Source of the DNA: Candidatus Bathyarchaeota archaeon
Lineage (GTDB): Archaea > Thermoproteota > Bathyarchaeia > Bathyarchaeales > Bathycorpusculaceae
Reading direction: 5' to 3'
NCBI GenBank assembly: GCA_963715865.1
Contig: OY970280.1
Location: 2,272,001 to 2,336,000 of the forward strand
DNA length: 64,000 nt
Shown: positions 1 to 64,000 of the stretch, piece by piece
How positions within the stretch are numbered: position 1 is the stretch's first letter
How the letters are laid out: the number at the start of each line of letters is the position of its first letter
Program-made: the position numbers and the translations under genes
Notes under the pieces: generated by a model
The model's database searches: none
Told to the model about the DNA's origin: nothing
What the model saw: only the letters and a program-made list of their open reading frames with translations

Positions 1-1
1 T

Positions 2-445
2 GAAGGCTGCTACTGCATGCCCAACTCCGCTTTGAAGGCAGCGCTGGAATCTTTGACGAAGAACTACAAGTACGTGCTCATCGATTCTCCCGCGGGGCTT
101 GAACACTTGAACAGGCGCATCGCGTCAAAGGTGAATGACGTTTTCGACATTCTTGACCACTCAAAGAAGAGCTTTGAACATGTCAAACGAGCGTACCGCA
201 TCGCCAAAGAAGTCAACATGGAATTTAACAATTTCTACCTCATCGGCGGCTACAGGTTTCCCGCTGAACTCGGCAGTAAAGCTGAGAGCGAATTGAAGTT
301 TAAGTATGTGGGCAAAATCGTTGCTGACGAGCAGGTAGACGATTACGTTCTTAATGGGAAATCATTGCTTGACTTGCCTTCTGACAACGCCGCGTATCTT
401 TCTGTTAAAGCGATAATGAGGGCAACGGGTTACATACAGCAATAA
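2..445 (+). CDS. cooC: CO dehydrogenase/ACS nickel-insertion ATPase CooC/AcsF, 5' end outside the window
   Basis: The frame is open from base 2 and reads EGCYC (CooC Ni-binding CxC motif) before the track's ATG at 17. DSPAGLEHLNRR motif; lies upstream of the cdh operon. Confidence 0.85.
   Translation, partial: EGCYCMPNSALKAALESLTKNYKYVLIDSPAGLEHLNRRIASKVNDVFDILDHSKKSFEHVKRAYRIAKEVNMEFNNFYLIGGYRFPAELGSKAESELKFKYVGKIVADEQVDDYVLNGKSLLDLPSDNAAYLSVKAIMRATGYIQQ
293..445 (+). repeat. Copy 1 of a 153-bp direct repeat (cooC 3' end); copy 2 at 3840-3992
   Basis: Manual codon alignment: 132/153 nt identical, no indels. Confidence 0.95.
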
Positions 446-496
446 AATTGAAGGTCGGGCTGACTATGATTGATGTAGCCCGCGAGGCTGCATGCC

Positions 497-1123
497 TCAT
501 TTTCTCCCTGCGAGGACATCGTCAACTCGAGGGAAAGGAGGACGAGGACCAAACGTGGAGCAAGTTCTGCCAGTGGGGCATACGTCACGGCAATAACTAC
601 ATGTCGAGCAGAGACCTGCCTTTTCTGGGAAAACTGCAATGCATCGGTATACTCCTCTACCAATGAATCCTATAGCGCTTTCCCAATTTGCTTCAACACA
701 ACGACGTACACATAGTCCGCAAAGGATGCATTTTGTTGGGGCCAATGGTACCCTTGACCTGAATCGAGATAAATCCGCGTTATATTCGCTGACCAACGCC
801 CTCATTTTGCTACTGACATCTTCTCCCGCGGATGTGGCAGCTAATTCTAAAATGATCTTTCTTATTTTAACGATTTTGGGAGATCTGGTTTTTACCTTTA
901 ACCCCTCCTCCGCTGGATAGCAACATGAAGCTACCACTTGAGCCCTTCCTCTTTTTTCGATTTCTACACTGCAAAATCGACAGGCACCGTAGGGTTCCAG
1001 TCCTTCATACCAGCATAGGGTTGGGATTTCCACGCCTGCATGCTGCGCCGCCTCTAAAACGGTTGTTCCTTCCTCTGCCTTAACCTCTTTATCATCAATC
1101 TGTAAAGTAATGACTTTCTTCAT
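497..1123 (-). CDS. NuoG-N/HoxU/HydA-N-like Fe-S subunit (2Fe-2S plus 2x4Fe-4S), no catalytic domain
   Basis: IPTLC...GACRFC...ASCC 2Fe-2S motif; CILCGLCVRRC and CSTCSYCRDVCPTG; only 208 aa. Confidence 0.85.
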   Translation of the reverse strand: MKKVITLQIDDKEVKAEEGTTVLEAAQHAGVEIPTLCWYEGLEPYGACRFCSVEIEKRGRAQVVASCCYPAEEGLKVKTRSPKIVKIRKIILELAATSAGEDVSSKMRALVSEYNADLSRFRSRVPLAPTKCILCGLCVRRCVEANWESAIGFIGRGVYRCIAVFPEKAGLCSTCSYCRDVCPTGRTCSTFGPRPPFPRVDDVLAGRK

Positions 1124-1124
1124 T

Positions 1125-3053
1125 CTAGTTCTCTCCTTTCAATTTTCGAATTGGTTTCATTCCTTTTGGTGGAAGCGGAATGGGCTCTCCCGAAAGCTTT
1201 TTCACCGCATGGAAATTGCAAATTTCATAGCATGTCCCACATTTTATGCATTTTTCTTGGTCAATCCAATGAACCTGATCCTTGTCGCCTTGAATAGCTC
1301 CTGCTGGGCATTCCTTTAAGCAAAGGAGGCAAGCTTGACATTTCTCTGGATTTATGTAAAAATCTATCAGAGCTTTACAAACGTTAGCTGGGCAACGTTT
1401 CTCTATTATGTGCTGCTCCCATTCGTCTCTGAAATACTTCAGAGATGTGAGGACAGGATTTGCTGCGGTTCTGCCCAATGCGCAGAGTAAAACCTCCCTC
1501 ATTGTTTCAGCTATCTCTTCAGTTGTCTGTATGTCCTCACTTTTCCCTTTGCCAGCGCAGATATCACTTAGAATGCTGGAGAGCACTCTCAGCCCTTCAC
1601 GACAGGGGATACATTTTCCGCAGGATTCCTCGAGGAGGAAATCGACAAAATATCTAGCAACATCTACCATGCAGGTGTCTTCGTCCATGACTACCATGCC
1701 TCCAGAGCCCATCATTGAGCCAACTTTTACAAGTTCATCGTAGTCTACTGGAATATCGAGGTGCTGCTCTGGGATGAAGCCTCCAGACGGCCCTCCGATC
1801 TGAACAGCTTTAAACTTCTTGCCGTCTCTAATGCCTCCACCTATCTTAAAGATTAAATCCCGAAGAGTTATTCCCATAGGCACCTCAACTAAACCTGTGT
1901 TGTTAACTTTCCCAACGAGGGAGAAGATCATAGTTCCGCTGTTGCCTTCGGTTCCTATGCTCCTAAACCACTCAGCGCCTTTAAGGACTATTAGAGGGAT
2001 GGTAGCCCACGTCTTAACGTTGTTGAGGAGGCTAGGCTTATCCCAAAGGCCTTTAACCGCTGTGTGAACGTATTTGGGTCTGGGTTCACCAACCTTCCCC
2101 TCGATTGCTGTCATAAGAGCGCTAGATTCTCCTGAGACAAAAGCTCCTGCACCCTTGTGAACCTTAACCCTGAGGCTTAGACTCGAGCCAATAATGTCTT
2201 CGCCGAGCAACCCGTACTCTTCAGCCTGCCTTATAGCTGTGGATATGTTTTCTACAGCTATAGGATACTCTTCCCTAACGTAAACAAAGCCTTCATTGGC
2301 TCCAATCGCATACGCGCCTATTATGAGACCTTCGAGCACACTATGAGGATTACCTTCCATCAGAGATCTATCCATAAAGGCTCCTGGGTCTCCTTCATCA
2401 CAGTTAACGATGACATACTTAGGCTCGCCAGGTGCGTTCCGCGTGGTTTCCCACTTTAACCCCGTTGGAAATCCTCCTCCACCCCTTCCCCGCAGTTTTG
2501 ACTTTTTAACTTCCTCAACCACCTGTTCAGGTGTCATTTCGAAGAGGACTTTGGCAAGGGCGCTGTATCCCCCTAGAGCAATGTAATCTTCGATATTCTT
2601 TGGGTCTATTTTCGCGTTATTTTCCAGAAGCAATCTACGCTGGTATTTGTAGAAGGGTATGTCCTCAAGCTTCTGCACTTCTTTGCCGGTGGCTGGGTCT
2701 TTGTATAGCAACCGTTCCACAACTTTCTTTTCAAGAATGCTTTTAGAAACAATTTCCGGGGCATCTTCAGGCTTAACCTTAAAATAACAGATTTCTTCTG
2801 GATAGATCGTTACCCTTGGTCCCTGCTCACAGAAGCCCAAGCATCCTGTTTCCTTAATTTCCACTTGATCTTTTAGTCCTTGCTTCTCCAGTTCGGCTAT
2901 GAAAGCTTCCTTAACCTTCGAAGCGTCAAGCGCAACACAGCCTGTGCTAACACAAACCGAGACGCTGGATTTACTCGGTTTTCTCTTGGACTTGATTTCT
3001 TCGCGAAGCTTTTCGAGGTCTTTAGGTGATCGTATACACTTAACGGTTTCCAT
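1125..3053 (-). CDS. NuoF/HydB-type FMN/NAD(H)-binding subunit with N-terminal thioredoxin-like 2Fe-2S and C-terminal 2x4Fe-4S domains
   Basis: GRGGGGFPTGLKW, NCDEGDPGAFMDR, ESCGKCIPCREG, HIIEKRCPANVC, CQACLLCLKECP, CIKCGTCYEIC. Confidence 0.92.
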   Translation of the reverse strand: METVKCIRSPKDLEKLREEIKSKRKPSKSSVSVCVSTGCVALDASKVKEAFIAELEKQGLKDQVEIKETGCLGFCEQGPRVTIYPEEICYFKVKPEDAPEIVSKSILEKKVVERLLYKDPATGKEVQKLEDIPFYKYQRRLLLENNAKIDPKNIEDYIALGGYSALAKVLFEMTPEQVVEEVKKSKLRGRGGGGFPTGLKWETTRNAPGEPKYVIVNCDEGDPGAFMDRSLMEGNPHSVLEGLIIGAYAIGANEGFVYVREEYPIAVENISTAIRQAEEYGLLGEDIIGSSLSLRVKVHKGAGAFVSGESSALMTAIEGKVGEPRPKYVHTAVKGLWDKPSLLNNVKTWATIPLIVLKGAEWFRSIGTEGNSGTMIFSLVGKVNNTGLVEVPMGITLRDLIFKIGGGIRDGKKFKAVQIGGPSGGFIPEQHLDIPVDYDELVKVGSMMGSGGMVVMDEDTCMVDVARYFVDFLLEESCGKCIPCREGLRVLSSILSDICAGKGKSEDIQTTEEIAETMREVLLCALGRTAANPVLTSLKYFRDEWEQHIIEKRCPANVCKALIDFYINPEKCQACLLCLKECPAGAIQGDKDQVHWIDQEKCIKCGTCYEICNFHAVKKLSGEPIPLPPKGMKPIRKLKGEN

Positions 3054-3066
3054 GTTTATTCACCTG

Positions 3067-3714
3067 CTACGTATATTTAGATAGAATTCTTTTCACGGCG
3101 AGCAGCTTTAAGTTTCCATAGTATTCGCCGTCAATAGTCATCATTGGGCCGAGAGCGCAACAGCCTAAACAGTTGACTGTTTCAAGACTGAATCTGCCGT
3201 CTGGGGTGACTTCACCCGTATCTATGTCGAGAAAGCTCTGCAACTTCTCAAGGATTATTGGCGCACCTCTCACTTTACAGGAAGTTCCCGTGCAAACCCT
3301 TATTAGATGTCTCCCTCGCGGACTGAGAGAGAAGGCTTTGTAAAAGGTTGCGACTTGGTATACTTGATTGATAGGTATCCCCAGCTGTTTGCTTACTTCT
3401 GATAGCATTTCCATCGGAAGCCAGCCGAAATTCTTTTGCAATCTCAAAAGGATTTGAATTAACATGCTTTTGTCGTATTGGTAGTCCTCTATTGTCTTAT
3501 TCACTATTCCAGCAATACCACGCAATTTTACATGTTGCTCTTTTAATGAGAATTTGCTTTTCAACTCCATATCCAACCCTTTTCGACGTAACATTTGAGC
3601 TTTTTCTTCAGGAATCCTAACCTTGTAACGGCATGTAGGGCAGGTGGCATAATGCTCGTTCTCGCCTTGGTAATCCCATCTATAGTCACAATGTTGACAT
3701 ATGAGCAATACCAT
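3067..3714 (-). CDS. NuoE/HydC-type 2Fe-2S subunit with an in-frame N-terminal zinc ribbon
   Basis: VATFYKAF, CTGTSCKVRG, VNCLGCCALGP; N-terminal CQHC...CPTC. Confidence 0.88.
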   Translation of the reverse strand: MVLLICQHCDYRWDYQGENEHYATCPTCRYKVRIPEEKAQMLRRKGLDMELKSKFSLKEQHVKLRGIAGIVNKTIEDYQYDKSMLIQILLRLQKNFGWLPMEMLSEVSKQLGIPINQVYQVATFYKAFSLSPRGRHLIRVCTGTSCKVRGAPIILEKLQSFLDIDTGEVTPDGRFSLETVNCLGCCALGPMMTIDGEYYGNLKLLAVKRILSKYT

Positions 3715-3755
3715 TTTACTACCTACCTACCTAGGAAGTCATGCATCTGTAAGTG

Positions 3756-3770
3756 CTATAAGAGCTTTTC
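3756..3770 (-). promoter_or_regulatory. Putative BRE-TATA for the nuoEFG-like operon
   Basis: Minus strand reads GAAAAGCTCTTATAG about 40 nt upstream of the ATG at 3714. Confidence 0.4.
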
Positions 3771-3839
3771 GATTTAGAGCGCGCGCACGAGAAACGGCTG
3801 GGAACATTGACGAATGGATTTTTATTTCGGACGCGAACT

Positions 3840-3992
3840 TTGAAGTTTAAGTATTTGAGCAAGATGGCTGCTGATGAGCAACTGGACGAGTACGTTCTTA
3901 ATGGGCAGTCACTGCTTGATTTGCCTTCTGACAATGCCGCGTATCTTTCTGTTAAGGCTATCATGAAGGCGACGGGTTACATAAAGCAATAA
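3840..3992 (+). pseudogene. cooC: Orphan 3' fragment of a second cooC copy
   Basis: Encodes LKFKYLSKMAADEQLDEYVLNGQSLLDLPSDNAAYLSVKAIMKATGYIKQ*, matching the last 50 aa of the cooC at 2-445; clear similarity stops upstream of 3840. Confidence 0.9.
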
Positions 3993-4072
3993 CCCCAGTT
4001 CTTATGTACAAGATTGCGTTTTTGAAGCTTACATTCTTCAACGTGAACCATGACTATACAACGGGAACTCTG

Positions 4073-4086
4073 GAAAGGTTTAAAAC
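4073..4086 (+). promoter_or_regulatory. Putative BRE-TATA of the cdh operon; SD GGAGGT at 4120-4125
   Basis: GAAAGGTTTAAAAC about 40-45 nt upstream of the cdhA TTG starts (4126 or 4132). Confidence 0.5.
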
Positions 4087-4125
4087 GGTGTAGTGTTAGG
4101 TATTCTCTAAAACCTTAACGGAGGT

Positions 4126-6482
4126 TTGACATTGACCAGCAAAAATGTACACGTAAAGATAGATGAAATGAAGACTAGTACTGGTCTTATTAAGAACCTT
4201 GAAGTTTCTATAGGAAAAATTGTTAATGACAACTGGACCGAGCCCATGGGACCCACCCCAATGCCCTCACTAACAACCTTGAGGGACTGGGACATGAAGC
4301 TCCTCACCAGATACAAGCCCTTCTATATGCCTGATTGTGACCTCTGCTGCCTCTGCACTTATGGAAAATGCGATTTGACAGCTGGTAAACGTGGAGCTTG
4401 CGGTTTAGATATCGGTGCCCAATCGTCTCGTATAGTGCTTTTGGCTTGCAGTATTGGAGCGGCAACCCACACAGGTCACGCCCGTCATGTTGTTGACCAC
4501 TTGATCGAGAAATATGGTCGAAAGCATCCTATTGATGTAGGCGGCTTAAACGTTAAGGTTGAAGCTCCAGTAACGAGACTTGTCACTGGAATAAAACCTG
4601 AAACTCTTGGCGACCTAGAGGAAGTTTTGGAATACTGCGAAATGCAGATTACTCATTTACTCTCAGTTGCGCATACAGGCCAAGAAGGAAACAATTTGGA
4701 TTTTGAATCAAAGGCTTTTCATGCTGGTAGAATTGACCAAGTAGGCATGGAAGTCGCGGATATAGCTCAAATCTCAACACTAAACTTCCCGAAAGCTGAT
4801 CCTGAAGCGCCACTCATCAAAATGGGTATTGGATCTGTCGACACATCAAAACCAGTCATCATGTGCATCGGTCATAACGTCGTGCCCTCAGTTGGAATTA
4901 TCGATTACATGAAAGAAAGCAAGCTTGACGACAAAATGGAAGTCGTGGGATTATGTTGTACTGCCTTCGACAACACAAGATATTACGACCGAGCAAAAAT
5001 CGTCGGTCCAATCTCATGGCAACTACGCTTCATACGTGGAGGATTCGCAGATGTAGTCGTCCTTGACGAGCAATGTGTCCGAACAGATGCTTTTGATGAA
5101 GCACGCAAAGTTCGCGCTCCAGTCATCGCCGCGTCAGAGAAGAACTGTATGGGCTTTAAGAACCGCACAAACGACCCGGCAGACGAAATCGTCGCTGACC
5201 TTGTAAGCGGCAAAGTACCTGGTGTACTCATTCTTGACCCTGAAAAAGTCGGCGAAGTAGCAGTCAAAGTTGCAAAGCAAATAGCACCTATACGCAAGAA
5301 AATGACTAATCTTCCCACGATCGATGAAATAAAATCTCTTGCTAAAACCTGCAGACAATGCAACCTTTGCCAGAGAAGCTGTCCACAGGACCTTAGAATC
5401 CCCGCCGCGCTGAAAGCCGCCGCTGAAGGAAACCTTGCGCCATTAACTGACTTGTATGAAGAATGTATCGGTTGCGGACGCTGTGAAGAAGCATGCCCAG
5501 TCAAACTACAAATACACAGCTTCATAGTCAAAGCTGGCGAGAAGTCAATGACGGAAGAAAAGAACTTATGCCGTGCAGGCAGAGGCGCCGTCCAAGACAT
5601 AGAAATACGCAATGTCGGCAGCCCAATCGTACTCGGAGAAATTCCCGGCATACTTGCAGTCGTGGGTTGCGCAAACTATCCACATGGCGGCAAAGATGTC
5701 TATGATATATGCAGAGAATTTGCTCTACAGACGCTTTATAGTGGTAACATCAGGTTGCTCGGCCATGTCCGCAGGAAGCTACAGAAATGAAGAAGGCAAA
5801 ACATTATACGAGGAATTCTCAGGCGGATTTGAGGCTGGAGGAGTACTTAACGTCGGTTCATGTGTTGCAAATGCGCATATTGCAGGCGCCGCCATCAAAG
5901 TCGCTAACATCTTTGCAAAGAGGAACTTGCGAGGTAACTACGAGGAAATAGCTGATTATATCCATAACCGTGTAGGCGCAGTCGGCTTAGCTTGGGGTGC
6001 ATACTCGCAGAAAGCAGCATCAATTGCTTCTGGCTTCTGGAGTTTAGGCGTTCCAGTACTCGTTGGTCCACACGGCAGCAAATACCGGCGCATGCTCCTT
6101 GGTAGAGAGGACAAGCCTGAAGATTGGGAAGTTTACGATGCACGCACAGGCAACAAAGTAAACATCGGGCCAGTCTCCCGAACACTTGTTCCAAACAGTT
6201 GAAACACCACAAGAAGCAATGGTCGCCATCGCAAAACTATGCATCAGACCAAACGACACTTGGAAAGGACGCAGCATAAAACTAAGCCACTACGTAGACT
6301 TACACAAACGCTACTATGGATGCATGCCGCAGGACTTGCACTTGTTCGTGCGAACAATGGCTGATGTGCCAATGACACTGAAAGAAGAATTCACCAAGAT
6401 ACTGGAAGAGAAAGGCTGGAAGGAAACTGTGATTCCTGACCCAACATTGCTTCCAAGAATGATTCGTAAAATGAAGGAGTGA
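4126..6482 (+). CDS. cdhA: ACDS complex CODH alpha subunit, split into three track ORFs by +1 insertions near 5728 and 6176
   Basis: CDLCCLCTYGKC, GHN, CCTA, DEQC, 2x4Fe-4S, GCAN in 4126-5790; TSGC, GSCV, SQK in 5612-6202; C-terminus in 6186-6482. Removing one base at each site gives EFALRRFIVVTSGC and GPVPEHLFQTVE and a single ORF of about 784 aa. Confidence 0.93.
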
Positions 6483-6488
6483 TAAGAC

Positions 6489-7032
6489 ATGTCTTGTGAA
6501 CCTTGGCAATGTGCAGAAATAGCTGCTACAAAGAAAGCAAACCCCATACAGAAACCTGAGATAGCAGTAGCAATGATAAAGAAAGCATCACGCCCCATCC
6601 TCATTGTAGGTAGTAATGCTACTGAACGCTGGATGGAAGGCAAGCCACTAATCGAGTACCTTATTGACTTCGCTAACGCGTCAAAAGTTCCAGTAGTCGC
6701 CACAGCGCACATGGTTGGCGAATTCCTAAAACGTGGTTATCAACCAGCAGGCTTTATGTCTGCAATGGACATCGGTAACAGGCTTGTTGATCCTGAATGG
6801 CAAGGACTCGACGGCAAAGGTCACCCTGACTTGGTTTTGTTCGTCGGTTTGCCATACTACATGGAAGCATTAATACTCTCAGGACTCAAGCACTTTGCTC
6901 CAGTTCTCAAAACCATGACCTTGGACAACCTTGTATCATCCGCATGCAAGCTGGTCTTTCCCAAACGCAACCTTGGAGGAATGGGCTGCAAATCTCAAAG
7001 TCATAACTTCAAAATTTGAAGGAGGACAATAA
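6489..7032 (+). CDS. cdhB: ACDS epsilon subunit, +1 insertion near 6930
   Basis: EPWQCAE, RPILIVG, DGKGHPDLVLFVG. Removing one C at about 6930 gives LDNLYHPHASWSFPN...EGGQ* ending at 7032, 3 nt before cdhC. Confidence 0.9.
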
Positions 7033-7035
7033 AAA

Positions 7036-8445
7036 ATGTCAATGTTTAAAGATATACCTGTTGATGTTGGCGTAATCTACGAAGGAGAACGCATCAGAAG
7101 AAACGACATGCAAGTAGAATTTGGCGGTCCAACAGTTAAAGAAAAGTTTGAACTAGCAAAAGTAAAACCCATGAACGAAATCGAAGACGGCAAAATCACC
7201 ATAATCGGCCCAGACATCAAAGACCTCAAAGAAGGCGACGCATTTTCACTAGGCATCTTAGTGGAAGCTGCAGGCGCAACACTTGACCAAGGACTCGAAG
7301 GAGTAATTGAAAGACGCATCCACGGCTACCTAAACTACATCGAAGGCTTCATGCACCTAAACCAACGCTATGACATCTGGATACGCTTAAGCAAAAAATC
7401 ATTCCAAAAAGGCTTAAACAGTTTTGAATCAATCGGCAAAGTACTCTACCGCTTATTCAAAAGCGAATTACCCATAATTGAGAAAGTACAAATTACCTTC
7501 ATAACAGACCCAGCAAAAGTGGCCGAGCTCTACCCGAATGCTATGCAAGATTACGAATCACGCGACGCTAAAGCGAGAGGCCTCAAAGATGAAGACGTCG
7601 ATAAATTCTACGGTTGCACCCTATGTCAATCATTCGCTCCAACCCACGTTTGCGTAATTACCCCACAAAGATACTCTAACTGCGGAGCCATCAGCTGGTT
7701 TGACGGAAAAGCCTCAGCAAACGTCGATCCTAAAGGACCAGTATTCGCAATCGACAGAGGCGAATTAATAAACGCTGAAAAAGGCGAGTTCAGCGGCGTT
7801 AACGAAGTCGTTAAAAAACGCACTATGGGAGAAGTAACCCAAGTCTGGCTGTACACAGCGTTCGATCACCCACACACTTCATGCGGATGCTTCGAGGCAG
7901 TAGCATTCTACATTCCAGAAGTAGACGGCTTCGGCGTCGTAAACAGAAGCTTCAAAGGCGTAACAGTAAACGGCTTACCATTCTCAACACTCGCTGACTC
8001 TACTGCCGGAGGACGACAAATAGACGGCTTCCATGGAATGTCGATTGAATACATGCGTAGCAAGAAGTTCCTATCTGCAGACGGCGGATGGAACCGCATA
8101 GTCTGGCTTCCAAAGGAAGTTAAAGAACGAGTAAAAGACTTCATACCCCAAGACGTCATTGACAAAATTGCCACCGAAGAAAACGCAACTGGCGTCGACG
8201 CATTGAAAGCATTCCTGAAGGACAAGAATCACCCAGTAGTCGCAAGATGGGTAGCTGAAGAAGCTCCAGCAGCAGAAGCCGTAGAAGTTAAAGAAGAAGC
8301 AGCGGGCACAATGATGCCAGTTGCCACAGCAGCGTCACTGCCAATAATGGCTGGCGGATTCAAAATCATCCTCAAAGATGCAAAAATCTACGCTAACAAA
8401 GTCATAATAACAACCGTAAAGAGCGAAAAACAAGAGAAACGGTGA
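7036..8445 (+). CDS. cdhC: ACDS beta subunit (acetyl-CoA synthase)
   Basis: IYEGERIRR, FYGCTLCQSFAPTHVC, NCGAISW, HTSCGCFE (A-cluster ligands). Confidence 0.95.
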   Translation: MSMFKDIPVDVGVIYEGERIRRNDMQVEFGGPTVKEKFELAKVKPMNEIEDGKITIIGPDIKDLKEGDAFSLGILVEAAGATLDQGLEGVIERRIHGYLNYIEGFMHLNQRYDIWIRLSKKSFQKGLNSFESIGKVLYRLFKSELPIIEKVQITFITDPAKVAELYPNAMQDYESRDAKARGLKDEDVDKFYGCTLCQSFAPTHVCVITPQRYSNCGAISWFDGKASANVDPKGPVFAIDRGELINAEKGEFSGVNEVVKKRTMGEVTQVWLYTAFDHPHTSCGCFEAVAFYIPEVDGFGVVNRSFKGVTVNGLPFSTLADSTAGGRQIDGFHGMSIEYMRSKKFLSADGGWNRIVWLPKEVKERVKDFIPQDVIDKIATEENATGVDALKAFLKDKNHPVVARWVAEEAPAAEAVEVKEEAAGTMMPVATAASLPIMAGGFKIILKDAKIYANKVIITTVKSEKQEKR

Positions 8446-9671
8446 CCCAATTGCCTCAAGACGGCGACAAGAAAAAAGAGGATGAAGGATTAAAACTCAG
8501 CAGTGACCTACTGGAAGCGCTTGCAAAATTCCAACAGATCGAGCTGCAAGACTTCGAAATGGATGTCAAAGAACTGGAAATAATCTTTGAGCCGGGAATG
8601 GCTGGGCAAATAATGCCAAAAATAAAGCTTCCAGGCATAGCAGGCGGAAAACCAACCGCCATGCTGCAGACAGCTTTCATACCTCCAGTCGAAACCTATC
8701 CAAACAAGATCACTGAAGTAAAACTTGGAGCAACCAGAAGCGAAGGCGGAACACGCGGAAAATCACTAATAATAGGCGGCGAAACATCGCCTGCATTCTA
8801 CAATTTTGAGCGACCAACCACTCACAAACCCGTAATCACTCTTGACGTTTTCGACATGGAAGTTCCATTAAGCAAAGCGGTAAAAATGCACGTCAAAGAT
8901 GTCGTCGGTGACCCAGCGGCATGGGCAAAGCTTGCGGTGGACAAGTTCGACGCAGACATGGTTACAATTCACTTAATCAGCATCGACCCGTTACTCAAGG
9001 ATGCTACACCAAAAGATGCAGTGAAAACAGTTGAAAAAGTTCTGCAAGCCGTTGACGTCCCGCTAGTTATCGGCGGTTGCGGTGACCCAGTTAAAGACGC
9101 AGATGTTTTTGAGGCAATCTGCGAAGCTTTCCCAGGCGAACGTTTCCTGATTAGTTCAATAACACGGGATATGGATGTTGAGCGCTGTGCAAAATACGTT
9201 AAAAAGAACGGGCATATCGCGTTATCATTCACTCCGATGGATTTGAATTTGGCACGGGAACTTAACAGGCGATTATACGATTTCATGGGCAGGGAAGACA
9301 TTGTCATGGACTTAACCACTGCCGCATTAGGCTACGGCTTAGACTACGCATTCACTAACATGGAACGCGCTAGGCTCGGCGGATTAATGGGCGATGTTGA
9401 ATTAGCTCACCCAATGTCTTCGGGAACAACTAATGCTTGGGCGGCACGTGAAGCTTGGCTGAAAATGTCTGCTGAATGGGAACCACGAGAGCTCCGAGGT
9501 CCACTGTGGGAAGTGACAACAGCTTTAACACTATTATTGACTGGCGTTGACTTGTTCATGATGATGCACCCGGCAGCAGTAAAAACCCTCAAGGACGTTA
9601 CAAACTACCTAACAAGCGGCAAAAAAGCAGACGCCTCCAAATTTGCTGAATGGGTCAGCGTAAAGGCTTAA
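8442..9671 (+). CDS. cdhD: ACDS delta subunit (corrinoid Fe-S protein small subunit)
   Basis: LGATRSEGGTRG, ALGYGLDY, TNAWAAREAW, GPLWE, MMHP; GTG start overlaps the cdhC stop. Confidence 0.95.
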   Translation: MTQLPQDGDKKKEDEGLKLSSDLLEALAKFQQIELQDFEMDVKELEIIFEPGMAGQIMPKIKLPGIAGGKPTAMLQTAFIPPVETYPNKITEVKLGATRSEGGTRGKSLIIGGETSPAFYNFERPTTHKPVITLDVFDMEVPLSKAVKMHVKDVVGDPAAWAKLAVDKFDADMVTIHLISIDPLLKDATPKDAVKTVEKVLQAVDVPLVIGGCGDPVKDADVFEAICEAFPGERFLISSITRDMDVERCAKYVKKNGHIALSFTPMDLNLARELNRRLYDFMGREDIVMDLTTAALGYGLDYAFTNMERARLGGLMGDVELAHPMSSGTTNAWAAREAWLKMSAEWEPRELRGPLWEVTTALTLLLTGVDLFMMMHPAAVKTLKDVTNYLTSGKKADASKFAEWVSVKA

Positions 9672-9677
9672 AGGAGT

Positions 9678-11111
9678 TTGAATGGCATGAGCGAAAAAAA
9701 GAAAGCTGGATTAAAAGAATTAAGCCCCATAGACGTTTACAAGCTCCTTCCAAAAACTAACTGTAAAGAATGCGGTCAAGACAACTGCATGGCTTTCGCC
9801 ACAAAAATTGTCAACCGCGAAATAAATATTGACCAGTGCCCGCCGCTGCTAAAGAAAGAAAACGAGAAAGCCTACAATCAACTGAAAGAAATGCTAAAAC
9901 CAGCAGTCAAAGAAGTCATCGTCGGCGTCGGAGACAAAGCTACGAAACTCGGCGGCAAACTAGTCATGTACCGCCATGAATTCACCTATACGAACCCTAC
10001 AGCCATCGCAATCGACGTAACCGACGAAATGACCGAGCAGGAAGTCGTAAACCGAATAAAACGCATAGAAAACTATAGCTTCGAATACATCGGCTACACG
10101 CTAAAGCTGGACATGATTGCTGTCCGCTCAACATCAGGCGACGCTGAAAAATTCAAAGTCACCGTGAAAAAGGTCGCTGAAACAACCAATTTACCAATGA
10201 TCCTGTGCGCATTGAACCCCAATGTCCTTGAAGCAGGATTGATGGCGGCGCCAAATGCACGACCACTGCTCTATGCGGCTAACGCTGAGAACTGGAAAGA
10301 CATGGCAGAACTCGCATTAATGTACAATTGCCCACTAGTGGTTTCTGCACCAAACGACCTAACCACTCTGTTTTCACTTGCTAAAACTATGATGGCTTAC
10401 GGTGTAACCGACTTAGTCTTAGACCCCGGCACATTCACGAACGAAGGGCTCCCAGATACCATTAACAACTTTACTATGCTACGCAGAGCAGCATGCAAAG
10501 GCGGCGAAGAACTAGCCGGATTCCCATTAATGGGTGTCCCAATGGTTGCTTGGGTGGACAGGGGCGAAACAGCTGAAGACCTCATAAAATGGCGCGAATC
10601 ATACTTAGCCTCAATGCTCCTTGTCCGATACGCTGATGTGCTTGTGATGCATGGCGCTGACGGCTGGTCACTGCTACCGACAACAGTGTTAAGACAAAAC
10701 ATTTACACCGACCCACGCAAACCAGTTGCAGTCGCTCCAGGACTCAAAGTGTTCGGAACTCCAGACGAAAACTCGCCAGTGTTCTTCACATCAAACTTTG
10801 CCTTAACATACTACACAGTCGCATCAGACATAGAAAGCAACAAACTCAACGCATACCTAATCGTCGTAGAAACTGAAGGCTCAGCAATCGACAGCGGAGT
10901 CGCAGGACGCAAACTAACAGCCGAACGCGTAGCAGACGCAATCAAAGCTTCAGGCATCGAAAGCAAAGTTAAACACAGAAAAATCATCATCCCAGGCAAA
11001 GCCTCAAGGATCAGCGGCGAAATCGAAGAACTAAGCGGCTGGAAGGTACAAGTTGGTCCACGCGACAGCAGCGAAATCCCCAAGTACCTGATAGAGAAAT
11101 GGCAACCCTAA
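9678..11111 (+). CDS. cdhE: ACDS gamma subunit (corrinoid Fe-S protein large subunit)
   Basis: LPKTNCKECGQDNCMAFA...CPP, IYTDPRKP, TSNFALTY, GPRDSSEIP. Confidence 0.95.
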   Translation: MNGMSEKKKAGLKELSPIDVYKLLPKTNCKECGQDNCMAFATKIVNREINIDQCPPLLKKENEKAYNQLKEMLKPAVKEVIVGVGDKATKLGGKLVMYRHEFTYTNPTAIAIDVTDEMTEQEVVNRIKRIENYSFEYIGYTLKLDMIAVRSTSGDAEKFKVTVKKVAETTNLPMILCALNPNVLEAGLMAAPNARPLLYAANAENWKDMAELALMYNCPLVVSAPNDLTTLFSLAKTMMAYGVTDLVLDPGTFTNEGLPDTINNFTMLRRAACKGGEELAGFPLMGVPMVAWVDRGETAEDLIKWRESYLASMLLVRYADVLVMHGADGWSLLPTTVLRQNIYTDPRKPVAVAPGLKVFGTPDENSPVFFTSNFALTYYTVASDIESNKLNAYLIVVETEGSAIDSGVAGRKLTAERVADAIKASGIESKVKHRKIIIPGKASRISGEIEELSGWKVQVGPRDSSEIPKYLIEKWQP

Positions 11112-11112
11112 C

Positions 11113-11170
11113 CTTTCCTTTCTTTATTTTCTAAGAATTTTATCTCCATCTCATTTCTTGTTTCTTTTAA
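11113..11170 (+). terminator. Oligo(T)/pyrimidine-rich archaeal terminator after cdhE
   Basis: CTTTCCTTTCTTTATTTTC...TTTCTTGTTTCTTTT immediately after the stop codon. Confidence 0.5.
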
Positions 11171-11273
11171 TCTGATTATGTTAAAATCCCCATGCTTTTT
11201 AGCTAAATATGTACTAAAAGCTGATAAACCCCTTTTTTCACTACATCCCCATTACAGTTAGAAGGGACTAAAA

Positions 11274-12755
11274 ATAGGCTGCGGCATCTTTGGTGCAATA
11301 AACTATGAAAATCAACCTGTCTTTCCGTATGTTTACTGGGGTCTCCGAGCCCAAAACCACCGAGGTCATCAATCACACGGCTTCCTCACATACAACAACA
11401 AACAATTTTTTGTATACAAAAACTTAGATTTAGTTCCAAAAATAAAAACTAACGCCATACAAGAATGGTTCGGGCGCCTTCCAGGATCTATGGGCATCGG
11501 CAACGTTCGATACACAACGTCAGGCAAATGTGATGATGCCTCACTTATCCAAGGCACTCAACCAGTCACCGCTTCAGCAAATGGCATAAAACTTGCACTC
11601 TCATTCAACGGCAACATAGTTAACACTTTGCCGCTGAAAAAAGAAATGACCGAAAACTTCTCAGACTTCCTCTACAATTGCGACTCCGACATAGTATGCC
11701 ACAAAATGCTCCTTGGACTCAAACAAGGCAAAGACTTAGCATCCGCGGTTCGCTCCGTCATGGAAAGCTTAGACGGCGCATTCTCCGTAACAGGCCTAAC
11801 CGGAGACGGAGACTTTTTCGCCTTCAAAGACCCGCATGGAATAAAACCGCTATGCGCTGGGCATGACCCTGCTGGGGCAACCTACGCTTTTTCCTCCGAA
11901 ACCGCAAGCTTAGACATGAACAGTTTAGTAAGAGACTTCGAACTAAAACCAGGCGAATTAGTCACAGTTTCACAAGACGGCTTCAAACGCACACAAATCA
12001 TTAAAAACCCTCACCACGCTTTTTGCGCTTTCGAATACGCTTATTTTGCTAGGCCCGATTCAAGGTTTGACGACAAATACGTTTACGAAATACGCGAAGA
12101 GTTCGGCAGAAATATCGTTAAAGAATATCCTGAAATAGTAAAGAATAGCGACATGATTCTCTCAGTGCCTGAAACCGGCGATGACCCAGCCATGGGGGTC
12201 CATGAAGCATCAGGCTTACGATGGGAACGGGCATCAAGGCGGCACCGTTATGTTACCGAGAGAGCCTTCATACTCCTGAACATGGAGCGCTTTTCCACGA
12301 TTGATAGGAAAATCAACATTTTAGGTCCGAAAGTTAATGGTAAACGAGTTATCGTAACCGAAGACAGCATAGTCAGAGGGGACACAACCAAGGTAATTAT
12401 AGATAAATTACGAAAATCAGGAGCCAAAAAAATTTATGTCTTCGTTACTTTTCCACGAATTATCGGACCTTGCTTTTATGGAATTGACATGTCAACTTAC
12501 GGGCAACTCGTCGGCTCAAAACACAGCGCCGAAGAAATCGCTAAAATCATAGGTGCAGACGGCGTATGCTACCAGTCCATTGAGGGATTAATACGTGCCA
12601 CTGGTCAAACACAAGACGGGCTCTGTTTAGCCTGCATTACAGGCAAGTATCCAACCCCATGTGCTCAAAAAATGGCTGATGCCATGAAACAGAGATTCCT
12701 TGATGGCTACGAAGAAAAAACGAGAATTTACGAGTCGGATGAAATTCAACCCTAA
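11274..12755 (+). CDS. purF: Amidophosphoribosyltransferase; the real N-terminus is 72 codons upstream of the track start
   Basis: In-frame upstream read IGCGIFG...QNHRGHQSHG includes the catalytic Cys (11280-11282). NVRYTTSG, CAFEYAYFARPDS, VPETG, EDSIVRGDT, CFYGIDM, CLAC. Confidence 0.93.
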   Translation: MGCGIFGAINYENQPVFPYVYWGLRAQNHRGHQSHGFLTYNNKQFFVYKNLDLVPKIKTNAIQEWFGRLPGSMGIGNVRYTTSGKCDDASLIQGTQPVTASANGIKLALSFNGNIVNTLPLKKEMTENFSDFLYNCDSDIVCHKMLLGLKQGKDLASAVRSVMESLDGAFSVTGLTGDGDFFAFKDPHGIKPLCAGHDPAGATYAFSSETASLDMNSLVRDFELKPGELVTVSQDGFKRTQIIKNPHHAFCAFEYAYFARPDSRFDDKYVYEIREEFGRNIVKEYPEIVKNSDMILSVPETGDDPAMGVHEASGLRWERASRRHRYVTERAFILLNMERFSTIDRKINILGPKVNGKRVIVTEDSIVRGDTTKVIIDKLRKSGAKKIYVFVTFPRIIGPCFYGIDMSTYGQLVGSKHSAEEIAKIIGADGVCYQSIEGLIRATGQTQDGLCLACITGKYPTPCAQKMADAMKQRFLDGYEEKTRIYESDEIQP

Positions 12756-12816
12756 CTGCAGTGGCAAAGCAAATTAAGCGTTCCCTCTCCTCTCTTAGCA
12801 TAACGGTGTATCTTGA

Positions 12817-14232
12817 ATGGAAAAAATAGGTATACTGGTCGTTTCCTACGGCGCAAGAGAAGTCGCCATGGTTGACGCTCTTCTACAAAGCAGAAACTAC
12901 CAAGTGGAACTCTACATCGCCGATAAACAACGGAACCCTTTCAACGCAGAAAAAGCCGCAAAACACGTTGTCATCCCAAACCTTGACGTTGAAGAAATCT
13001 GCAAATTCGCTGAATCAAGCAAGGATAAAATCGATTTCGTTCTGGTCGGTTCAGAAAAACCCATAATTGAAGGAGTCCGCGACCTCGTTGAGAAACGCAC
13101 AGGTATACCGGTTATTTGTCCAAAGCAACAATACGCCATAGAAGTCAGCAAAATCGAGCAGCGGCTGCTTTTCCAAGAAATTGCGCCAGAAGCTAATCCG
13201 CGCTTCAAGATTTTTAATCCAGCCGATTACAATGGCAAAACGGAAGTTAAAAGTGCCGTTTACCGCTGGCTAGATGAGCTAGATAACCAAGCTGTGGTTA
13301 AGCCTGATAAGCCTGCTTTGGGAAAAGGCGTCGGCGTCTGGGGAGACCACTTTGCCACCCGAGAGCAACTTTTTGAGCATTTCATGTCCAACTTCCAATA
13401 CGGCTCAGTAATAATAGAGGAAAAGATAGATGGGGAAGAATCCAGTTTCATGGCTTTCTGTGATGGCAAACACTTTATTCCCATGCCAGATACACGTGAT
13501 TACAAGCGTGCCTTTGATGATGATAAAGGTCCGAACACTGGTGGAATGGGCTCATACAAGGACGTTGGCGACACATTGCCATTCTTGACTGCGGCTGAAC
13601 GGAAACAGGAACTTGCGTTAGCCAATAAAATTTTCAAAGGTTGGAAGGCTAAGATTAAAGATGATTCGGCGCTCAGAGGCGTGCCCCTATATCTTGCCTT
13701 CATGCACACTGGCCACGGGATTAAGGTTCTAGAGAACAACAGTCGTCCCGGCGACCCAGAAATAATCAACCTCCTTCCACTAATCAAAGATGATTTTGTT
13801 GACATATGCTTCAAAATGATTGAGGGAAACCTAACGAGTGCCAAGTTGGAAAAGGCGGCGACCGTTTTAACATATAAGGTTCCACCAGACTACGGCGGCT
13901 ACGCAGACATGTTCCCCAACCAAATAGACAAATCAGCCGTTAACACTCAAGTTGACCTCTCAAAAGCTTACGCGCTAACCAAAAAGTATGGTAATAGAAT
14001 ACGCATTTACCCTGGCTCCATGGAAACAAGAAACGGCAAAAACTACGCTTTGAAATCTCGTGCAGTCGGGGTCTTAGGCATCGGCAATAGCATCGAAGAA
14101 GCACGACAAATCAGCCTCGAAGGCACCAAAGCAATCACAGGTGGAGCATTATGGAACCGAACCGACGTCGCCTCAAAGCAGCATATTGCAAAAAGCGTTA
14201 GTCACATGGAGAACTTGAGGCGCAAAGCGTGA
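12817..14232 (+). CDS. purD: Phosphoribosylamine-glycine ligase (GAR synthetase)
   Basis: GKGVGV, IEEKIDGEE, RDYKRAFDDDKGPNTGGMGSY, ENNSRPGDPE. Confidence 0.95.
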   Translation: MEKIGILVVSYGAREVAMVDALLQSRNYQVELYIADKQRNPFNAEKAAKHVVIPNLDVEEICKFAESSKDKIDFVLVGSEKPIIEGVRDLVEKRTGIPVICPKQQYAIEVSKIEQRLLFQEIAPEANPRFKIFNPADYNGKTEVKSAVYRWLDELDNQAVVKPDKPALGKGVGVWGDHFATREQLFEHFMSNFQYGSVIIEEKIDGEESSFMAFCDGKHFIPMPDTRDYKRAFDDDKGPNTGGMGSYKDVGDTLPFLTAAERKQELALANKIFKGWKAKIKDDSALRGVPLYLAFMHTGHGIKVLENNSRPGDPEIINLLPLIKDDFVDICFKMIEGNLTSAKLEKAATVLTYKVPPDYGGYADMFPNQIDKSAVNTQVDLSKAYALTKKYGNRIRIYPGSMETRNGKNYALKSRAVGVLGIGNSIEEARQISLEGTKAITGGALWNRTDVASKQHIAKSVSHMENLRRKA

Positions 14233-15311
14233 AGCACATCTTCATTTCTGACTGTGAAGGACCAATCTCCAAAAACGACAACGCCTTCGAGTTAACAGCC
14301 CATTTTATTCCAGAAGGAGACAAACTTTTTGCTAACATAAGCAAGTACGACGATGTACTGGCGGATGTTCTGCGAAAGCCCAGTTACTCTGCAGGCAGCA
14401 CGTTGAAACTGGTTTTGCCTTTCTTTAAAGCGTACGATGTTACGGATAAGCAGATGGAGAACTTTTCAGAGAAAAACATTTTTTTAATCGCTAACAGCCA
14501 AAATACGCTTCGCTACGTGCAAGCTATAGCCAACGCCTTCATCGTCAGCACCAGTTACGAGCATTACATAAGAGCGCTGTGCAAAGCATTAGCATTCCCA
14601 TACGAAAACACTTACTGTACCAAACTAAGCCTAGACAAATACGCCATCACCCAACAAGAAAAAAAGCGCTTAAAGGAGATAGCGAAAGAAATCTCCCAAA
14701 TGCAAATAATCACAATTCCCCCAAAAGCAAAAAAAATAGAAAACTTTTCGCGCAATGACCAGATGGCAATTCAGCGCTTGGATGAGATTTTCTGGAACGA
14801 AATCCTCAAGATGGGCTCAGGTAAACTGCTTACCGATGTCGTAACAGTTGGCGGAGAACAAAAAGCCGAAGCAATCCGTGACGCCGTAAAACGTTTAAGT
14901 TCAAAAATAGCGGATGTGATGTACGTGGGCGACAGCATAACCGACGTGGGCGCCTTCAAACTGGTACGAGCCAACGACGGCTTAACCGTATCCTTTAATG
15001 GCAATAGTTACGCAGTTAAAAATGCTGAAGTAGCGGTTCTATCCGAAAATAATGTTATCACTGCTGTGATTGCTGATTTGTTCTGCAGATTTGGGAAAGA
15101 AAAAACAATGCGTACGCTTCGGTCTTGGAGTTATGAAGCGCTCAAAAAACGAGGAGTGGACGATGCTTTGCTAAGACAGCTCTCAGACCTGTATCCTGAT
15201 GCCTTGCCTAAAGCTCAAATAGTAACAGCTGAGAATACGGAAATGCTAGTAAAAGAAAGCAGCGAATTTAGGAAGAAAGTGCGAGGAGTAGCCATCGGGA
15301 GACTCGGATAA
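14229..15311 (+). CDS. HAD-superfamily phosphohydrolase, COG4030/'EhaR'-like
   Basis: HAD motifs: ISDCEGP (I), IVSTS (II), KAEAI (III), YVGDSITD (IV). The N-terminal FISDCEGPISKNDNAFEL matches my recollection of the EhaR-like family. GTG start overlaps the purD stop. Confidence 0.75.
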   Translation: MKHIFISDCEGPISKNDNAFELTAHFIPEGDKLFANISKYDDVLADVLRKPSYSAGSTLKLVLPFFKAYDVTDKQMENFSEKNIFLIANSQNTLRYVQAIANAFIVSTSYEHYIRALCKALAFPYENTYCTKLSLDKYAITQQEKKRLKEIAKEISQMQIITIPPKAKKIENFSRNDQMAIQRLDEIFWNEILKMGSGKLLTDVVTVGGEQKAEAIRDAVKRLSSKIADVMYVGDSITDVGAFKLVRANDGLTVSFNGNSYAVKNAEVAVLSENNVITAVIADLFCRFGKEKTMRTLRSWSYEALKKRGVDDALLRQLSDLYPDALPKAQIVTAENTEMLVKESSEFRKKVRGVAIGRLG

Positions 15312-16223
15312 ATGCCAAATAAAGCATTAATAGAGGACACGTACGCCGAAGCCTTTACTGGAATCTTTTGCCGGGTAATTGTTACAGCCGACGACGAGGA
15401 AACCTTGCGTAGGGCTGCTGAAGATTCAACAGCAACGCCATCCGTTGTGATTGGCAGAGTGGAAGGCGGAGTCGAAAAATACCTAAGCCAAAAAGAAACT
15501 CCTGATAAGCGCAAAGGCGCGATACTGCAGTTCTGGGGAGAAATAAACCCCAAAAAAGCCTTCGCTGAATCACTAAAAAAGTTTGAAACCGAGCTTTCCT
15601 ACCGCATCCGTCAAGACATCCTAGTCAAGCCTTTCACCGCTGTCTACGACGCTTTGACAAGTGCTGAAGGCAAAATGGACATGATGGAGAGTGTTGGGCA
15701 CTGCGGTGACGGCTATGAATGGGTTGAAAAGCGCCACGGTAGAGAAGTTATCGTTGTCCCGCTGATGGTTCCTGACTTTATCATTGAGCGGTACTTAGGC
15801 TATGGCCGCGGTGTCATGGGCGGCAATTTTTGGGTGATGTGTAAAACAAAAGAAGCCTTAAGGCAAGCAGGCGAAAAAGCCTTAGCAGCAATCCATAATG
15901 TACGTGGTATAGTTGCGCCCTTTGATGTCTGCTCTGCCGGCTCCAAGCCGGAAACTCATTTTCCCAAGATTGGTCCAACAACTAACCACCTGTATTGTCC
16001 CTCTCTTAAGGAGCGGTTAGGCAAAGAATCCAAGGTTCCTGAAGGTGTAGGCTACATAGCAGAGATAGTGATAGATGGGGTTTCTTTAGATGCTGTTAAA
16101 AAAGCTACCAAAGCTGGAATCGAAGCAGTGTTAGGCATTGATGGCGTCGTGAAGGTTTCCGCTGGCAACTACGGCGGCAAACTAGGCGAACACAAAATAT
16201 TTTTGCGAGAGCTGTTTCCATGA
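15312..16223 (+). CDS. ftr: Formylmethanofuran:H4MPT formyltransferase (Ftr)-like protein
   Basis: [57 protein letters not shown]...LF all follow Ftr. It is divergent from canonical Ftr in the middle. Confidence 0.88.
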
Positions 16224-17131
16224 CCAAATTTGACGTTATCGGTTTTGGTGCACTCAACGTTGATATGCTTTTCAAAGTCGATAGACTTGCGGGGGCTGAA
16301 GAGGAAAGCTTCATCGAAGAATACACTGAAGCCTGCGGTGGCTCAGCCGCGAATACCGTGGTTGGGTTGGCAAGGCTCGGGTGCAAAACAGGGTTCATAG
16401 GAAAAGTAGCCAATGACCGAGAAGGCAAACTGCAAATTGACTGTTTTAGCAATGAAGGCGTAGACACCAGTGGCATCATTCAGACAAAACAGGGAAAAAG
16501 CGGTTCAGTGCTGGGTTTCGTGGACAAGAAAGGTGCAAGGGCATTATACATTAATTCAGGCGTGAACGATTCAATTGAGCCTCGGGAATTGAAATGGGAT
16601 TATGTTTCTCAAACAAAATTTCTCCATCTATCATCCTTCGTGGGAGAAAAATCATTCCGTACACAAAAAAAGCTCTTAGGTTCACTGCCTAGCGATATTA
16701 AAATCAGCTTTGACCCAGGTTCAGTTTATGCACAGAAAGGTTTTGTAGCTATAGAACCAATAATTAGAAGTTCTTATGTTTTGATGCCTAACGCTGTTGA
16801 GCTTGAGCTTTTAACTGGAGAAGCTGATTACTGCAAAGGTGCCGATTTAATGATTGAGGTGGGCGTTAAAATTGTTGCAGTTAAACTTGGCAGCAAAGGC
16901 TGTTACGTTACTGATGGTCGAGAAAGGCTTAGGATAGAACCTTTTAAAGTTAAGGTGGTCGATACGACTGGTGCTGGGGATGCTTTTTGCGCTGGCTTTC
17001 TCTACGGCTTAATCAACAACAAAAGCTTATCCGAGTGTGGGCGTTTAGGCAATTTTGTTGCTTCAAGATGCGTAATGGAGATGGGCGCACGTGCGGGCTT
17101 GCCCTATGCTAAAGATTTAGCATCGATTTAG
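16220..17131 (+). CDS. PfkB/ribokinase-family sugar or nucleoside kinase
   Basis: [38 protein letters not shown]; ATGA overlap with the ftr-like gene. Confidence 0.92.
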
Positions 17132-17197
17132 TTAAAACTAACCTAAAAATGTGGAAACCAAAGAGCCTCAGGACAAAGTGCAAGTGAGACTTGAGGA

Positions 17198-17599
17198 TTA
17201 GCCGAAAACCAACTTTAGAAAGTCTACTTTACCAAAATGTTTTTGGTCGTTAGAATAAACTTCAGTAACTCCTAATCGCATCATCAAAGCAAGGTTTACA
17301 CCGTCATTAAAGTCTAAATTCTCAGCAATCATGTTATTTGCTCCTACCAACAGGTCATCGCCGCTGAAACCGATGACTTTTAAAGCCTTGTAGGACATCA
17401 TCTTTTCAAGACTAGGCTTGATATCCCCTTGCTTACCCATGGCTTCTAGTACCCAAGCTACCTCGCACATTACCAATGTAGAAGTTATGGCCAGTTCACC
17501 GTTTTCTATGCGTTCAAGAATATTCTTAGCGGTCTTCCCGAAAAGGGGGTGAGCCGTGAGAGCATAGATAAAGACGTTGGTGTCCACGAACCGAGTCAC
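17198..17599 (-). CDS. vapC: PIN-domain toxin
   Basis: FVDTNVFIY, E at helix 2, DFNDG, YSND acidic tetrad. Confidence 0.9.
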   Translation of the reverse strand: MTRFVDTNVFIYALTAHPLFGKTAKNILERIENGELAITSTLVMCEVAWVLEAMGKQGDIKPSLEKMMSYKALKVIGFSGDDLLVGANNMIAENLDFNDGVNLALMMRLGVTEVYSNDQKHFGKVDFLKLVFG

Positions 17600-17862
17600 T
17601 ATAAACCCTCAACCAACTTTTTCCGAATGTGTTCTCTTGCCAGGCGCTTTGGCTCGTTTATAGGCTTCTCCAACTTCACGGCGCCATATAACGCCTCAGT
17701 AGGCTTTTCATACTTACTTACTGGAACAAGACAAATACGCCCCATATACTCAGTGATGATAAGCCGAATGCCTTCATCCATGCCATATTTTTGGCGAAGC
17801 TGTTTGGGTAGAACGATGCGTCCATACTTGCCAACTTCCACAGACATATTCGACACCAGCAA
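17599..17862 (-). CDS. vapB: AbrB/SpoVT-family antitoxin (likely ATG start at 17847)
   Basis: VGKYGRIVLPKQLRQKYGM AbrB signature; its stop overlaps the vapC start. Confidence 0.85.
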   Translation of the reverse strand: MLVSNMSVEVGKYGRIVLPKQLRQKYGMDEGIRLIITEYMGRICLVPVSKYEKPTEALYGAVKLEKPINEPKRLAREHIRKKLVEGL

Positions 17863-17875
17863 ATAATGATGTTAA

Positions 17876-17918
17876 TGGCAAATATATCTCTTTTTGCCAA
17901 TTTATTTTGATTTGCCAA
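17876..17918. promoter_or_regulatory. Putative antitoxin operator
   Basis: Inverted repeat TGGCAAA(17876-82)-N10-TTTGCCA(17893-99) plus a third TTTGCCA at 17911-17, directly upstream of vapB. Confidence 0.55.
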
Positions 17919-18018
17919 AAACAATTTTTCGATTTGGCGTAGTCAAACACTTTCCCTTCCTTCGAGCCAAAAAGTGTATAAGCGCATCCGCTGAAACCTC
18001 GGACTGTTGATTGTAGCT

Positions 18019-18849
18019 TTAGCACTTCTTAGTTAAATTGTCAATTATGCTTTGGAAGATTAGTTTTCCGTCGCCGTACTGCAGCATTTGCTGTTGCCGT
18101 GTCCAGTCGGGCTGTTGCCACCAGTACATAGCTCTTTCAGGATGAGGCATCAAACCAAAAATATTCCCTTCCTTATTGCATATGCCAGCAATGTCATAGA
18201 AGGAACCATTCGGATTAGTTGGGTACTTGCCGTCAGCAGATTCGCCGTTTTTATCGCAGTATCGGAAAACAATCATGTCATCATCGATTAGTTTTGCAAG
18301 CATTTCCTGTTCTTTCTCCTTAGGGAACAGTAACCTTCCTTCTCCATGAGCAATAGGCATCCTGACCATTTTCCCAGCTGGGATTTTGTTTGTGAAAGCG
18401 CATTTTCCCTTGTTTTCGTGCTTGAGATAAACCCACTGGCACTTGAAACCTTGCGGCTCATTCGTAGTTAATGTGGCTTCAGGATAAGCGCTTACTCCCT
18501 CTAGGCCCGGAAGTAAACCGTACTCAACCAATATTTGGAAGCCGTTGCATACACCAAGAATTGGTCTGCCTTCATCAACAAACGTTTCAATCTCTTTGCC
18601 TAGCTTGGCACTAAGCCACCGCGCAAAAATCACGCCTGAACGCACATAATCGCCGAACGAGAAGCCGCCTGGAAAAACCAGCACCTGATAATCCAGCAGA
18701 TTTCGGCGTTTTATTAACTCGTTAACATGCAAGGTTTCCGCTTGCACGCCTAACTCTTGAAATGCCCGCTGGGTTTCTGAGTCGCAGTTGGTTCCGCCGA
18801 CGCGCATGACGCAGACTTTGATTTCTTCTTGGTTCATTTTAGGGCTCAC
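18019..18849 (-). CDS. purQ: FGAM synthase glutaminase subunit
   Basis: GGTNCD, PGGFSFGDY, LGVCNGFQIL, AHGEG, GLMPHPER. Confidence 0.95.
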   Translation of the reverse strand: MSPKMNQEEIKVCVMRVGGTNCDSETQRAFQELGVQAETLHVNELIKRRNLLDYQVLVFPGGFSFGDYVRSGVIFARWLSAKLGKEIETFVDEGRPILGVCNGFQILVEYGLLPGLEGVSAYPEATLTTNEPQGFKCQWVYLKHENKGKCAFTNKIPAGKMVRMPIAHGEGRLLFPKEKEQEMLAKLIDDDMIVFRYCDKNGESADGKYPTNPNGSFYDIAGICNKEGNIFGLMPHPERAMYWWQQPDWTRQQQMLQYGDGKLIFQSIIDNLTKKC

Positions 18850-21220
18850 CGCTTAACGTTTTTTTCCAGCTACGCCGCAGCTCGGCAAGTGAAGCGTCAA
18901 CTACAATTTTCTGGTTTAGTCCGTGAATGAGGAGTTTCTCGTCTTTAGTTACTTTGCCAATTTTAGAGCAGGTTTTACCTTTCATTAATGCCTCAAATTC
19001 TTGCCTATCTTTTTCCGAGACTTCCAAAAGGAAGCGACTGTTTGATTCCGAAAACAACACAAAGTCACTCCGCTCTAAAGCTTTGCCAGGCGCTTTACCT
19101 AAATCCAGCTCTAAGCCGTAGCCGCCTGCAAACGCCATCTCCGCCGCCGCCACCGCCAACCCGCCTTCAGAGAGGTCATGGCATGATTTGATTAAGCCCA
19201 AATCGATGGCTTTAGTTACAGCTTTGAATGTGCGTTTGGCTTTTGCGCCTTTTACTTTGGGCACGCTTGCGCCTAAGTAGCCTTTGAGCTTGTAGTATTC
19301 TGAACCGCCAAGTTCATTGAACGTTTCCCCGACAACATAGAGCAGATTACCGGGCGCTTTCAAATCCATAGACGTGGTAAATTGAATGTTAGGAACAATG
19401 CCTATAGCAGTAATTAGCAGTGTCGGTGTGACTGGACCCAGCGGGGACTCGTTGTAGAGGCTATCTTTTCCCGAGATAAACGGCGTTCTAAACGCTTTTG
19501 CAAAGTCGTAGCAGGCTTCGCAGGCTCTTACCAGCGAACCCAAGCGCTCTGGCTTTTCAGGATTACCCCAAGTGAAGTTATCCAGAAGTGCAATTCTTCT
19601 TCCGCCGACGGCAATGTTGTTTCTCACTGCCTCGTCAATGGCTGAAGCAGCCATCCAGTAAGCATCAATCTTCCCGTAATTTGGGTTCATCCCGCATGAA
19701 ATAGCTAAGCCTTTCAATGATTCGTCGAGGGGTTTCAGAACAGCGGCGTCGTTCGGTCCAGCGTACTCTCCCTGCAAGGGTTTAAGCGTAGTGTTTCCTT
19801 TTACCTCATGGTCATAAGTGCGTATGACGCTTTCTTTGCTGGCAATGTTTGGCGCAGAAAGAAGCTGCAGCAGGGTTTCGGTTAGGTTTTCTGGTTCAGG
19901 AAATTCTGGTTCCGTGAAGCTTAAGGTTTCAATGGTTGCTGTTTTCATGCTTTTGCAAGGATTAAACAGAAATGCCATATCCATGTCGGCAACTTTCTCG
20001 CCATGAAAATTCAGGTGTAGGCGGCGCTCGGTTGTTAGTTTGCCTATTGCTGTAGCTTGGACGTCTTCTTTCTCAAAAATCGCCATAACTCGCTCCAAGT
20101 TTTCCGGTGGCACGGTTAGGAGCATTCTTTCCTGCGATTCTGAAATGTAAACTTCCCACGGAGCCAAACCCTGATACTTCAACGGTACCTTGCCAAGTTC
20201 AATGGTCGCTCCGCAGTCGAATTTTTCGGCTGTTTCGCCGACGGCTGAGGATAAGCCTCCTCCGCCAAGATCAGTAGTCGACGATGCCAATAGGAGGTCG
20301 CGGATTTCTATTAATGCCCGTTTGACTTTCTCTTCTTCAATTGGGTCGGCGATTTGTACGGCTGGTCTTGAGATTTCTTCTGATTTCTCAGTTAATTCGG
20401 CTGAGGCGAAGGTTACGCCATGGATGCCGTCGCGTCCTGTTTTTCCACCTGCCAGCACAATTGCATGTTCAGGTTTGGCGTTTTTCATGAACTTATTTAA
20501 TGGCAAAAGTCCTATGCATCCGCAGTATACGGTGACGTTGCCTGTGTAGCTGTCGTCAAAGTATATTGCTCCGTTTACAGTTGGGATGCCCATGTTATTT
20601 CCATAAGCGCTAATGCCAGCGGTAACGCCCATGTACACGTACTTTGGATGTTTTACGCCTGCAGGAAGCTTGTTGTAATCGTAATCTAGTGGTCCGAAGC
20701 CTAAAACGTCTGTGCACGCGATTGGGTCTGCCCAGACACCGAGGATGTCTCGAATTACGCCGCCGACACCAGTAGCTGCGCCGCCGAAAGGTTCAACTGC
20801 TGACGGGTGGTTGTGGGTTTCAACTTTGGCGGCTATTCCATAGCCCTTGTCAAAACGGACGATGCCAGCGTTATCTTCGAAGACGCTGAAGCACCATGGT
20901 GGGTTGATTTCTTTTGTGGCTTTTGCAATGTAAGTTTTGAAGAGGCTGTCGATTTCTTTGCCGTCCAAGCGGATTTTTCCTTTGAAGGTTTTGTGGTAGC
21001 AGTGTTCTGACCATGTTTGGCTGATGGTTTGCAGCTCCACATCCGTTGGGTTTCTGTCTTCCTTCTTGAAGTAGGCTTGGATACTCTTCATTTCTTGTAG
21101 GCTTGAGCCTAATGCTAGCTCGTTGCTTATTTCGGCGAGTTGTTGGTCGGTGGCTTTGGCTAAGGCTACCTCGTAGAGCGCATAACTGGTTTTACGGTGG
21201 ATGTAGAGGTTATCGTTCAT
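18839..21220 (-). CDS. purL: FGAM synthase synthetase subunit
   Basis: WSEHCYH, KVETHNHPS, GVGGVIRD, DLGGGG, SESQERM, SGKDSLYN, HDLSEGG. Confidence 0.96.
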   Translation of the reverse strand: MNDNLYIHRKTSYALYEVALAKATDQQLAEISNELALGSSLQEMKSIQAYFKKEDRNPTDVELQTISQTWSEHCYHKTFKGKIRLDGKEIDSLFKTYIAKATKEINPPWCFSVFEDNAGIVRFDKGYGIAAKVETHNHPSAVEPFGGAATGVGGVIRDILGVWADPIACTDVLGFGPLDYDYNKLPAGVKHPKYVYMGVTAGISAYGNNMGIPTVNGAIYFDDSYTGNVTVYCGCIGLLPLNKFMKNAKPEHAIVLAGGKTGRDGIHGVTFASAELTEKSEEISRPAVQIADPIEEEKVKRALIEIRDLLLASSTTDLGGGGLSSAVGETAEKFDCGATIELGKVPLKYQGLAPWEVYISESQERMLLTVPPENLERVMAIFEKEDVQATAIGKLTTERRLHLNFHGEKVADMDMAFLFNPCKSMKTATIETLSFTEPEFPEPENLTETLLQLLSAPNIASKESVIRTYDHEVKGNTTLKPLQGEYAGPNDAAVLKPLDESLKGLAISCGMNPNYGKIDAYWMAASAIDEAVRNNIAVGGRRIALLDNFTWGNPEKPERLGSLVRACEACYDFAKAFRTPFISGKDSLYNESPLGPVTPTLLITAIGIVPNIQFTTSMDLKAPGNLLYVVGETFNELGGSEYYKLKGYLGASVPKVKGAKAKRTFKAVTKAIDLGLIKSCHDLSEGGLAVAAAEMAFAGGYGLELDLGKAPGKALERSDFVLFSESNSRFLLEVSEKDRQEFEALMKGKTCSKIGKVTKDEKLLIHGLNQKIVVDASLAELRRSWKKTLSGEP

Positions 21221-21468
21221 TTCTGCTCCTCAACGGTTATTGTGTAGTTGTCTTTGGTTGGGTTTGCCAAAAGGCGTTTACTCATTTCTTCCGCCTTTGC
21301 CTTGGCTTCTTTAATTGTTGGTGCATCAAGAATGACAGTGTAAACTTTGCTCACGTCTACTGCTTCTACTTTGTAGCCGAGTTCTTTTAATAAACGGGCT
21401 GTTGTTTCCCCTTCAGGATTGCTGTGACCTGGTTTGAGGCTGACCTCTATTTTAGCGCGGTATTTCAT
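21217..21468 (-). CDS. purS: FGAM synthase PurS subunit
   Basis: LKPGHSNPEG...LLANP; overlaps the purL start. Confidence 0.92.
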   Translation of the reverse strand: MKYRAKIEVSLKPGHSNPEGETTARLLKELGYKVEAVDVSKVYTVILDAPTIKEAKAKAEEMSKRLLANPTKDNYTITVEEQK

Positions 21469-21526
21469 GAGCCTTTAAATTAAGCTTACAGGATTTAAAC
21501 GCTTTTGTCATAAAAAAAGCAAAATT

Positions 21527-22606
21527 TTACGTCAATATCATCTTTTTGTTTTGGTAGTGTATTTCTACAGTTTGTTTTTCTGTTACTTTGCCGATTATTT
21601 CAGGTTTTGAGCTGTCTTGCTCTAGCGTGTTCATGGCTTTATCAATTTCTGTTTTGTCTACGATTATGCCGAAGCCCCAGCCCATGTTGAAGGTTTTGAA
21701 CATTTCCTCGTCTGTAATAGTATAGCCTAATTCAGCCGCCGTTTTTTGAATCAATCCGAAAATGGGTTGGGGTTTAAAGTTGGTAAATTCAAAGCCTATG
21801 CCTGGCGAGAAACTGACAAGGTTGTTGAATTTCATGTACGCGTCGCCCGTTATGTGTACTGCTGCTTTGACTTTTACTTCGCCCGCTAGTTTGAGTAGTG
21901 GCTTAACGTAAATTTTTGTTGGTTCAAGGGCTTCAAGGGCTATTTCCCTGTCCAAGCCTGCTGGGGTGTCGTTTGGCTGGTATTTTCCGCCCCATTGCTT
22001 AAAGAGGATTTTTCTTGCCATTGTTATGCCATTGCTGTGCAATCCGTTGCTGGCTAAGCCTATTATTGGGTCGCCAGGTTTGATGTTTTCTCCGGTGATG
22101 ATTTCTTGCCTTTCAACTTGACCTACTGAAGCGACCACCATGTCGAAGCCTGCGTTTTCTGTTAAGCCTCTTATTATTTCAGCTACGTCGCCTGTTTCTC
22201 CGCCTGTAACTGGGCATTCTGCTTCAGCGGCGCCTTGGATGATTCCTTTTAGCCATGCTTTTACAAGCTGGGGTTCGCTTGCTTGAGTATGAATGTTATC
22301 CACTATGGCGAGCGGTTTAGCTCCTGAACGGATTACGTCGTTGACTGCCATGGCTACTGCGTCTATGCCTATGGTATCATATTTCTGTGCTAATTGTGCT
22401 ATGAGGACTTTGGTGCCTACGCCTTCGATGACAAGGTCCAGAAAAGTGTTTTCTCCGATTGGAAAAATGTTACCATATGGCAGATGCATTACGCCGCCAT
22501 AGCGGCTGTGCTTGTAGGTTTCCTGCAGGCTTTTTAGGGCTTTTTTTGATTCTGCGCGTTGTTTGCGGTTTACGCCTGCATCGCTGTAAGTGTAATTTTT
22601 AGGCAA
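21527..22606 (-). CDS. purM: AIR synthetase
   Basis: YSDAGV, EGVGTK, VAMAVND, GGETG, GLHSNG, HITG, TFNMGWG. Confidence 0.93.
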   Translation of the reverse strand: MPKNYTYSDAGVNRKQRAESKKALKSLQETYKHSRYGGVMHLPYGNIFPIGENTFLDLVIEGVGTKVLIAQLAQKYDTIGIDAVAMAVNDVIRSGAKPLAIVDNIHTQASEPQLVKAWLKGIIQGAAEAECPVTGGETGDVAEIIRGLTENAGFDMVVASVGQVERQEIITGENIKPGDPIIGLASNGLHSNGITMARKILFKQWGGKYQPNDTPAGLDREIALEALEPTKIYVKPLLKLAGEVKVKAAVHITGDAYMKFNNLVSFSPGIGFEFTNFKPQPIFGLIQKTAAELGYTITDEEMFKTFNMGWGFGIIVDKTEIDKAMNTLEQDSSKPEIIGKVTEKQTVEIHYQNKKMILT

Positions 22607-22701
22607 AGCTGTTTTCTCCTTGGTATTCTTTCTGGTTAGTTAGAGATAACGATTTTGCTTGCTCGGATACTAAAAGTAAGAAACAACTTATTTTTTAACG
22701 G

Positions 22702-23073
22702 TTATAGGTTATTTTTCTTTGTTTTTTCGTCTATTATTGAAAGAAGTTCTTGGGGTTTCACAGGTTTCAAAAGGTAAGCATCTGCATGTGCGCCCTTCAT
22801 AGGTGCCATTGTTGGAAAGCCTGTAATTATTATTTTAACCATTTTGCCGCCATGATCAGCAAGCTTATCTAAAAGCTCCACGCCATTCAAGTCTGGAAGG
22901 CAAATGTCAATTAGGGCTACAGCGTAAAATTTGATGTTGGCTTTTTGTATGGCTTCTTTTCCAGTTTGGGCTGTGTCAGTGTTGTATCCTTTTTTCTGAA
23001 GGATGCGTACGAAAGTCTTTATGATGCTTTCGTCATCATCAATGATTAGTACTGTTTTGGCGTCTTTGCCCAT
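22702..23073 (-). CDS. Single-domain response regulator receiver
   Basis: IIDDDE, LIDICLPD, IITG, YLLKPV; all canonical residues present. Confidence 0.9.
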   Translation of the reverse strand: MGKDAKTVLIIDDDESIIKTFVRILQKKGYNTDTAQTGKEAIQKANIKFYAVALIDICLPDLNGVELLDKLADHGGKMVKIIITGFPTMAPMKGAHADAYLLKPVKPQELLSIIDEKTKKNNL

Positions 23074-23199
23074 TTTTCTTCCTTCAGTGCATTTGCTCGC
23101 TAAGTTGTATTCGCTTCTTGGTATCTTTTAGTAATTTTTTGATTGCTATAAAGCAGTATTACAGGATTTAGAATATTCCACAATTTGTATAGTTTACGT

Positions 23200-23559
23200 T
23201 TAATGGTTAGTCGTTTGTTTTTCTTTTAGCATTTTTTCAATTAGAAAAAGTAAGTCTTTGGGTTTTACAATTTTGGTTAAGCAGGCATCTGCTCCTTTCA
23301 GAATAGTTTCTTCAGGGAAGTCTGTGATTACTATTTTGATTGTTTTAGTTTTGGCTAGATTTTGGAGTATGCGTGTGTTGTCTGGAATTTCTGCATCTAT
23401 TATGGCTATAGCATAATGATTGGTGTGGGCTTTTTCAAGGGCTTCTTTTCCAGTTTGGGCTGTGTCGGCAGTGTACCCACTTTTCTGTAGGATACTTGCG
23501 TATGTCGTTGCCAAATCCTTATAGTTGTCAATTACTATTATTTTACTGGTTTTTTCCAA
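23200..23559 (-). CDS. Second, partly degenerate receiver domain (tandem paralogue)
   Basis: Shares QKxGYxxDTAQTGKEA with its neighbour; acidic pocket is DN, KP has become KI. Confidence 0.75.
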   Translation of the reverse strand: MEKTSKIIVIDNYKDLATTYASILQKSGYTADTAQTGKEALEKAHTNHYAIAIIDAEIPDNTRILQNLAKTKTIKIVITDFPEETILKGADACLTKIVKPKDLLFLIEKMLKEKQTTNH

Positions 23560-23725
23560 ATAATTTCTTCTTCTGGATTCTGGCGCTTTCTTGTCTGCTG
23601 AGTTAGCAGCTCCTTTTCCATTTATTTCTATTGATGTATTGTAATATATAACATTTATTATGGATGCTAAATATTTGTAGGCGATAGAAACCTAAATATG
23701 CAATAAGCAAACAACTTGAGAAAGC

Positions 23726-23878
23726 ATGTTAACGAAAAAGAAACAAACCACTGTAACTCTTGATGCTGAAGTGATGGATTTTTTACAAGAACAAATTAAA
23801 GTCAAGAGATTTAGCTCCATTAGTCATGGCGTTAATTACGCCGTTTATAAACTAATGAAAGAAGAAAGCAAAAAATAA
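23726..23878 (+). CDS. 50-aa ribbon-helix-helix-type DNA-binding protein, below the track's length cut-off
   Basis: MLTKKKQTTVTLDAEVMDFLQEQIKVKRFSSISHGVNYAV...: beta-strand, helix, then S-x-S-start helix pattern; TAAATAT upstream. Confidence 0.7.
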   Translation: MLTKKKQTTVTLDAEVMDFLQEQIKVKRFSSISHGVNYAVYKLMKEESKK

Positions 23879-24018
23879 CTGATCAAGTATGTAAAATTAT
23901 TTAAATTAACCATGCTTCTTTCTTTTAAAAGTCATAAAAAATCCAGCGTTAAGCATATTGCAGAGAAGAACCAATATATCAAACTGAGTAACACAAACAA
24001 AACCAACTCAAAAAATAT

Positions 24019-24094
24019 GCGGTCGTAGTCTAGTTTGGTAGGACATCAGCTTCCCAAGCTGACGACCCGGGTTCAAATCCCGGTGACCGCACCA
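24019..24094 (+). tRNA. tRNA-Gly (CCC), CCA encoded, no intron
   Basis: Acceptor GCGGTCG/TGACCGC, anticodon arm TCAGC-TTCCCAA-GCTGA, T-arm CCGGG-TTCAAAT-CCCGG, ACCA end. Confidence 0.97.
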
Positions 24095-24599
24095 ATCTCC
24101 TCAAAACCGCATTTTGCACATTCAAAAAACCAATTCTCCAATTACTCCAATTCGCCCTTTCTACCAAGGGATTATTTGGGCGTCTGCGCAACCGCTGATT
24201 AGTTTTGTTATTTTTATTTTTAGGTGTTCGTTGGGTTTTGCGTTGCTGATGAAGATTGGGAAGCCTTTGATTTTGGCGATGCCTTCCCCGTTTGGACTCA
24301 TATCCACTATATCTACTTCGTATTCTTCCCCAATTTCAAATGGGTAATCAATGCCTCTACCGCGTCTGTTTTTTGCATTTCTTGGGGCTCGTTTTTTGGG
24401 GCTAAAAAGACATCGTCCTCGCTTTCAACATTAATTAATATTAAGTAATGTATTTCATAGGCATAAGGGTTTTGTCTTAACCCTGCTTAGAAAAAAAGTT
24501 AAAAAAACAGCAGGTATGCACTGGTACAGCAGATACGACAAAAAACATAGAAATTGAACCAACCATTCGTTAGTTGTGTGTGTGCGCACCAATCTCCTC
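24088..24599. mobile_element. att-like 15-bp direct repeat bracketing a ~0.5-kb islet at the tRNA-Gly 3' end
   Basis: CGCACCAATCTCCTC at 24088-24102 and again at 24585-24599; no integrase inside. Confidence 0.55.
24161..24413 (-). CDS. Single TRAM-domain RNA-binding protein (83 aa once a +1 base in the T-run near 24405 is removed), missed by the track
   Basis: MSF-SPKKRAPRNAKNRRGRGIDYPFEIGEEYEVDIVDMSPNGEGIAKIKGFPIFISNAKPNEHLKIKITK...*; resembles archaeal stand-alone TRAM proteins. Confidence 0.75.
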
Positions 24600-24725
24600 C
24601 TTCAAATACAAGCAACATTCTTTCTCTACGCCTGCTGAGCTGTTTTGGTGATTACGGCACAAAAGAGAAAAGAGCAGGTTGCAGCATATTCATTGTGGTG
24701 TTGAATTATACTTTCAGCTTTTATT

Positions 24726-24920
24726 ATGGTTCCTGTTCCAGCTTATTCGCAGTATTTGAAGTGCCCAAATTGTGGGTCACAAGTAGCTTCGTTCTCTAAC
24801 TACTGCAATTTCTGCGGCGTACCCCTGCGGCAACCAATTTTGCTAAAAATCTGCCCCCGATGCAAAACCCGAATCTCAGCTACAGCGCATTTTTGCCCTG
24901 AATGCGGACAAAAACAATAA
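24726..24920 (+). CDS. Double zinc-ribbon small protein
   Basis: CPNCG...YCNFCG and CPRC...FCPECG. Confidence 0.8.
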   Translation: MVPVPAYSQYLKCPNCGSQVASFSNYCNFCGVPLRQPILLKICPRCKTRISATAHFCPECGQKQ

Positions 24921-25346
24921 TGCCGCAGCAATCGACAGAATTCTATTCCATGGGCAGGCGGCAAACAAGGCTAGCTTTGTCACGAAGTCCTTCAAGCCAA
25001 ACTTAATGCAGTGCATTTTGTTCTATTGTTGGTTGGAAAAATTAAGCAACAATGTTTTTTGCGCGAGATGAATTTGACCGAGAACTTTTTTCTTTTATTT
25101 TTCTTTCTTCATTTTTTTTGATTTGCGGATTTGGCTTTCTCTGTTCAGGAGCCAGGTCCTCTTTATCAGTTAGGTACGTCTGCAACTTTTCAATTTCTTC
25201 TCTCACGGCATGGAAAGAAAGGCATCTTGAATGCCCAGCTTTTGTACAGCGGAGCTAAAGATTGCTCCGAGCACTAGTTCTCAGGCATAGTAACAGAAAG
25301 GTTATTACTTTTCGAGATATCACTCGTAGAGCGGAGAGAAAAAAAG

Positions 25347-26108
25347 GTGCCCCTCGCGTTTATCATTGGAACAGCAGGTTCTGGCAAGTCCCTGTTAACT
25401 GCAGCCTTCAGCGAATGGTTAAAAATGTCCAAGCAAGACGTTGCCGTTGTCAATTTGGATCCTGGTGCATTGAAGCTTCCTTACTCGCCGGATGTTGATG
25501 TGCGCAATTATGTTGATGTTGGCGATTTAATGGAAAAATATGGTTTAGGACCAAACGGCGCATTGATTATGGCTGCTGACTTAATCGCTGACGAGATTGA
25601 AAATTTAACTCGCGACATAGAAGAAGCTAACGCTGACATCGTTTTGGTGGATACTCCTGGGCAGATGGAGTTGTTTGCTTTCAGAGCAAGCGGACCATAT
25701 ATCGTTGACGAATTAACAAAGGAGCCTAAAGCGTTAATTTACCTCTTCGACGCAGTATTCTCAATCAATCCACTCAATTATGTCTCAAACATGTTTCTCT
25801 CAGCCGCAGTTTACAACAGGTTCTACCAGCCACAACTGCACGTGCTCTCAAAGACTGATTTGATACCAAAAAAAGACGCTCAGGCAATCACCACTTGGTC
25901 AGCCAACACTAGAGCACTGGAAGATGCGATTGACCAGAAACTTGAAGGCACAAAACGACTCTTCAGCCGCAACATGATGCAAGCCATCAATAAGCTTGGC
26001 TTGAAATTTTTGTTGATGCCAGTTTCCGCTAAAACAAACGAAGGCATGATTAACATTAACACGATACTTGAACGAATTTTAAACGAAGGAGAAAAATACA
26101 CAACCTAA
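25347..26108 (+). CDS. GPN-loop GTPase
   Basis: GTAGSGKS, NLDPG, LGPNGA, DTPGQME. Confidence 0.93.
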   Translation: MPLAFIIGTAGSGKSLLTAAFSEWLKMSKQDVAVVNLDPGALKLPYSPDVDVRNYVDVGDLMEKYGLGPNGALIMAADLIADEIENLTRDIEEANADIVLVDTPGQMELFAFRASGPYIVDELTKEPKALIYLFDAVFSINPLNYVSNMFLSAAVYNRFYQPQLHVLSKTDLIPKKDAQAITTWSANTRALEDAIDQKLEGTKRLFSRNMMQAINKLGLKFLLMPVSAKTNEGMININTILERILNEGEKYTT

Positions 26109-26112
26109 AACT

Positions 26113-26739
26113 TTAAGCGCCAATCAGTGACCAGCTTGCTGCAAAGGCTCCACGCTTAGCCTTCAAAGCTGAATCAGCACCAGCGACAATAATAACATCG
26201 TTGTCCTCAGGCGCTAATTGCTTAAGAATTTGGCTTGCTGCCTTCGGATAATCCTTCTCTATACGATCACTGACTGATTCAATATGCAAGTGACCATTTT
26301 TGAAAACGATAACTAAGGCTTTGCGTGCGCCGGCAATGATGGCTGCATCCCGTTGATCAATTCCCGACCGCACCTTTTGCCCGCTGTTTTTCACTAAAAA
26401 AGCAAAATTAAATTCAGACTCGCTCAATTCACTTTTTTGAATTTCAATCCGTTTAGGAAAAACTTGTTCAAATTGCCGCCAAACCTCTAAGCCTTTATTT
26501 GCTAAACTGCAGCCTTCTTTGGAAGTTTCAATTAAACCAGCATTTCTAAGTCTGCTTATTATTGTGCGCACTGCACCATCACCAACGTTGAGTTTCTTAG
26601 CTAGTTTATTTCTGCCAAGAGGTTTCTGCGACATAATCTCTAAAGCATAGAAAATATGAAATACAGTGAAAGTGGTTGATGGTCCTGGAGCTTTTTTTCC
26701 AGCGATTCCTTGTATAAACTTTTTCAGCGATGCCGACAT
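26113..26739 (-). CDS. Winged-helix protein with a DUF4443-like C-terminal domain
   Basis: GRNKLAKKLNVGDGAVRTII HTH; GIDQRDAAIIAGA motif. Confidence 0.75.
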   Translation of the reverse strand: MSASLKKFIQGIAGKKAPGPSTTFTVFHIFYALEIMSQKPLGRNKLAKKLNVGDGAVRTIISRLRNAGLIETSKEGCSLANKGLEVWRQFEQVFPKRIEIQKSELSESEFNFAFLVKNSGQKVRSGIDQRDAAIIAGARKALVIVFKNGHLHIESVSDRIEKDYPKAASQILKQLAPEDNDVIIVAGADSALKAKRGAFAASWSLIGA

Positions 26740-26804
26740 ATTTTGCCCTGCTCTAACTAAGCGTTGGTTAGGTTTTTATAATTTATCAAAAAGATTGATG
26801 CAGA

Positions 26805-27182
26805 TTAGTCCTTGTAAGCAACAACTGAAACCTCAATAAGCGCATTAGCCTTCAATTCTATGCCGACTGTGGCGCGAGCAGGAAATTCTCCATCAAAGTA
26901 CTTGGCATATTCGTGGTTGAACTCGTCAAATAAGGCCATAGAAGAAAGATACACAGTGGATTGAACAACATCTTTCAGGCTGTAACCTGCAGCTTCCAGT
27001 ATAGCTTTTATGTTCTCCATAACCTGTCTTGTCTGCAACGTAACATCTTTAGCAACTATTTTGCCTTCCTTTGGATCAATTGCCAGTTGCCCTGAGACGA
27101 ACAGGAATTTGCCTGCTTTTACTGCTTGATTGTATGGACCTACTGGTTTTGGCGCTTTTTCGCTAAATACTGGTGTTTTCAT
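26805..27182 (-). CDS. ridA: Rid family enamine/imine deaminase
   Basis: APKPVGPYNQA, FVSGQL, FPARATV, LIEV. Confidence 0.9.
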   Translation of the reverse strand: MKTPVFSEKAPKPVGPYNQAVKAGKFLFVSGQLAIDPKEGKIVAKDVTLQTRQVMENIKAILEAAGYSLKDVVQSTVYLSSMALFDEFNHEYAKYFDGEFPARATVGIELKANALIEVSVVAYKD

Positions 27183-27342
27183 GTTTTCCCTCTTCTTGTT
27201 TATGTTGTTTAGCGATTAAAATTGTTTTTGCGAGCAGGCATCCCGCTTTGCTTGTTGATTAGTTGCTTGTGTTGTAGAAAGCCTTTTAAGAAAAACGCAA
27301 AGTTATTTATGTCCTTATTACAACCAGAATGGAAAGATTCCC

Positions 27343-28521
27343 ATGAGAATAAACGGAAAATATTTGTTTACTTCTGAGTCAGTTGGAGAAGGTCACCCAG
27401 ACAAGGTTGCAGACCAAATATCCGACAGCGTTTTAGACGCAATATTCTGCAATGACCCCCAAGCAAGAGTTGACTGCGAAACGCTCGTAATGCAGGGAAC
27501 CGTAATGATTACGGGTCAAATAACCACTTGCACCTACGTTGATATCCCAAAAATTGTCCGCCAGACCTTGAAAGAAATTGGGTTCGACAATGCTAAGGAC
27601 GGCTTAGACTGGGAAACATGCGGCATCTTGGTTTCACTAACTGCGCAGTCTCCAGACATCGCTATGGGCGTAAACGAATCCAAGGGTCATGAGCAGGGCG
27701 CTGGTGACCAAGGAATGGTTTTCGGCTATGCAACCAACGAGACAAAGGAGCTTATGCCTTTGCCGATTATGCTGGCGCATAAACTTGTTAAACGCTTAGC
27801 TGAATGCAGAAAAACGAAACTTATGCCTTATCTGCGTCCTGACTGCAAATCTCAGGTTACAGTGGAATATGAGAGTGGCAAGCCTAAATGTGTGAAGACT
27901 GTGGTTATTGCTGCTCAAAACAACGGAACCGTTGACGACGCAATTTTGAAAAAAGACATTATTGAAAAGGTCATTAAGTACGTTATTCCAGCGAACATGT
28001 TAAGCGAAGACATAAAATACGTTATCAACGGAACCGGAAGATTCGTCATTGGCGGAACATTGGCGGATTCAGGGTTAACTGGCAGAAAAATCATCGTTGA
28101 CACTTACGGCGGCGTTGGAAGTCACGGCGGCGGATGCTTCAGCGGCAAAGACCCATCGAAAGTTGACAGGTCAGGATGTTACATGGCAAGATATATCGCC
28201 AAGAACATTGTTGCTGCGGGGTTGGCTGATCAATGCGAAATCCAAATTTCCTACGCTATCGGTGTAGCTCAACCAATCTCTGTTTTGGTGAATACTTACG
28301 AAACAGGGAAACTGCCAGACGAGCAACTTCTCGAGTTAGTGAAGAAATATTTCGACATGAGGCCTAAAGCAATCATTGACCAACTAAACCTGCTAAGACC
28401 AATATACAAAAAAACCGCAGTGTTCGGCCACTTCGGAAGAGAAGAACCAGAATTCACCTGGGAAAAAACCGACAAGGCAGAATTACTCAGAAAAGAACTA
28501 GAAAACGCCAAAAAATCCTAA
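27343..28521 (+). CDS. metK: S-adenosylmethionine synthetase, bacterial/eukaryotic type
   Basis: [61 protein letters not shown]. Confidence 0.96.
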
Positions 28522-28627
28522 ACTTTCATTTTAAATTTAATTTTTTTCTCGCTTTCTAGTCAAGTACTCTGTTGCTCGAAAAAGTCTTTAGCCTGTCTAT
28601 ATGAAGCAACAAATGAGGGAGGAGGCC

Positions 28628-29446
28628 TTACTGTTCAACGATGGCTTTTCCACCATTCGCCTCAACCAAAATGGCAAGCTGCCTCACGGCTTTTAGAAGC
28701 TTTTCCGCAGGCTTTTCTTTATTTTTGGCTGTAACAGTTAAGTGAATCTCGATATGAGGCTTATTTTCTACACCCAAAGGATGAGACTTTATGTAAACAC
28801 CCGCATTACCACTCATGACTTTGTCGATTAATGGAGCTAAATGCGATTCCATCATGTTATCCACAAACATGCTTCTTTCACAAAAAACCCTGTCGCCAAC
28901 GGCTTGTTTAAGCAACGACGCTATAGTTTCCGTAAAAATCGCTTCCATTTCTGAAGGTACACCTGGCAAAGCAAACAACACCGTTCCTTCCACATCGACG
29001 CGTACTCCGGGTGCAGTTCCAATTGGGTTGTTGATTGGTTCTGTTTTTTCCGGTAAGGTTGCCATTTTGACTCTGGCTGGTGTTAATTCAATTGATGTTG
29101 GGAGTTGCCTTTTTCTGGCATATTCCACGTATTTTCCCTTAACCATTGCTAACGCTTTCTGGTTGATTTCCAATTTGCGGTTTAGTGCTTTTGCTATGCC
29201 CTCTAACGTTTTATCGTCAAAAGTCGGCCCTAACCCGCCAGTTGTAATTATGAACTGCGGCTTTCGCTCTATGGCTTCGCGAATAATATTAGCTATTTCG
29301 TCAACAAGATCTTGTACTACTGTTATTCGCTTAACGTTTACTCCAAGATTTGTTGCCTGTTTAGACAGCCAATGAGCGTTTGTATTAAGTGTCTTGCCTA
29401 TTAGTAACTCGTTGCCTACACAGATTATTTCCATGGCTGTGGCCAT
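28628..29446 (-). CDS. cinA: CinA N-terminal-type (MoCF domain) protein with no PncC domain; start probably 29446 or 29434
   Basis: EIICVGNELLIG, NTNAHWL, TTGGLGPTFDDKT, NPIGTAPG, LPGVPSEM. Confidence 0.85.
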   Translation of the reverse strand: MATAMEIICVGNELLIGKTLNTNAHWLSKQATNLGVNVKRITVVQDLVDEIANIIREAIERKPQFIITTGGLGPTFDDKTLEGIAKALNRKLEINQKALAMVKGKYVEYARKRQLPTSIELTPARVKMATLPEKTEPINNPIGTAPGVRVDVEGTVLFALPGVPSEMEAIFTETIASLLKQAVGDRVFCERSMFVDNMMESHLAPLIDKVMSGNAGVYIKSHPLGVENKPHIEIHLTVTAKNKEKPAEKLLKAVRQLAILVEANGGKAIVEQ

Positions 29447-29540
29447 AGCATTCACATCGCGGGTCAAGTAACCGAAAATTATTCTTTTGTTGTTTATAGT
29501 GTTTGCTAACAAAACGTGTATAATACTTGGCTGAGCGGTT

Positions 29541-29744
29541 TTATTTCTTGCTAAGCCACCATTTGAGGTATTCTTTTCTGCGGTTTTCTTTCTCTTCTTC
29601 CTCTGTTTCTTCGCTTGGCCTATTCTTTTCGCGTAGTTCCATGAGTTCTTGCTGTGTCACTGATAAGCCGCAGCTTTTGCAAACATAGTGTTTGGTGGAC
29701 ATAACGTACTGCATTTCTCCGCCGCATTCAGGACAATATATCAT
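29541..29744 (-). CDS. Small zinc-ribbon protein with charged helical tail
   Basis: CPECGG...YVCKSCG followed by an E/K-rich helix. Confidence 0.75.
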   Translation of the reverse strand: MIYCPECGGEMQYVMSTKHYVCKSCGLSVTQQELMELREKNRPSEETEEEEKENRRKEYLKWWLSKK

Positions 29745-29842
29745 TCTATAGTCTCTCAGGGAAGTTTTATAGTAAATCGCTTTTGCAAAGATATTAGTCT
29801 TCGCATAGGTTTGAGTAATTTTAGCCTAAAAACTAGTGGCTC

Positions 29843-30886
29843 TTAGACGTGAGTGTACACTCTGTCACTCGTGTATTTTCCCGTATCCATTTCCTGCTCG
29901 ATTTCACGCAAAAGCAAAATGCGCTTAAACGTCGGCGGGTGGGTAGAAAACAAACTGTTCATTTGGTGCCATGTGCTTTTGGATTCTTTCTCCATCGCTA
30001 ATTCCAACTCACGCTCGTCCAAAACCCCATCGTGGTCTAAGTCGTACTCGTCTTTATGCTCCATGATGTGCTGGATTTCCTGTTTTGCTGCTGCTGGGTC
30101 TTCAATGTAGAATGCTCTGGCTCCTTCCGGCGCTTTGGGTGAGAGGGATAAGCCATAAGTGATTTTTGCCAAGGCACTTTCCAGTTCTCTAGGTGAACCT
30201 GTCACGTAAGCGGAGTAGGCATCAGCATAGTGTTCGCGAAGTCGGCTAAGTCTCATGACAATCAGGAATGTTAAAATGTAAATTATAAAGGCGATTACGC
30301 CGATTACAATTAATGCCGCACCTGAATTATCTTTACTGTTTCTTCGTCCACCGCTAAATGCACCTGCATATAGCGTTGCCTGTGCGATGAAGTATGCGAT
30401 TAATGGCAAGGCTGAGAGCACAGTCATAACGATGTAATCTTTATGTTTAACGTGGCCTAACTCGTGAGCTATTACACCTTTAACTTCGTTTTCATTTAAC
30501 TGCTTGAGGAGCCCTTCATGCACGGCTAAGGTGGCGCTGCTTGTGCTTCTGCCAAAAGTAAACGCGTTAGGGGTATTATTTGGAACTGTGGCTAACTTGG
30601 GCATGGGTAACCCGCTTTTGTCGGCTATTTCTTTAACTGTTTTTTCAAGCCATGGGTTCTCGCCAGGTTTAAGGTAATGCAGATGTGTTGTGGCTGCAAC
30701 AATGGCTGGACCTACTGCATACTGGAATAGTATGAAGAGTGCTGAACCGCCCAAAGCAACAGCTAAACCAATAAAAACATCCAGTTGCAAGAAGAAAACA
30801 ATTGCAAAAACGAGAAGACCAAATATGAAGGCTGATAAGAAAATCGAAAGCGCCATTGCAAACTTTAATTGTGACAGACTAGCCAA
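29843..30886 (-). CDS. htpX: M48 zinc metalloprotease with an EF-hand-like loop
   Basis: PNAFTFG, HELGH, REHYAD, STHPP; insertion DLDHDGVLDERE. Confidence 0.9.
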   Translation of the reverse strand: MASLSQLKFAMALSIFLSAFIFGLLVFAIVFFLQLDVFIGLAVALGGSALFILFQYAVGPAIVAATTHLHYLKPGENPWLEKTVKEIADKSGLPMPKLATVPNNTPNAFTFGRSTSSATLAVHEGLLKQLNENEVKGVIAHELGHVKHKDYIVMTVLSALPLIAYFIAQATLYAGAFSGGRRNSKDNSGAALIVIGVIAFIIYILTFLIVMRLSRLREHYADAYSAYVTGSPRELESALAKITYGLSLSPKAPEGARAFYIEDPAAAKQEIQHIMEHKDEYDLDHDGVLDERELELAMEKESKSTWHQMNSLFSTHPPTFKRILLLREIEQEMDTGKYTSDRVYTHV

Positions 30887-30996
30887 CTTTATGCCCTCCC
30901 GTAGTTTTCACAAGTACTAAAATAAAGAATTAAGTCTTTCTCAAAAAATTCACAAGAAACTGCATGAATTTTCAAACAAAAGAATAAAAAGAAAAT

Positions 30997-32007
30997 TTAG
31001 ATTGGGTAAGCTCCGCAAATCTTGCAGAACTGAATCTTTGTTTTCACATAGCTTTTGCATTTTGGGCACTGTATTCCGCCGTTGTCTGGAAAGACGTCTT
31101 TTGGTTTGCCAAACTTCTTGCGGAAATGCTCGTAGTATAGTAGTTGTTCTTTGTCTTGGATTTCCACGTCATCTTTTTCTTTTATTGCCTTCTTTTTCTC
31201 TGCAAAATCCTTGTCAGAAATCATGTCGTTGAAGTATGTTCTGAGCGTTTCTGTTCCTGTACCCTGTTCAAGTGGCGCTTTTGATCTCCAAATAATATCT
31301 TTAGGTATCACGTCCTCGTATGCCTTGCGAAGAATCCATTTGCTGTATTTTACGCCGTTGTACATGTTTATCTTAAATTTGATGGGGAGTTTCTTTGCCC
31401 AATCCATAAACAAGGGATCCATGTAAGGTGCCTTGATAGTCACTCCAAGAGACTCTGCCATGGGTAATGAAGAGAAACCCATCTCTGCCCACATTTCCTG
31501 CTGCTTCTGTGCAAATTCTTTTTCGGTCAGGTGAAATTGCCATGGGTAACCGAAAAGCTCGTCTAAAGCGTCGCCTGTGAATACGCTTTTTATTCCTTTA
31601 TCTTTAAAGATGGTTAAACCAATGTACACTGGTAAGCTGTTTCTGATTTCCATAGGGTCGAATTTTTTGAGTGCTTCAACAACTTTTGGGTAATATTTGA
31701 GTACTTCTTCGCGGTCAAACTGGTGGGTTTCATGTTTAAGCTTTAAGAGAGCAACCATTTTCTTCACGTATTCGGTGTCTTTGGGGGTTCCATGCTTGAA
31801 AGCTAAAGTGAGGCATGGAATGTCAGGTTTGTACTTTACTGCTTCATAAGCAATTATTTGGGTGTCTGTTCCAGCTGAAAACAAGAAGCCGTCAGCCATG
31901 TTTTTTTTGACAACTTTGTTTACTAAGGTTTTTACTTCTGGTAAGAGGTTGGTGTATTCTGATGGGTTTAGGGTCATTTTTTTCCCTCGCAATACATTGT
32001 TTGTCAT
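30997..32007 (-). CDS. Asparagine-synthase C-terminal-like (N-type ATP pyrophosphatase) protein with C-terminal Zn ribbon and no glutaminase domain; start probably 31977
   Basis: FSAGTDT PP-loop, TGDALDELFG, KWILRKAY, WRSKAPLEQG, CPKC...CKICG. Confidence 0.75.
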   Translation of the reverse strand: MTNNVLRGKKMTLNPSEYTNLLPEVKTLVNKVVKKNMADGFLFSAGTDTQIIAYEAVKYKPDIPCLTLAFKHGTPKDTEYVKKMVALLKLKHETHQFDREEVLKYYPKVVEALKKFDPMEIRNSLPVYIGLTIFKDKGIKSVFTGDALDELFGYPWQFHLTEKEFAQKQQEMWAEMGFSSLPMAESLGVTIKAPYMDPLFMDWAKKLPIKFKINMYNGVKYSKWILRKAYEDVIPKDIIWRSKAPLEQGTGTETLRTYFNDMISDKDFAEKKKAIKEKDDVEIQDKEQLLYYEHFRKKFGKPKDVFPDNGGIQCPKCKSYVKTKIQFCKICGAYPI

Positions 32008-32209
32008 CCATCCACTATTTAAAGGTTATCCGTATGCATACAAAAGCTAAAAAATAATAAACATCTGTGTTGAAAGTGAGCAAAATACTGAACAGACGAG
32101 GTCTCATAACGAAAAAATATCCATTAGCCTCAAAACAGCACATTTAAAAGTTCAAAACTGAAAGTCATAAACACAACCGCTCAAACACATTCAAAAGAGG
32201 ATTCACCCC

Positions 32210-32962
32210 TTGAAAACAAGCCTACTCCACATGAAAGTACGCAATTCCTTAGAAAACAATCTAAAGGCAGCCGAAGCAGCAATCCGCAAAGCCGCCAAGC
32301 AAAAACCAGCATTGATCGCTCTCCCAGAATACTTCGCTGTTCCAGGATGCATGGAAGACTTTATCTCAGCACAAAGTGTATCAAAAGAAACTTGCGTAGA
32401 AACCCTGAATTTTCTGGAGGAAATTTCTAAGCAGATACCTGATATTTATCTTCTCGGCGGTACAGTGCTTGAAGAAGACAGCGGAAAATATTACAATACG
32501 AGCACTTTATGGAAAAATGGTTCCCTTTTAGCCAAATACAAAAAGATAAACCCTATCAAAGCTGAAATTAAAGCTGGCGTTGCCAAAGGCGCCCAACCCG
32601 TTGTCGTCAATACAGAAATTGGCAAAATCGGCCTTTTGGTTTGTGCTGACATGTTTGACGCTGACCTTGTAAAACAAACTGCCGATTTAGGGGCTGAAAT
32701 AATTTCCCTTCCAGTCGCAGCGATGGGTACTCATCCAAGTGTTAAGGGTCACCCGTTAACTGAGAAGGTTGCTTTGGATAATGGCTTGTTTGTGCTTAAA
32801 GTTGGGAACGTGTGCTCAAGCATGAGGGGTGGAAGAAGCGCAATCATTGCTCCATGGGGCATACTTGGCGAAGTGTCCGATGCGCCTGAAGATTCGATAC
32901 TAACCGCAGACCTTGACATGCAACGGCTCAGAGAATACAGGAGAAAACTCAGTAAATCTTAG
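32210..32962 (+). CDS. Carbon-nitrogen hydrolase (nitrilase/amidase superfamily)
   Basis: E-K-C triad: LPEYF, YKK, LVCAD; GRSAIIAPWG. Confidence 0.9.
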   Translation: MKTSLLHMKVRNSLENNLKAAEAAIRKAAKQKPALIALPEYFAVPGCMEDFISAQSVSKETCVETLNFLEEISKQIPDIYLLGGTVLEEDSGKYYNTSTLWKNGSLLAKYKKINPIKAEIKAGVAKGAQPVVVNTEIGKIGLLVCADMFDADLVKQTADLGAEIISLPVAAMGTHPSVKGHPLTEKVALDNGLFVLKVGNVCSSMRGGRSAIIAPWGILGEVSDAPEDSILTADLDMQRLREYRRKLSKS

Positions 32963-33833
32963 CCCAATTATCAACGATTCGGCTCATTTCCTCAAACTTG
33001 TACTTTTCAAGCCAGCTCCGAAAATCAGTGTTTTGGACAGCAAACCTGCAGATTTGTTTAGCGTTCTCTGAGTCGTGCACTAAAAGAAGCACTGCATCCA
33101 GCTTGTGCCTGGAAACGTAAGCTAACGTTTTCAATAGCGCATCCATTTTCTCGTCGGTTGGCATTTCAGCGCTTAATTCTAAAACAACAGGCTTCTTTAA
33201 TGATGCTGCAAAGTCTCTTGCTAGCATGTCCACCCAGTACATAGTCAAATAATCTCTCGACGAAAGTGGCACATGGAAATAATCAACAAACTCCGCTATC
33301 GCATTTAAGTCTAAGCCGAATCTTTCTTTAGCAAGCACTGGGTCAGGGTAAATTTCAACCGCAAAAGTCTGCTTTACCCGCGCTCTGGCTTCTTGGACGA
33401 ATTTTGTTATTGTTTGGGCTCTCCACTGTGTCCAGTTAAAGCCGCTTTGTTTCCATAGTTCTACGCATCTGGGGCAAACGCAGAATTCTTGGTCCGGAAA
33501 GTGGTAGAGGTTCAAGGTTACGCCCATAATATTTTGTTTGCTTAGGCTTTCGATGTAGTCTAAAACTTTGGTTCTGTATTGAGTGTTCGTTGGGCAAACA
33601 AAATCAAAAGCCAAATTAGCTCTCCTATTTCTCCGCAACGCTGAACCAGTGTTTGAGACAGCGACTATGCTCGGATCTTCCCTGATGGCTTTAGCATCGC
33701 AAAACACGGTAACATCGTTCTGCATGCCTTTTGCGGCTGGAAAAACTTGTCCGTCTACCCATTTTGAGTAGTAAACGTGAAGGTCGAAGCCTTCGACTTT
33801 TTCTGGGGTGTATGTGACTAAGCCTACTTTCAT
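32949..33833 (-). CDS. Uncharacterised TIM-barrel-like protein, CxCxxC paralogue A
   Basis: FVCPTN, HF...FCVCPRC...W..WR; collinear with 35546-36445. Confidence 0.7.
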   Translation of the reverse strand: MKVGLVTYTPEKVEGFDLHVYYSKWVDGQVFPAAKGMQNDVTVFCDAKAIREDPSIVAVSNTGSALRRNRRANLAFDFVCPTNTQYRTKVLDYIESLSKQNIMGVTLNLYHFPDQEFCVCPRCVELWKQSGFNWTQWRAQTITKFVQEARARVKQTFAVEIYPDPVLAKERFGLDLNAIAEFVDYFHVPLSSRDYLTMYWVDMLARDFAASLKKPVVLELSAEMPTDEKMDALLKTLAYVSRHKLDAVLLLVHDSENAKQICRFAVQNTDFRSWLEKYKFEEMSRIVDNWAKIY

Positions 33834-33882
33834 GTTCTCTTACCAGATGCGCGCAACAAATATATTCTTGGCGCTTATTTAA

Positions 33883-34110
33883 TTGTTGATTCGCATGGAC
33901 AAGCAGCATAAATCATTTATCGTCATTGACACCGCTAAATGTGCCCCCTGCCCAGGGCTTATCTGTGTTGGCGTTTGCCCGCAGGGTGTTTTAGAGGAGG
34001 GTAAAAACAAAAAACCCCAAGCCATTGATGGCGTACCATGCACTCGATGCGGCGTCTGCGTAAACCTGTGTCCAGCGAAAGCTATTACTATAAATTCAGG
34101 CAAGCCCTAA
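33883..34110 (+). CDS. 2x[4Fe-4S] ferredoxin (start probably 33895)
   Basis: CAPC..LICVGVCP and CTRCGVCVNLCP. Confidence 0.88.
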   Translation: MLIRMDKQHKSFIVIDTAKCAPCPGLICVGVCPQGVLEEGKNKKPQAIDGVPCTRCGVCVNLCPAKAITINSGKP

Positions 34111-34130
34111 AAAGAAAATAGCTCGGGGGA

Positions 34131-35177
34131 TTGGCTGGCATGGAACAATTTAACCTTGCGGATAGCGTTAAACTAGTCATAAAAGATAATGTGCTAGCCG
34201 TATTATCTGATAAAGGCTTAATGACGGTTGGTTCAGCAATTTTTAACGGTGGCTTCAGTCAGGTTAAGGCTGTTCTTAACGTGGGCGTGCCAGAAGGATA
34301 TAATGACCGCTCCCTGCACCTTGACCCGCTAGCTCTCATTACCTCGTCTGCGGCGAAGCTTGGGTTAACTAAGGATTATCTTGCTATGGTCACGGCTGCG
34401 AAGGTTAAAAATTACAGTTTAGTTACAAAGAAAGCTGGCGATTTTTCAGTCAGCGTTGCCGCTACCGCAGGCTGCTCGCACGGCGAATCCTCAGGCGAAG
34501 AGATGGATGTTCAAGAAATCATAGGCACCATAAACATCATCGTCTTAATTGACGGGAACCCAACGGAAAGCTGCATGGTGGCTTCACTAATCACAGCCAC
34601 TGAAGCGAAGTCGGCAGCGCTGAGAGATTTTGATGTTCGAAGCAGGTACACTGGTGACTCAGCTACTGGCTCAATAACCGACAGTGTCACTGTGGCATCA
34701 ACCAGCCATGGCAAAACAATTGGCTATGGCGGTCCAGCGTCAAAACTGGGCAAATTGGTCGGGTATTGCACAAGGAAAGCTGTTACTGAAGCTTTAATCA
34801 AGCAGGAGCCAATTTGGGCTTGCCGAACAGTATTAGATAGGCTCAAAGAAAGGCATCTTCCGCTTGAGAAAATAGCCGCAGAATTATCAAAAGTCGATGG
34901 TTTAGCCGTTGATGAGAAGGCTTTAGCTGAGATTTTGAAGAACAAACCGCTTGCTAGCGCTTATTTGCTCGCGGCGGCAAAGCTGGATGACGATTTTAAA
35001 AAGAACCTGTTGCCCGCCGAGTTGGGGAAAGTGGATGAGTTAAGTAAATGCTTTGGCAACCTTGCCCGCTGTCAGCTGGATTGCTCTAAAGTGGCAGGTT
35101 ACGATTCGGTTGATTTGCCTCCGTTCCTGAAACATGCTTTAATCAATATCGTGAAGGAAGCTCTTTCCAAGAGTTAA
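34131..35177 (+). CDS. cbiZ: Adenosylcobinamide amidohydrolase-like protein with a ~120-aa C-terminal extension
   Basis: AMVTAA, ATAG, GTINIIV, TEAK, ATGSITD, GPASKLG. Confidence 0.8.
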   Translation: MAGMEQFNLADSVKLVIKDNVLAVLSDKGLMTVGSAIFNGGFSQVKAVLNVGVPEGYNDRSLHLDPLALITSSAAKLGLTKDYLAMVTAAKVKNYSLVTKKAGDFSVSVAATAGCSHGESSGEEMDVQEIIGTINIIVLIDGNPTESCMVASLITATEAKSAALRDFDVRSRYTGDSATGSITDSVTVASTSHGKTIGYGGPASKLGKLVGYCTRKAVTEALIKQEPIWACRTVLDRLKERHLPLEKIAAELSKVDGLAVDEKALAEILKNKPLASAYLLAAAKLDDDFKKNLLPAELGKVDELSKCFGNLARCQLDCSKVAGYDSVDLPPFLKHALINIVKEALSKS

Positions 35178-35339
35178 CTATGTTAATTTTCTAACATTAC
35201 ACGTTAGGGCAAGCGTGACGGTTTGTCTTGTGGTATTAAGTGCATTGGGGAATAGAGATTCAAAGGCTAGATATGTTCGATGGCCTAAAAGTTTTGTTCA
35301 AACAATCCAGCCAGTTAAAAGAAAGTTTGCGCCCGAAAA

Positions 35340-35397
35340 GACTATAGTAGTATAGTCAAAGTGAGTCCTAGCACCAAAGTTATAACTATTGGGCTAG
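35340..35397. promoter_or_regulatory. Two adjacent palindromes, candidate operators
   Basis: GACTATA-gtag-TATAGTC (35340-57) and CTAG..CCAA-AGTTATAACT-ATTGG..CTAG (35368-97). Confidence 0.4.
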
Positions 35398-35545
35398 TTC
35401 AAAATGTTTTGTGCATAAAGGAGAAGTATCTAGCTGACTTTCAAAAGTGCAAAATTGAAAAGTTGGCTTGACAAACTGAAAAGACTTAAATAACCTGCAA
35501 TTTTATTCGGTTATAAAAACGAGAGTTAAAATGGGGAATTAAACT

Positions 35546-36445
35546 TTGAAATTCGGCGTATTTCTCTATCAACCTGAGCCTGTTGAAGGCGTCGATTATA
35601 ACTTCTACCGCATAAAACCAGAATCAGGAACCGTGGGGAAACCAAACCCTAAAATGTACACTAACATCGCATGCTTCGGCGACAACGCCCTAGCAGCAAA
35701 ACGTCCCGAATTGATATCAATCTCTAAGGATGGTCCTGCTCTCCGCACGAACAAGAAGTACACTTTGCGCTGGGACGTTCTATGCATGACAAACCCTGAA
35801 GTAAGAGAGTACAACCTTAAACTAATAGCCGAATGCGCCAAAACAACACCGGGCATAAGCATCAGCAGCCAACACTTTGCTGAACGCGACTTCTGCGTTT
35901 GCCCACGCTGCGTTGAACAGTGGCGCCAGAGCGGTTTGAACTGGGTTGATTGGAGAGCAAAAACCGTAACGGAATTCCTCAAAGAAGTCCGAGACGTAGT
36001 TAAAAATAAGCCTTTATTCGTAAACTGCCTGCCTGACCCGTTGCTTGGCAAAGTACGATTCGGCTACGACTTCGAAGCCATGGCACAGTACGCTGACTAC
36101 TTCGTCATCCCAATGTTCAGCAAGTCTTACCCGACCCCGTGGTACTGGGAAACCATCGCAAGAGGCTACAAAAGCTTCCTCAAAAAACCAGTATTCGTAA
36201 ACTTCTACGTCCGAGGTCCAAACGAAACATGGGAAACAGTCGCACCCCACAGGCAAATAATGACGGTTGCCACAAGAGCAGCAAGAACAGGCATCGACGG
36301 AGTCATATTCCTAGCAGAAAAAGCCCAATGGATACAGGAGTTCCAAAAGAAAGTCGTCGCCGACAAAGAATGGCGAAAAGAACTCGAAGGCTACGGCGGC
36401 GATGAAGTATTGGAACTCTTCAACAGATGGGAAAAACTCTTCTAA
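35546..36445 (+). CDS. Uncharacterised TIM-barrel-like protein, CxCxxC paralogue B
   Basis: VLCMTN, HF...FCVCPRC...W..WR; collinear with 32949-33833. Confidence 0.7.
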   Translation: MKFGVFLYQPEPVEGVDYNFYRIKPESGTVGKPNPKMYTNIACFGDNALAAKRPELISISKDGPALRTNKKYTLRWDVLCMTNPEVREYNLKLIAECAKTTPGISISSQHFAERDFCVCPRCVEQWRQSGLNWVDWRAKTVTEFLKEVRDVVKNKPLFVNCLPDPLLGKVRFGYDFEAMAQYADYFVIPMFSKSYPTPWYWETIARGYKSFLKKPVFVNFYVRGPNETWETVAPHRQIMTVATRAARTGIDGVIFLAEKAQWIQEFQKKVVADKEWRKELEGYGGDEVLELFNRWEKLF

Positions 36446-36930
36446 AAACTTCCCAACCAATATTTTTTGCTTTGTAATTTTAACTATTTGTTTTTCTTCT
36501 AATCCATATGTTGCCTGGTCCTTGAGAGTCATCTTTATGGTGCTTTCGGTCGAACTCTTTATTTTAGAACGCTTCACTAAATAAAAGCATAAATCACCAT
36601 CCTAACAGGTTACGCTTCAACTTTTGGCAGTAAAACAAGCTAATAATTGATGCTTCTGCATGGAATTACCACTTTTTGCTCCTAGAAAACAACCAAACAG
36701 TGCCCTATGGCAGAGCATTGCGTTGCCAGGGTGAAACCTTCAAAATGCTGACAACAGCAGAGAGGGATAGGGATACCCTAATATTTGTTGACAGAAATCA
36801 ACAACAAAAATGCAATGCAGAAGTGCAATCCTTCCTCATTATGCTGCTTTAGTATTGGGTTATTTTATTTAGAAACCTATATAATGCATCTTAACGTCTA
36901 ACCACTCACTACAAAAGGGCGAATACACCA

Positions 36931-38316
36931 GTGAAAATTACTCTCATCAACCCCCCATACCCGCCAAACGTACATTCGCATCCACCCTTCATTCCACTAG
37001 GCATAGCTTACCTTGGCGCAGTAGCTGAAAAAGAGGGGCATGAAGTAAACGTTATCGATTGCCAAGCGGAAAGGCTCACTTATGATACTTTCCGACAGAG
37101 AATTAGCCAGCTCAACCCCGACATCATCGGAGCAACAGCCACAACACTCCTCTACAAATCAGCCATGAAGCTAATCAACATAGCTAAAGAAACACACCCA
37201 CAAGCAATAACAATGCTCGGCGGAAGTCACGGAACCTTCTGGGATGAAAACGCACTCAAAGAATACCCCAACCTAGACATCGTCGTACGAAGAGAAGGCG
37301 AAATCACCTTCATAGAGCTACTCAGCCAACTCCAAACCAACAGCAGCCTCAAAGACGTTTTAGGCATAACCTTCCGCCAAAAAGACGACACAATAGTACG
37401 CACACAAGACAGACCATTCACCCAAGACTTAGACGCACTGCCCTTCCCAGCACACCACCTTCTCCCACTCGACTCGCTAAAACGAATGGGCAAAATCCTC
37501 TTCCCACTAATCACCAGCCGCGGATGCGTCTACTGGTGCGACTTCTGCAGCACTGTGCGCATGTTCGGCAGAGGATACCGCATGCGAAGCCCCAAAAACG
37601 TCGTCGACGAAATGCAACTCATCCACGACAAATATAACGTCAACCAAGTAACATTTTACGATGACGCCTTCACAGTCAACCGCGACCGCGTCCTAAAAAT
37701 CTGCGAAGAACTCCACGCTCGGAAGCTCGACATGATTTGGGATTGTGGAACACGCGTAGATATGGTTGACCGTGAGCTACTCAAAACCATGCGCGACGCA
37801 GGATGCATAGCAGTTTGGCTAGGAGTAGAATCAGGCTCAGAAGCCATTTTAGGCGCAATGAACAAAAAAATAAAGCTTGACCAAACACGCCTAGCCTACA
37901 AAACAGCGCACAACGTAGGGTTAATGACGATTGCTAACGTAGTCTTGGGCTTTCCAGGTGAGACAGAACAAACAGCGCGGGAAACTATCCGCTTCGTCAA
38001 AGAATTAAACCCAGACGATGTCGGATTCTACGTCGCCACACCATACCCTGGAACACCCATGTACGAGCAAGTTAAGAAAAACGGTTGGCTACGCGTCACC
38101 GACTTCGACAAATACGACACAGCAGGACCAACATTCGAAACCCCATGGCTAAGCATGGAAAAACTTGCACAAATCCGCTACAAAGCCTACCAACAATTCT
38201 ACCTGCGACCAGGATACGTGTTTAAGATGATGCGCAAAGGCGGAACATACGGCATCTCAGCAGTAAAAACTTCAGGTGCTTACTTGCTCAGGGCTTTGCA
38301 CGTGAAGCTCTCTTAA
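36931..38316 (+). CDS. Cobalamin-binding radical SAM protein (paralogue 1)
   Basis: N-terminal B12 domain (PLGIAYLGA...GGSHGT), SRGCVYWCDFC, GVESG, PYPGTP. Confidence 0.92.
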   Translation: MKITLINPPYPPNVHSHPPFIPLGIAYLGAVAEKEGHEVNVIDCQAERLTYDTFRQRISQLNPDIIGATATTLLYKSAMKLINIAKETHPQAITMLGGSHGTFWDENALKEYPNLDIVVRREGEITFIELLSQLQTNSSLKDVLGITFRQKDDTIVRTQDRPFTQDLDALPFPAHHLLPLDSLKRMGKILFPLITSRGCVYWCDFCSTVRMFGRGYRMRSPKNVVDEMQLIHDKYNVNQVTFYDDAFTVNRDRVLKICEELHARKLDMIWDCGTRVDMVDRELLKTMRDAGCIAVWLGVESGSEAILGAMNKKIKLDQTRLAYKTAHNVGLMTIANVVLGFPGETEQTARETIRFVKELNPDDVGFYVATPYPGTPMYEQVKKNGWLRVTDFDKYDTAGPTFETPWLSMEKLAQIRYKAYQQFYLRPGYVFKMMRKGGTYGISAVKTSGAYLLRALHVKLS

Positions 38317-38580
38317 TTTTCTTATAAATACGACTACTGCAAAGACTAACACAAGTACGCTAAGAGAAATTGTTATTGAAGTGAAGTTCATCCCGATAGG
38401 TGAGAGACCTAAGAATAAGCCTACAAGCCCATCTAAGCCAAAACTTAATGCAACAGACAACACTATTTCTTCTACAAAATCAAGCTTGTTTCTATTCATA
38501 AACAAAATGTTAACTAAACAGTAACCTGGCAAAAATGCGACAAAAACAAAACCGAAAACATAACGAAAAACAACAAGCAA
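38272..38580 (-). CDS. DUF1616-like small membrane protein; the frame stays open upstream to about 38676
   Basis: FLPGY...EEIVLSVALS...GLFLG pattern. The upstream in-frame read WFEIIAGFTALTLLVTYLIP adds a further TM helix. Confidence 0.65.
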   Translation of the reverse strand: MLVVFRYVFGFVFVAFLPGYCLVNILFMNRNKLDFVEEIVLSVALSFGLDGLVGLFLGLSPIGMNFTSITISLSVLVLVFAVVVFIRKLRELHVQSPEQVST

Positions 38581-38714
38581 CGAGTCGCTTGGAATAAGAT
38601 AAGTTACAAGTAACGTTAAAGCGGTGAAACCAGCAATAATTTCAAACCATCTAAGCGGTTTCAGTTTATAGACACTTCAAAAAATTAAAACAATAAAAAA
38701 TAAAGGAAGGAGTT

Positions 38715-39626
38715 TTACATGAAAGCTCTGAAGATCGGATGAGTTTCTTCTAGTGGTCTTGTTTCGAGATCAGCTGCGGCAGATGCAATGTATATGTCAA
38801 CTACTGCAACGGCTGGGAATACCCATTCTGCTTGTTCTGCTGGTCCAATCATTAGCCAGTTTGCGCCGACTGTTTGCATTATCGCGTTAGTAGCGGTTAC
38901 GCATCCTTTTCGGAATTCTTTGGCAATGTTCGCTTTAACCCAACCCATGGTTGTGACAACGTTTCCGCTGCCTAAGCCTACTGGGTGACCATACTTCTCT
39001 TTCATTATAGGTATGGTTCTTACTGCAGTGCCCATGTCAGGAGCAAAAGCGGGAATAGCAGTGTCAATAAGAGGCTTTGTGATTCCACCTTTCTCTGCCA
39101 ATGCTAAAGCTTCTTGTATAACAGTCATCTTTCCTTCGAGGCTGTTGTCTTTGGGATTGTCAGCGAGCACTATGGACATTTTGATGCCACTATCTTTTAG
39201 AACTGCCAATTCAACATCAGTTACGCCTTTGTAAACTGAGTTATAGAAGCATCTGTCTGATAAGCCCATTTTCTTAGCCATGATTGCAGCTGACATGCGT
39301 GTCTTAGGACTCATTGCATCTAACATGATTGGAGCATCACTATATTTAGCAACAAAGTCAATGTATTTCCCGAAGGCTTCTTCTGTTGTTCCGACCACAT
39401 CGAAACCAAATGGAACGCCTGTAATGTCGCTTTGAGTTTGCATCGTATTGATTATTTTTTCTGCTTCTTTTGCATCAAAAATGCCTTTGTTTGCATCTTG
39501 AACCATTTTCTGGCCTAGCCAAAAGATAGAACCAATCAGAAAAGTAGGTAGTTCACCTGGCTGACCGCCTACTTTTACTTTGCCTACTGTGTATATGTTT
39601 TGTTTCGTATTGAATTTGAAGGACAT
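38715..39626 (-). CDS. mtrH: MtrH/MtxH/MtgA-type methylcorrinoid:pterin methyltransferase
   Basis: FKFNTKQ..Y.VGKVKVGGQPGELPT.LIGSIF, KGIFD, KPLIDTA, PVGLG.GN, GANWLMIGP. Confidence 0.88.
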   Translation of the reverse strand: MSFKFNTKQNIYTVGKVKVGGQPGELPTFLIGSIFWLGQKMVQDANKGIFDAKEAEKIINTMQTQSDITGVPFGFDVVGTTEEAFGKYIDFVAKYSDAPIMLDAMSPKTRMSAAIMAKKMGLSDRCFYNSVYKGVTDVELAVLKDSGIKMSIVLADNPKDNSLEGKMTVIQEALALAEKGGITKPLIDTAIPAFAPDMGTAVRTIPIMKEKYGHPVGLGSGNVVTTMGWVKANIAKEFRKGCVTATNAIMQTVGANWLMIGPAEQAEWVFPAVAVVDIYIASAAADLETRPLEETHPIFRAFM

Positions 39627-39645
39627 TTTTCCTCATCTGATGGAT

Positions 39646-40074
39646 TTATTTTTTGCCCATTGCCTTCTTTGCTAACTCAGGAGCTTCTTCCTTGTTCTTG
39701 CCATAAAGTGCACCGATTGCATCAGCATCTTCCTTTTTAACCGCAGCGCCGCCCATGATTATTCCGATTTTGCCCTTTAACCCGGCTGCTTTCAATGCTT
39801 CGTCTAGTTTTGGAAGATTGTTTTTTGCAGGTACTGTGTTTACTGAAATTGCGATTATGTTTGCATTGTTTTCTTTTGCTTTATCAACGAAAACTTGTGG
39901 GGCAACGCTTTTGCCAACGTCGATTGTTTTGAATCCGGCGCGTTTGAGTGACCTTCGAACTGCTTCTTTTGCTGTGTCATGCATGTCTGGTTCAATGTTG
40001 CCTATTACAATTACGCCAATTGGATTCTCTGGTTCTGGAGGCTCTTTTTCCATCATAGATTTAAGCCATGACAT
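39646..40074 (-). CDS. Stand-alone corrinoid-binding protein (MtaC-like B12 domain only)
   Basis: GNIEPDMHDTAK, GFKTIDVG, IAIS, IMGGA. Confidence 0.85.
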   Translation of the reverse strand: MSWLKSMMEKEPPEPENPIGVIVIGNIEPDMHDTAKEAVRRSLKRAGFKTIDVGKSVAPQVFVDKAKENNANIIAISVNTVPAKNNLPKLDEALKAAGLKGKIGIIMGGAAVKKEDADAIGALYGKNKEEAPELAKKAMGKK

Positions 40075-40196
40075 TTAAACACCTTTTTTCCTTTTTTTTG
40101 TTACTCTGGGCTTTTTATACTCGAATTTCATATTTAAGCTTTGACTAATAATTCCATCAATGCGAAAGCATAAAACTACGGAAAGGTGGGGAGCAA

Positions 40197-42500
40197 ATGT
40201 TCAAAGCAACCAGAAAACATGTCTTGCTATTGTTGATTTTCACTTTCGCATTCATTTACCGTATGCTTCTAATGCTTTGGCAAACGTTTCCGCCAGGCGC
40301 TGACATCGGCTTACATAACAGCGTCATTAACTCAATTACACAATCAGGTAACACAAATTTCCTATGGGATTACTACCAGATGGGCGGAGGATTATCCTTG
40401 ACTTTTCCAGGATACCACATTTTCGCTTCAGGAATAATAATGGTGACTGGAATGCCTGATTATCTGGTGCAGTCTGTTATTGTAGCTTTGTTCTCGTCGC
40501 TTATTGTTTTCTGCGCGTTCTTGATAACTCGAACTGTATGGACTGAATCAGCCGCTTTCATTGTCGCATTTTTAGTGGCAATCTCACGCTTTGATATAGA
40601 AATGCTCCTGTGGGGAGGCTACCCCAACGTAATAACCCTGCTTCTGATTCCTTTAACTTTCTACCTGTACCTTCAAAGAGACAGGTTTTCGCTAACGCCT
40701 TTTCTAGCATCAACCTCTATTTTAGTGGGCTCAATATTTTTAACTCACTCTTTAAGCGCCGCCGTTTTCGTTAGCATAACAGTGGGCACCGTGCTCTGTG
40801 TAATGGTTTCACCTAAAACGTTTGGTACATCAAGGAAACATGTCCTTTATTGGTTGCTGCCAATATTTGGCGGAGCAGTCCTTGTTTCGCCTTTTCTAGC
40901 AAGTGCGGTGCCCGCATATTTCGATGCTAACTCTACATTTACAGGCGTCACTGATATTCAGCAGGCATTGCTCTCAACGAGAGTGCTTCCACTTGATATA
41001 GTATTAGCACTTTTTGCTTGTCTTTTGCCGTTCTTTTTGTTATCGAAAAAATATAAAGGACGATTTTTTTCGCTTCCAGCGTTTCTCCTTATCATGTGGC
41101 TTTTAGTTCCCTTATTGTTAACACAGGGCTACATGTTTGGGCTTTATGTAGATTACAATCGGTTTCTATACTTCCTAATTTTACCAGTAATGATACTTTT
41201 AGCTATGATGATTGATCACGGCTCAGGATACTTTGCACAAGTAATAGACACCTACCATGTTCTAACTAGCCAAATGCAGAAAACAAAGAAGACCGCAAAC
41301 AAGTTAGTATCGCGAATCTCAACTCGCATAACCCGCAAAACTATTTATTCTATCTTTTTATTGTGCTTCTTGCTTACCTGTCTCTTTGCCTTGCCAATCT
41401 TTCTCACTCCTTGGCAAGGCGTCACAATTCAAAGTTTCTACCAAGTTATGAACAATCCTGGATACCAAGCAATAGAGTGGGCGAAGCAAAACACGCCAGT
41501 TGGCTCAGTGTTTGTTTCTGATGCTCTTTACGGATGGTGGCTTGGCGGTTTCGCTCAGCGGCCAACTTTGAGTGCGGTTGACCCACAATATTTAACGGTT
41601 GCCCGAGAGTTGGCACCAGCTAAGGCTGCTAAAAATCTTCTTGATACTGACTACATGATTGACAACGGTTACATTCAGGTTAGGGAAGATGGCGGATACA
41701 CTGGTAGACATAATCCTATGTTTCTGGCTGATCTTAACTGGACGTATTTTCCCTACTCCTTCTTTCAGTTTAATAATAGCGAGATTATGTTGCTTTCGCG
41801 GAATGGCGAATCTGTGCAATCTACCGACATAACTCAAATACCTGTAACTAATATGCAACTCGTCGGCGCGCAAACTGATAATCCATCTATTATTGTTAAC
41901 AAAGGAAACAGCGAGTTCAATTACTCAGAAATTTTAACTGTCTCAAAAGGGGTTACATTCGCAAATATGACTATAGTAATCCAGAGCGACGCTCAAAATG
42001 TTTCCTTAGATTGGATTAATTTCATTTTAAACTCGCAGGGTAAATTTCAACAACCAAATGGAAATACTATTGCAATGTTGGATGTAGGTATGAAGGAGTG
42101 CGGTCAACTGATTTTTGTAGAAAATCAGCCACAAGTTCTTTCTCTCAATTCAGAGAATCCGTGTGTTACAGAATTATCTTATAATTTACAAGGCCAATCT
42201 ACAGCGGAAATTCAAATCTTAGTTGGAATCTACCAAGTTTCCGAAACTGACATAGAAAACCAAGCAAGCCTCAACAAAACGTTAACAGGTAATGTTCAAA
42301 ATGCGCAAACACCAACTATCAGCTTGCCTATGGACACGTTCGATTACCAAACAGCTATGCAACAATATTCGGTTTCATACATTGCAAATCGCGATTTTGA
42401 ATTAAACCCAAAATTTGCTGATGACCCCGCATTTAACCTTGTATTTATTAATAATGAAGTTGCCATCTTTAAGGTGAAATCCAACCTAGTTGGGAGTTAG
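40197..42500 (+). CDS. GT-C-fold-like multi-pass membrane protein with a large C-terminal external domain
   Basis: About 12 hydrophobic segments; PGADIGLH loop, WGGYPN, EWAKQNTP...GWW. Confidence 0.65.
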   Translation: MFKATRKHVLLLLIFTFAFIYRMLLMLWQTFPPGADIGLHNSVINSITQSGNTNFLWDYYQMGGGLSLTFPGYHIFASGIIMVTGMPDYLVQSVIVALFSSLIVFCAFLITRTVWTESAAFIVAFLVAISRFDIEMLLWGGYPNVITLLLIPLTFYLYLQRDRFSLTPFLASTSILVGSIFLTHSLSAAVFVSITVGTVLCVMVSPKTFGTSRKHVLYWLLPIFGGAVLVSPFLASAVPAYFDANSTFTGVTDIQQALLSTRVLPLDIVLALFACLLPFFLLSKKYKGRFFSLPAFLLIMWLLVPLLLTQGYMFGLYVDYNRFLYFLILPVMILLAMMIDHGSGYFAQVIDTYHVLTSQMQKTKKTANKLVSRISTRITRKTIYSIFLLCFLLTCLFALPIFLTPWQGVTIQSFYQVMNNPGYQAIEWAKQNTPVGSVFVSDALYGWWLGGFAQRPTLSAVDPQYLTVARELAPAKAAKNLLDTDYMIDNGYIQVREDGGYTGRHNPMFLADLNWTYFPYSFFQFNNSEIMLLSRNGESVQSTDITQIPVTNMQLVGAQTDNPSIIVNKGNSEFNYSEILTVSKGVTFANMTIVIQSDAQNVSLDWINFILNSQGKFQQPNGNTIAMLDVGMKECGQLIFVENQPQVLSLNSENPCVTELSYNLQGQSTAEIQILVGIYQVSETDIENQASLNKTLTGNVQNAQTPTISLPMDTFDYQTAMQQYSVSYIANRDFELNPKFADDPAFNLVFINNEVAIFKVKSNLVGS

Positions 42501-42508
42501 CTATCGCC

Positions 42509-44828
42509 TTGATGGGTAAATTGACAAAAGAGCGACAAATTGAAATCACTTTTATCACCGTTTTCTCAGTGTTAATTTTCGCCATCTTCTACACTCTCAT
42601 ATCAATGAACGGCGTAGTCTTAGGAAACGACTCCTGCTGTCCACTTGGAAAAAGCCCAAATCTTTCTGCAAACAGGAAAAATACCTTTAAGTAACTTAGG
42701 CTGGACCCCTCCACTTTACGAGATTGTGCTTGCAATGTTCATTTCTTTTAGCGGCGCAACTGACATTGGGCAACTAATTTTTTTAGTTAAAGCTTTAGCT
42801 GTAATAGTTGATTGGCTTCTATTCCTCTCTGTTTATTTGATTGGTAGCAAATTTTTTAACAAAAAAGTCGGCGCTGTAGCGGCTGTTTTGTTGTTGATGT
42901 GTTTTCCTATGTACGAGGTTAACGCGTTTGGCGGCTATACCACCGTTCTTGCTATAGCGTTTATGCTCTTGGTGTTTCTTTATCTGCCTTTGGCAGTAGA
43001 GAAATTCGGATACCTTCTGGTCACTTTTTTTGTATCTTTTGCACTTGTTTTATCTCATCAGCTTGCTGCATTTCTTGCCGTCATAATATTGCCTCCAATC
43101 CTGCTTTATATGCTAATAAAATCCAGAGGGGCCTACCTTAAAGTGGTAATCGCATTAATATTAGGCGGAGGAATAGCCTTCTTCCTCTATTATTTTCAAG
43201 CTATGGTTCCTTACCTTGGCCTTGTCATCGAGTACGTGTTTTTTGCGCAAAAAAGTTATGCTTATCAGATTCCAGCAGCAAGTTTTAATTCTTTCATGGT
43301 TAATTTCGGTTTCATATTTTTCTTTGCTTTAAGCGGCATTTTTATTTCATATTATCTTTTAAAAATACAAAAGAAGCTGATTTTTTATGTTATTTTGATG
43401 CTTAGTTTCTTTGTTCCTCTTTTTTTCGCTGAATCTTACATTTTTGGTTTGTATATGCCTTTTCAATGGTTTATTTACTATTTGACGGCTCCAATGGCAA
43501 TTTTCGCGGCTGTTTCCCTTACCTTTATAGAAGAAAAGTTCGCAGTTTACTATGCCAAAAACAAAAAAAGTTTGCGTAAAAATTGGTTAAAGATAGCTAC
43601 TGTTTCTATAATTGTATTAATGTCTTTAATGCTCGTTTTTCGTTCAAATGTAGTGTATGGAAAAATCATGGAAGCCAGCGTTTACTATTCGACAACCGAC
43701 ATAAAAGCGTATGATGCCGGCGTTTGGCTTAAACAAAACTATCCAAATGACGCAACAGTGGTTGTTACTGAAATCCCCGGATTTTGGTTTTCAGCTTTTT
43801 CTGATAAAAATGTGATTGCTCAAACTGACCCGACCGTCCAAAGAAATGAAATTGCAGAGTCCGTTTTGAGTTTATCGTACGAAATTCAGGATCCGCAAAA
43901 CTTGCTGAGGGCTTACGAGGCAAAGGGCGATATTACCGACGAAAATTACGTCTCCATAGATCAAGTCTGGTATCGAGTATCATATTCTTCGGCCTCTGGA
44001 GATTTTATCTCATTCACCCAAAATGGGACGAATTACAAATTTGCTCTCTCTGACTTAAGCAGGGACATATCTTTTGATGAACAAAGTTACCCCGCACAGG
44101 TTGGGTTCCTATACTCCAATGACTATGTAGAATTAACGCAGACAATGCTTGTTCAAAATGACAGTTACCCAATCAACGTTTCATGGGCTGTGACTCCGCT
44201 GCAGAGCGACATTTCCAACGTGACACTATATTTGACGGCTTCTTTTGATCTTCAATTTGACTTTGACAAGGCTCAGATACCTCAACTAATGGATTGGGTT
44301 AACCCATGGGACGTGTCTTCAAAAACTACTGGTGGTCCCGGTGGAGCAGCTTGGGCGGTTGCTACATTTACAAACTCTAACTTAACGGATAATTACGTAG
44401 GACTGTATGACGACAAAAATCAGCTCGCATACGCCTTTAACTTCACCGATTTACCCGACTGGGGCAACATTGGCGCCTTGGCAAGTAGACAAATAGATGC
44501 TGTGAGATTCCAATATCAATTCAACGAAGTCAACGTCAACCAGACAGTTACACGGCAGTATCAAGTTCTTAGCTTTTCAAAAAATAGTTTTCCAGCATTG
44601 CAGCCAAACGAACTGCAAAGCCTCTTCGATTTCAAACCTGGCGAATTTACGGTATCAACAAGAGACTATAAGGACTACATTGCGGAAAATAACATTGAAT
44701 TCATCGTTTATGACAAAAACCAACTTGATACTAAGATGGTCCGTTGCAAATTCTTAGAACTAATCTACTCAAACGACAGGTATGACATCTTCAAAATCCT
44801 GAGTAGTTACAATCAAACGCAAGTCTGA
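42509..44828 (+). CDS. Tandem paralogue of the preceding GT-C-like protein, +1 insertion near 42632
   Basis: Removing one T gives LGNDPAVHLEKAQ and joins 42509-42694 to 42645-44828 (772 aa); FGGYT, WLKQNYP...GFW. Confidence 0.7.
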
Positions 44829-44903
44829 AAATAAAAAAGTATGTTTTTCCTCAAGCCTAGAATAGGATAGCATCGGAATAAAAAAAAAGAAGAACTGGTG
44901 CGT

Positions 44904-45983
44904 TTATTGCTTTTTGAATAATTCAGGGTTTTCCTGCATGACTTTGGGGATGTAGTTGCAGGCTGGGTCGCTTTCGAATAGGTCGCCTGTGTAGTATTCG
45001 GCGCGTGTTCTGCATCCGCCGCAGATTTCTCGGTACTCGCAAACTCCACATTTACCCTTAAGGTTGCTCTTGTCACGAAGCTTTAGGTGCAGTTCGCTGT
45101 GCTGCAGGTCATCCCAGACTTTGGTTAGCTTCTTGTCTTTGACGTTGCCTAGGCGGTAGCCTTCGTGGAATCCGCAGCTGCGGTAGTCGCCGTTTTCAGT
45201 TATGCTTACATAGTTGCCGCCGATGGTGCATCTGCCCAAGTAGCCTTCGTGGTACCAGTCCCAGAAGTCGACAGGATTTTTCTGGCGTACGATTCGGGCG
45301 TAAAAAGGCGAGTAAACGTTGACTTTAACTTTGCCCATCAATTTGCGTTGGATGTCATAGATTTCGTTGAAGGCTTCCTCGTATTGTTCAGGTGTCGGCG
45401 CCAAGTCAGGCATGTTGCTTCCTGCTCTGCCGACGGGAACGAGGTTGTGGTAGACGATCATGCGAGCTTTGTATTCCTCTGCAAGTGCTGCAGGGTGTGC
45501 CATGTGCTTGATGTTGTACTTGGTCATGGTGGTGACTAAGCAGTCTAAAATATCGTTTTCGCTGAGTTTTTTCATGGCGAAAAGAGCTTTGTCGTAGCTG
45601 CCTTTACGTCGGATAATGTCGTTTGATTCCCTGTTGCCGTCGATGCTGACAGCAGTGTGCACATTATACTTCACAAGGTTATCAAGGCGTTTTTGATCAA
45701 ACGCAAATCCGCTTGTGATGAGGCTTACTTCCATGCCATACTCTTTTTCAGCATAAGCAATAACTTCAAAAATGTCCTCTCGAATCAAGGGTTCTCCGCC
45801 GCTAATGCCGAACCATGGGGAACCGAAATTGTGAATTTCATCAACCATTTTTTTGGCACCTTTGGTGTCCAGTTCGCTGTCTTTGGCGTATTCTTTGGTA
45901 TAACTGCAATATATGCAGCTACCAACACAGTTTCTTGTACATCGCCAAGTCACCATGTATACTGGTGCCTTATTTGGAGCCAT
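44904..45983 (-). CDS. Radical SAM/SPASM protein (NirJ/Ahb-like, paralogue 1)
   Basis: CVGSCIYC, SGGEPL, PVGRA, CTIG...GDYRSC, CGVCEYREICGGCRTRA...DPAC. Confidence 0.9.
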   Translation of the reverse strand: MAPNKAPVYMVTWRCTRNCVGSCIYCSYTKEYAKDSELDTKGAKKMVDEIHNFGSPWFGISGGEPLIREDIFEVIAYAEKEYGMEVSLITSGFAFDQKRLDNLVKYNVHTAVSIDGNRESNDIIRRKGSYDKALFAMKKLSENDILDCLVTTMTKYNIKHMAHPAALAEEYKARMIVYHNLVPVGRAGSNMPDLAPTPEQYEEAFNEIYDIQRKLMGKVKVNVYSPFYARIVRQKNPVDFWDWYHEGYLGRCTIGGNYVSITENGDYRSCGFHEGYRLGNVKDKKLTKVWDDLQHSELHLKLRDKSNLKGKCGVCEYREICGGCRTRAEYYTGDLFESDPACNYIPKVMQENPELFKKQ

Positions 45984-46152
45984 TCAATATCACGGTTGAA
46001 AATAGATTCGACAATGCGATATAAAACTTACTCCTAGAAAGCGGCTTTCTGTTTCTTTACAAAAGGTTGCAGTACGCAATCAAGCCGTAGCATTATCTCG
46101 GTTTTAACAAGGATTATTTACTCTGAATTTCTCCTGAATCTTTAGCCAATCT

Positions 46153-46608
46153 CTATTCAGTTTTATTGCCACGCGTCCGCTTGTTTTGAAGTAACCCTTC
46201 AACGGTGAAAACGCTCAGTGCCAATCCAGTTATAAGCATTAATAACAGGAAGAAAATTTTGAATTCGTAAGTTTCATGTGGAAAATGTATGATTAAAACG
46301 TAGAGTTCAACGATTAAAATAGCTAGGAAAAGAAGGGAGTAACGCCACATTGTCGGTATCAAGCGGCGACCAACCCAGACGTATCCACTCACGTGCGCTT
46401 TGTTTTTTGCAATGTACTCGCCATACTCGTTTTTTTGTAGATAGCTAAGGTCTTCAAGTTTCTGCAAGTGCCTGTAAGCCACGCTGGGGCTGCTTAGGTT
46501 CACAGCTTTCATGACATCTCTGGGGCCGACTGGTTTGCCTTTTTTTACAACGTACAAGTATACGTTTAATGTGATTCCTTCCAGTTCCTCGCTATTGGCC
46601 CTCGTCAC
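46153..46608 (-). CDS. Membrane-anchored winged-helix protein
   Basis: GPRDVMKAVNLSSPSVAYRHLQKL HTH followed by two C-terminal TM helices. Confidence 0.75.
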   Translation of the reverse strand: MTRANSEELEGITLNVYLYVVKKGKPVGPRDVMKAVNLSSPSVAYRHLQKLEDLSYLQKNEYGEYIAKNKAHVSGYVWVGRRLIPTMWRYSLLFLAILIVELYVLIIHFPHETYEFKIFFLLLMLITGLALSVFTVEGLLQNKRTRGNKTE

Positions 46609-46944
46609 GTTTAAGCCTCACACGTAAAATGATGTTTAGCAATTTAGCGTATTAGCTTTGCTCAAAGGATTCTGTTTTTTTCACGCTTCTTGAAAAAGAT
46701 TTTCTAAACGCTTTGTATAGCGAGGTGCTATAAACTTTTAAGACTGCCAAAAAACTCACTTGGCACCATCACAAATGAGAAATCAATCAAGTGAGACAAT
46801 TTTGCTCTTCAAAAGAAAACCCCCGTTGGCTTTTACTTTCCCATTTTTCTTTCTTAAATATAGAACATGCATTAGATTTTGGGAAAGTCTTATAAAACCA
46901 ACCAGCGCTAAATTGAAAGTAGAAATCAAGGAGATTATGAAAGA

Positions 46945-48306
46945 ATGTCTAAACCAAAAGAATATTCATGGATGACTAAAAACAAACTAATGACTTACAC
47001 CTTCTTCTCACTCGTCATACTTACCGTCATCACAGCGGCTCTCTGGTCCACTGAGACAACCCCATCAGGCTGGAACCTTGGGCTTACATTAGGCATCAAT
47101 GCCGTAATCGCTGTCGGTATCGCCGTAGGACTTGACGCTTTTCTGCACAAAATCGCAGCTGACAGTCCACTTAACCTCATGTCCGCCGCCGTTTTCGGCT
47201 TAATCGTCACGGGCTGCTATACGCTCGGCGTGCCCACCATGCGCACAGTGGAGCTGTTTCCTCTGGAGGCACCTCAGTGTTTCGTCTATGTTGCGCTGAT
47301 GTCTATCATAGGTTTGGTCATTTTCAAAAAGATCGTCGGCCTTTCAGGCAGAAAATATGTGAATCCTGCGGCAGCTGCAAAAGTCGTCGTCATGATACCA
47401 TTCATCAACACGTTGCTAATAGCAATAGATCATCTAAAAAGCTCTGCGCTTGGCGTACCTTTATTGTCAGGTCCAATTGGCTTATCCAGCCCTGTAAACG
47501 GCAACGGCCTATCCGGATTCGGTGCCTATGTAATCAGTTGCTTCTCTAACGCCAACCTCGCGGTTCCGGCAGCAACAACCAACAACTTACTTCAAGTCAT
47601 GTTTCTAGACAAGTTCCACGCCTGGCCTGGAGGCGCCTCAACTATCGCTGTCATCGTCGTCGGAATTGCTTTCTTCGCCGTAGCACGCAGATACGTGAAA
47701 TGGAGAATAACTGTAAGCTATCTTGTGACCGCCGCTATAATGGCCTTGCTCTTGTCTTTTGCTTACGGTGACGCAGACTTAACTGTGAGACTTCTGTTTA
47801 CACTGTTCATCGGAAGCTCGATATTCTTGGCGTTCTTTATGGCGACAGATCCTGCAACCACCCCGCTAACCTACACAGGACAAGCAATTTTCGGAGTAGG
47901 CGTCGCAATATTGACAGTGCTCATGGAGACCTACATGCAGTTCTTCGGTGCCTCCTTTGTAGCGTTAATCATCATGAACTTAACTGTGCCAGCACTTGAC
48001 AGAATCGGCAAGCTCAAACCCACAACCGAAACCAAAGAACCCAAGCTGCCGAGAGCCAAAGCATTCGCCCCTGAAAAAGTCAAAGAGTACCAATGCATGA
48101 GATGCGGCGTTTGTGTGCGTGTATGTTGCCATAAACTCAGCCCGATAATGATTAAGCAAGCGTTTGACAAATTAGATGTTGAAGCCATGAGCAAGCTCAA
48201 TGCGGATTATTGCACTGGCTGTGGACACTGCAGTTACGTTTGCCCCTCAAGAATCGACTTGAAAGGTGCCGTGCTGCGATCAAAAGCTATGTTGCGGCAG
48301 CAATAA
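46945..48306 (+). CDS. RnfD/NqrB-family membrane protein fused to an RnfC-type 2x[4Fe-4S] domain
   Basis: NPAAA, FFMATDP.T.P, G..IFGVGV..LT; C-terminal CMRCGVCVRVC and CTGCGHCSYVCP. Confidence 0.8.
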   Translation: MSKPKEYSWMTKNKLMTYTFFSLVILTVITAALWSTETTPSGWNLGLTLGINAVIAVGIAVGLDAFLHKIAADSPLNLMSAAVFGLIVTGCYTLGVPTMRTVELFPLEAPQCFVYVALMSIIGLVIFKKIVGLSGRKYVNPAAAAKVVVMIPFINTLLIAIDHLKSSALGVPLLSGPIGLSSPVNGNGLSGFGAYVISCFSNANLAVPAATTNNLLQVMFLDKFHAWPGGASTIAVIVVGIAFFAVARRYVKWRITVSYLVTAAIMALLLSFAYGDADLTVRLLFTLFIGSSIFLAFFMATDPATTPLTYTGQAIFGVGVAILTVLMETYMQFFGASFVALIIMNLTVPALDRIGKLKPTTETKEPKLPRAKAFAPEKVKEYQCMRCGVCVRVCCHKLSPIMIKQAFDKLDVEAMSKLNADYCTGCGHCSYVCPSRIDLKGAVLRSKAMLRQQ

Positions 48307-48462
48307 AAAACTTTTATTTCCTTAACCCTTTTCTTTTATTTTATCTCATTTAACAAAAAACTTCTTTAAATCAGCATTTTTCAAAGCTACACTTTGCATA
48401 CCAAGCTTGCAAGCATTAAGCTTATTAACATGCCACCGCGTAAATAATTCAAGGGATAAAAA

Positions 48463-49126
48463 TTGGAAACTGAAAAATTTAAACTGGCTGACATATTCTA
48501 CGGTATTGTCATACCAATCATTCTAGTGCTACTGATCTTCTTTCTTAGCAATCTATGTCAACGTCAGTGGAACCTACCACATACTCGGAGCTACTAATAC
48601 AATTGCTGTCATTCTAACCTCTGGCTTTGCTCAAATGATCGTTCTCGGCATCCCACTAGTGCTAGGCTTAGTCTGGAATAAATGGGCTGGCGGTGCAGCA
48701 GGCTTTATCATGGGTGGCCTCTATTACGTAGCCAGCGCAGGGCTTTACACAGGATACTATGCAGGTTCGACCCCGGCGTACAACTTTTACGGCGACATGA
48801 GCATGCTAGGATACCTCGTTAACGCTGTTATCATAGGCTACATGGCTGGAGCATTGAACAACAAATCAACGAATTTCAAACGAATGCTAGGAGCAGGCAT
48901 GACAGCTGCGGTGATAACTGCAGTAATCCAAGCTTACCTCAACAATACTGTCTCACTTGCGCCGGCGCGGGCCATGAACCATGGACTTTGGGCAGACACA
49001 TCGATACTGGCACCTGGAGTGTATGGCTTTATCTTAGCCTTCGTTCCGAGCATTGCTTTAGGCATAATAGTACCTATTATTGCTAAAGTAATGACGTGGT
49101 ATGGGCTTCAGCCGATGAGGCATTAA
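48463..49126 (+). CDS. Hypothetical multi-pass membrane protein (220 aa after removing a +1 base near 48544)
   Basis: TTG at 48463 encodes a TM helix that joins the 48635 ORF after a one-base shift; T-rich terminator follows. Confidence 0.6.
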
Positions 49127-49635
49127 AATTCCCTTTCTCTTTTCTTTTTTAATTTTCTTAAAAGTATGTACTTTGCTCCTTTTGGCGTCGTCTTGTGTGT
49201 ACAGCTTTCCTCTTTGTTTTATGTTGATTTGAGCATTTTTGTTGATGAATTCCGTTAACAAATAGTAGGGTACCCCTATAGGTAGCGTTTGTGTGTGTAC
49301 AGCCTACCCCTCCGGTCTACTATATGCTTCTAATATGCTCCAACTATGATTCAACATAGAAGTGCATTGTCTTAATGCCTGCACTTTTCAACATGAATTG
49401 GTTTGTTTTTATGTTGATACAAACTGGTTTTATTGTTATTCTAACATGCAGTGGCATTTTTAACGGCAGCATTCCATCCTAGAGCAAGTTTTTTTATAAC
49501 GCTGTCCTTTACAGAAGACAAGGCGTCAGACTGAAGGATATGCTCCTAATAGGCTTCCAACTTCATTAAAAAAATACGTTCTTTTTTTGATTTTGTAGAA
49601 AGATTTTTGTTAGAAAACGTTTTGTGAAAAAAATT

Positions 49636-50937
49636 TTAGGTTTGGTTAGGTGCGAATTCCCAAGCGATATTGCCTTTCCAAATCTCACCTAACTTAGTTA
49701 TTCTTATCTCTTTGTCGTCAATTTCAATTAATCCCTTGTCTTTTAGCTTTTGAAGTTGCTTTGGAAAGACCTTCTCTGGTGTGGTGCCGAATTTTTGCAT
49801 AAATTCCGTTTTGCTAACTGGTAGCCGTAGGTATAATCGTGTCATTGTTCGCCTCATCATATCTTCAGTCGTTGACTCTGAAAGCTTACTGATGGGTAGT
49901 TTCCCTGCTTTTACAGTTGCCATGTAGTCGTTTATGTTTTCAAGGTTAGAATAAGAAAACCGTTGGAGGTACCCCATGAAGCAGCCAGCGCCCGTTGTCA
50001 GTATTCCTCCCCATGGCCAACCGTTGAGACAGTTCTCTCGCATGTGCCATTCTACTCTACTAAAGCGGTCATGACCTACTGCCTTGTAGCCTGCTTCAGT
50101 CAGCATTTTGTAGGCGGTAAGGTACATTTGCTTCTCATATTCTGCATCTCCAAGCGGCGGAGAAACTCCTGTCCTGATCATTTTTTCAAGTACGGTGCCT
50201 GGATCCACATGCAACGAGTAAGTGTCAACCTCCACGTCAAGTTCAATCGTCTTCTTTAGCGTACTAATCCAACTTTCCATTGTCTGCCCTGGAAGATTGT
50301 ACATGATGTCTACGCATACGCACAAGTTCAGTTTTCGTGCATGTCGAATAGCTTTTTCAACATCAGCTGCACTATCGGGCAAGCAAAGCATTTTTCGTAG
50401 TTTGTCGTCAAATGTCTGTGCCCCCATGTCCACTTGGTACACGCCGTATTCGGCGAGTTTGCCAATTTTTTTGAGCGCCAGTGTCTTTGAGGAACCAGTT
50501 ACTTTAATAAAATATTCCTTGTTAATGTTGAACCTTGCCTTGCAGAAGTCTATGAGGTCAATCATCTGCTCAGCAGCCAAGACACTGGGTGTTCCACCCC
50601 CTAAAACTATTTCATCAAATACGCTTGTTTTCACATATTTGGTTTTGGCGTACATTTCGAGCTCTTTTTTGAGCAGTTCTAGATACGGCTCTATCTTAAC
50701 CTTGCTTGTGGCTGTGGTTGGAAAATAGCAGAAGGCGCATCTTGAGTCGCAAACGGAAATCCACGGTTGAAGCTCCATCAATCTGCCTGACGTATTCTCT
50801 GTAGTCAGGAACTCAATGAAGGCTTCATACGTTTCAGGTTTAATGTCTGGGTAATCCCTGTACGTGTATGGCGGCCAATTTTCACGCGAGCCGTAAACTT
50901 CTGACTTGTTTTTTTCAAGCTCAGAGGCTTTTGTCAT
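49636..50937 (-). CDS. HemN/HemW-like radical SAM protein
   Basis: CDSRCAFCYF, LGGGTPS, DIMYNLPGQT, GAG, HemN-like C-terminal domain. Confidence 0.85.
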   Translation of the reverse strand: MTKASELEKNKSEVYGSRENWPPYTYRDYPDIKPETYEAFIEFLTTENTSGRLMELQPWISVCDSRCAFCYFPTTATSKVKIEPYLELLKKELEMYAKTKYVKTSVFDEIVLGGGTPSVLAAEQMIDLIDFCKARFNINKEYFIKVTGSSKTLALKKIGKLAEYGVYQVDMGAQTFDDKLRKMLCLPDSAADVEKAIRHARKLNLCVCVDIMYNLPGQTMESWISTLKKTIELDVEVDTYSLHVDPGTVLEKMIRTGVSPPLGDAEYEKQMYLTAYKMLTEAGYKAVGHDRFSRVEWHMRENCLNGWPWGGILTTGAGCFMGYLQRFSYSNLENINDYMATVKAGKLPISKLSESTTEDMMRRTMTRLYLRLPVSKTEFMQKFGTTPEKVFPKQLQKLKDKGLIEIDDKEIRITKLGEIWKGNIAWEFAPNQT

Positions 50938-51133
50938 TGATAGTCCCTCTTGGTCGCAGTTTAAAACGGTTTGATAACATAATAAAGATTACGTTAAAAA
51001 GCCAAATTAACTAAAAAAGTGTAGTTCCACAAGTTATATAAATAATTGCGGAGACAAACTAAGTCATTGGGCAAGGGGTATATTGTTTATGCTTCTTGTT
51101 CAATGCAAAATAAAATTTAGGAGAAAAAGAAAA

Positions 51134-54133
51134 ATGCAAATTGCTAAAAACAAAACAGCAGCTATTGCTATTGCTATATTCTTAATGCTTTCAATGTCAG
51201 CTTCAATGATGCTTGTACCATCTGCTAGTGCACATGGTCCCGGTTTAACTGCCGCTCAAGGAGGAACAACTCCATGGCAGATTCCAACGTACGCCTACAT
51301 TGTCGCGGCACCTAGCCCTATAGGTGTCGGTCAGACAGCACACGTTTACATGTGGCTTGATGCTGTTTATGGAGCGGCTGGTGGAACAACTGCCGCTGTT
51401 GGAACGAATGGTTCCACAGCCAGCGCAGCATTGCTATCAAACAACTATAGGTTCCACAACTACAATCTTACTATTACAGCGCCTGACGGTACAACAACAA
51501 CACAGATTTTTGCAGTTATCTCTGACACAACATCGTCACAATACGTCACATTCACTCCTTCTCATGTTGGCAACTACACTTTCGTCTTTAATTTCCCAGG
51601 ACAAGCCTACGGGGCGAATGGCAACGGTTACGAACTATCATCACTAATTAACGACACTTATCTGGCCAGCTCTGCAACTACAACGCTTAATGTGCAGCAA
51701 GAGCCAATTCCTGCGGCTATAACTAGCTATCCGCTTCCAGAAGCTTATTGGTCACGCCCAATTTACGGTGAGAACACTGACTGGTGGAAGATCTCGTCAA
51801 ACTGGCTAGGTTCAGGTTCAGCGCCTCCAGGAGGCGTTAGTAGTAGCGGTTCAATGTCTACATTGTACCATAACGATGCCGTAGGGCCTCTAACTTCTCA
51901 CGTCATGTGGACAAAGCCACTTCAGTTTGGAGGAGTTGTCGGAGGAAACCAGTTTGTCGCTGGCGGCTCTAATCCTAACGGTGCTGTTCCGGGAGCCACA
52001 TACTTCGAGGGTTCTTCATATGCGCCAAGATTCTACAATCCGATAATAATCAACGGATACCTCTACTACACGGAAGTAGCATCATTTACGGGCTCACCTA
52101 TTATGGGGGGCAGTGCTACTGGACCAACCGACTGCGTTGACCTTCGCACAGGAAAAGTCCTTTGGAGTAGCATGACCGTACCTGAGCTATCATTCGGTTA
52201 CATCTATAATCTTTATGACCCAGACCAGCACGGAGTTTTCCCACCAATGCTAATTGCATCTATAGGAGGCGGATTTACGGGTCTCCCAGCGATGTGGGAG
52301 TTCTTTGATGCATATACAGGAATCTCGCTGTTTAACGTTACTAATGTTCCCTCAGGCACGACAGTAATGGGTCCAAGCGGTGAAATGTTGAGGTATGTCG
52401 TCGTAAACACAGCAGCCCCAAATGCGGCTCCAACTTATTATTTGCAAGAATGGAACTCATCGAAACTATGGCAATACGATGTTAATCCATACAGCGGCGG
52501 TGGCAGTCTGTCACCATCCCTTATAAATATGACCAACGGAGCTCTCGTTTCACAAGTTCCTATTCCGATTACAGGCGAGAGCGCTACTCTGCCACCAACT
52601 GGACTGGCTAGTATTTTTGCCCCCTATGGTTCCTCAGTGTTAGTCAATGCAAACATCCCCATTAACTCCACTACTATTGGCGGCGGTGCTACTGGCGGTA
52701 CTGCTGGAACTGGCATCACTACTTATGACTGGAACATTTCATTACCTTTCGCAAACTCAATGCCCGCGGCACCCATGGTAATGACTCCGTTTGGGCCCGT
52801 AGGAGGAACAGCATTCACTGTAGTCGCAGCCAACTATAACGATATAATGCTATGCAGAAACGGCTCCCTACCTACAGGTTTCGAAGCAACCAACACAGGC
52901 ACCGCACAAGGTCCATACACATACTTCGCCATCAACCTCAACGCATCAAAAGGTGCAGTCGGTTCAGTACTATGGTGGCAGACATATAACCCGCCAGCAG
53001 GCAACATCACTGTTAGCTCACAGCCAGTCGACTTCCAGACCCGTGTCTTCACATTAAGTTATGGAGAAACTTTGCAATGGGTAGGATACAGTCTGGATAC
53101 AGGCAACAAGCTGTGGGGTCCAACTACACCTCAAAAATCCTTCGACTACTATGGCTACCCAGGAACAGTCTCTTTACCCGGTTGTATTGCTTACGGCAAC
53201 CTCTACTGCAGTTCATTCTCAGGAATATGCTACTGCTATAACGATTTAACTGGCAAACTATTGTGGACCTACGGTAATGGCGGGGAAGGCAACAGTACCT
53301 ACGCCGGCTTGCAGGTCTTCTACGGTGATTATCCAACCCAGATACAAGCTATTGCTAACGGAGTAGTATACCTGGCTACTAATGAGCACACTATGCCCGA
53401 CCCGTTTTACAAGGGCTGCTTGGCAACCGCTGTTAACGCCACCACAGGACAACAAATATGGCAGCTTTCGCTTTACCCCAGCGAGTGGTCCACCCCTGGC
53501 AGTGAATGGGCTACCGCAGATGGCTTTACAACATGCATGAACGGCCTTGACAACAACATTTACAGTATAGGCAGAGGACCCAGCGTTACCACAGTTACAG
53601 CACCAAACGTCGGTCTATCATTCGGAACACCAATAGTAATCAAGGGCACAGTGATGGATATTTCCGCTGGCACAACGCAAACCACGCAGGCGGCTGACTT
53701 TCCAAACGGAGTTCCATGCGCTTCTGATGCAAGCATGAAGGACTGGATGGGCTACGTTTACCAGCAGAAACCGCTTCCAACCAACTTTACTGGTGTTCCA
53801 GTGACAATAAGTGTCTTAGACTCTAACGGCAACTTCAGACCCATAGGTACTGCAACAACTGACGCAACCGGCACCTTCAGACTCACATGGACACCAGACA
53901 TTCCAGGCAACTACACAGTTGTCGCATCTTTCGCTGGCACCAACGGTTACTGGCCATCAAACTCAGAAGACGGTTTTAACGTAATGCAAGCACCAGCAGC
54001 AACCACTGCTCCTACACCTACACCTGCTTCAATGGCTGATCAATACATACTGCCAATAGGTATCGCCATTATCGTCGTAATAATCATAATCGGTGCTGTA
54101 CTAGCTCTCTTGATAGTAAGAAAACACCCATAG
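51134..54133 (+). CDS. Large secreted PQQ-like beta-propeller/Ig-like surface protein with C-terminal TM anchor (track start 51083)
   Basis: Signal peptide MQIAKNK...ASA; repeated TGK.LW blade ends; PTPTP linker, TM helix and RKHP tail. Confidence 0.8.
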   Translation: MQIAKNKTAAIAIAIFLMLSMSASMMLVPSASAHGPGLTAAQGGTTPWQIPTYAYIVAAPSPIGVGQTAHVYMWLDAVYGAAGGTTAAVGTNGSTASAALLSNNYRFHNYNLTITAPDGTTTTQIFAVISDTTSSQYVTFTPSHVGNYTFVFNFPGQAYGANGNGYELSSLINDTYLASSATTTLNVQQEPIPAAITSYPLPEAYWSRPIYGENTDWWKISSNWLGSGSAPPGGVSSSGSMSTLYHNDAVGPLTSHVMWTKPLQFGGVVGGNQFVAGGSNPNGAVPGATYFEGSSYAPRFYNPIIINGYLYYTEVASFTGSPIMGGSATGPTDCVDLRTGKVLWSSMTVPELSFGYIYNLYDPDQHGVFPPMLIASIGGGFTGLPAMWEFFDAYTGISLFNVTNVPSGTTVMGPSGEMLRYVVVNTAAPNAAPTYYLQEWNSSKLWQYDVNPYSGGGSLSPSLINMTNGALVSQVPIPITGESATLPPTGLASIFAPYGSSVLVNANIPINSTTIGGGATGGTAGTGITTYDWNISLPFANSMPAAPMVMTPFGPVGGTAFTVVAANYNDIMLCRNGSLPTGFEATNTGTAQGPYTYFAINLNASKGAVGSVLWWQTYNPPAGNITVSSQPVDFQTRVFTLSYGETLQWVGYSLDTGNKLWGPTTPQKSFDYYGYPGTVSLPGCIAYGNLYCSSFSGICYCYNDLTGKLLWTYGNGGEGNSTYAGLQVFYGDYPTQIQAIANGVVYLATNEHTMPDPFYKGCLATAVNATTGQQIWQLSLYPSEWSTPGSEWATADGFTTCMNGLDNNIYSIGRGPSVTTVTAPNVGLSFGTPIVIKGTVMDISAGTTQTTQAADFPNGVPCASDASMKDWMGYVYQQKPLPTNFTGVPVTISVLDSNGNFRPIGTATTDATGTFRLTWTPDIPGNYTVVASFAGTNGYWPSNSEDGFNVMQAPAATTAPTPTPASMADQYILPIGIAIIVVIIIIGAVLALLIVRKHP

Positions 54134-54264
54134 ACTGTTGAGAAACAACTCAACAACCATCTTCCTTTTTTTGGTTTACAACTAAGGCAGAAAGCCGTGA
54201 ATTTTCAAAAATATTACTCTTAAATAGTTGCGCTGGAGGCTAAGATCTATTCTAAAATCTCAAA

Positions 54265-55680
54265 CTAGACGCTATCTTTGACACGCCAGAGGTTATAGTT
54301 TATGGCTGTTCTTGCCATTATCTTGCTGTACAAGTTGCCTTTTAAATATCCTTTTACAGCTTGGCGAAGAATATATCGTGGACTATAGAATTTATTGTAA
54401 AAATTCTTCCTCATTTGAGCTATCTCTTTCGCGGGCAAAAGCGGATCCTCAAAGATGGGATTCATCGTGTTGTATAGCTTCCAGTCCTCTGACATTTTCC
54501 ATCCATTACTCTCGACTAAAGCGCGAAGTTCAGTTCCTAGAAAGGGCGTAGCATGACATAACCACACATCGTCAGGTTCTACTTTACGGACAAAATCAAG
54601 ACTTTCCTGCAATGTCTCCTTTGTTTCGCCAGGGTACCCTATAATGATGGAGACGGTGACAAATATGCCTGCTTCTTTGGCCCATTTAATTGCATTTTCA
54701 CATTGTTCAGTTGTAATTCTCTTCTTTAGTGAGTCACGGATTCTTTGGCAACCAGATTCCACTCCAAAGCAAATCTCATCGCATTTCGCCTTACTCATCT
54801 TGGCTAAAACTTCTTTTGTAACCACATCAGCTCTGGTTCCGCAGCCCCATGGTAAATTTATTTTTCTATCTATCATTCCGTCGCAGATTTCAAGCGCTCT
54901 TTTCCTATCGAACGTTAACGTATCGTCTTGGAACGCTATCCCTTCTGCTCCATACTCGTCTCTTAGCCATTCCAGTTCATCAAGGACGTTTTTTGGGCTT
55001 CTTGCTCTGAACCTTGCGCCAAACATTTGAGAAGCAACACAGAAAGAGCATTGGAAAGGGCATCCTCTGCTGGATATTATTGGAAGAAGTTTCATTCCCG
55101 TAATTCTGTATTTTTTAACTGGAATATACTTGTACGCTGGCCGAGGCAACGCATCAAGGTTTTGGATAAAAGGCCTGTCAGGTGACTGAATAATCTGGTT
55201 ATCCTTTCGGAAAGTTATGCCTTTAATCTCGCTGACCTTCTGCAGTTCGGACGATTGCTTTGCCAATTCTAAAATTGTTTCTTCTCCTTCACCCCTAACA
55301 ATAATATCGACTGCTTTTTCATCAGTGAGGATTTGTTTGTCGGCAAAGGTTGCGTGGGGTCCTCCCATTACAACTTTAGCGTCAGGACAAACTTCTCTTG
55401 CAACATGTGCAGATTTGAGCGCTGACTCTATTGTTGGAGTCATAGAGCCGATTCCTACTATTGTAGGCTGGAAAGAATCTAATTCAGCTTTAAGCTTTTC
55501 ATGGTTTATTTCGCATACGGGGCAATCGAAAATTTTTACTTCAAAATCGTTTTGTTCTAGTACAGCCGCCATGTATGCTAAGCCAAGGGGTGGGAAAAGC
55601 GGGTGATGGGCGACTCCTTCGAGGAGCGGTGTATTAACCAGTGCTATCTTTGTTTTATTTGTCTTCATCACTATACACAT
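54265..55680 (-). CDS. Cobalamin-binding radical SAM protein (paralogue 2; start probably 55668)
   Basis: PPLGLAYMAA, GGPHAT, SRGCPFQCSFC, GVESG. Confidence 0.92.
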   Translation of the reverse strand: MCIVMKTNKTKIALVNTPLLEGVAHHPLFPPLGLAYMAAVLEQNDFEVKIFDCPVCEINHEKLKAELDSFQPTIVGIGSMTPTIESALKSAHVAREVCPDAKVVMGGPHATFADKQILTDEKAVDIIVRGEGEETILELAKQSSELQKVSEIKGITFRKDNQIIQSPDRPFIQNLDALPRPAYKYIPVKKYRITGMKLLPIISSRGCPFQCSFCVASQMFGARFRARSPKNVLDELEWLRDEYGAEGIAFQDDTLTFDRKRALEICDGMIDRKINLPWGCGTRADVVTKEVLAKMSKAKCDEICFGVESGCQRIRDSLKKRITTEQCENAIKWAKEAGIFVTVSIIIGYPGETKETLQESLDFVRKVEPDDVWLCHATPFLGTELRALVESNGWKMSEDWKLYNTMNPIFEDPLLPAKEIAQMRKNFYNKFYSPRYILRQAVKGYLKGNLYSKIMARTAINYNLWRVKDSV

Positions 55681-55838
55681 TAATGCAAGCTATTAGAATG
55701 AGTTAATCATTCTGACTTCAATATAGGTCTTAGGCAATGTTGTTTGAGAATTTTAAGCTTTTGCTAATCAACAAGTTTTAAGAGGAATCGGATACCGCAG
55801 GTATTTTAATTGAAAAAGCTGGGTTTCATTCGCAAGCA

Positions 55839-58079
55839 CTATGGCTTATGCTTCTTTTTATAGAGCACAGTTGCTAGTAGCACAGATGCCACCGTAATTA
55901 TCGCTAAAATTAACGAAATAAGAACTTTAAATGATAAAGAATAGATTTGTTTGCTTGATAAAGAACCAAACGCGTAAAACATATGATTGTATGAGCCTAC
56001 GTAAACTATATTGTTGGCTATGGCAGGCGAAGAAACAACCATTCCTCCAGTTGCATAACTCCAAATGCAAGCGCCAGTCACGGCGTCAAGAGCATAAACT
56101 TTGCCATCATGGGAGCCTACATAAACTATTCCATTTGCTACAGCAGGCGAAGAAGCCACTTCTCCCCCAACTGTGTAGTTCCATACGACCTTGCCGTTGG
56201 ATGCATCTAGAGCATAAACCTTGTTATCCCCTGAACCTACATAGACAATGCCGTTTGCTATGGCAGGTGACGAGGCCACATCACCGCCTGTGGTATAATT
56301 CCAGACGAGAAGTCCTGTTATAGCGTTTAAAGCGTAAATTTTATGGTCGTACGAACCTACATAGACTATGCCATTTGCAACCGCAGGAGAAGAAACTACA
56401 TAGCCATTTGTAGTGTAGTTCCAGATGAGCGCTCCGTTAGAAGCATTTAACGAATAGACGTTATAATCATTTGAGCCGATGTAGACTCTACCATCGGAGA
56501 CAGCAGGAGAGGACACCAATATCATGTCGCCGGTAGTGTACTCCCATACGAAAGCGCCGGTAGAAGCATTTAAAGCGTAAACATTGTGGTTCTCTGAGCC
56601 TACGTATACCATGCCATTATTCACTGTAGGAGAAGAAACCACTGGGCCACCAGTTTTGTAACTCCATATGTAAGAGCCTGTTGTAGCGTTTAAAGCGTAA
56701 ACGTTATCGTCATATGAGCCTACGTAAAGTACGCCGTCAGCAACCGCTGGTGAAGAAAACATAATCATGTCCCCAGTAGTGTAGCTCCATACAACATTGT
56801 TATGAAGTTCCAAATTGAAACCGACCATGCCCGTGGAAGCATTCAAAGCGTACACTTTGCCGTCATGGGAACCTACATATACTAAACCAGCCGCTATGGT
56901 GGGGGACGAATCGATCTCCCCGCCAGTTGCATGGCTCCAAATATAGCCGCCGTCTTTAGCGTTTAAAGCATAAATCTTGCCATCCCACGAACCTACATAA
57001 ACCACTCCTTGAGCCACAGCAGGACGAGAAATCACCATATCACCTGTCGTGTAGTTCCACAATAGTTCGCCGTTTGAAGCATTCAGTGCATAAACTTTGT
57101 TATCCTCCGACCCTACGTAAACTATGCCGCTGGCAACGATTGGAGAAGACGCCACACTACCATCTGTTGTGTAGTTCCAAACATACCTGCCATTAGACGC
57201 ATTCAAAGCGTAAACCATGCCATCCAACGACCCGACGTAAACATAGCCGTCAGAAACAGTTGGTGAAGAATAGATTGTGCTGCCAGCAGTAAAGTTCCAC
57301 ACCAAAACGCCATTCGCAACGTCGAGGGCATAGACCTTGTCATCCAAAGAACCCACGTAAACCAAGCCGCCTGCAACTGAAGGAGAAGAAACAACTCTGT
57401 CACCAGTACCAAAGCTCCAAACGAGCTTGCCGTCTGTGGCGTTTAGCGCGTAAATTTTATGGTCTAATGAACCTATGTACACTATGCCATCGCTTACAGC
57501 GGCAGATGACATCATTATTTTGGCGCCCGTCGTATAGTTCCACATGTACTTGCCACTTGTCGCATTCAAAGCGTAAACATTCTTGTCTTCCGAACCAAAG
57601 TACACCACTCCATTGGCAACAGCTGGGTCAGAATCAACGTAATATCCCGTTGTGAAGTTCCACAGTTGGGTGCCGTTACTAGCGTTGAGGGCGTAAAGGT
57701 TGTGGTCCTCTGAACCAACGTAAACTACGCCATTAACCACAGCAGGACAAGAAATCACTATGCCGCCAGTAGTCGAATTCCAAATTAGCTCGCCACTAGA
57801 CGCGTTAAACGCATACACCTTATGATCAAACGAGCCCACATATACCACGCCGCCGCTGACTAAGGGCGAGCCTACTTGACCGCCAGTGTTAAACTTCCAA
57901 AGCGTATCGTTCGTTTTTGGCGCTTGCGATGCGGAATAGCCCGTATGCGCAACATCACCGTGAAACATGGGCCACGAGCCAACGCTAGCCTGCCCAGCCG
58001 CGAAAGCAACGCTCACTAAAACGCCCGAGACCAAAAACAGCCCTATCAAGATAAGCGAAACAATAGCTGTTCTTTTCAT
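55839..58079 (-). CDS. Secreted PQQ-like/BamB-type repeat protein with 16 ~40-aa repeats and a TM anchor
   Basis: Signal peptide, WPMFHGD, 16 x (W.YTTG..V.SSPAV..G.VYVGS.D..VYALNA), C-terminal TM. Confidence 0.9.
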   Translation of the reverse strand: MKRTAIVSLILIGLFLVSGVLVSVAFAAGQASVGSWPMFHGDVAHTGYSASQAPKTNDTLWKFNTGGQVGSPLVSGGVVYVGSFDHKVYAFNASSGELIWNSTTGGIVISCPAVVNGVVYVGSEDHNLYALNASNGTQLWNFTTGYYVDSDPAVANGVVYFGSEDKNVYALNATSGKYMWNYTTGAKIMMSSAAVSDGIVYIGSLDHKIYALNATDGKLVWSFGTGDRVVSSPSVAGGLVYVGSLDDKVYALDVANGVLVWNFTAGSTIYSSPTVSDGYVYVGSLDGMVYALNASNGRYVWNYTTDGSVASSPIVASGIVYVGSEDNKVYALNASNGELLWNYTTGDMVISRPAVAQGVVYVGSWDGKIYALNAKDGGYIWSHATGGEIDSSPTIAAGLVYVGSHDGKVYALNASTGMVGFNLELHNNVVWSYTTGDMIMFSSPAVADGVLYVGSYDDNVYALNATTGSYIWSYKTGGPVVSSPTVNNGMVYVGSENHNVYALNASTGAFVWEYTTGDMILVSSPAVSDGRVYIGSNDYNVYSLNASNGALIWNYTTNGYVVSSPAVANGIVYVGSYDHKIYALNAITGLLVWNYTTGGDVASSPAIANGIVYVGSGDNKVYALDASNGKVVWNYTVGGEVASSPAVANGIVYVGSHDGKVYALDAVTGACIWSYATGGMVVSSPAIANNIVYVGSYNHMFYAFGSLSSKQIYSLSFKVLISLILAIITVASVLLATVLYKKKHKP

Positions 58080-58163
58080 TTTTACTCTAATCTATCTTCG
58101 ATTCCTACACGCTTATAAGATATTTTCTTTTAAGAACCTGACACAAAAAAGAAGACGGGATTG

Positions 58164-59237
58164 CTATTTTTTGCGTAGACTTTCAGGCACATATGCGCAT
58201 GCTGGGTCAGACTCGTAGATGTCTCCTGTGTAAGCGTACGCTCTGTTTCTGCAGCCTCCGCAGAGTTCTCGGTATTCGCAGACTCCGCATTTACCCTTCA
58301 GAACGCTTCTATGTTGGAAGCTTTTGTAATACTTTGACTGCTGGATTTCTTTCCATGCGGTGGTTAGGCTTTTTTCTCTTATGTTTCCCAGCATCATTGG
58401 CTCTGAAGGCTGAAGGTCGGTGTAAAAGCATGGTATTAAATCGCCATTTTCAGTCACGCTTAAGTATCCGCCAAAAGCGAAATAGGTACATTTTCCATGA
58501 AACTTATGTTCATACCACTCGTCAAAATTCGGCGGATTTCTTTGTTTCACAACACGCGCATAATGCGGGCAATGGACATGGATTTCAAATTTGCCTTCAT
58601 ACTTTTGGGTTAAGTCCCATATGTGGTTGAGAGTCCACTCGTACTGCTCAGGCGTCGGAGTTAACTCCATTGTTTCTTTTGCTCTTCCGCTAGGAACAAG
58701 ATGATTAAACCAGACAAAGTTAGCATGGTACTTGTCAGCTAACTCTGCGACGTGGTCTAAATGCTTATAATTTAAAGTTGTAATTGCGCATGCTAAACCA
58801 TTAAGGATTTTACCTTTCGATAACTTCTCAATAGCTGCAAGCGCTTTCCTGTATGATCCTTTTCCTCTTAATTGATCGTTAATTTCTTCTGGCCCGTCTA
58901 TGCTTACAGATGTCCAAACTTGATTTTTGACCAAGTTATCGTAAATTTTTCCGTCCACAAAACATCCATTAGTTAATAAGCACACATTGAGACCCAGACT
59001 CTTTGCGTAACCTACAATTTCGAAAATGTCTTCACGCATTAACGGTTCGCCGCCTTTTATGCCGAACCATCTTACGCCAAAGTTATGAACTTCGTCCACT
59101 AAACGTAGTGCCTCTTTTGTGCTCATTTCTCTGGGGGCATGCTTACCTGTAGCGTCAACATTGCAGTATCTGCAACGGGCATTGCAGGCGCCTGTTGCCC
59201 TCCAAGAAGTCATAAGTAAAGGACCTTCACTCGCCAA
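58164..59237 (-). CDS. Radical SAM/SPASM protein (paralogue 2)
   Basis: CNARCRYC, GGEPL, PSGRA, CGVCEYRELCGGCRNRA...DPAC; collinear with 44904-45983. Confidence 0.9.
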   Translation of the reverse strand: MASEGPLLMTSWRATGACNARCRYCNVDATGKHAPREMSTKEALRLVDEVHNFGVRWFGIKGGEPLMREDIFEIVGYAKSLGLNVCLLTNGCFVDGKIYDNLVKNQVWTSVSIDGPEEINDQLRGKGSYRKALAAIEKLSKGKILNGLACAITTLNYKHLDHVAELADKYHANFVWFNHLVPSGRAKETMELTPTPEQYEWTLNHIWDLTQKYEGKFEIHVHCPHYARVVKQRNPPNFDEWYEHKFHGKCTYFAFGGYLSVTENGDLIPCFYTDLQPSEPMMLGNIREKSLTTAWKEIQQSKYYKSFQHRSVLKGKCGVCEYRELCGGCRNRAYAYTGDIYESDPACAYVPESLRKK

Positions 59238-59497
59238 AGTTAAAATCCACCCTCAAATTCTCTTCGCTGATTCATCATTTACTTTAACGTTTCTTTTCAA
59301 CTTAAAAAAGATTGTGCGCTGCTCTCTTGTTTTCATTTTTAGCGCCATCTTAGCACATTTTTTGTTCCAATGTAACTGAAAATATGAAGGCGCCAAGTTT
59401 CCGTAAGGTTTATAGTGAAATAAATCATCATAATTATTGGTGGTAAGGCATTAACTTCTTAATTAAAAATCTCTCCATCATAAATATTAGGGGGTAA

Positions 59498-62134
59498 ATG
59501 GCAATTCTCAAAAAAATTTTAGTCATAGTTATTTTGGCTCTATTGCTTGTTTCATCAGTTTTTGCTTCTATTTCAACCTTTCAGGCAAATGCAAGTGCTC
59601 AGGTAAACGCTAATGCAACCTCCACTAATAGCAATTTAAATCAGTATGAGTGGACGGAATTTCAAGGCGATTCTTCTTTTACACGGTTCTCAGCAGGACC
59701 AGCCCCTGACACATCAAACATACTTTGGAAAGCTAACATAACGGGAATACAACCGTATATTACAGCCTTTGATGGAATGATTTTCGTCGGCACGAATACT
59801 TCTATCGTTGCAGTTAACCAAACAGGGAAGATAGTTTGGAACACAGAAATTCCAATGAATAAAACTTGGCCAGTAGCCTACAAAATCGACGATTCGCATC
59901 TTGTTGTTGAAGGCAGCTGTCTTGATACAAAAACTGGAAATATATTATGGACTAGCTCATCGTTCTGCGCTGACACTGGCATTTTTAACGCCAACGTTTA
60001 CAGTCCAGAAGAAAAAATGTTCTATGTAAAGGTCAATTCCTATATTGAAGCCTGGGACTTTTCTAACCCCTCAACTCCACCAACAATGGCTTGGAAAACC
60101 TATATTCCAGGTGGTGGCATAACCGGCATAGGAACAGCATACGGAGACGGCCTAGTTTTCACAGGTTCTTTTGAAAATCAGCAATTAGCACTCAATGCCA
60201 CGACAGGCAAAATCGTATGGACTGCGCTCACTAAGGGACCTATGATCTTCAATGGTGCCTATTCTGATGGCAGATACTTTATCGGAGGAACAGACGATAA
60301 TACACTGTATTGTTTCAATGCAACCAACGGCAACATTCTCTGGACATACACGCCGGGCACCAACGGATACTTCACCACAGGCTGCGCAGTAGCGTATGGA
60401 ATGGTTTATGAAATGAACAAAGACGGGTATCTTTACGCCATCGACATAGCAACTGGCAATGTGGTATGGAAATACAAAGGGCCAGATGAAACGCTTATCT
60501 GGCCGGGAATGCCCACGGTTGCAGATGGCAAAATCTATGTAACAACAGGTGAACTAGCCCAATATGTCACAGATTACAAAACATATTCCGAATATGCATG
60601 TTTAAACGCTTACACTGGGCAAACCATTTGGACTCTGCCTATAGAAGCATTACCTCCACGAGAGTCTGCTATTGTTGCGTATGGCAATTTATACATCATT
60701 CCGGGCAGCGTGACAACTGCAGTTGATACAACGTCAGGAACAGAATACTCCACGGACAGCCAACTGTGGGCGATAGGGACCATCTCTACGCCAATACCAA
60801 CGCCTTCACCTACTCCAACTCCAACAGTTACACCTACTCCAACGCCAACACCTACTCCAGTACCTACACCAACGCGGATTCTAACTCCAATTACTGTTAG
60901 TAATTGGTCTATGTGGCGGGCTGATCCAACGCACTCCTCTACTGCTCAAGAAGGCCCTTCAAACCTTACTTTGGCTTGGAAATTCACAACTAACGGATCA
61001 GTTATCTCTTCACCAAGTGTTGTAAACGGAATAGTTTATGTTGGTTCACAGGACAAAAACATCTACGCTATTGGAGCATCGAGCGGTAATCGTATCTGGA
61101 ACTTTACCACTAACGGTGCAATTATATCTTCACCTGCAGTTGCAAACGGCAATGTTTACGTAGGAAGCGAGGATGGATACGTTTATTGTCTTAGCGCTCA
61201 CAACGGTGCCTTCATCTGGCAAACATTCGTCAATAGCGACCTGCCTTTCACGTTTGGGGACTTAGTGCTTAAATCTTCACCAGTAGTATCCAGAGGCATA
61301 GTCTACATAGGGTCCTTAGACGGCTACCTCTACGCCCTTAACGCAAACAACGGCGACATAGTCTGGAGGACCCAAACAGACGGACCAATTGAATCTTCTC
61401 CAGCGGTTGCCGACGGCGCTGTTTACTTCACTTCCCAAGAGCCAACGGCAGGCGCTCTCTACAAACTAGACGCCAACAATGGGGCGGTAATTTGGAAACT
61501 ACCCCTTCCCTATCAATATTCATTCGTGGGCGGCACAGAGCTGCTTGGTTCTCCATCAGTCGCAGCAGGCATGGTCTTTGCATCCTCCAATTGGGGCGCT
61601 TATTACGCTGTAAATGTTACGACAGGCGTTGTTGTATGGAAATTCATTGATACAGACGCCATTGAGTTCATAGTTTCTTCCCCAATTTATGTTAACGGTG
61701 ACCTTTTCATCATCGACAAATTCAACATAGCGTGCCTTAACGCAATGACTGGTCACACCCTTTGGAGTACCTTCACAGGAGACGAGTTATACGTTTCACC
61801 CTCTTACGCTGACGGCAAAATCTACGTTGCAACTAGTCAACGTGACATATTCATTCTTGATACTTTGAATAACGGTACAAAAATCGCAACTGCCACCACG
61901 CTTTCCAGCACTTGGTCATCACCAACCATAGCCAACGGACGATTATACATAGGATGTAACGACTGGAACGTTTACTGCTTCTCCAATTACGTTACTAACG
62001 AAGCATCTTCAACTCCATCAAATAATGGCACATCAGGAACAATCTTGCTGGCAGTGATCGCCACTATAGCTGCGGTTGTGATCATTGCAACTGCCGCCCT
62101 TGGCTATGTGATCAGGAAACGAGCCAAAAAATAG
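59498..62134 (+). CDS. Secreted protein with two PQQ-like propeller domains joined by a Pro/Thr linker, TM anchor
   Basis: Signal peptide, WTEFQGD and WSMWRAD domain starts, SSP..VYVGS repeats, C-terminal TM. Confidence 0.85.
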   Translation: MAILKKILVIVILALLLVSSVFASISTFQANASAQVNANATSTNSNLNQYEWTEFQGDSSFTRFSAGPAPDTSNILWKANITGIQPYITAFDGMIFVGTNTSIVAVNQTGKIVWNTEIPMNKTWPVAYKIDDSHLVVEGSCLDTKTGNILWTSSSFCADTGIFNANVYSPEEKMFYVKVNSYIEAWDFSNPSTPPTMAWKTYIPGGGITGIGTAYGDGLVFTGSFENQQLALNATTGKIVWTALTKGPMIFNGAYSDGRYFIGGTDDNTLYCFNATNGNILWTYTPGTNGYFTTGCAVAYGMVYEMNKDGYLYAIDIATGNVVWKYKGPDETLIWPGMPTVADGKIYVTTGELAQYVTDYKTYSEYACLNAYTGQTIWTLPIEALPPRESAIVAYGNLYIIPGSVTTAVDTTSGTEYSTDSQLWAIGTISTPIPTPSPTPTPTVTPTPTPTPTPVPTPTRILTPITVSNWSMWRADPTHSSTAQEGPSNLTLAWKFTTNGSVISSPSVVNGIVYVGSQDKNIYAIGASSGNRIWNFTTNGAIISSPAVANGNVYVGSEDGYVYCLSAHNGAFIWQTFVNSDLPFTFGDLVLKSSPVVSRGIVYIGSLDGYLYALNANNGDIVWRTQTDGPIESSPAVADGAVYFTSQEPTAGALYKLDANNGAVIWKLPLPYQYSFVGGTELLGSPSVAAGMVFASSNWGAYYAVNVTTGVVVWKFIDTDAIEFIVSSPIYVNGDLFIIDKFNIACLNAMTGHTLWSTFTGDELYVSPSYADGKIYVATSQRDIFILDTLNNGTKIATATTLSSTWSSPTIANGRLYIGCNDWNVYCFSNYVTNEASSTPSNNGTSGTILLAVIATIAAVVIIATAALGYVIRKRAKK
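60788..60874 (+). repeat. Degenerate (Pro-Thr)n coding repeat
   Basis: Encodes TPIPTPSPTPTPTVTPTPTPTPTPVPTPT. Confidence 0.9.
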
Positions 62135-62237
62135 ATGCATGCTTTTGCAAGCAATTTGTCAGCTTTCCTTAAGCTGTGAATTTACTCATTAACAGGATAA
62201 TATAGGTGTTTAAAGTGTTTTAACGTCACTATTGATC

Positions 62238-63707
62238 TTAATCTTGTTGGTCTTTGCTTGGAGTACTATGTCCACCCGGGCTCTTCTTTGTATGTCTCAC
62301 TTTACCTAATTGCCTAAAAGCCCATCTTGAAAACCTATACTTCCAAACAAGATGGTTTAGTGCCATGCGCGCCATGATTTGGCTATGAAAGTCTCCTCTG
62401 AGTTTCTTTCTCAGATAGTACGTTGGGGTAAAGAAGCTGTCGTACACCGCTTTTTTTGCTTCCTCTAGCTTTTCAAGCGGCAATAGGGTGTTTTTGAAAA
62501 CTTGCGTTTGCTCATGATACTGGTTCCAGTCCTCGGTCATTTTTAAGCCTAACTGTTTGACGTAATTGTAGAGTTCGGTGCCAGGGTAAGGAACTGCTTC
62601 GCACATGTAAACGTAATCAGGCTTTGTTCTACGAATAAAGTCCGTTGTCTGTTGCAGCATTTCTGGCGTTTCGCCTGGGTAACCGATAACCAAAGAAATA
62701 GCAACCAGAATGTCACATTCTTTTGCTAATTTTATGGCATTAGCATTTTGCTCTACTGTTGTGCCTTTCCGCATAGTGTTTAGCATCTGTTGGCTGCCTG
62801 ACTCCACACCGAAGTGAATAAGCTGGCAGTTTGTGCTCCTGAGTTTAGTTAATAGTTCTTTAGATACTTTGTCGACTCTTGTTCGGCAGTCCCATGGCAT
62901 GTCAAATTTTCTAGCTTTCATTTCGTCGCAGATTGCTATTGCACGATTTAGGTCAAAAGTGAATGTATCATCATAGAAGGCGAAGGCTCCTGCCCCAAAA
63001 GTGTCCCTTAGCCACTCAAGCTCATCAACAACTTTGCTGGGGCTTCTCGCTCTGAAGCCTCTTCCACACATTTTAGATGCCAAGCAGAAGGCACAATTGA
63101 AGGGGCATCCTCTGCTGGTTATTATGGGCATGTAGGTTTTGCCAGAAATTTTGTATCTGGTTACATCAAAGTGCTTGTGAGCTGGACGAGGAAGTGAATC
63201 AATATCTTGAATGAAAGGTCTGTCAGGTGTGCGGAAAACTTTACCGTTCTTTCCAAAAGTTATGCCTGCAACTTCGCTGAGGCTCTTTAGATTGCCGTCC
63301 GATACTAGGCTCGCAAGCTCGAGCATCGTTTGTTCCCCTTCGCCTCGCACAACGATATCTACATCTGCGCTCTCAGTGAAGGTTCGCTCGTCCAAAACCG
63401 TAACGTGTGGACCGCCAATCATGGTTATGCAGTTTGGAAGCGCAGCTTTTGCAGCTTTCAAAATGTCAAGCGCAGGCAAGTAAGTTACAGTGGCGGATGT
63501 CACGCCAATGATATCGGGGTTAAGCCTTCTAAACTTGTCTTCAAGTTGTTTTTGGGTAGGTCTGGAAACCTGGCAATCAACCACATCCACCTCATACCCC
63601 TTTTCCTCAAGCACTGCTACCAAGTAGCTGATACCTAGAGGGATAAAGATAGCTTGCGGCACATCTTCTGGGTAAGGTGGATTTGCTAGTACTACGTGAG
63701 CTTTCAC
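62238..63707 (-). CDS. Cobalamin-binding radical SAM protein (paralogue 3)
   Basis: PLGISYL, GGPHVT, SRGCPFNCAFC, GVESG, PYPGT. Confidence 0.92.
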   Translation of the reverse strand: MKAHVVLANPPYPEDVPQAIFIPLGISYLVAVLEEKGYEVDVVDCQVSRPTQKQLEDKFRRLNPDIIGVTSATVTYLPALDILKAAKAALPNCITMIGGPHVTVLDERTFTESADVDIVVRGEGEQTMLELASLVSDGNLKSLSEVAGITFGKNGKVFRTPDRPFIQDIDSLPRPAHKHFDVTRYKISGKTYMPIITSRGCPFNCAFCLASKMCGRGFRARSPSKVVDELEWLRDTFGAGAFAFYDDTFTFDLNRAIAICDEMKARKFDMPWDCRTRVDKVSKELLTKLRSTNCQLIHFGVESGSQQMLNTMRKGTTVEQNANAIKLAKECDILVAISLVIGYPGETPEMLQQTTDFIRRTKPDYVYMCEAVPYPGTELYNYVKQLGLKMTEDWNQYHEQTQVFKNTLLPLEKLEEAKKAVYDSFFTPTYYLRKKLRGDFHSQIMARMALNHLVWKYRFSRWAFRQLGKVRHTKKSPGGHSTPSKDQQD

Positions 63708-63880
63708 GTTGTCTCCCCGACTTTTAATAATGGAAAACGGTTAAGCCAACTATTATGTGTTTTGCAGATAAGCTAAAAATCGCGTCCACTTCAAGGCGTA
63801 GGTGCGAGAACACAAGGGTTTTTATGCTTACGTTTAATAGCGTTTTGTCATTGATGATAACTTCAGGGTAAAGTGGCAAT

Positions 63881-64000
63881 TTGTCAGCAGATTTAGCTCT
63901 TATCAATGCAAACGTTAGAACCATGAACCCACGTCAGCCTGTCGCTCAAGCAGTCGCCATAAGAAAAAACAAAATCGTCAAAGTTGGAACAAACCAAGAG
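63881..64000 (+). CDS. N-terminus of an amidohydrolase-3 (YtcJ-like) protein, runs off the window; not in the track
   Basis: TTG at 63881: MSADLALINANVRTMNPRQPVAQAVAIRKNKIVKVGT. Confidence 0.75.
   Translation, partial: MSADLALINANVRTMNPRQPVAQAVAIRKNKIVKVGTNQE

Follow-up and report, generated by a model that had tools for sequence, protein, structure and literature searches.

De novo purine synthesis is among the best-known pathways. In archaea a gap at its third step, the formylation of glycinamide ribonucleotide (GAR) to FGAR, dates back to at least 2011: a GAR formyltransferase is missing in the Archaeoglobi, the Methanobacteriales and Methanopyrus (M. kandleri) (PMC3261824), and the gap extends to ANME-1. 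By the counts presented here, the enzyme is also missing across large parts of the Bathyarchaeia and Asgard archaea. The window analysed, a stretch of 64,000 nucleotides from a Candidatus Bathyarchaeota genome (contig OY970280.1, positions 2,272,001 to 2,336,000), holds a purine cluster in which purD is followed by three genes of other families. What formylates GAR in this archaeon? Is it, as the original prediction proposed, the paralogue of formylmethanofuran:H4MPT formyltransferase (Ftr) in the middle of this trio? The genes are as follows.

11274-12755, plus strand: purF, amidophosphoribosyltransferase, step 1 (TIGR01134, model positions 1-432, 313 bits on the open frame)
12817-14232, plus strand: purD, GAR synthetase, step 2, divergent type (GARS_N, GARS_A and GARS_C; TIGR00877, 238 bits)
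14229-15311, plus strand: HAD-superfamily protein, EhaR-like, probable phosphotransferase (weak Hydrolase_3 and HAD matches)
15312-16223, plus strand: Ftr2, divergent Ftr paralogue, proposed step-3 formyltransferase (PF01913 and PF02741)
16220-17131, plus strand: PfkB-family kinase, EhaT-like, ribokinase-like (PF00294, 182 bits)
18019-18849, minus strand: purQ, step 4, glutaminase subunit (GATase_5, 234 bits)
18839-21220, minus strand: purL, step 4 (AIRS, AIRS_C, FGAR-AT_linker)
21217-21468, minus strand: purS, step 4, small subunit (open reading frame of 83 aa; a relative's ortholog carries PF02700)
21527-22606, minus strand: purM, step 5 (AIRS and AIRS_C)

The domain matches agree that the cluster encodes steps 1, 2, 4 and 5, with purF, purD, purQLS and purM. 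Open from 11262 to 12755, the purF frame contains the motif G-C-G-I-F-G, in which the catalytic Cys lies; its true start is upstream of the ATG at 11490, and only an ATA at 11274 precedes this motif. The predicted chaining of purD, HAD, Ftr2 and PfkB without spacers can be read directly from the sequence. The GTG start at 14229 overlaps the purD TGA (14230-14232), the ATG at 15312 abuts the TAA at 15309-15311, and the ATG at 16220 overlaps the Ftr2 TGA (16221-16223). Among 80 related loci, 62 contain purS. The cdh genes for acetyl-CoA decarbonylase/synthase do lie next door, as had been noted, but a link between them and the module does not stand; because the adjacency is kept in only 18 of the 80 loci, it is a lineage detail and incidental. 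No hydrogenase genes are present in positions 1-30000 of the window, where the trio's neighbours are pur and cdh genes.

The host genome is a single contig of 2,354,843 bases, 97.86% complete. Searches of the whole genome gave no PurN match with PF00551 or TIGR00639 at E<=1 and no PurT (the TIGR01142 / NF006766 type) with TIGR01142, and the lack of purN and purT that had been predicted from the cluster thus holds genome-wide. The best ATP-grasp match to the PurT profile (48 bits) is MfnD, adjoining MfnA and MfnF, and was rejected as PurT. PurH was not found in the genome. A purE-purC-purP-purP cluster at C1:1434881-1439300 includes two tandem PurP paralogues, and PurP covers step 9 in every Ftr2 carrier checked.

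Both Ftr lobes are full length in Ftr2 (PF01913, 151 bits, profile positions 4-142 of 142; PF02741, 184 bits, 1-149 of 149). A canonical copy, Ftr1, is encoded at C1:1759744 in the same genome, and every carrier checked also has one. The two copies share 37% identity, and against Ftr of A. fulgidus (PDB 1M5H) Ftr1 scores 313 bits and Ftr2 180 bits. They fall into separate clades (SH-aLRT 100), with Ftr1 grouping with canonical Ftr; the Ftr-like protein of the cluster is thus neither the sole copy nor part of the canonical group. Ftr2 scores 236 bits with TIGR03119, under the 292.6-bit cut-off, and 341 bits with NCBIfam NF002554, over its cut-off. Glu251 of Ftr2 aligns with Glu246 of 1M5H and is invariant in 83 Ftr2 sequences of both subclades; the catalytic Glu that stabilises the oxyanion is Glu245 in M. 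kandleri Ftr and Glu252 in FhcD (PMC6926001). Three residues, Cys131, Cys207 and Cys229, are invariant in and specific to Ftr2. There is no sequence or fold relation to PurN or PurT, and Ftr2 lacks the N-x-H...D signature of Formyl_trans_N.

Among 301 Bathyarchaeia genomes, Ftr2 was found in 113 and PurN-like or PurT proteins in 134, with near-zero co-occurrence. Neither PurN nor PurT was found in 112 of the 113 carriers, in keeping with the predicted association. In the sole overlap (G149), the PurN-like protein is missing the catalytic Asn and His. The 188 genomes without Ftr2 include 121 with PurN or a PurN-like protein and 13 with PurT; PurT is present in none of the 113 carriers. Two PurT-profile matches of 171-175 bits in Ftr2 genomes (G277 and G001) are probably PurK, which was confirmed for G277. 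Families without PurD have no Ftr2, PurN or PurT. Many proteins in these PurN-like and PurT-like counts score below the curated cut-offs: the one for PurN is passed in 44 of the 301 genomes, the TIGR01142 one for PurT in none. Because related genomes are not independent, the exclusive pattern represents perhaps four to six switches. Some of these lie within a family: in f12, Ftr2 is found in two genomes (G011 and G035), PurT in eight and PurN in one (G064), and in f22 Ftr2 alternates with a PurN-superfamily enzyme. The same slot after purD is occupied by PurT (f13, f18), by PurN or PurN-like protein, PurN and FolD (f25, f27, f30, f32), or by HAD-Ftr2-PfkB.

In two genomes (G028 and G140) the order is purF-purD-[Formyl_trans_N-type]-HAD-PfkB(-FolD), with a PurN-superfamily enzyme in place of Ftr2. 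This stand-in retains the N-x-H and Asp of PurN, and its N-terminal S-G-x-G-S-N loop, which in PurN presumably binds the phosphate of GAR, contains acidic residues. The HAD-type gene is present in 120 of the 301 genomes: nearly all Ftr2 genomes, five checked genomes of the swap type, and two without Ftr2 (G239, and G169 with a partial match). It is absent from all 71 genomes of f19, all 43 of f30 and all four of f18. HAD and PfkB thus accompany a formyltransferase of either fold, never canonical PurN or PurT.

The linkage of Ftr2 to pur genes is conserved across Bathyarchaeia, Asgard archaea and Altiarchaeota. Asgard loci carry purQ-purL-purF-purD-Ftr2 (L117, L118) or purF-purD-HAD-Ftr2-PfkB-purL-purQ-purM (L125), and Altiarchaeota carry Ftr2-purL-purQ; some purine operons of these groups have Ftr2 without HAD or PfkB. 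In a closed Asgard genome (G301), neither a PF00551 match nor PurT was found. Ftr2-type genes are found together with PurN in Methanoliparum, in 7 of 21 Asgard carriers, whose copies group in a subclade of their own and lie outside pur loci, and in ANME-2a/b (PMC9012536). The same study describes an uncharacterised Ftr2 clade in the Archaeoglobi, Methanobacteriales, M. kandleri and ANME-1, the last without PurN and PurT, and its 2022 tree includes Ftr2 of Methanothermobacter (PMC9012536). The eha operon of Methanothermobacter ends in Ftr-like and ribokinase-like genes (PMC3087415). We found no paper linking the Ftr2 module to purine step 3.

Comparative genomics makes HAD-Ftr2-PfkB the best candidate for the missing step 3 in several archaeal groups. 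It would be a purine module for formylating the glycinamide amine in archaea whose C1 carriers are H4MPT and methanofuran and which lack PurN and PurT. Ftr2, with its Ftr fold and a retained Glu to stabilise the oxyanion, would be the catalyst. Taking N5-formyl-H4MPT or formyl-methanofuran as donor, it would formylate the primary amine of GAR or its riboside, just as Ftr formylates the aminomethyl group of methanofuran. We give this reading a probability of about 60%. None of the proposed refuting findings that could be sought computationally, be it a PurN or PurT elsewhere in the genome or a lone Ftr of canonical type, was obtained, and the predicted function gains support. We see directly how the genes are arranged, that Ftr2 is a paralogue, that PurN and PurT are absent and mutually exclusive with it in distribution, that the slot is common and that the catalytic motifs are conserved; from this we infer substrate, donor and the roles of the HAD-type and PfkB proteins. 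In our reading, the C8 labelling of M. stadtmanae and M. smithii quoted in PMC3261824 fits formyl-H4MPT as the donor. Against the proposal stands the view, cited in the same paper, that formyl-H4MPT does not donate formyl groups for biosynthesis. Also counted against it are the Ftr2-type genes that coexist with PurN, the few switches and low-scoring proteins behind the exclusive pattern, and the fact that the proposal gives no reason for a phosphatase-type and a kinase-type enzyme, the first of which one Asgard lineage does without.

What might these two enzymes do? The HAD-type protein has invariant D8-x-E10-G-P, S107-T-S, K212 and G234-D-S-I-T-D239 (75-78 sequences), which supply HAD motifs I-IV (D8, S107-T108, K212, D235/D239), motif I being D-x-E rather than D-x-D. 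The kinase has all the motifs of the PfkB/ribokinase family (G-A-G-D, N-x-x-E, the N-terminal N-x-D and the G-G sugar-binding motif), and N13, D15, G40-G41-S42, N45, N191-x-x-E194 and T250-G-A-G-D254 are invariant in 79 sequences. Its best NCBIfam match is ribokinase (TIGR02152, an equivalog), but the score of 167.5 bits falls short of the 299.65-bit cut-off, so it is not ribokinase proper. Ser42 occupies the G-G-x position, where E. coli ribokinase has Lys43. From their motifs both proteins look catalytically competent, and in most lineages they occur alongside the formyltransferase. One among several possible roles is that they bracket the formylation. The HAD-type protein would strip the 5'-phosphate from GAR, Ftr2 or its PurN-superfamily stand-in would formylate the resulting glycinamide riboside, and PfkB would re-phosphorylate the product to FGAR. 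With methanofuran as the acceptor amine, transfer from N5-formyl-H4MPT costs about +4 kJ/mol (PMC6926001), and the Ftr2 reaction would therefore need pulling, a point against the main reading; in the bracket, one ATP would trap the product of a near-equilibrium transfer from low-potential formyl-H4MPT or formyl-methanofuran. The intact catalytic motifs, the riboside-type sugar-binding motifs of the kinase, the association with formyltransferases of either fold and the acidic loop of the stand-in are consistent with this route. The Asgard lineage in which purD-Ftr2 occurs without the HAD-type gene argues against it, and we consider step 3 at the riboside level possible but doubtful.

Could Ftr2 instead be a mere second formylmethanofuran:H4MPT formyltransferase, a coenzyme variant or one under other regulation, placed among pur genes for co-regulation of C1 supply? 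The NF002554 score, the retained Glu, the Ftr2-type genes that lie away from pur genes alongside PurN, and cotranscription with Eha hydrogenase genes in Methanothermobacter (PMC3087415) would all suit an isoenzyme. However, all carriers checked already have Ftr1, and an isoenzyme explains neither the near-exclusive distribution against PurN and PurT, nor the slot after purD, nor the PurN-superfamily replacement within the same module. It also leaves step 3 without an enzyme, and we regard it as unlikely.

Just as unlikely, GAR might be formylated by another protein, such as an ATP-grasp enzyme of the PurP type that draws on formate and ATP, or one of an unknown kind, with the trio serving nucleoside or ribose salvage or the repair of labile purine intermediates. 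Nucleoside salvage is a common role of PfkB kinases and HAD phosphatases. The host has tandem PurP paralogues, the second PurP cluster being one without a known function (PMC3261824), yet three genomes with Ftr2 and neither PurN nor PurT (G301, G314, G011) have one PurP match each and Methanobacteriales have a single PurP (PMC3261824). Salvage also leaves the central formyltransferase, and its swap for another formyltransferase, unexplained. Still less probable is action at another formylation step or on another amine, for example AICAR at step 9, or glycine, whose N-formyl derivative a divergent PurD would ligate to phosphoribosylamine to give FGAR directly. Ftr-type chemistry would presumably take any primary amine, and the module-linked PurD is indeed divergent: at this locus it falls under the 288-bit cut-off of TIGR00877, and the low-scoring type (240-275 bits) occurs in all Ftr2-carrying families of Bathyarchaeia, compared with 330-513 bits in PurN or PurT genomes. 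However, the trio is paired with PurD of canonical type in G031 and in Asgard G342, step 9 is covered by PurP in the carriers checked, the module excludes step-3 enzymes rather than PurH or PurP, and kinase and phosphatase are given no role.

If GAR formylation by Ftr2 is correct, it would be a third, non-homologous GAR formyltransferase, fed by the H4MPT/methanofuran pool, and would close the step-3 gap. The annotations 'Ftr' or 'hydrogenase subunit EhaS' would be corrected on thousands of genes, and metabolic models of uncultured archaea would improve. Nucleotide synthesis would be tied directly to the C1 pool of the archaeal Wood-Ljungdahl pathway and methanogenesis, giving a reason for cotranscription with the anaplerotic Eha hydrogenase. 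The riboside route, if true, would be a new way to drive an unfavourable group transfer.

The closest characterised relatives of Ftr2 are Ftr (EC 2.3.1.101; PDB 1FTR/2FHJ, 1M5H, 1M5S) and FhcD of bacterial Fhc (6S6Y). Both Pfam domains are full length at 37-40% identity, the catalytic Glu is conserved (PMC6926001), and the proposed chemistry is likewise formyl transfer between N5 of H4MPT and a primary amine. Unlike them, Ftr2 forms a clade apart from all canonical Ftr and FhcD representatives, has its three Cys where Ftr1 has Ala, and lies in purine operons of genomes that also bear Ftr1; its proposed acceptor is GAR or the riboside of GAR instead of methanofuran. The HAD-type protein is a clear homologue of AF1437 of A. 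fulgidus (PDB 1Y8A; 107 bits, E 1e-29, residues 3-298), and the two share D-x-E-G-P as their first motif. AF1437 is a structural-genomics entry, a 'hypothetical protein' without assigned function, from a host without PurN and PurT (PMC3261824). The same three types, HAD-type, Ftr-like and ribokinase-like, are the last genes of the Methanothermobacter ehaA-T operon, EhaR-EhaS-EhaT, treated as hydrogenase subunits of unknown role (PMC3087415). This homology is drawn from PMC3087415, PMC9012536 and a feature-based look-alike search, in which the HAD-type clusters include 'EhaR', rather than from alignment. Hosts of EhaR/S/T also lack PurN and PurT (PMC3261824), but here the trio is joined to purF-purD and not to a hydrogenase operon. 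With PurN (10-formyl-THF) and PurT (formate and ATP) the module would share its product, FGAR, and it shares the slot after purD in a mutually exclusive distribution. The formyl donor would differ, and PurN and PurT act alone, whereas Ftr2 mostly occurs with HAD-type and PfkB partners.

The window genome is a single contig of 2.35 Mb that is 97.9% complete, and its close protein relatives carry the label Bathyarchaeia. Within the window, the genes of interest are arranged as follows:

cdhA-E, + strand, the same strand as purF, purD and the trio
11262-12755, + strand, purF (open frame)
12817-14232, + strand, purD
14229-15311, + strand, HAD-type gene
15312-16223, + strand, Ftr-like gene (Ftr2)
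16220-17131, + strand, PfkB kinase gene
purQ, purL, purS and purM, - strand, convergent to purF, purD and the trio

The GTGA, TAA/ATG and ATGA junctions that the original prediction had described for this gene chain were all read from the sequence where it placed them, and purD, the HAD-type gene, Ftr2 and the PfkB gene are therefore translationally coupled. Standard ORF calling begins purF at the ATG at 11490 and drops its catalytic Cys, since there is no standard start codon upstream. A truncated purF without this Cys was considered and rejected, as the upstream open frame encodes it. The N-terminus reads G-C-G-I-F-G with the catalytic Cys, no ATG, GTG or TTG precedes its codons (window 11262-11490, + strand), and an ATA at 11274 is the only candidate before them; purF is intact. 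Two other features of the window were observed. The cdhA gene (4126-6202, + strand) consists of two overlapping ORFs, 4126-5790 and 5612-6202, which match one after the other positions 129-380 and 377-486 of the Prismane/CO dehydrogenase profile; the gene may be genuinely split, or a frameshift or sequencing error may have divided it. Between PfkB and purQ lies a PIN-domain gene (17198-17599, - strand), found in just 2 of 80 related loci and so probably a toxin-type gene that was inserted recently.

The original prediction placed Ftr2 at step 3 of purine synthesis, the formylation of GAR to FGAR, and had noted that the cluster lacks purN and purT, which encode the known enzymes for this step. 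Profile searches of the closed genome extend that absence beyond the cluster. Neither PF00551 (Formyl_trans_N) nor TIGR00639 (PurN) has a match in the whole genome, even at E ≤ 1, and the best genome match to the PurT model, at 48 bits, is MfnD, a methanofuran enzyme adjoining MfnA and MfnF. PurH was also not found in the whole genome. Steps 6, 7 and 9 are accounted for by purE-purC-purP-purP, which form a second cluster. Step 3 lacks a known enzyme across the entire window genome.

Ftr2 is neither the only Ftr copy of this genome nor a member of the canonical group. Canonical formylmethanofuran:H4MPT formyltransferase (Ftr1) is encoded elsewhere, at contig position C1:1759744, and is 37% identical to Ftr2; against the Ftr of A. 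fulgidus it scores 313 bits, whereas Ftr2 scores 180 bits. Trees of representatives sampled out of 1.8 billion proteins place the window copy in the Ftr2 clade, which is split from canonical Ftr at SH-aLRT 100. The Glu of Ftr/FhcD that stabilises the oxyanion (PMC6926001) is present in Ftr2 in the alignments. Cys131, Cys207 and Cys229 (window numbering) are invariant in both Ftr2 subclades and are Ala in Ftr1 (alignments A1 and A3); the three may form a metal or redox site.

The distribution of Ftr2 was profiled against the absence of PurN and PurT in 301 Bathyarchaeia species genomes, using a profile that separates Ftr2 (at least 320 bits) cleanly from Ftr1 (about 250-270 bits). Ftr2 is present in 113 genomes, including G062, where the copy is cut at the contig end. 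At E ≤ 1e-10, 122 genomes have PurN-type matches, none of these genomes belonging to the Ftr2-carrying families f1-f8, f14, f23 and f26, and PurT-type proteins are found in 13 genomes, each without Ftr2. At curated cut-offs PurN passes in 44 of the 301 genomes and PurT (TIGR01142) in none; PurN-like proteins below threshold still show the phosphate loop and catalytic triad in alignment, and the best-matching family of the PurT-like proteins is PurT. PurD is encoded by 247 genomes, and all three formyltransferase types are absent from the families without it (f15, f17, f20). In a hand tally covering the listed rows, nearly every pathway-bearing genome has exactly one type. Switches occur within families: in f12, Ftr2 is found in G011 and G035, PurT in eight genomes and PurN in G064, and members of f22 carry Ftr2 in some cases and a PurN-superfamily enzyme in others. 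Related genomes are not independent samples, and this exclusive pattern is therefore worth a handful of events and not hundreds.

Apparent overlaps were inspected individually. Two Ftr2 genomes, G277 and G001, have PurT-model matches of 171-175 bits; the match in G277 was checked and rejected as PurT, being PurK, and that in G001 (175 bits, 383 aa) looks like PurK, an identity established for G277 only. G149, alone among the Ftr2 genomes in encoding a PurN-like protein, was rejected as a true case of co-occurrence, as this protein has Ser and Lys for the catalytic Asn and His. The profiles are near-exclusive. On its 11-kb contig (L115:465-3980) the G149 gene adjoins FolD and a PurH1-like gene, and may be part of a decaying folate-type set or contamination. 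A 271-aa PurN-like paralogue (L101:6085-6900; L095:9002-9817) with the phosphate loop, the catalytic triad and a distinct C-terminus neighbours FolD and a true PurN in a single Bathyarchaeia family; in 62 of the 71 f19 genomes it is solitary and far from pur genes.

Linkage to pur genes is kept in Bathyarchaeia, Asgard and Altiarchaeota loci, as the original prediction would have it. A five-sequence alignment query, which returned Bathyarchaeia only, gave 80 loci with Ftr2 at least 75% identical. Near Ftr2 were PfkB (75 loci), the HAD-type gene (71), purQ (70), purD (67), purL (66), purF (65) and cdhE (18). The trio is inside the pur cluster in G011 (Ftr2 59% identical) and G031. Protein searches and contig inspection reached further lineages: Asgard genome G342 has purF-purD-HAD-Ftr2-PfkB-purL-purQ-purM, two further Asgard genomes have purQ-purL-purF-purD-Ftr2, and an Altiarchaeota contig has Ftr2-purL-purQ. 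Directly 3' of the Ftr2 gene in the two Asgard genomes lies an M20-family peptidase/deacylase gene (L117:7051-8322, L118:7020-8297), and the HAD-type gene is absent from both genomes. In seven loci (L041, L050, L067-L069, L078, L084) the HAD-type gene and Ftr2 are set apart by roughly 1 kb of additional DNA. The Ftr2 of three 'Euryarchaeota archaeon' bins (L076, L088, L089) is of Bathyarchaeia type, sharing 77-79% identity with the window copy, and has no pur, HAD or PfkB genes beside it; gene transfer, mis-binning or relocation may account for these.

What occupies the position directly 3' of purD? In Ftr2 families it is HAD-Ftr2-PfkB, in f13 and f18 it is PurT (e.g. G016, purF'-purF-purD-purT), and in f25, f27 and f30 it is PurN. 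In f32 (G176) it is a PurN-like protein, PurN and FolD, with convergent purQ-purL-purM as in the window. Two f22 genomes, G028 and G140, have purF-purD-[Formyl_trans_N-type, 330 aa]-HAD-PfkB, with FolD next in G028. In f9, G010 and G002 share purF-purD-[Formyl_trans_N-type]; the HAD-type gene of G010 is some 12 kb distant, and that of G002 adjoins PfkB. This enzyme retains the N-x-H and Asp of PurN, the best of its relatives with a solved structure are GAR transformylases without exception, and its N-terminal loop is S-(T/S)-G-R-D-(R/E), compared with S-G-x-G-S-N in PurN. The centre of the module can therefore be filled by either of two unrelated formyltransferases, with HAD and PfkB constant. 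The HAD-type gene is present in 120 of the 301 genomes, comprising nearly all Ftr2 genomes, five checked genomes of this swap type and two without Ftr2 (G239, and G169 with a partial match), and is in none of the 71 f19, 43 f30 and 4 f18 genomes.

In the HAD-type protein, which is homologous to the uncharacterised AF1437 of A. fulgidus (PDB 1Y8A), the nucleophilic Asp, Ser/Thr, Lys and acidic fourth motif are invariant in alignment, and D-x-E replaces D-x-D. In the PfkB kinase, the ribokinase-type motifs G-A-G-D, N-x-x-E, N-x-D and G-G are all intact; its score falls below the ribokinase cut-off. With these motifs kept, both look catalytically active and not mere scaffolds. A predicted complex of the two (alignments A4 and A5) scored 0.00, which weighs neither way.

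Counter-evidence comes from beyond Bathyarchaeia. An Ftr2-type gene is present in 21 of 121 Asgard genomes, of which 14 are without PurN and PurT and seven have PurN; the seven coexisting copies branch as a separate deep subclade and are not linked to pur genes, and their neighbourhoods gave no functional hint. Methanoliparum has Ftr2 and PurN together. The lineage of G301, G314 and G325 has purD-Ftr2 with no HAD-type gene, profile search included, so the HAD-type protein is not always needed. PurP, the step-9 enzyme, is present in every carrier checked and in one copy in G301, G314 and G011, which speaks against a step-9 role for Ftr2 and a step-3 role for a second PurP. No in-silico refutation test of the original prediction went against it, and we consider Ftr2 the probable step-3 formyltransferase (probability roughly 0.6). 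That HAD and PfkB bracket the reaction, with GAR dephosphorylated, formylated as the riboside and rephosphorylated to FGAR, seems unlikely.

Comparisons with Archaeoglobus and EhaRST are based on published papers and PDB 1Y8A. The step-3 gap is in print for Archaeoglobi, Methanobacteriales and M. kandleri (PMC3261824), and an uncharacterised Ftr2 clade was reported in 2022 from these same groups and ANME-1 (PMC9012536). A separate passage of the latter paper describes ANME-1 as being without PurN and PurT and does not join this to Ftr2. No paper giving Ftr2 the role of GAR formylation was found in the literature searched. In Methanothermobacter the Ftr-like and ribokinase-like genes owe their names EhaS and EhaT to cotranscription with eha (2011; PMC3087415). 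With its two unexplained partners, the module would put a known enzyme family to a new use.

Follow-up and report, generated by a model that had tools for sequence, protein, structure and literature searches.

The ehaA-T operon of Methanothermobacter ends with ehaR, ehaS and ehaT, as set out in 2011 by Kaster et al. (PMC3087415, citing Tersteegen and Hedderich 1999). According to the same paper, EhaS was earlier annotated as Ftr and EhaT as a ribokinase, and both are regarded as hydrogenase subunits because their genes are cotranscribed with ehaA-R. In purine biosynthesis, Brown et al. (PMC3261824, 2011) give GAR formyltransferase as the gap in purine pathways that are otherwise complete, in two Archaeoglobi, four Methanobacteriales (printed "Methanomicrobiales") and M. 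kandleri. PMC9012536 describes an uncharacterized Ftr2 clade from Archaeoglobales, M. kandleri, M. marburgensis and ANME-1; the last of these are given there as lacking both PurN and PurT. Our literature search found no paper connecting Ftr2 with the GAR formylation gap.

Here we describe a 64,000-nucleotide window from a Candidatus Bathyarchaeota archaeon (contig OY970280.1, positions 2,272,001 to 2,336,000), in which three genes of the ehaR, ehaS and ehaT families follow purD. We consider it reasonably probable that this trio and purD constitute a portable purine module that would perform step 3 (GAR to FGAR) in archaea without PurN or PurT. The argument is one of context, namely, pathway position, complementary distribution, exchange of the formyltransferase and gene fusions.

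Results

The source genome is a single contig, 97.86% complete, and the genes of the locus were assigned by Pfam and NCBIfam model searches of the open reading frames. An operon on the forward strand has the order purF-purD-HAD-Ftr2-PfkB. Its first gene, purF (amidophosphoribosyltransferase; 11274..12755; TIGR01134, 283.1 bits for the ATG-started part), has its catalytic Cys codon at 11280 and, as read from the sequence, probably a non-canonical start. It is followed by purD of a diverged subtype, here PurD* (12817..14232; TIGR00877, 237.9 bits, under the cut-off of 288), and by a HAD-type gene of the EhaR/AF1437 family (14229..15311, 360 aa; Pfam Hydrolase_3, 28.1 bits, cut-off 20.9). Next come Ftr2, of the EhaS type (15312..16223, 303 aa; FTR, 150.9 bits; FTR_C, 184.2 bits; NF002554, 341.2 bits, cut-off 297), and a PfkB/ribokinase-family kinase gene of the EhaT type (16220..17131, 303 aa; Pfam PF00294, 181.8 bits). 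The end of purD overlaps the HAD start in a GTGA junction, the HAD and Ftr2 genes abut (TAA-ATG), and Ftr2 and PfkB meet at ATGA; the three genes are translationally coupled to purD. Oriented convergently toward this operon, on the reverse strand, are purQ (18019..18849; NF002252, 323.6 bits, cut-off 298), purL (18839..21220; TIGR01736, 690.6 bits, cut-off 525.75), purS (21217..21468; TIGR00302, 69.5 bits, cut-off 39) and purM (21527..22606; TIGR00878, 267.5 bits, cut-off 236.35).

Purine steps 1, 2, 4 and 5 therefore have genes at the locus, and step 3 is left without one. The PurN model gave no match on the whole contig, and the best score of the PurT model in this genome was 47.7 bits against a cut-off of 502. 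The proteins matched by the PurT model were rejected as PurT, being MfnD-like, CarB-type and MptN-like. Genes for one-carbon donors are present in the form of FwdA (813 bits), a canonical Ftr1, and MfnA and MfnF-type genes.

The original prediction had recognized the HAD protein, the Ftr paralogue and the PfkB kinase as adjacent, directly downstream of purD and in the order of the distal ehaR-ehaS-ehaT genes. The three open reading frames and their family models bear this out, and the order agrees with that given in the accessible text of PMC3087415. The absence of Eha subunits, noted for the window, was followed up across the genome with two marker families: EhaA (PF17367) has no match, and the window is separated by about 1.37 Mb from the sole Complex1_49kDa-type large subunit (C1:906943). 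The likeness to EhaR, EhaS and EhaT is one of families and order (HAD-type, Ftr paralogue, ribokinase-type), whereas the window trio stands outside any eha operon and has pur genes as neighbors, following purF-purD and facing purQLSM with no hydrogenase.

The window HAD protein (P0001) aligns over its full length with P0166 of Methanobrevibacter sp. (43% identity, residues 4-360 versus 5-349, E 2.2e-73) and shares its motifs; relatives of P0166 bear the JGI name EhaR, and the identification of EhaR as a HAD-type protein comes from JGI names and an Atlas cluster name. The links to EhaS and EhaT were made by description rather than by comparison with methanogen sequences: for EhaS, the Ftr family in the accessible part of PMC3087415 and the Ftr2 clade in that of PMC9012536; for EhaT, "ribokinase" in the former and the Pfam PfkB match. 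Taken together, the comparison supports the view that the window genes are counterparts of ehaR, ehaS and ehaT and are not hydrogenase parts. Dozens of Bathyarchaeia proteins encoded in purine operons are named "energy-converting hydrogenase A subunit R" by JGI, in keeping with the earlier suggestion that the name is a misnomer derived from gene neighborhood.

In the HAD protein, motif I reads D-x-E-G-P, motif II STSY, motif III is a Lys and motif IV reads GDSITD, with motifs II to IV intact and a conserved C-terminal tail. Across 12 diverse members, residues D8, S107/T108, K212, D235 and D239 do not vary, and they are kept in Asgard and PurN-like-linked members. The second Asp of superfamily motif I (D-x-D, the general acid/base) is absent, an invariant Glu standing in its place. 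The D-x-E-G-P motif recurs in the sole solved relative, the Archaeoglobus fulgidus "hypothetical protein" AF1437 (PDB 1Y8A), which is matched with an E value of 9.8e-30 (single sequence) or 3.3e-59 (profile); a literature search for AF1437 or 1Y8A found no paper.

Ftr2 contains FTR and FTR_C domains above the Pfam cut-offs and belongs to the NF002554 subfamily, with a score under the equivalog cut-off of TIGR03119 (236.2 versus 292.6 bits). It is 37% identical to the Ftr1 of its own genome and falls among the Ftr2 proteins in a tree of 7 Ftr1 and 108 Ftr2 sequences, in which the split between the two has a support of 1.0. Like Ftr (EC 2.3.1.101; PDB 1FTR/2FHJ/2FHK, 1M5H and 1M5S), Ftr2 belongs over its full length to the two-lobe fold family and keeps the C-terminal GNYGGKLG. 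However, it scores 179.8 bits against 1M5H, compared with 312.9 bits for the Ftr1 of the same genome, and its acceptor would be GAR rather than H4MPT.

The kinase translation has the GAGD motif of the anion hole and catalytic Asp and an N-terminal N-x-D, like ribokinase and the ribose-1-phosphate kinases of the PfkB family. These also provide its best NCBIfam models (ribokinase, 167.5 bits, cut-off 299.65; ribose-1-phosphate kinases, 147 and 141 bits), but the protein falls below every equivalog cut-off, including those for kinases whose substrates are known, and its proposed substrate would differ in being a C1-substituted ribofuranoside of the purine pathway.

The portability of the trio, also part of the original prediction, is borne out by 80 Bathyarchaeia loci, in every one of which the HAD gene has this setting, and again by Asgard archaea. 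In Bathyarchaeia, purD precedes the HAD gene in 79 of the 80 loci, Ftr2 follows it in 79, and a PfkB gene lies within two genes in 74, the misses being contig ends, two split Ftr2 genes and one inserted open reading frame. Most Asgard loci likewise place the HAD gene beside purD. Taking the names at face value, the trio would be genuine accessory components of an energy-converting hydrogenase, an alternative that would fit the joint transcription of the genes with ehaA-R described for Methanothermobacter in PMC3087415. We regard it as extremely improbable in view of this linkage to purD, of the two marker searches above, and of the fact that all three proteins belong to soluble enzyme families with intact catalytic motifs.

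Our class sample comprised 201 Bathyarchaeia genomes at least 80% complete, 172 of them PurD positive. Among these 172, 72 have the HAD gene with no match to the PurN or PurT model, 90 show the reverse, 7 have both and 3 have neither, a complementarity that depends on relaxed thresholds (29 of the 201 genomes pass the PurN cut-off and none passes the PurT cut-off). Since the genomes are related and not independent, the table reflects few evolutionary switches. A relaxed PurN-model match need not mean a GAR enzyme.

Where the HAD gene is missing, purD is followed by a PurN-like gene (G285), a PurN-like gene plus PurN (G368) or a PurT-like gene (G325). This occupancy of one slot bears on the possibility that the trio makes or recycles a one-carbon carrier or another ribosylated cofactor, for instance in a step toward methanopterin or methanofuran, its linkage to pur genes reflecting shared PRPP chemistry. 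Ftr-family proteins do bind methanofuran and H4MPT, and the route to H4MPT passes through ribosyl phosphates, with kinase and phosphatase reactions to which, to our knowledge, no genes have been assigned. Nevertheless, the trio is linked specifically to purD, in the slot of PurN- and PurT-type genes of sister genomes, and the genome carries its methanofuran genes at another site (C1:955286-959038), so that we find the cofactor explanation very improbable.

Family f8 and part of family f53 have the order purF-purD*-PurN-like-HAD-PfkB (G274, G269 and G341), and other f53 genomes have purF-purD*-HAD-Ftr2-PfkB. Each of the five genomes in which purD* adjoins a PurN-like gene has exactly one Ftr match, and the two sequences fetched fall in the Ftr1 clade. 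In two of the five (G071 and G039), the HAD and PfkB genes are found elsewhere in the genome. On the PurN model, the HAD-linked PurN-like proteins reach only 51 to 75 bits, and in them the SGRGTN of canonical PurN is replaced by SGRDAA. Fusions are also found, between a PurN-like domain and HAD (P0209) and between a PurT-like ATP-grasp domain and HAD (P0198 and P0217). Counting against a role in GAR formylation, neither pur genes nor a PfkB gene lie near the one PurT-like-HAD fusion gene fetched (L089). These arrangements extend the original prediction in that purD is part of the traveling unit, the formyltransferase its exchangeable member and the HAD protein its constant one. With the former swapped and the latter constant, the unexplained chemistry would reside in the HAD enzyme and the kinase.

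In Asgard archaea, the order purD-HAD-Ftr2-PfkB recurs in 3 loci, and small genomes have purQ-purL-purF-purD-HAD-PfkB-purE-purB-purM-purP, with Ftr2 elsewhere in the genome; the PurN and PurT models have no match in these 10 genomes. Canonical PurN is also present in 20 of the 37 HAD-positive Asgard genomes, and therefore the HAD gene is not confined to gap genomes. All 20 come from a subgroup in which a HEAT-repeat gene stands between purD and HAD, and all five genomes tested from that subgroup have an Ftr2-type gene. It also counts against GAR formylation that neither PurN nor PurT is matched in 80 of 164 HAD-less Asgard genomes, counted irrespective of PurD.

Discussion

We propose that Ftr2 is the candidate formyl-transferring enzyme, with GAR as its putative substrate, and that the HAD enzyme and the PfkB kinase would be obligatory partners acting on the same ribosyl intermediate. 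The donor would most likely be formylmethanofuran or N5-formyl-H4MPT, both of which the organism should be able to make, and the partners would most likely handle the 5'-phosphate, the HAD enzyme removing or holding it and the kinase restoring it with ATP. As a point against this proposal, formyl-H4MPT is not believed to be a formyl donor, according to the accessible part of Brown et al. (PMC3261824).

With PurN (EC 2.1.2.2) and PurT (EC 6.3.1.21), the module shares its place in the pathway, the operon slot after purD, a complementary distribution in Bathyarchaeia, and PurN-like and PurT-like domains fused to or beside HAD. It differs in that Ftr2 is unrelated in sequence to either, that three proteins would replace one, and that the donor is probably a methanogen-type one-carbon carrier. 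Furthermore, canonical PurN and PurT work without a phosphatase or a kinase, which counts against our reading, since two thirds of the module lie beyond known GAR chemistry.

Tentatively, the three enzymes might carry out an ATP-driven detour at the nucleoside level, a doubtful scheme: the HAD enzyme would dephosphorylate GAR or keep the phosphate as a phospho-enzyme, the recruited formyltransferase (Ftr2, PurN-like or PurT-like) would formylate glycinamide riboside, and PfkB would rephosphorylate the product. If so, the low-energy one-carbon carriers of methanogens could feed purine synthesis, and in Methanobacteriales the siting of the genes within the eha operon would tie the drain on formylmethanofuran to the supply of reduced ferredoxin by Eha. 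Lie et al. are said to have ascribed to Eha, in 2012, just such an anaplerotic role in supplying reduced ferredoxin.

If the module is indeed the missing step, the textbook pathway would gain a third, multiprotein solution using methanogen-type one-carbon carriers, thousands of "EhaR" annotations in non-methanogens would be wrong, and there would be a concrete explanation of how Eha is connected with biosynthesis in methanogens. The claim is directly testable with three soluble proteins, one of which has a relative of known crystal structure (1Y8A).

The occurrence of the HAD gene alongside canonical PurN raises another possibility, which we consider unlikely: HAD, kinase and purD could together provide phosphate handling or damage control for unstable ribosyl compounds, be they PRA, GAR or products of their breakdown. 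Ftr2 would then manage only one-carbon units, e.g., releasing formate for formate-dependent ligases, and the formylation of GAR would fall to a different protein, for instance a PurP paralogue or an unrecognized ATP-grasp ligase. The 20 Asgard genomes above, whose HAD gene adjoins purD despite PurN, would fit such a unit, as would the HAD-PfkB pair in a pur operon without an adjoining formyltransferase. In addition, the window's own genome has a tandem PurP pair, and unexplained purP duplications are mentioned in the accessible part of Brown et al. (PMC3261824). Yet tandem PurP pairs also accompany a PurT-like gene (family f10; G005 and G295), and several HAD-positive genomes, 95 to 100% complete, have a single weak PurP-like match only. 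Moreover, the swap of a PurN-family protein into the Ftr2 slot and the P0209 fusion are hard to explain unless Ftr2 performs the formyl-transfer step on the same intermediate.

The co-travel of the diverged PurD* subtype with the module suggests one further scheme. Ftr2, or the PurN-like protein, could formylate another acceptor, e.g., free glycine, whereupon PurD* would join N-formylglycine to phosphoribosylamine, giving FGAR directly, and the HAD enzyme and kinase would serve a side reaction. The ATP-dependent ligation would be expected to pull a near-equilibrium formyl transfer. The window PurD* is 52 to 65% identical to other PurD* proteins and 23 to 36% to other PurD, and the association holds even inside family f7: its two HAD-positive genomes give low-scoring PurD matches in the PurD* range (G031 being confirmed as PurD*), and its nine others have canonical PurD. 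Still, the scheme is improbable: it leaves the two most constant partners without a role, family f48 has PurD* without a HAD gene, other PurD types stand beside HAD-Ftr2-PfkB in G272 and in three Asgard genomes, and the PurD of the small Asgard genomes is canonical, at 452 bits.

Results

The purD gene (12817-14232) is directly followed on the forward strand by three ORFs of 360, 303, and 303 codons (14229-17131), which encode an HAD-type protein of the EhaR/AF1437 family (14229-15311), the Ftr paralogue Ftr2 (15312-16223), and a PfkB kinase (16220-17131). Stop and start codons overlap or abut at the junctions (GTGA between purD and the HAD gene, TAA-ATG between the HAD gene and Ftr2, and ATGA between Ftr2 and the kinase gene). 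purF lies upstream of purD and the trio; on the opposite strand, 3' of the trio, a PIN-domain gene is followed by purQ, purL, purS, and purM. With purF-purD and purQ-purL-purS-purM, the cluster therefore encodes steps 1, 2, 4, and 5 of purine synthesis, and the trio occupies the position expected for step 3, the conversion of GAR to FGAR catalyzed in known systems by PurN or PurT. Since PurL is canonical (690.6 bits), this step must end with FGAR in its phosphorylated form.

The codon for the essential N-terminal catalytic Cys of purF, at 11280, is located 70 codons 5' of the first ATG. Initiation of purF is probably non-canonical, because the sole in-frame start candidate after the TAG at 11259 is an ATA at 11274 (window 11259-11282). 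A scan with bacterial-type promoter and terminator sites in this archaeal host gave matches at chance level. The PIN-domain gene (17198-17599, reverse strand), which sits between the two convergent pur operons, was noticed at this position in just 2 of the 80 related loci described below, the closest ones (L009 and L010).

The genome is a single contig of 2.35 Mb, 97.86% complete, whose closest relatives among public genomes are titled Candidatus Bathyarchaeia, with L009, from a SPRUCE peat MAG, 96% identical. It contains no match to the PurN model, and its best PurT-model matches (at most 47.7 bits) are MfnD-like, CarB-type, and MptN-like ATP-grasp proteins. FwdA (813 bits), Ftr1, MfnA, and MfnF-type genes are present, and the organism can therefore make formylmethanofuran and formyl-H4MPT. 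MfnA, an MfnD-like ATP-grasp protein, and an MfnF-type/TIGR03123 protein are encoded together at C1:955286-959038 (L003), a methanofuran synthesis cluster in a non-methanogen. For the second formylation, the genome has a tandem PurP pair (C1:1436593-1438058), and the second PurP might be taken for the missing GAR-formylating enzyme. This reading is weakened, and we reject it as the main explanation, since the PurP tandem is also seen in genomes that carry a PurT-like gene, and since several HAD-positive genomes that are nearly complete show just a single PurP-like match, which is weak and long. The long PurP-like protein of several related genomes (455-470 residues) reaches just 70-91 bits on PF06849.

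A genome-collection scan, with a 12-sequence alignment as query (a 51-sequence version was set aside as too diverse), returned 565 stretches encoding a relative of the HAD protein, the best 80 of which, all labelled Bathyarchaeia, were analyzed. The HAD gene lies in a purine context in all 80. In 79 loci purD stands directly 5' of it, the exception being a locus that begins at the HAD gene; likewise, Ftr2 comes immediately after it in 79, the exception being a locus that ends just past the HAD gene. PfkB is one of the following two genes in 74 loci; the other six comprise three that stop at a contig end, two in which Ftr2 is split, and one with an extra 325-codon ORF. The complete order purF-purD-HAD-Ftr2-PfkB is found in 69/80 loci, and purQ and purL are present in 62/80. 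Because HAD identity to the window protein drops to 57% among these loci, gene order has been kept over considerable divergence. A role of the trio in cofactor synthesis does not explain this arrangement, as it leaves the purD slot unaccounted for.

The Ftr2 gene of two related loci is broken into two ORFs, by frameshift or assembly error, and the third locus of this set has the 325-codon ORF between the HAD gene and Ftr2 (L019:11254-11915, L085:11082-11986, and L088:11087-12064). The 3.6-kb contig of L050 (G001:C231), from a Thorarchaeota-titled MAG, carries HAD-Ftr2-PfkB-purQ in the Bathyarchaeia order, 64-80% identical to the window, and is probably mis-binned.

In a sample of 251 Thermoproteota genomes of 80% or greater completeness, 33 of the 37 Bathyarchaeia carry the HAD gene and none of the 214 others does. 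In a class-level sample of Bathyarchaeia it occurs in 82 of 201 genomes; 172 genomes have PurD (E ≤ 1e-30), 89 have a PurN-model match (E ≤ 1e-8; 29 above the model cut-off), and 12 have a PurT-model match (E ≤ 1e-30; 175-303 bits, none above the cut-off). Of the 172 PurD-positive genomes, 72 of those with the HAD gene have no PurN- or PurT-model match and 7 have one, whereas among those without it 90 have a match and 3 have none; such relaxed matches need not be GAR enzymes, and related genomes are not independent. At the family level, about a dozen families are of the HAD type, about a dozen are of the PurN/PurT type, and two (f7 and f53) are mixed. Three HAD-positive genomes (G126, G289, and G303) have no PurD match. 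The largest HAD-less family, f50, encodes a PurN-like protein of about 275 residues in 47 of its 50 genomes; its best matches, mostly at 80-106 bits, fall under the PurN cut-off, and it is 49-52% identical to the PurN-like protein encoded directly after purD in G285 and G368. The PurT-like proteins of f7, f10, and f46 align across the whole model.

The HAD-type protein exceeds the cut-off of generic HAD models only (Hydrolase_3, 28.1 bits; HAD-IB below cut-off). It is a member of a well-defined family: a search of 1.84 billion representatives yielded 620 members with E ≤ 0.001, 196 of them with E ≤ 1e-30. Twelve diverse members share the nucleophile Asp, D-x-E-G-P (with Glu at +2), STSY, a Lys, GDSITD, and a C-terminal tail, and these motifs are kept in most of the 150 representatives listed. 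The only relative with a solved structure is AF1437 of Archaeoglobus fulgidus (PDB ID 1Y8A; E = 9.8e-30 in a single-sequence and 3.3e-59 in a profile search); the next profile matches, MtnX and phosphoserine phosphatases, have E values of about 5e-4 to 1e-3. Atlas clusters of the family are also listed for Thermoplasmatota and for the bacterial Thermodesulfobacteriota and Spirochaetota. A long form (P0425, 682 amino acids), in which no second domain could be recognized, is probably a gene-calling artifact.

Both Ftr lobes are present in Ftr2, which scores above the cut-off of the NCBIfam subfamily model and below that of the equivalog. It is 37% identical to the second Ftr of the genome, Ftr1 (C1:1759744); against the A. 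fulgidus enzyme (1M5H), Ftr1 scores 312.9 bits and Ftr2 179.8 bits. A tree of 115 Ftr sequences from the loci studied separates 7 Ftr1 from 108 Ftr2 proteins with a support of 1.0; these names follow PMC9012536. The kinase is a PfkB protein with a GAGD motif, and its best models, ribokinase and ribose-1-phosphate kinases, are all below cut-off.

In Bathyarchaeia, the PurD encoded beside the HAD gene is a diverged subtype, here called PurD*, which scores 236-272 bits on TIGR00877, versus 279-513 bits for PurD of HAD-less genomes (except family f48, 244-253 bits). Seven PurD* proteins are mutually 52-65% identical and 23-36% identical to other PurD. Among the matches listed, only G272 and G309 are HAD-positive with a PurD over the cut-off; in G272 another PurD type adjoins HAD-Ftr2-PfkB and is 57-59% identical to PurD of two Asgard genomes. 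In the mixed family f7, two HAD-positive genomes have PurD in the PurD* range (confirmed as PurD* in G031), and nine others have canonical PurD with a PurT-like protein or PurN. In f48, PurD* and a PurN-like gene occur without the HAD gene. A route in which N-formylglycine passes through PurD* would explain why PurD travels with the trio, but it leaves these PurD exceptions, as well as the HAD-kinase pair, unaccounted for.

The gene after purD in HAD-less genomes is PurN-like (G285), PurN-like and then PurN (G368), or PurT-like (G325). Five of the seven genomes with both the HAD gene and a PurN/PurT match have a PurN-like gene directly after purD*. Family f8 (G274) and some f53 genomes (G269 and G341) have the order purF-purD*-PurN-like-HAD-PfkB; other f53 genomes (G333 and G323) have purF-purD*-HAD-Ftr2-PfkB, and two f8 genomes (G071 and G039) retain purF-purD*-PurN-like with HAD and PfkB elsewhere. 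A single Ftr match (169-180 bits) was obtained in each of the five genomes whose purD* adjoins a PurN-like gene, and the two examined are Ftr1. Formate-tetrahydrofolate ligase was found in none of the five.

The PurN-like proteins that are HAD-linked make up a separate subfamily, sharing 43-55% identity with the N-terminal domain of the PurN-like::HAD fusion P0209 (599 residues). They retain the PurN-family residues Asn-x-His and Asp but have SGRDAA in place of the SGRGTN of canonical PurN, a loop that we take to bind the GAR phosphate in E. coli PurN. In Bathyarchaeia we noticed three PurN-like subfamilies (L132:6359-7204, L137:7341-8333, L148:6928-7767, and L172:6002-6817): canonical PurN; an "HPADLS" type of about 275 residues, encoded after purD in some genomes and giving f50 its highest PurN-model score; and the HAD-linked "HPAPPGGPKG" type with the altered N-terminal loop.

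In P0198 (899 residues) and P0217 (961 residues), an N-terminal ATP-grasp domain is fused to the HAD domain. Its family and PDB matches are to PurT only and weak (NF006766, 33 bits; 2CZG, E = 0.013), with several motifs colinear with 2CZG. The one locus that a metagenome scan yielded, L089, has an uninformative neighborhood and contains a 964-codon gene (10001-12895) joining a very diverged PurT-like ATP-grasp domain to an EhaR-type HAD domain. No pur gene and no PfkB lie within 10 kb of it; its neighbors encode a restriction-modification methylase, a UvrD-type helicase, a fusion of SIR2 with a periplasmic-binding protein, and AcnX.

Asgard archaea were reached through the genome of the locus labelled Thorarchaeota. 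Among 201 Asgard genomes, 37 have the HAD gene, one of them on the probably mis-binned contig. Three carry purD-HAD-Ftr2-PfkB, which supports the original prediction that the trio is a portable metabolic module. Small Asgard genomes (G418 and G430) have purQ-purL-purF-purD-HAD-PfkB-purE-purB-purM-purP-guaA, with a canonical PurD (452 bits) and an HAD-PfkB pair without an adjoining formyltransferase; an Ftr2-type gene 51-55% identical to the window Ftr2 lies elsewhere. PurN was matched in none of the five small genomes tested, and neither PurN nor PurT in any of 10 Asgard genomes comprising the three with purD-HAD-Ftr2-PfkB and the small ones. Among HAD-less Asgard genomes, counted regardless of PurD content, 80 of 164 have neither match.

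A third Asgard group comprises 26 genomes, of which 15 loci (L156-L170) were annotated. In 12 of these, from large genomes, purD is followed by a 160-residue ORF, with HEAT repeats in the one scanned (L160), and then by an HAD gene whose product retains all catalytic motifs despite only 27-30% identity to the window protein. Canonical PurN (>150 bits) occurs in 20 of the 26 genomes, and all five genomes tested carry an Ftr2-type gene, falling with Ftr2 rather than Ftr1. HAD and Ftr2 thus co-occur without being confined to genomes with a step-3 gap. This coexistence could be redundancy, like that of purN and purT, which form a redundant pair in E. coli; alternatively, the HAD enzyme could serve PurD or GAR whichever formyltransferase is used.

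Discussion

Many close homologues of the window HAD protein bear the JGI name "energy-converting hydrogenase A subunit R." P0166 of Methanobrevibacter, whose relatives are so named, is 43% identical to it over the full length, and an Atlas cluster in "Methanobacteriota" was automatically named EhaR. Ftr2 and the kinase are equated with EhaS and EhaT on the basis of published descriptions: according to Kaster et al. 2011 (PMC3087415), these were formerly annotated as formyltransferase and ribokinase, functions taken to be "very unlikely" because of cotranscription with ehaA-R. A hydrogenase-subunit role of the trio is contradicted by the gene contexts. We reject it, as EhaA is absent from the single-contig genome, the only Complex1_49kDa-type gene is 1.37 Mb away from the window, and the HAD gene stands among purine genes. 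The suspicion that "subunit R" is a misnomer derived from gene neighborhood, together with the expected co-occurrence of the three genes, is supported by the best 80 of the 565 loci.

Both halves of the puzzle are already in print: the missing GAR-formylation gene (PMC3261824) and the Ftr2 clade (PMC9012536). The latter, the only relevant paper found on Ftr2, also states, separately from the clade, that ANME-1, Archaeoglobales, and Methanobacteriales lack PurN and PurT. In the main-text literature searched, we found no paper joining Ftr2 to the GAR-formylation gap, no link of Ftr to GAR in work on GAR and methanopterin, and no function assigned to EhaR, AF1437 (1Y8A), or COG4030; among the matches listed since 2012 for GAR enzymes in methanogen genera, nothing was relevant.

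We favor, with some reserve, the hypothesis that the trio carries out step 3 of purine synthesis. Ftr2 would use formylmethanofuran (or N5-formyl-H4MPT) to formylate the amino group of the compound that PurD makes. The HAD enzyme, whose phosphoryl-transfer site is intact, and the ribokinase-type kinase would both handle the 5'-phosphate of that ribosyl compound. Most literally, GAR would lose its phosphate, the riboside would receive the formyl group, and the kinase would put the phosphate back with ATP; we regard this full sequence of dephosphorylation, formylation, and rephosphorylation as rather doubtful. Since the HAD protein is tied to three unrelated kinds of formyltransferase, its function should lie on the acceptor side rather than the donor side. 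An acceptor whose phosphate is absent or held by the partner is compatible with the altered phosphate loop seen in the PurN-like proteins linked to HAD.
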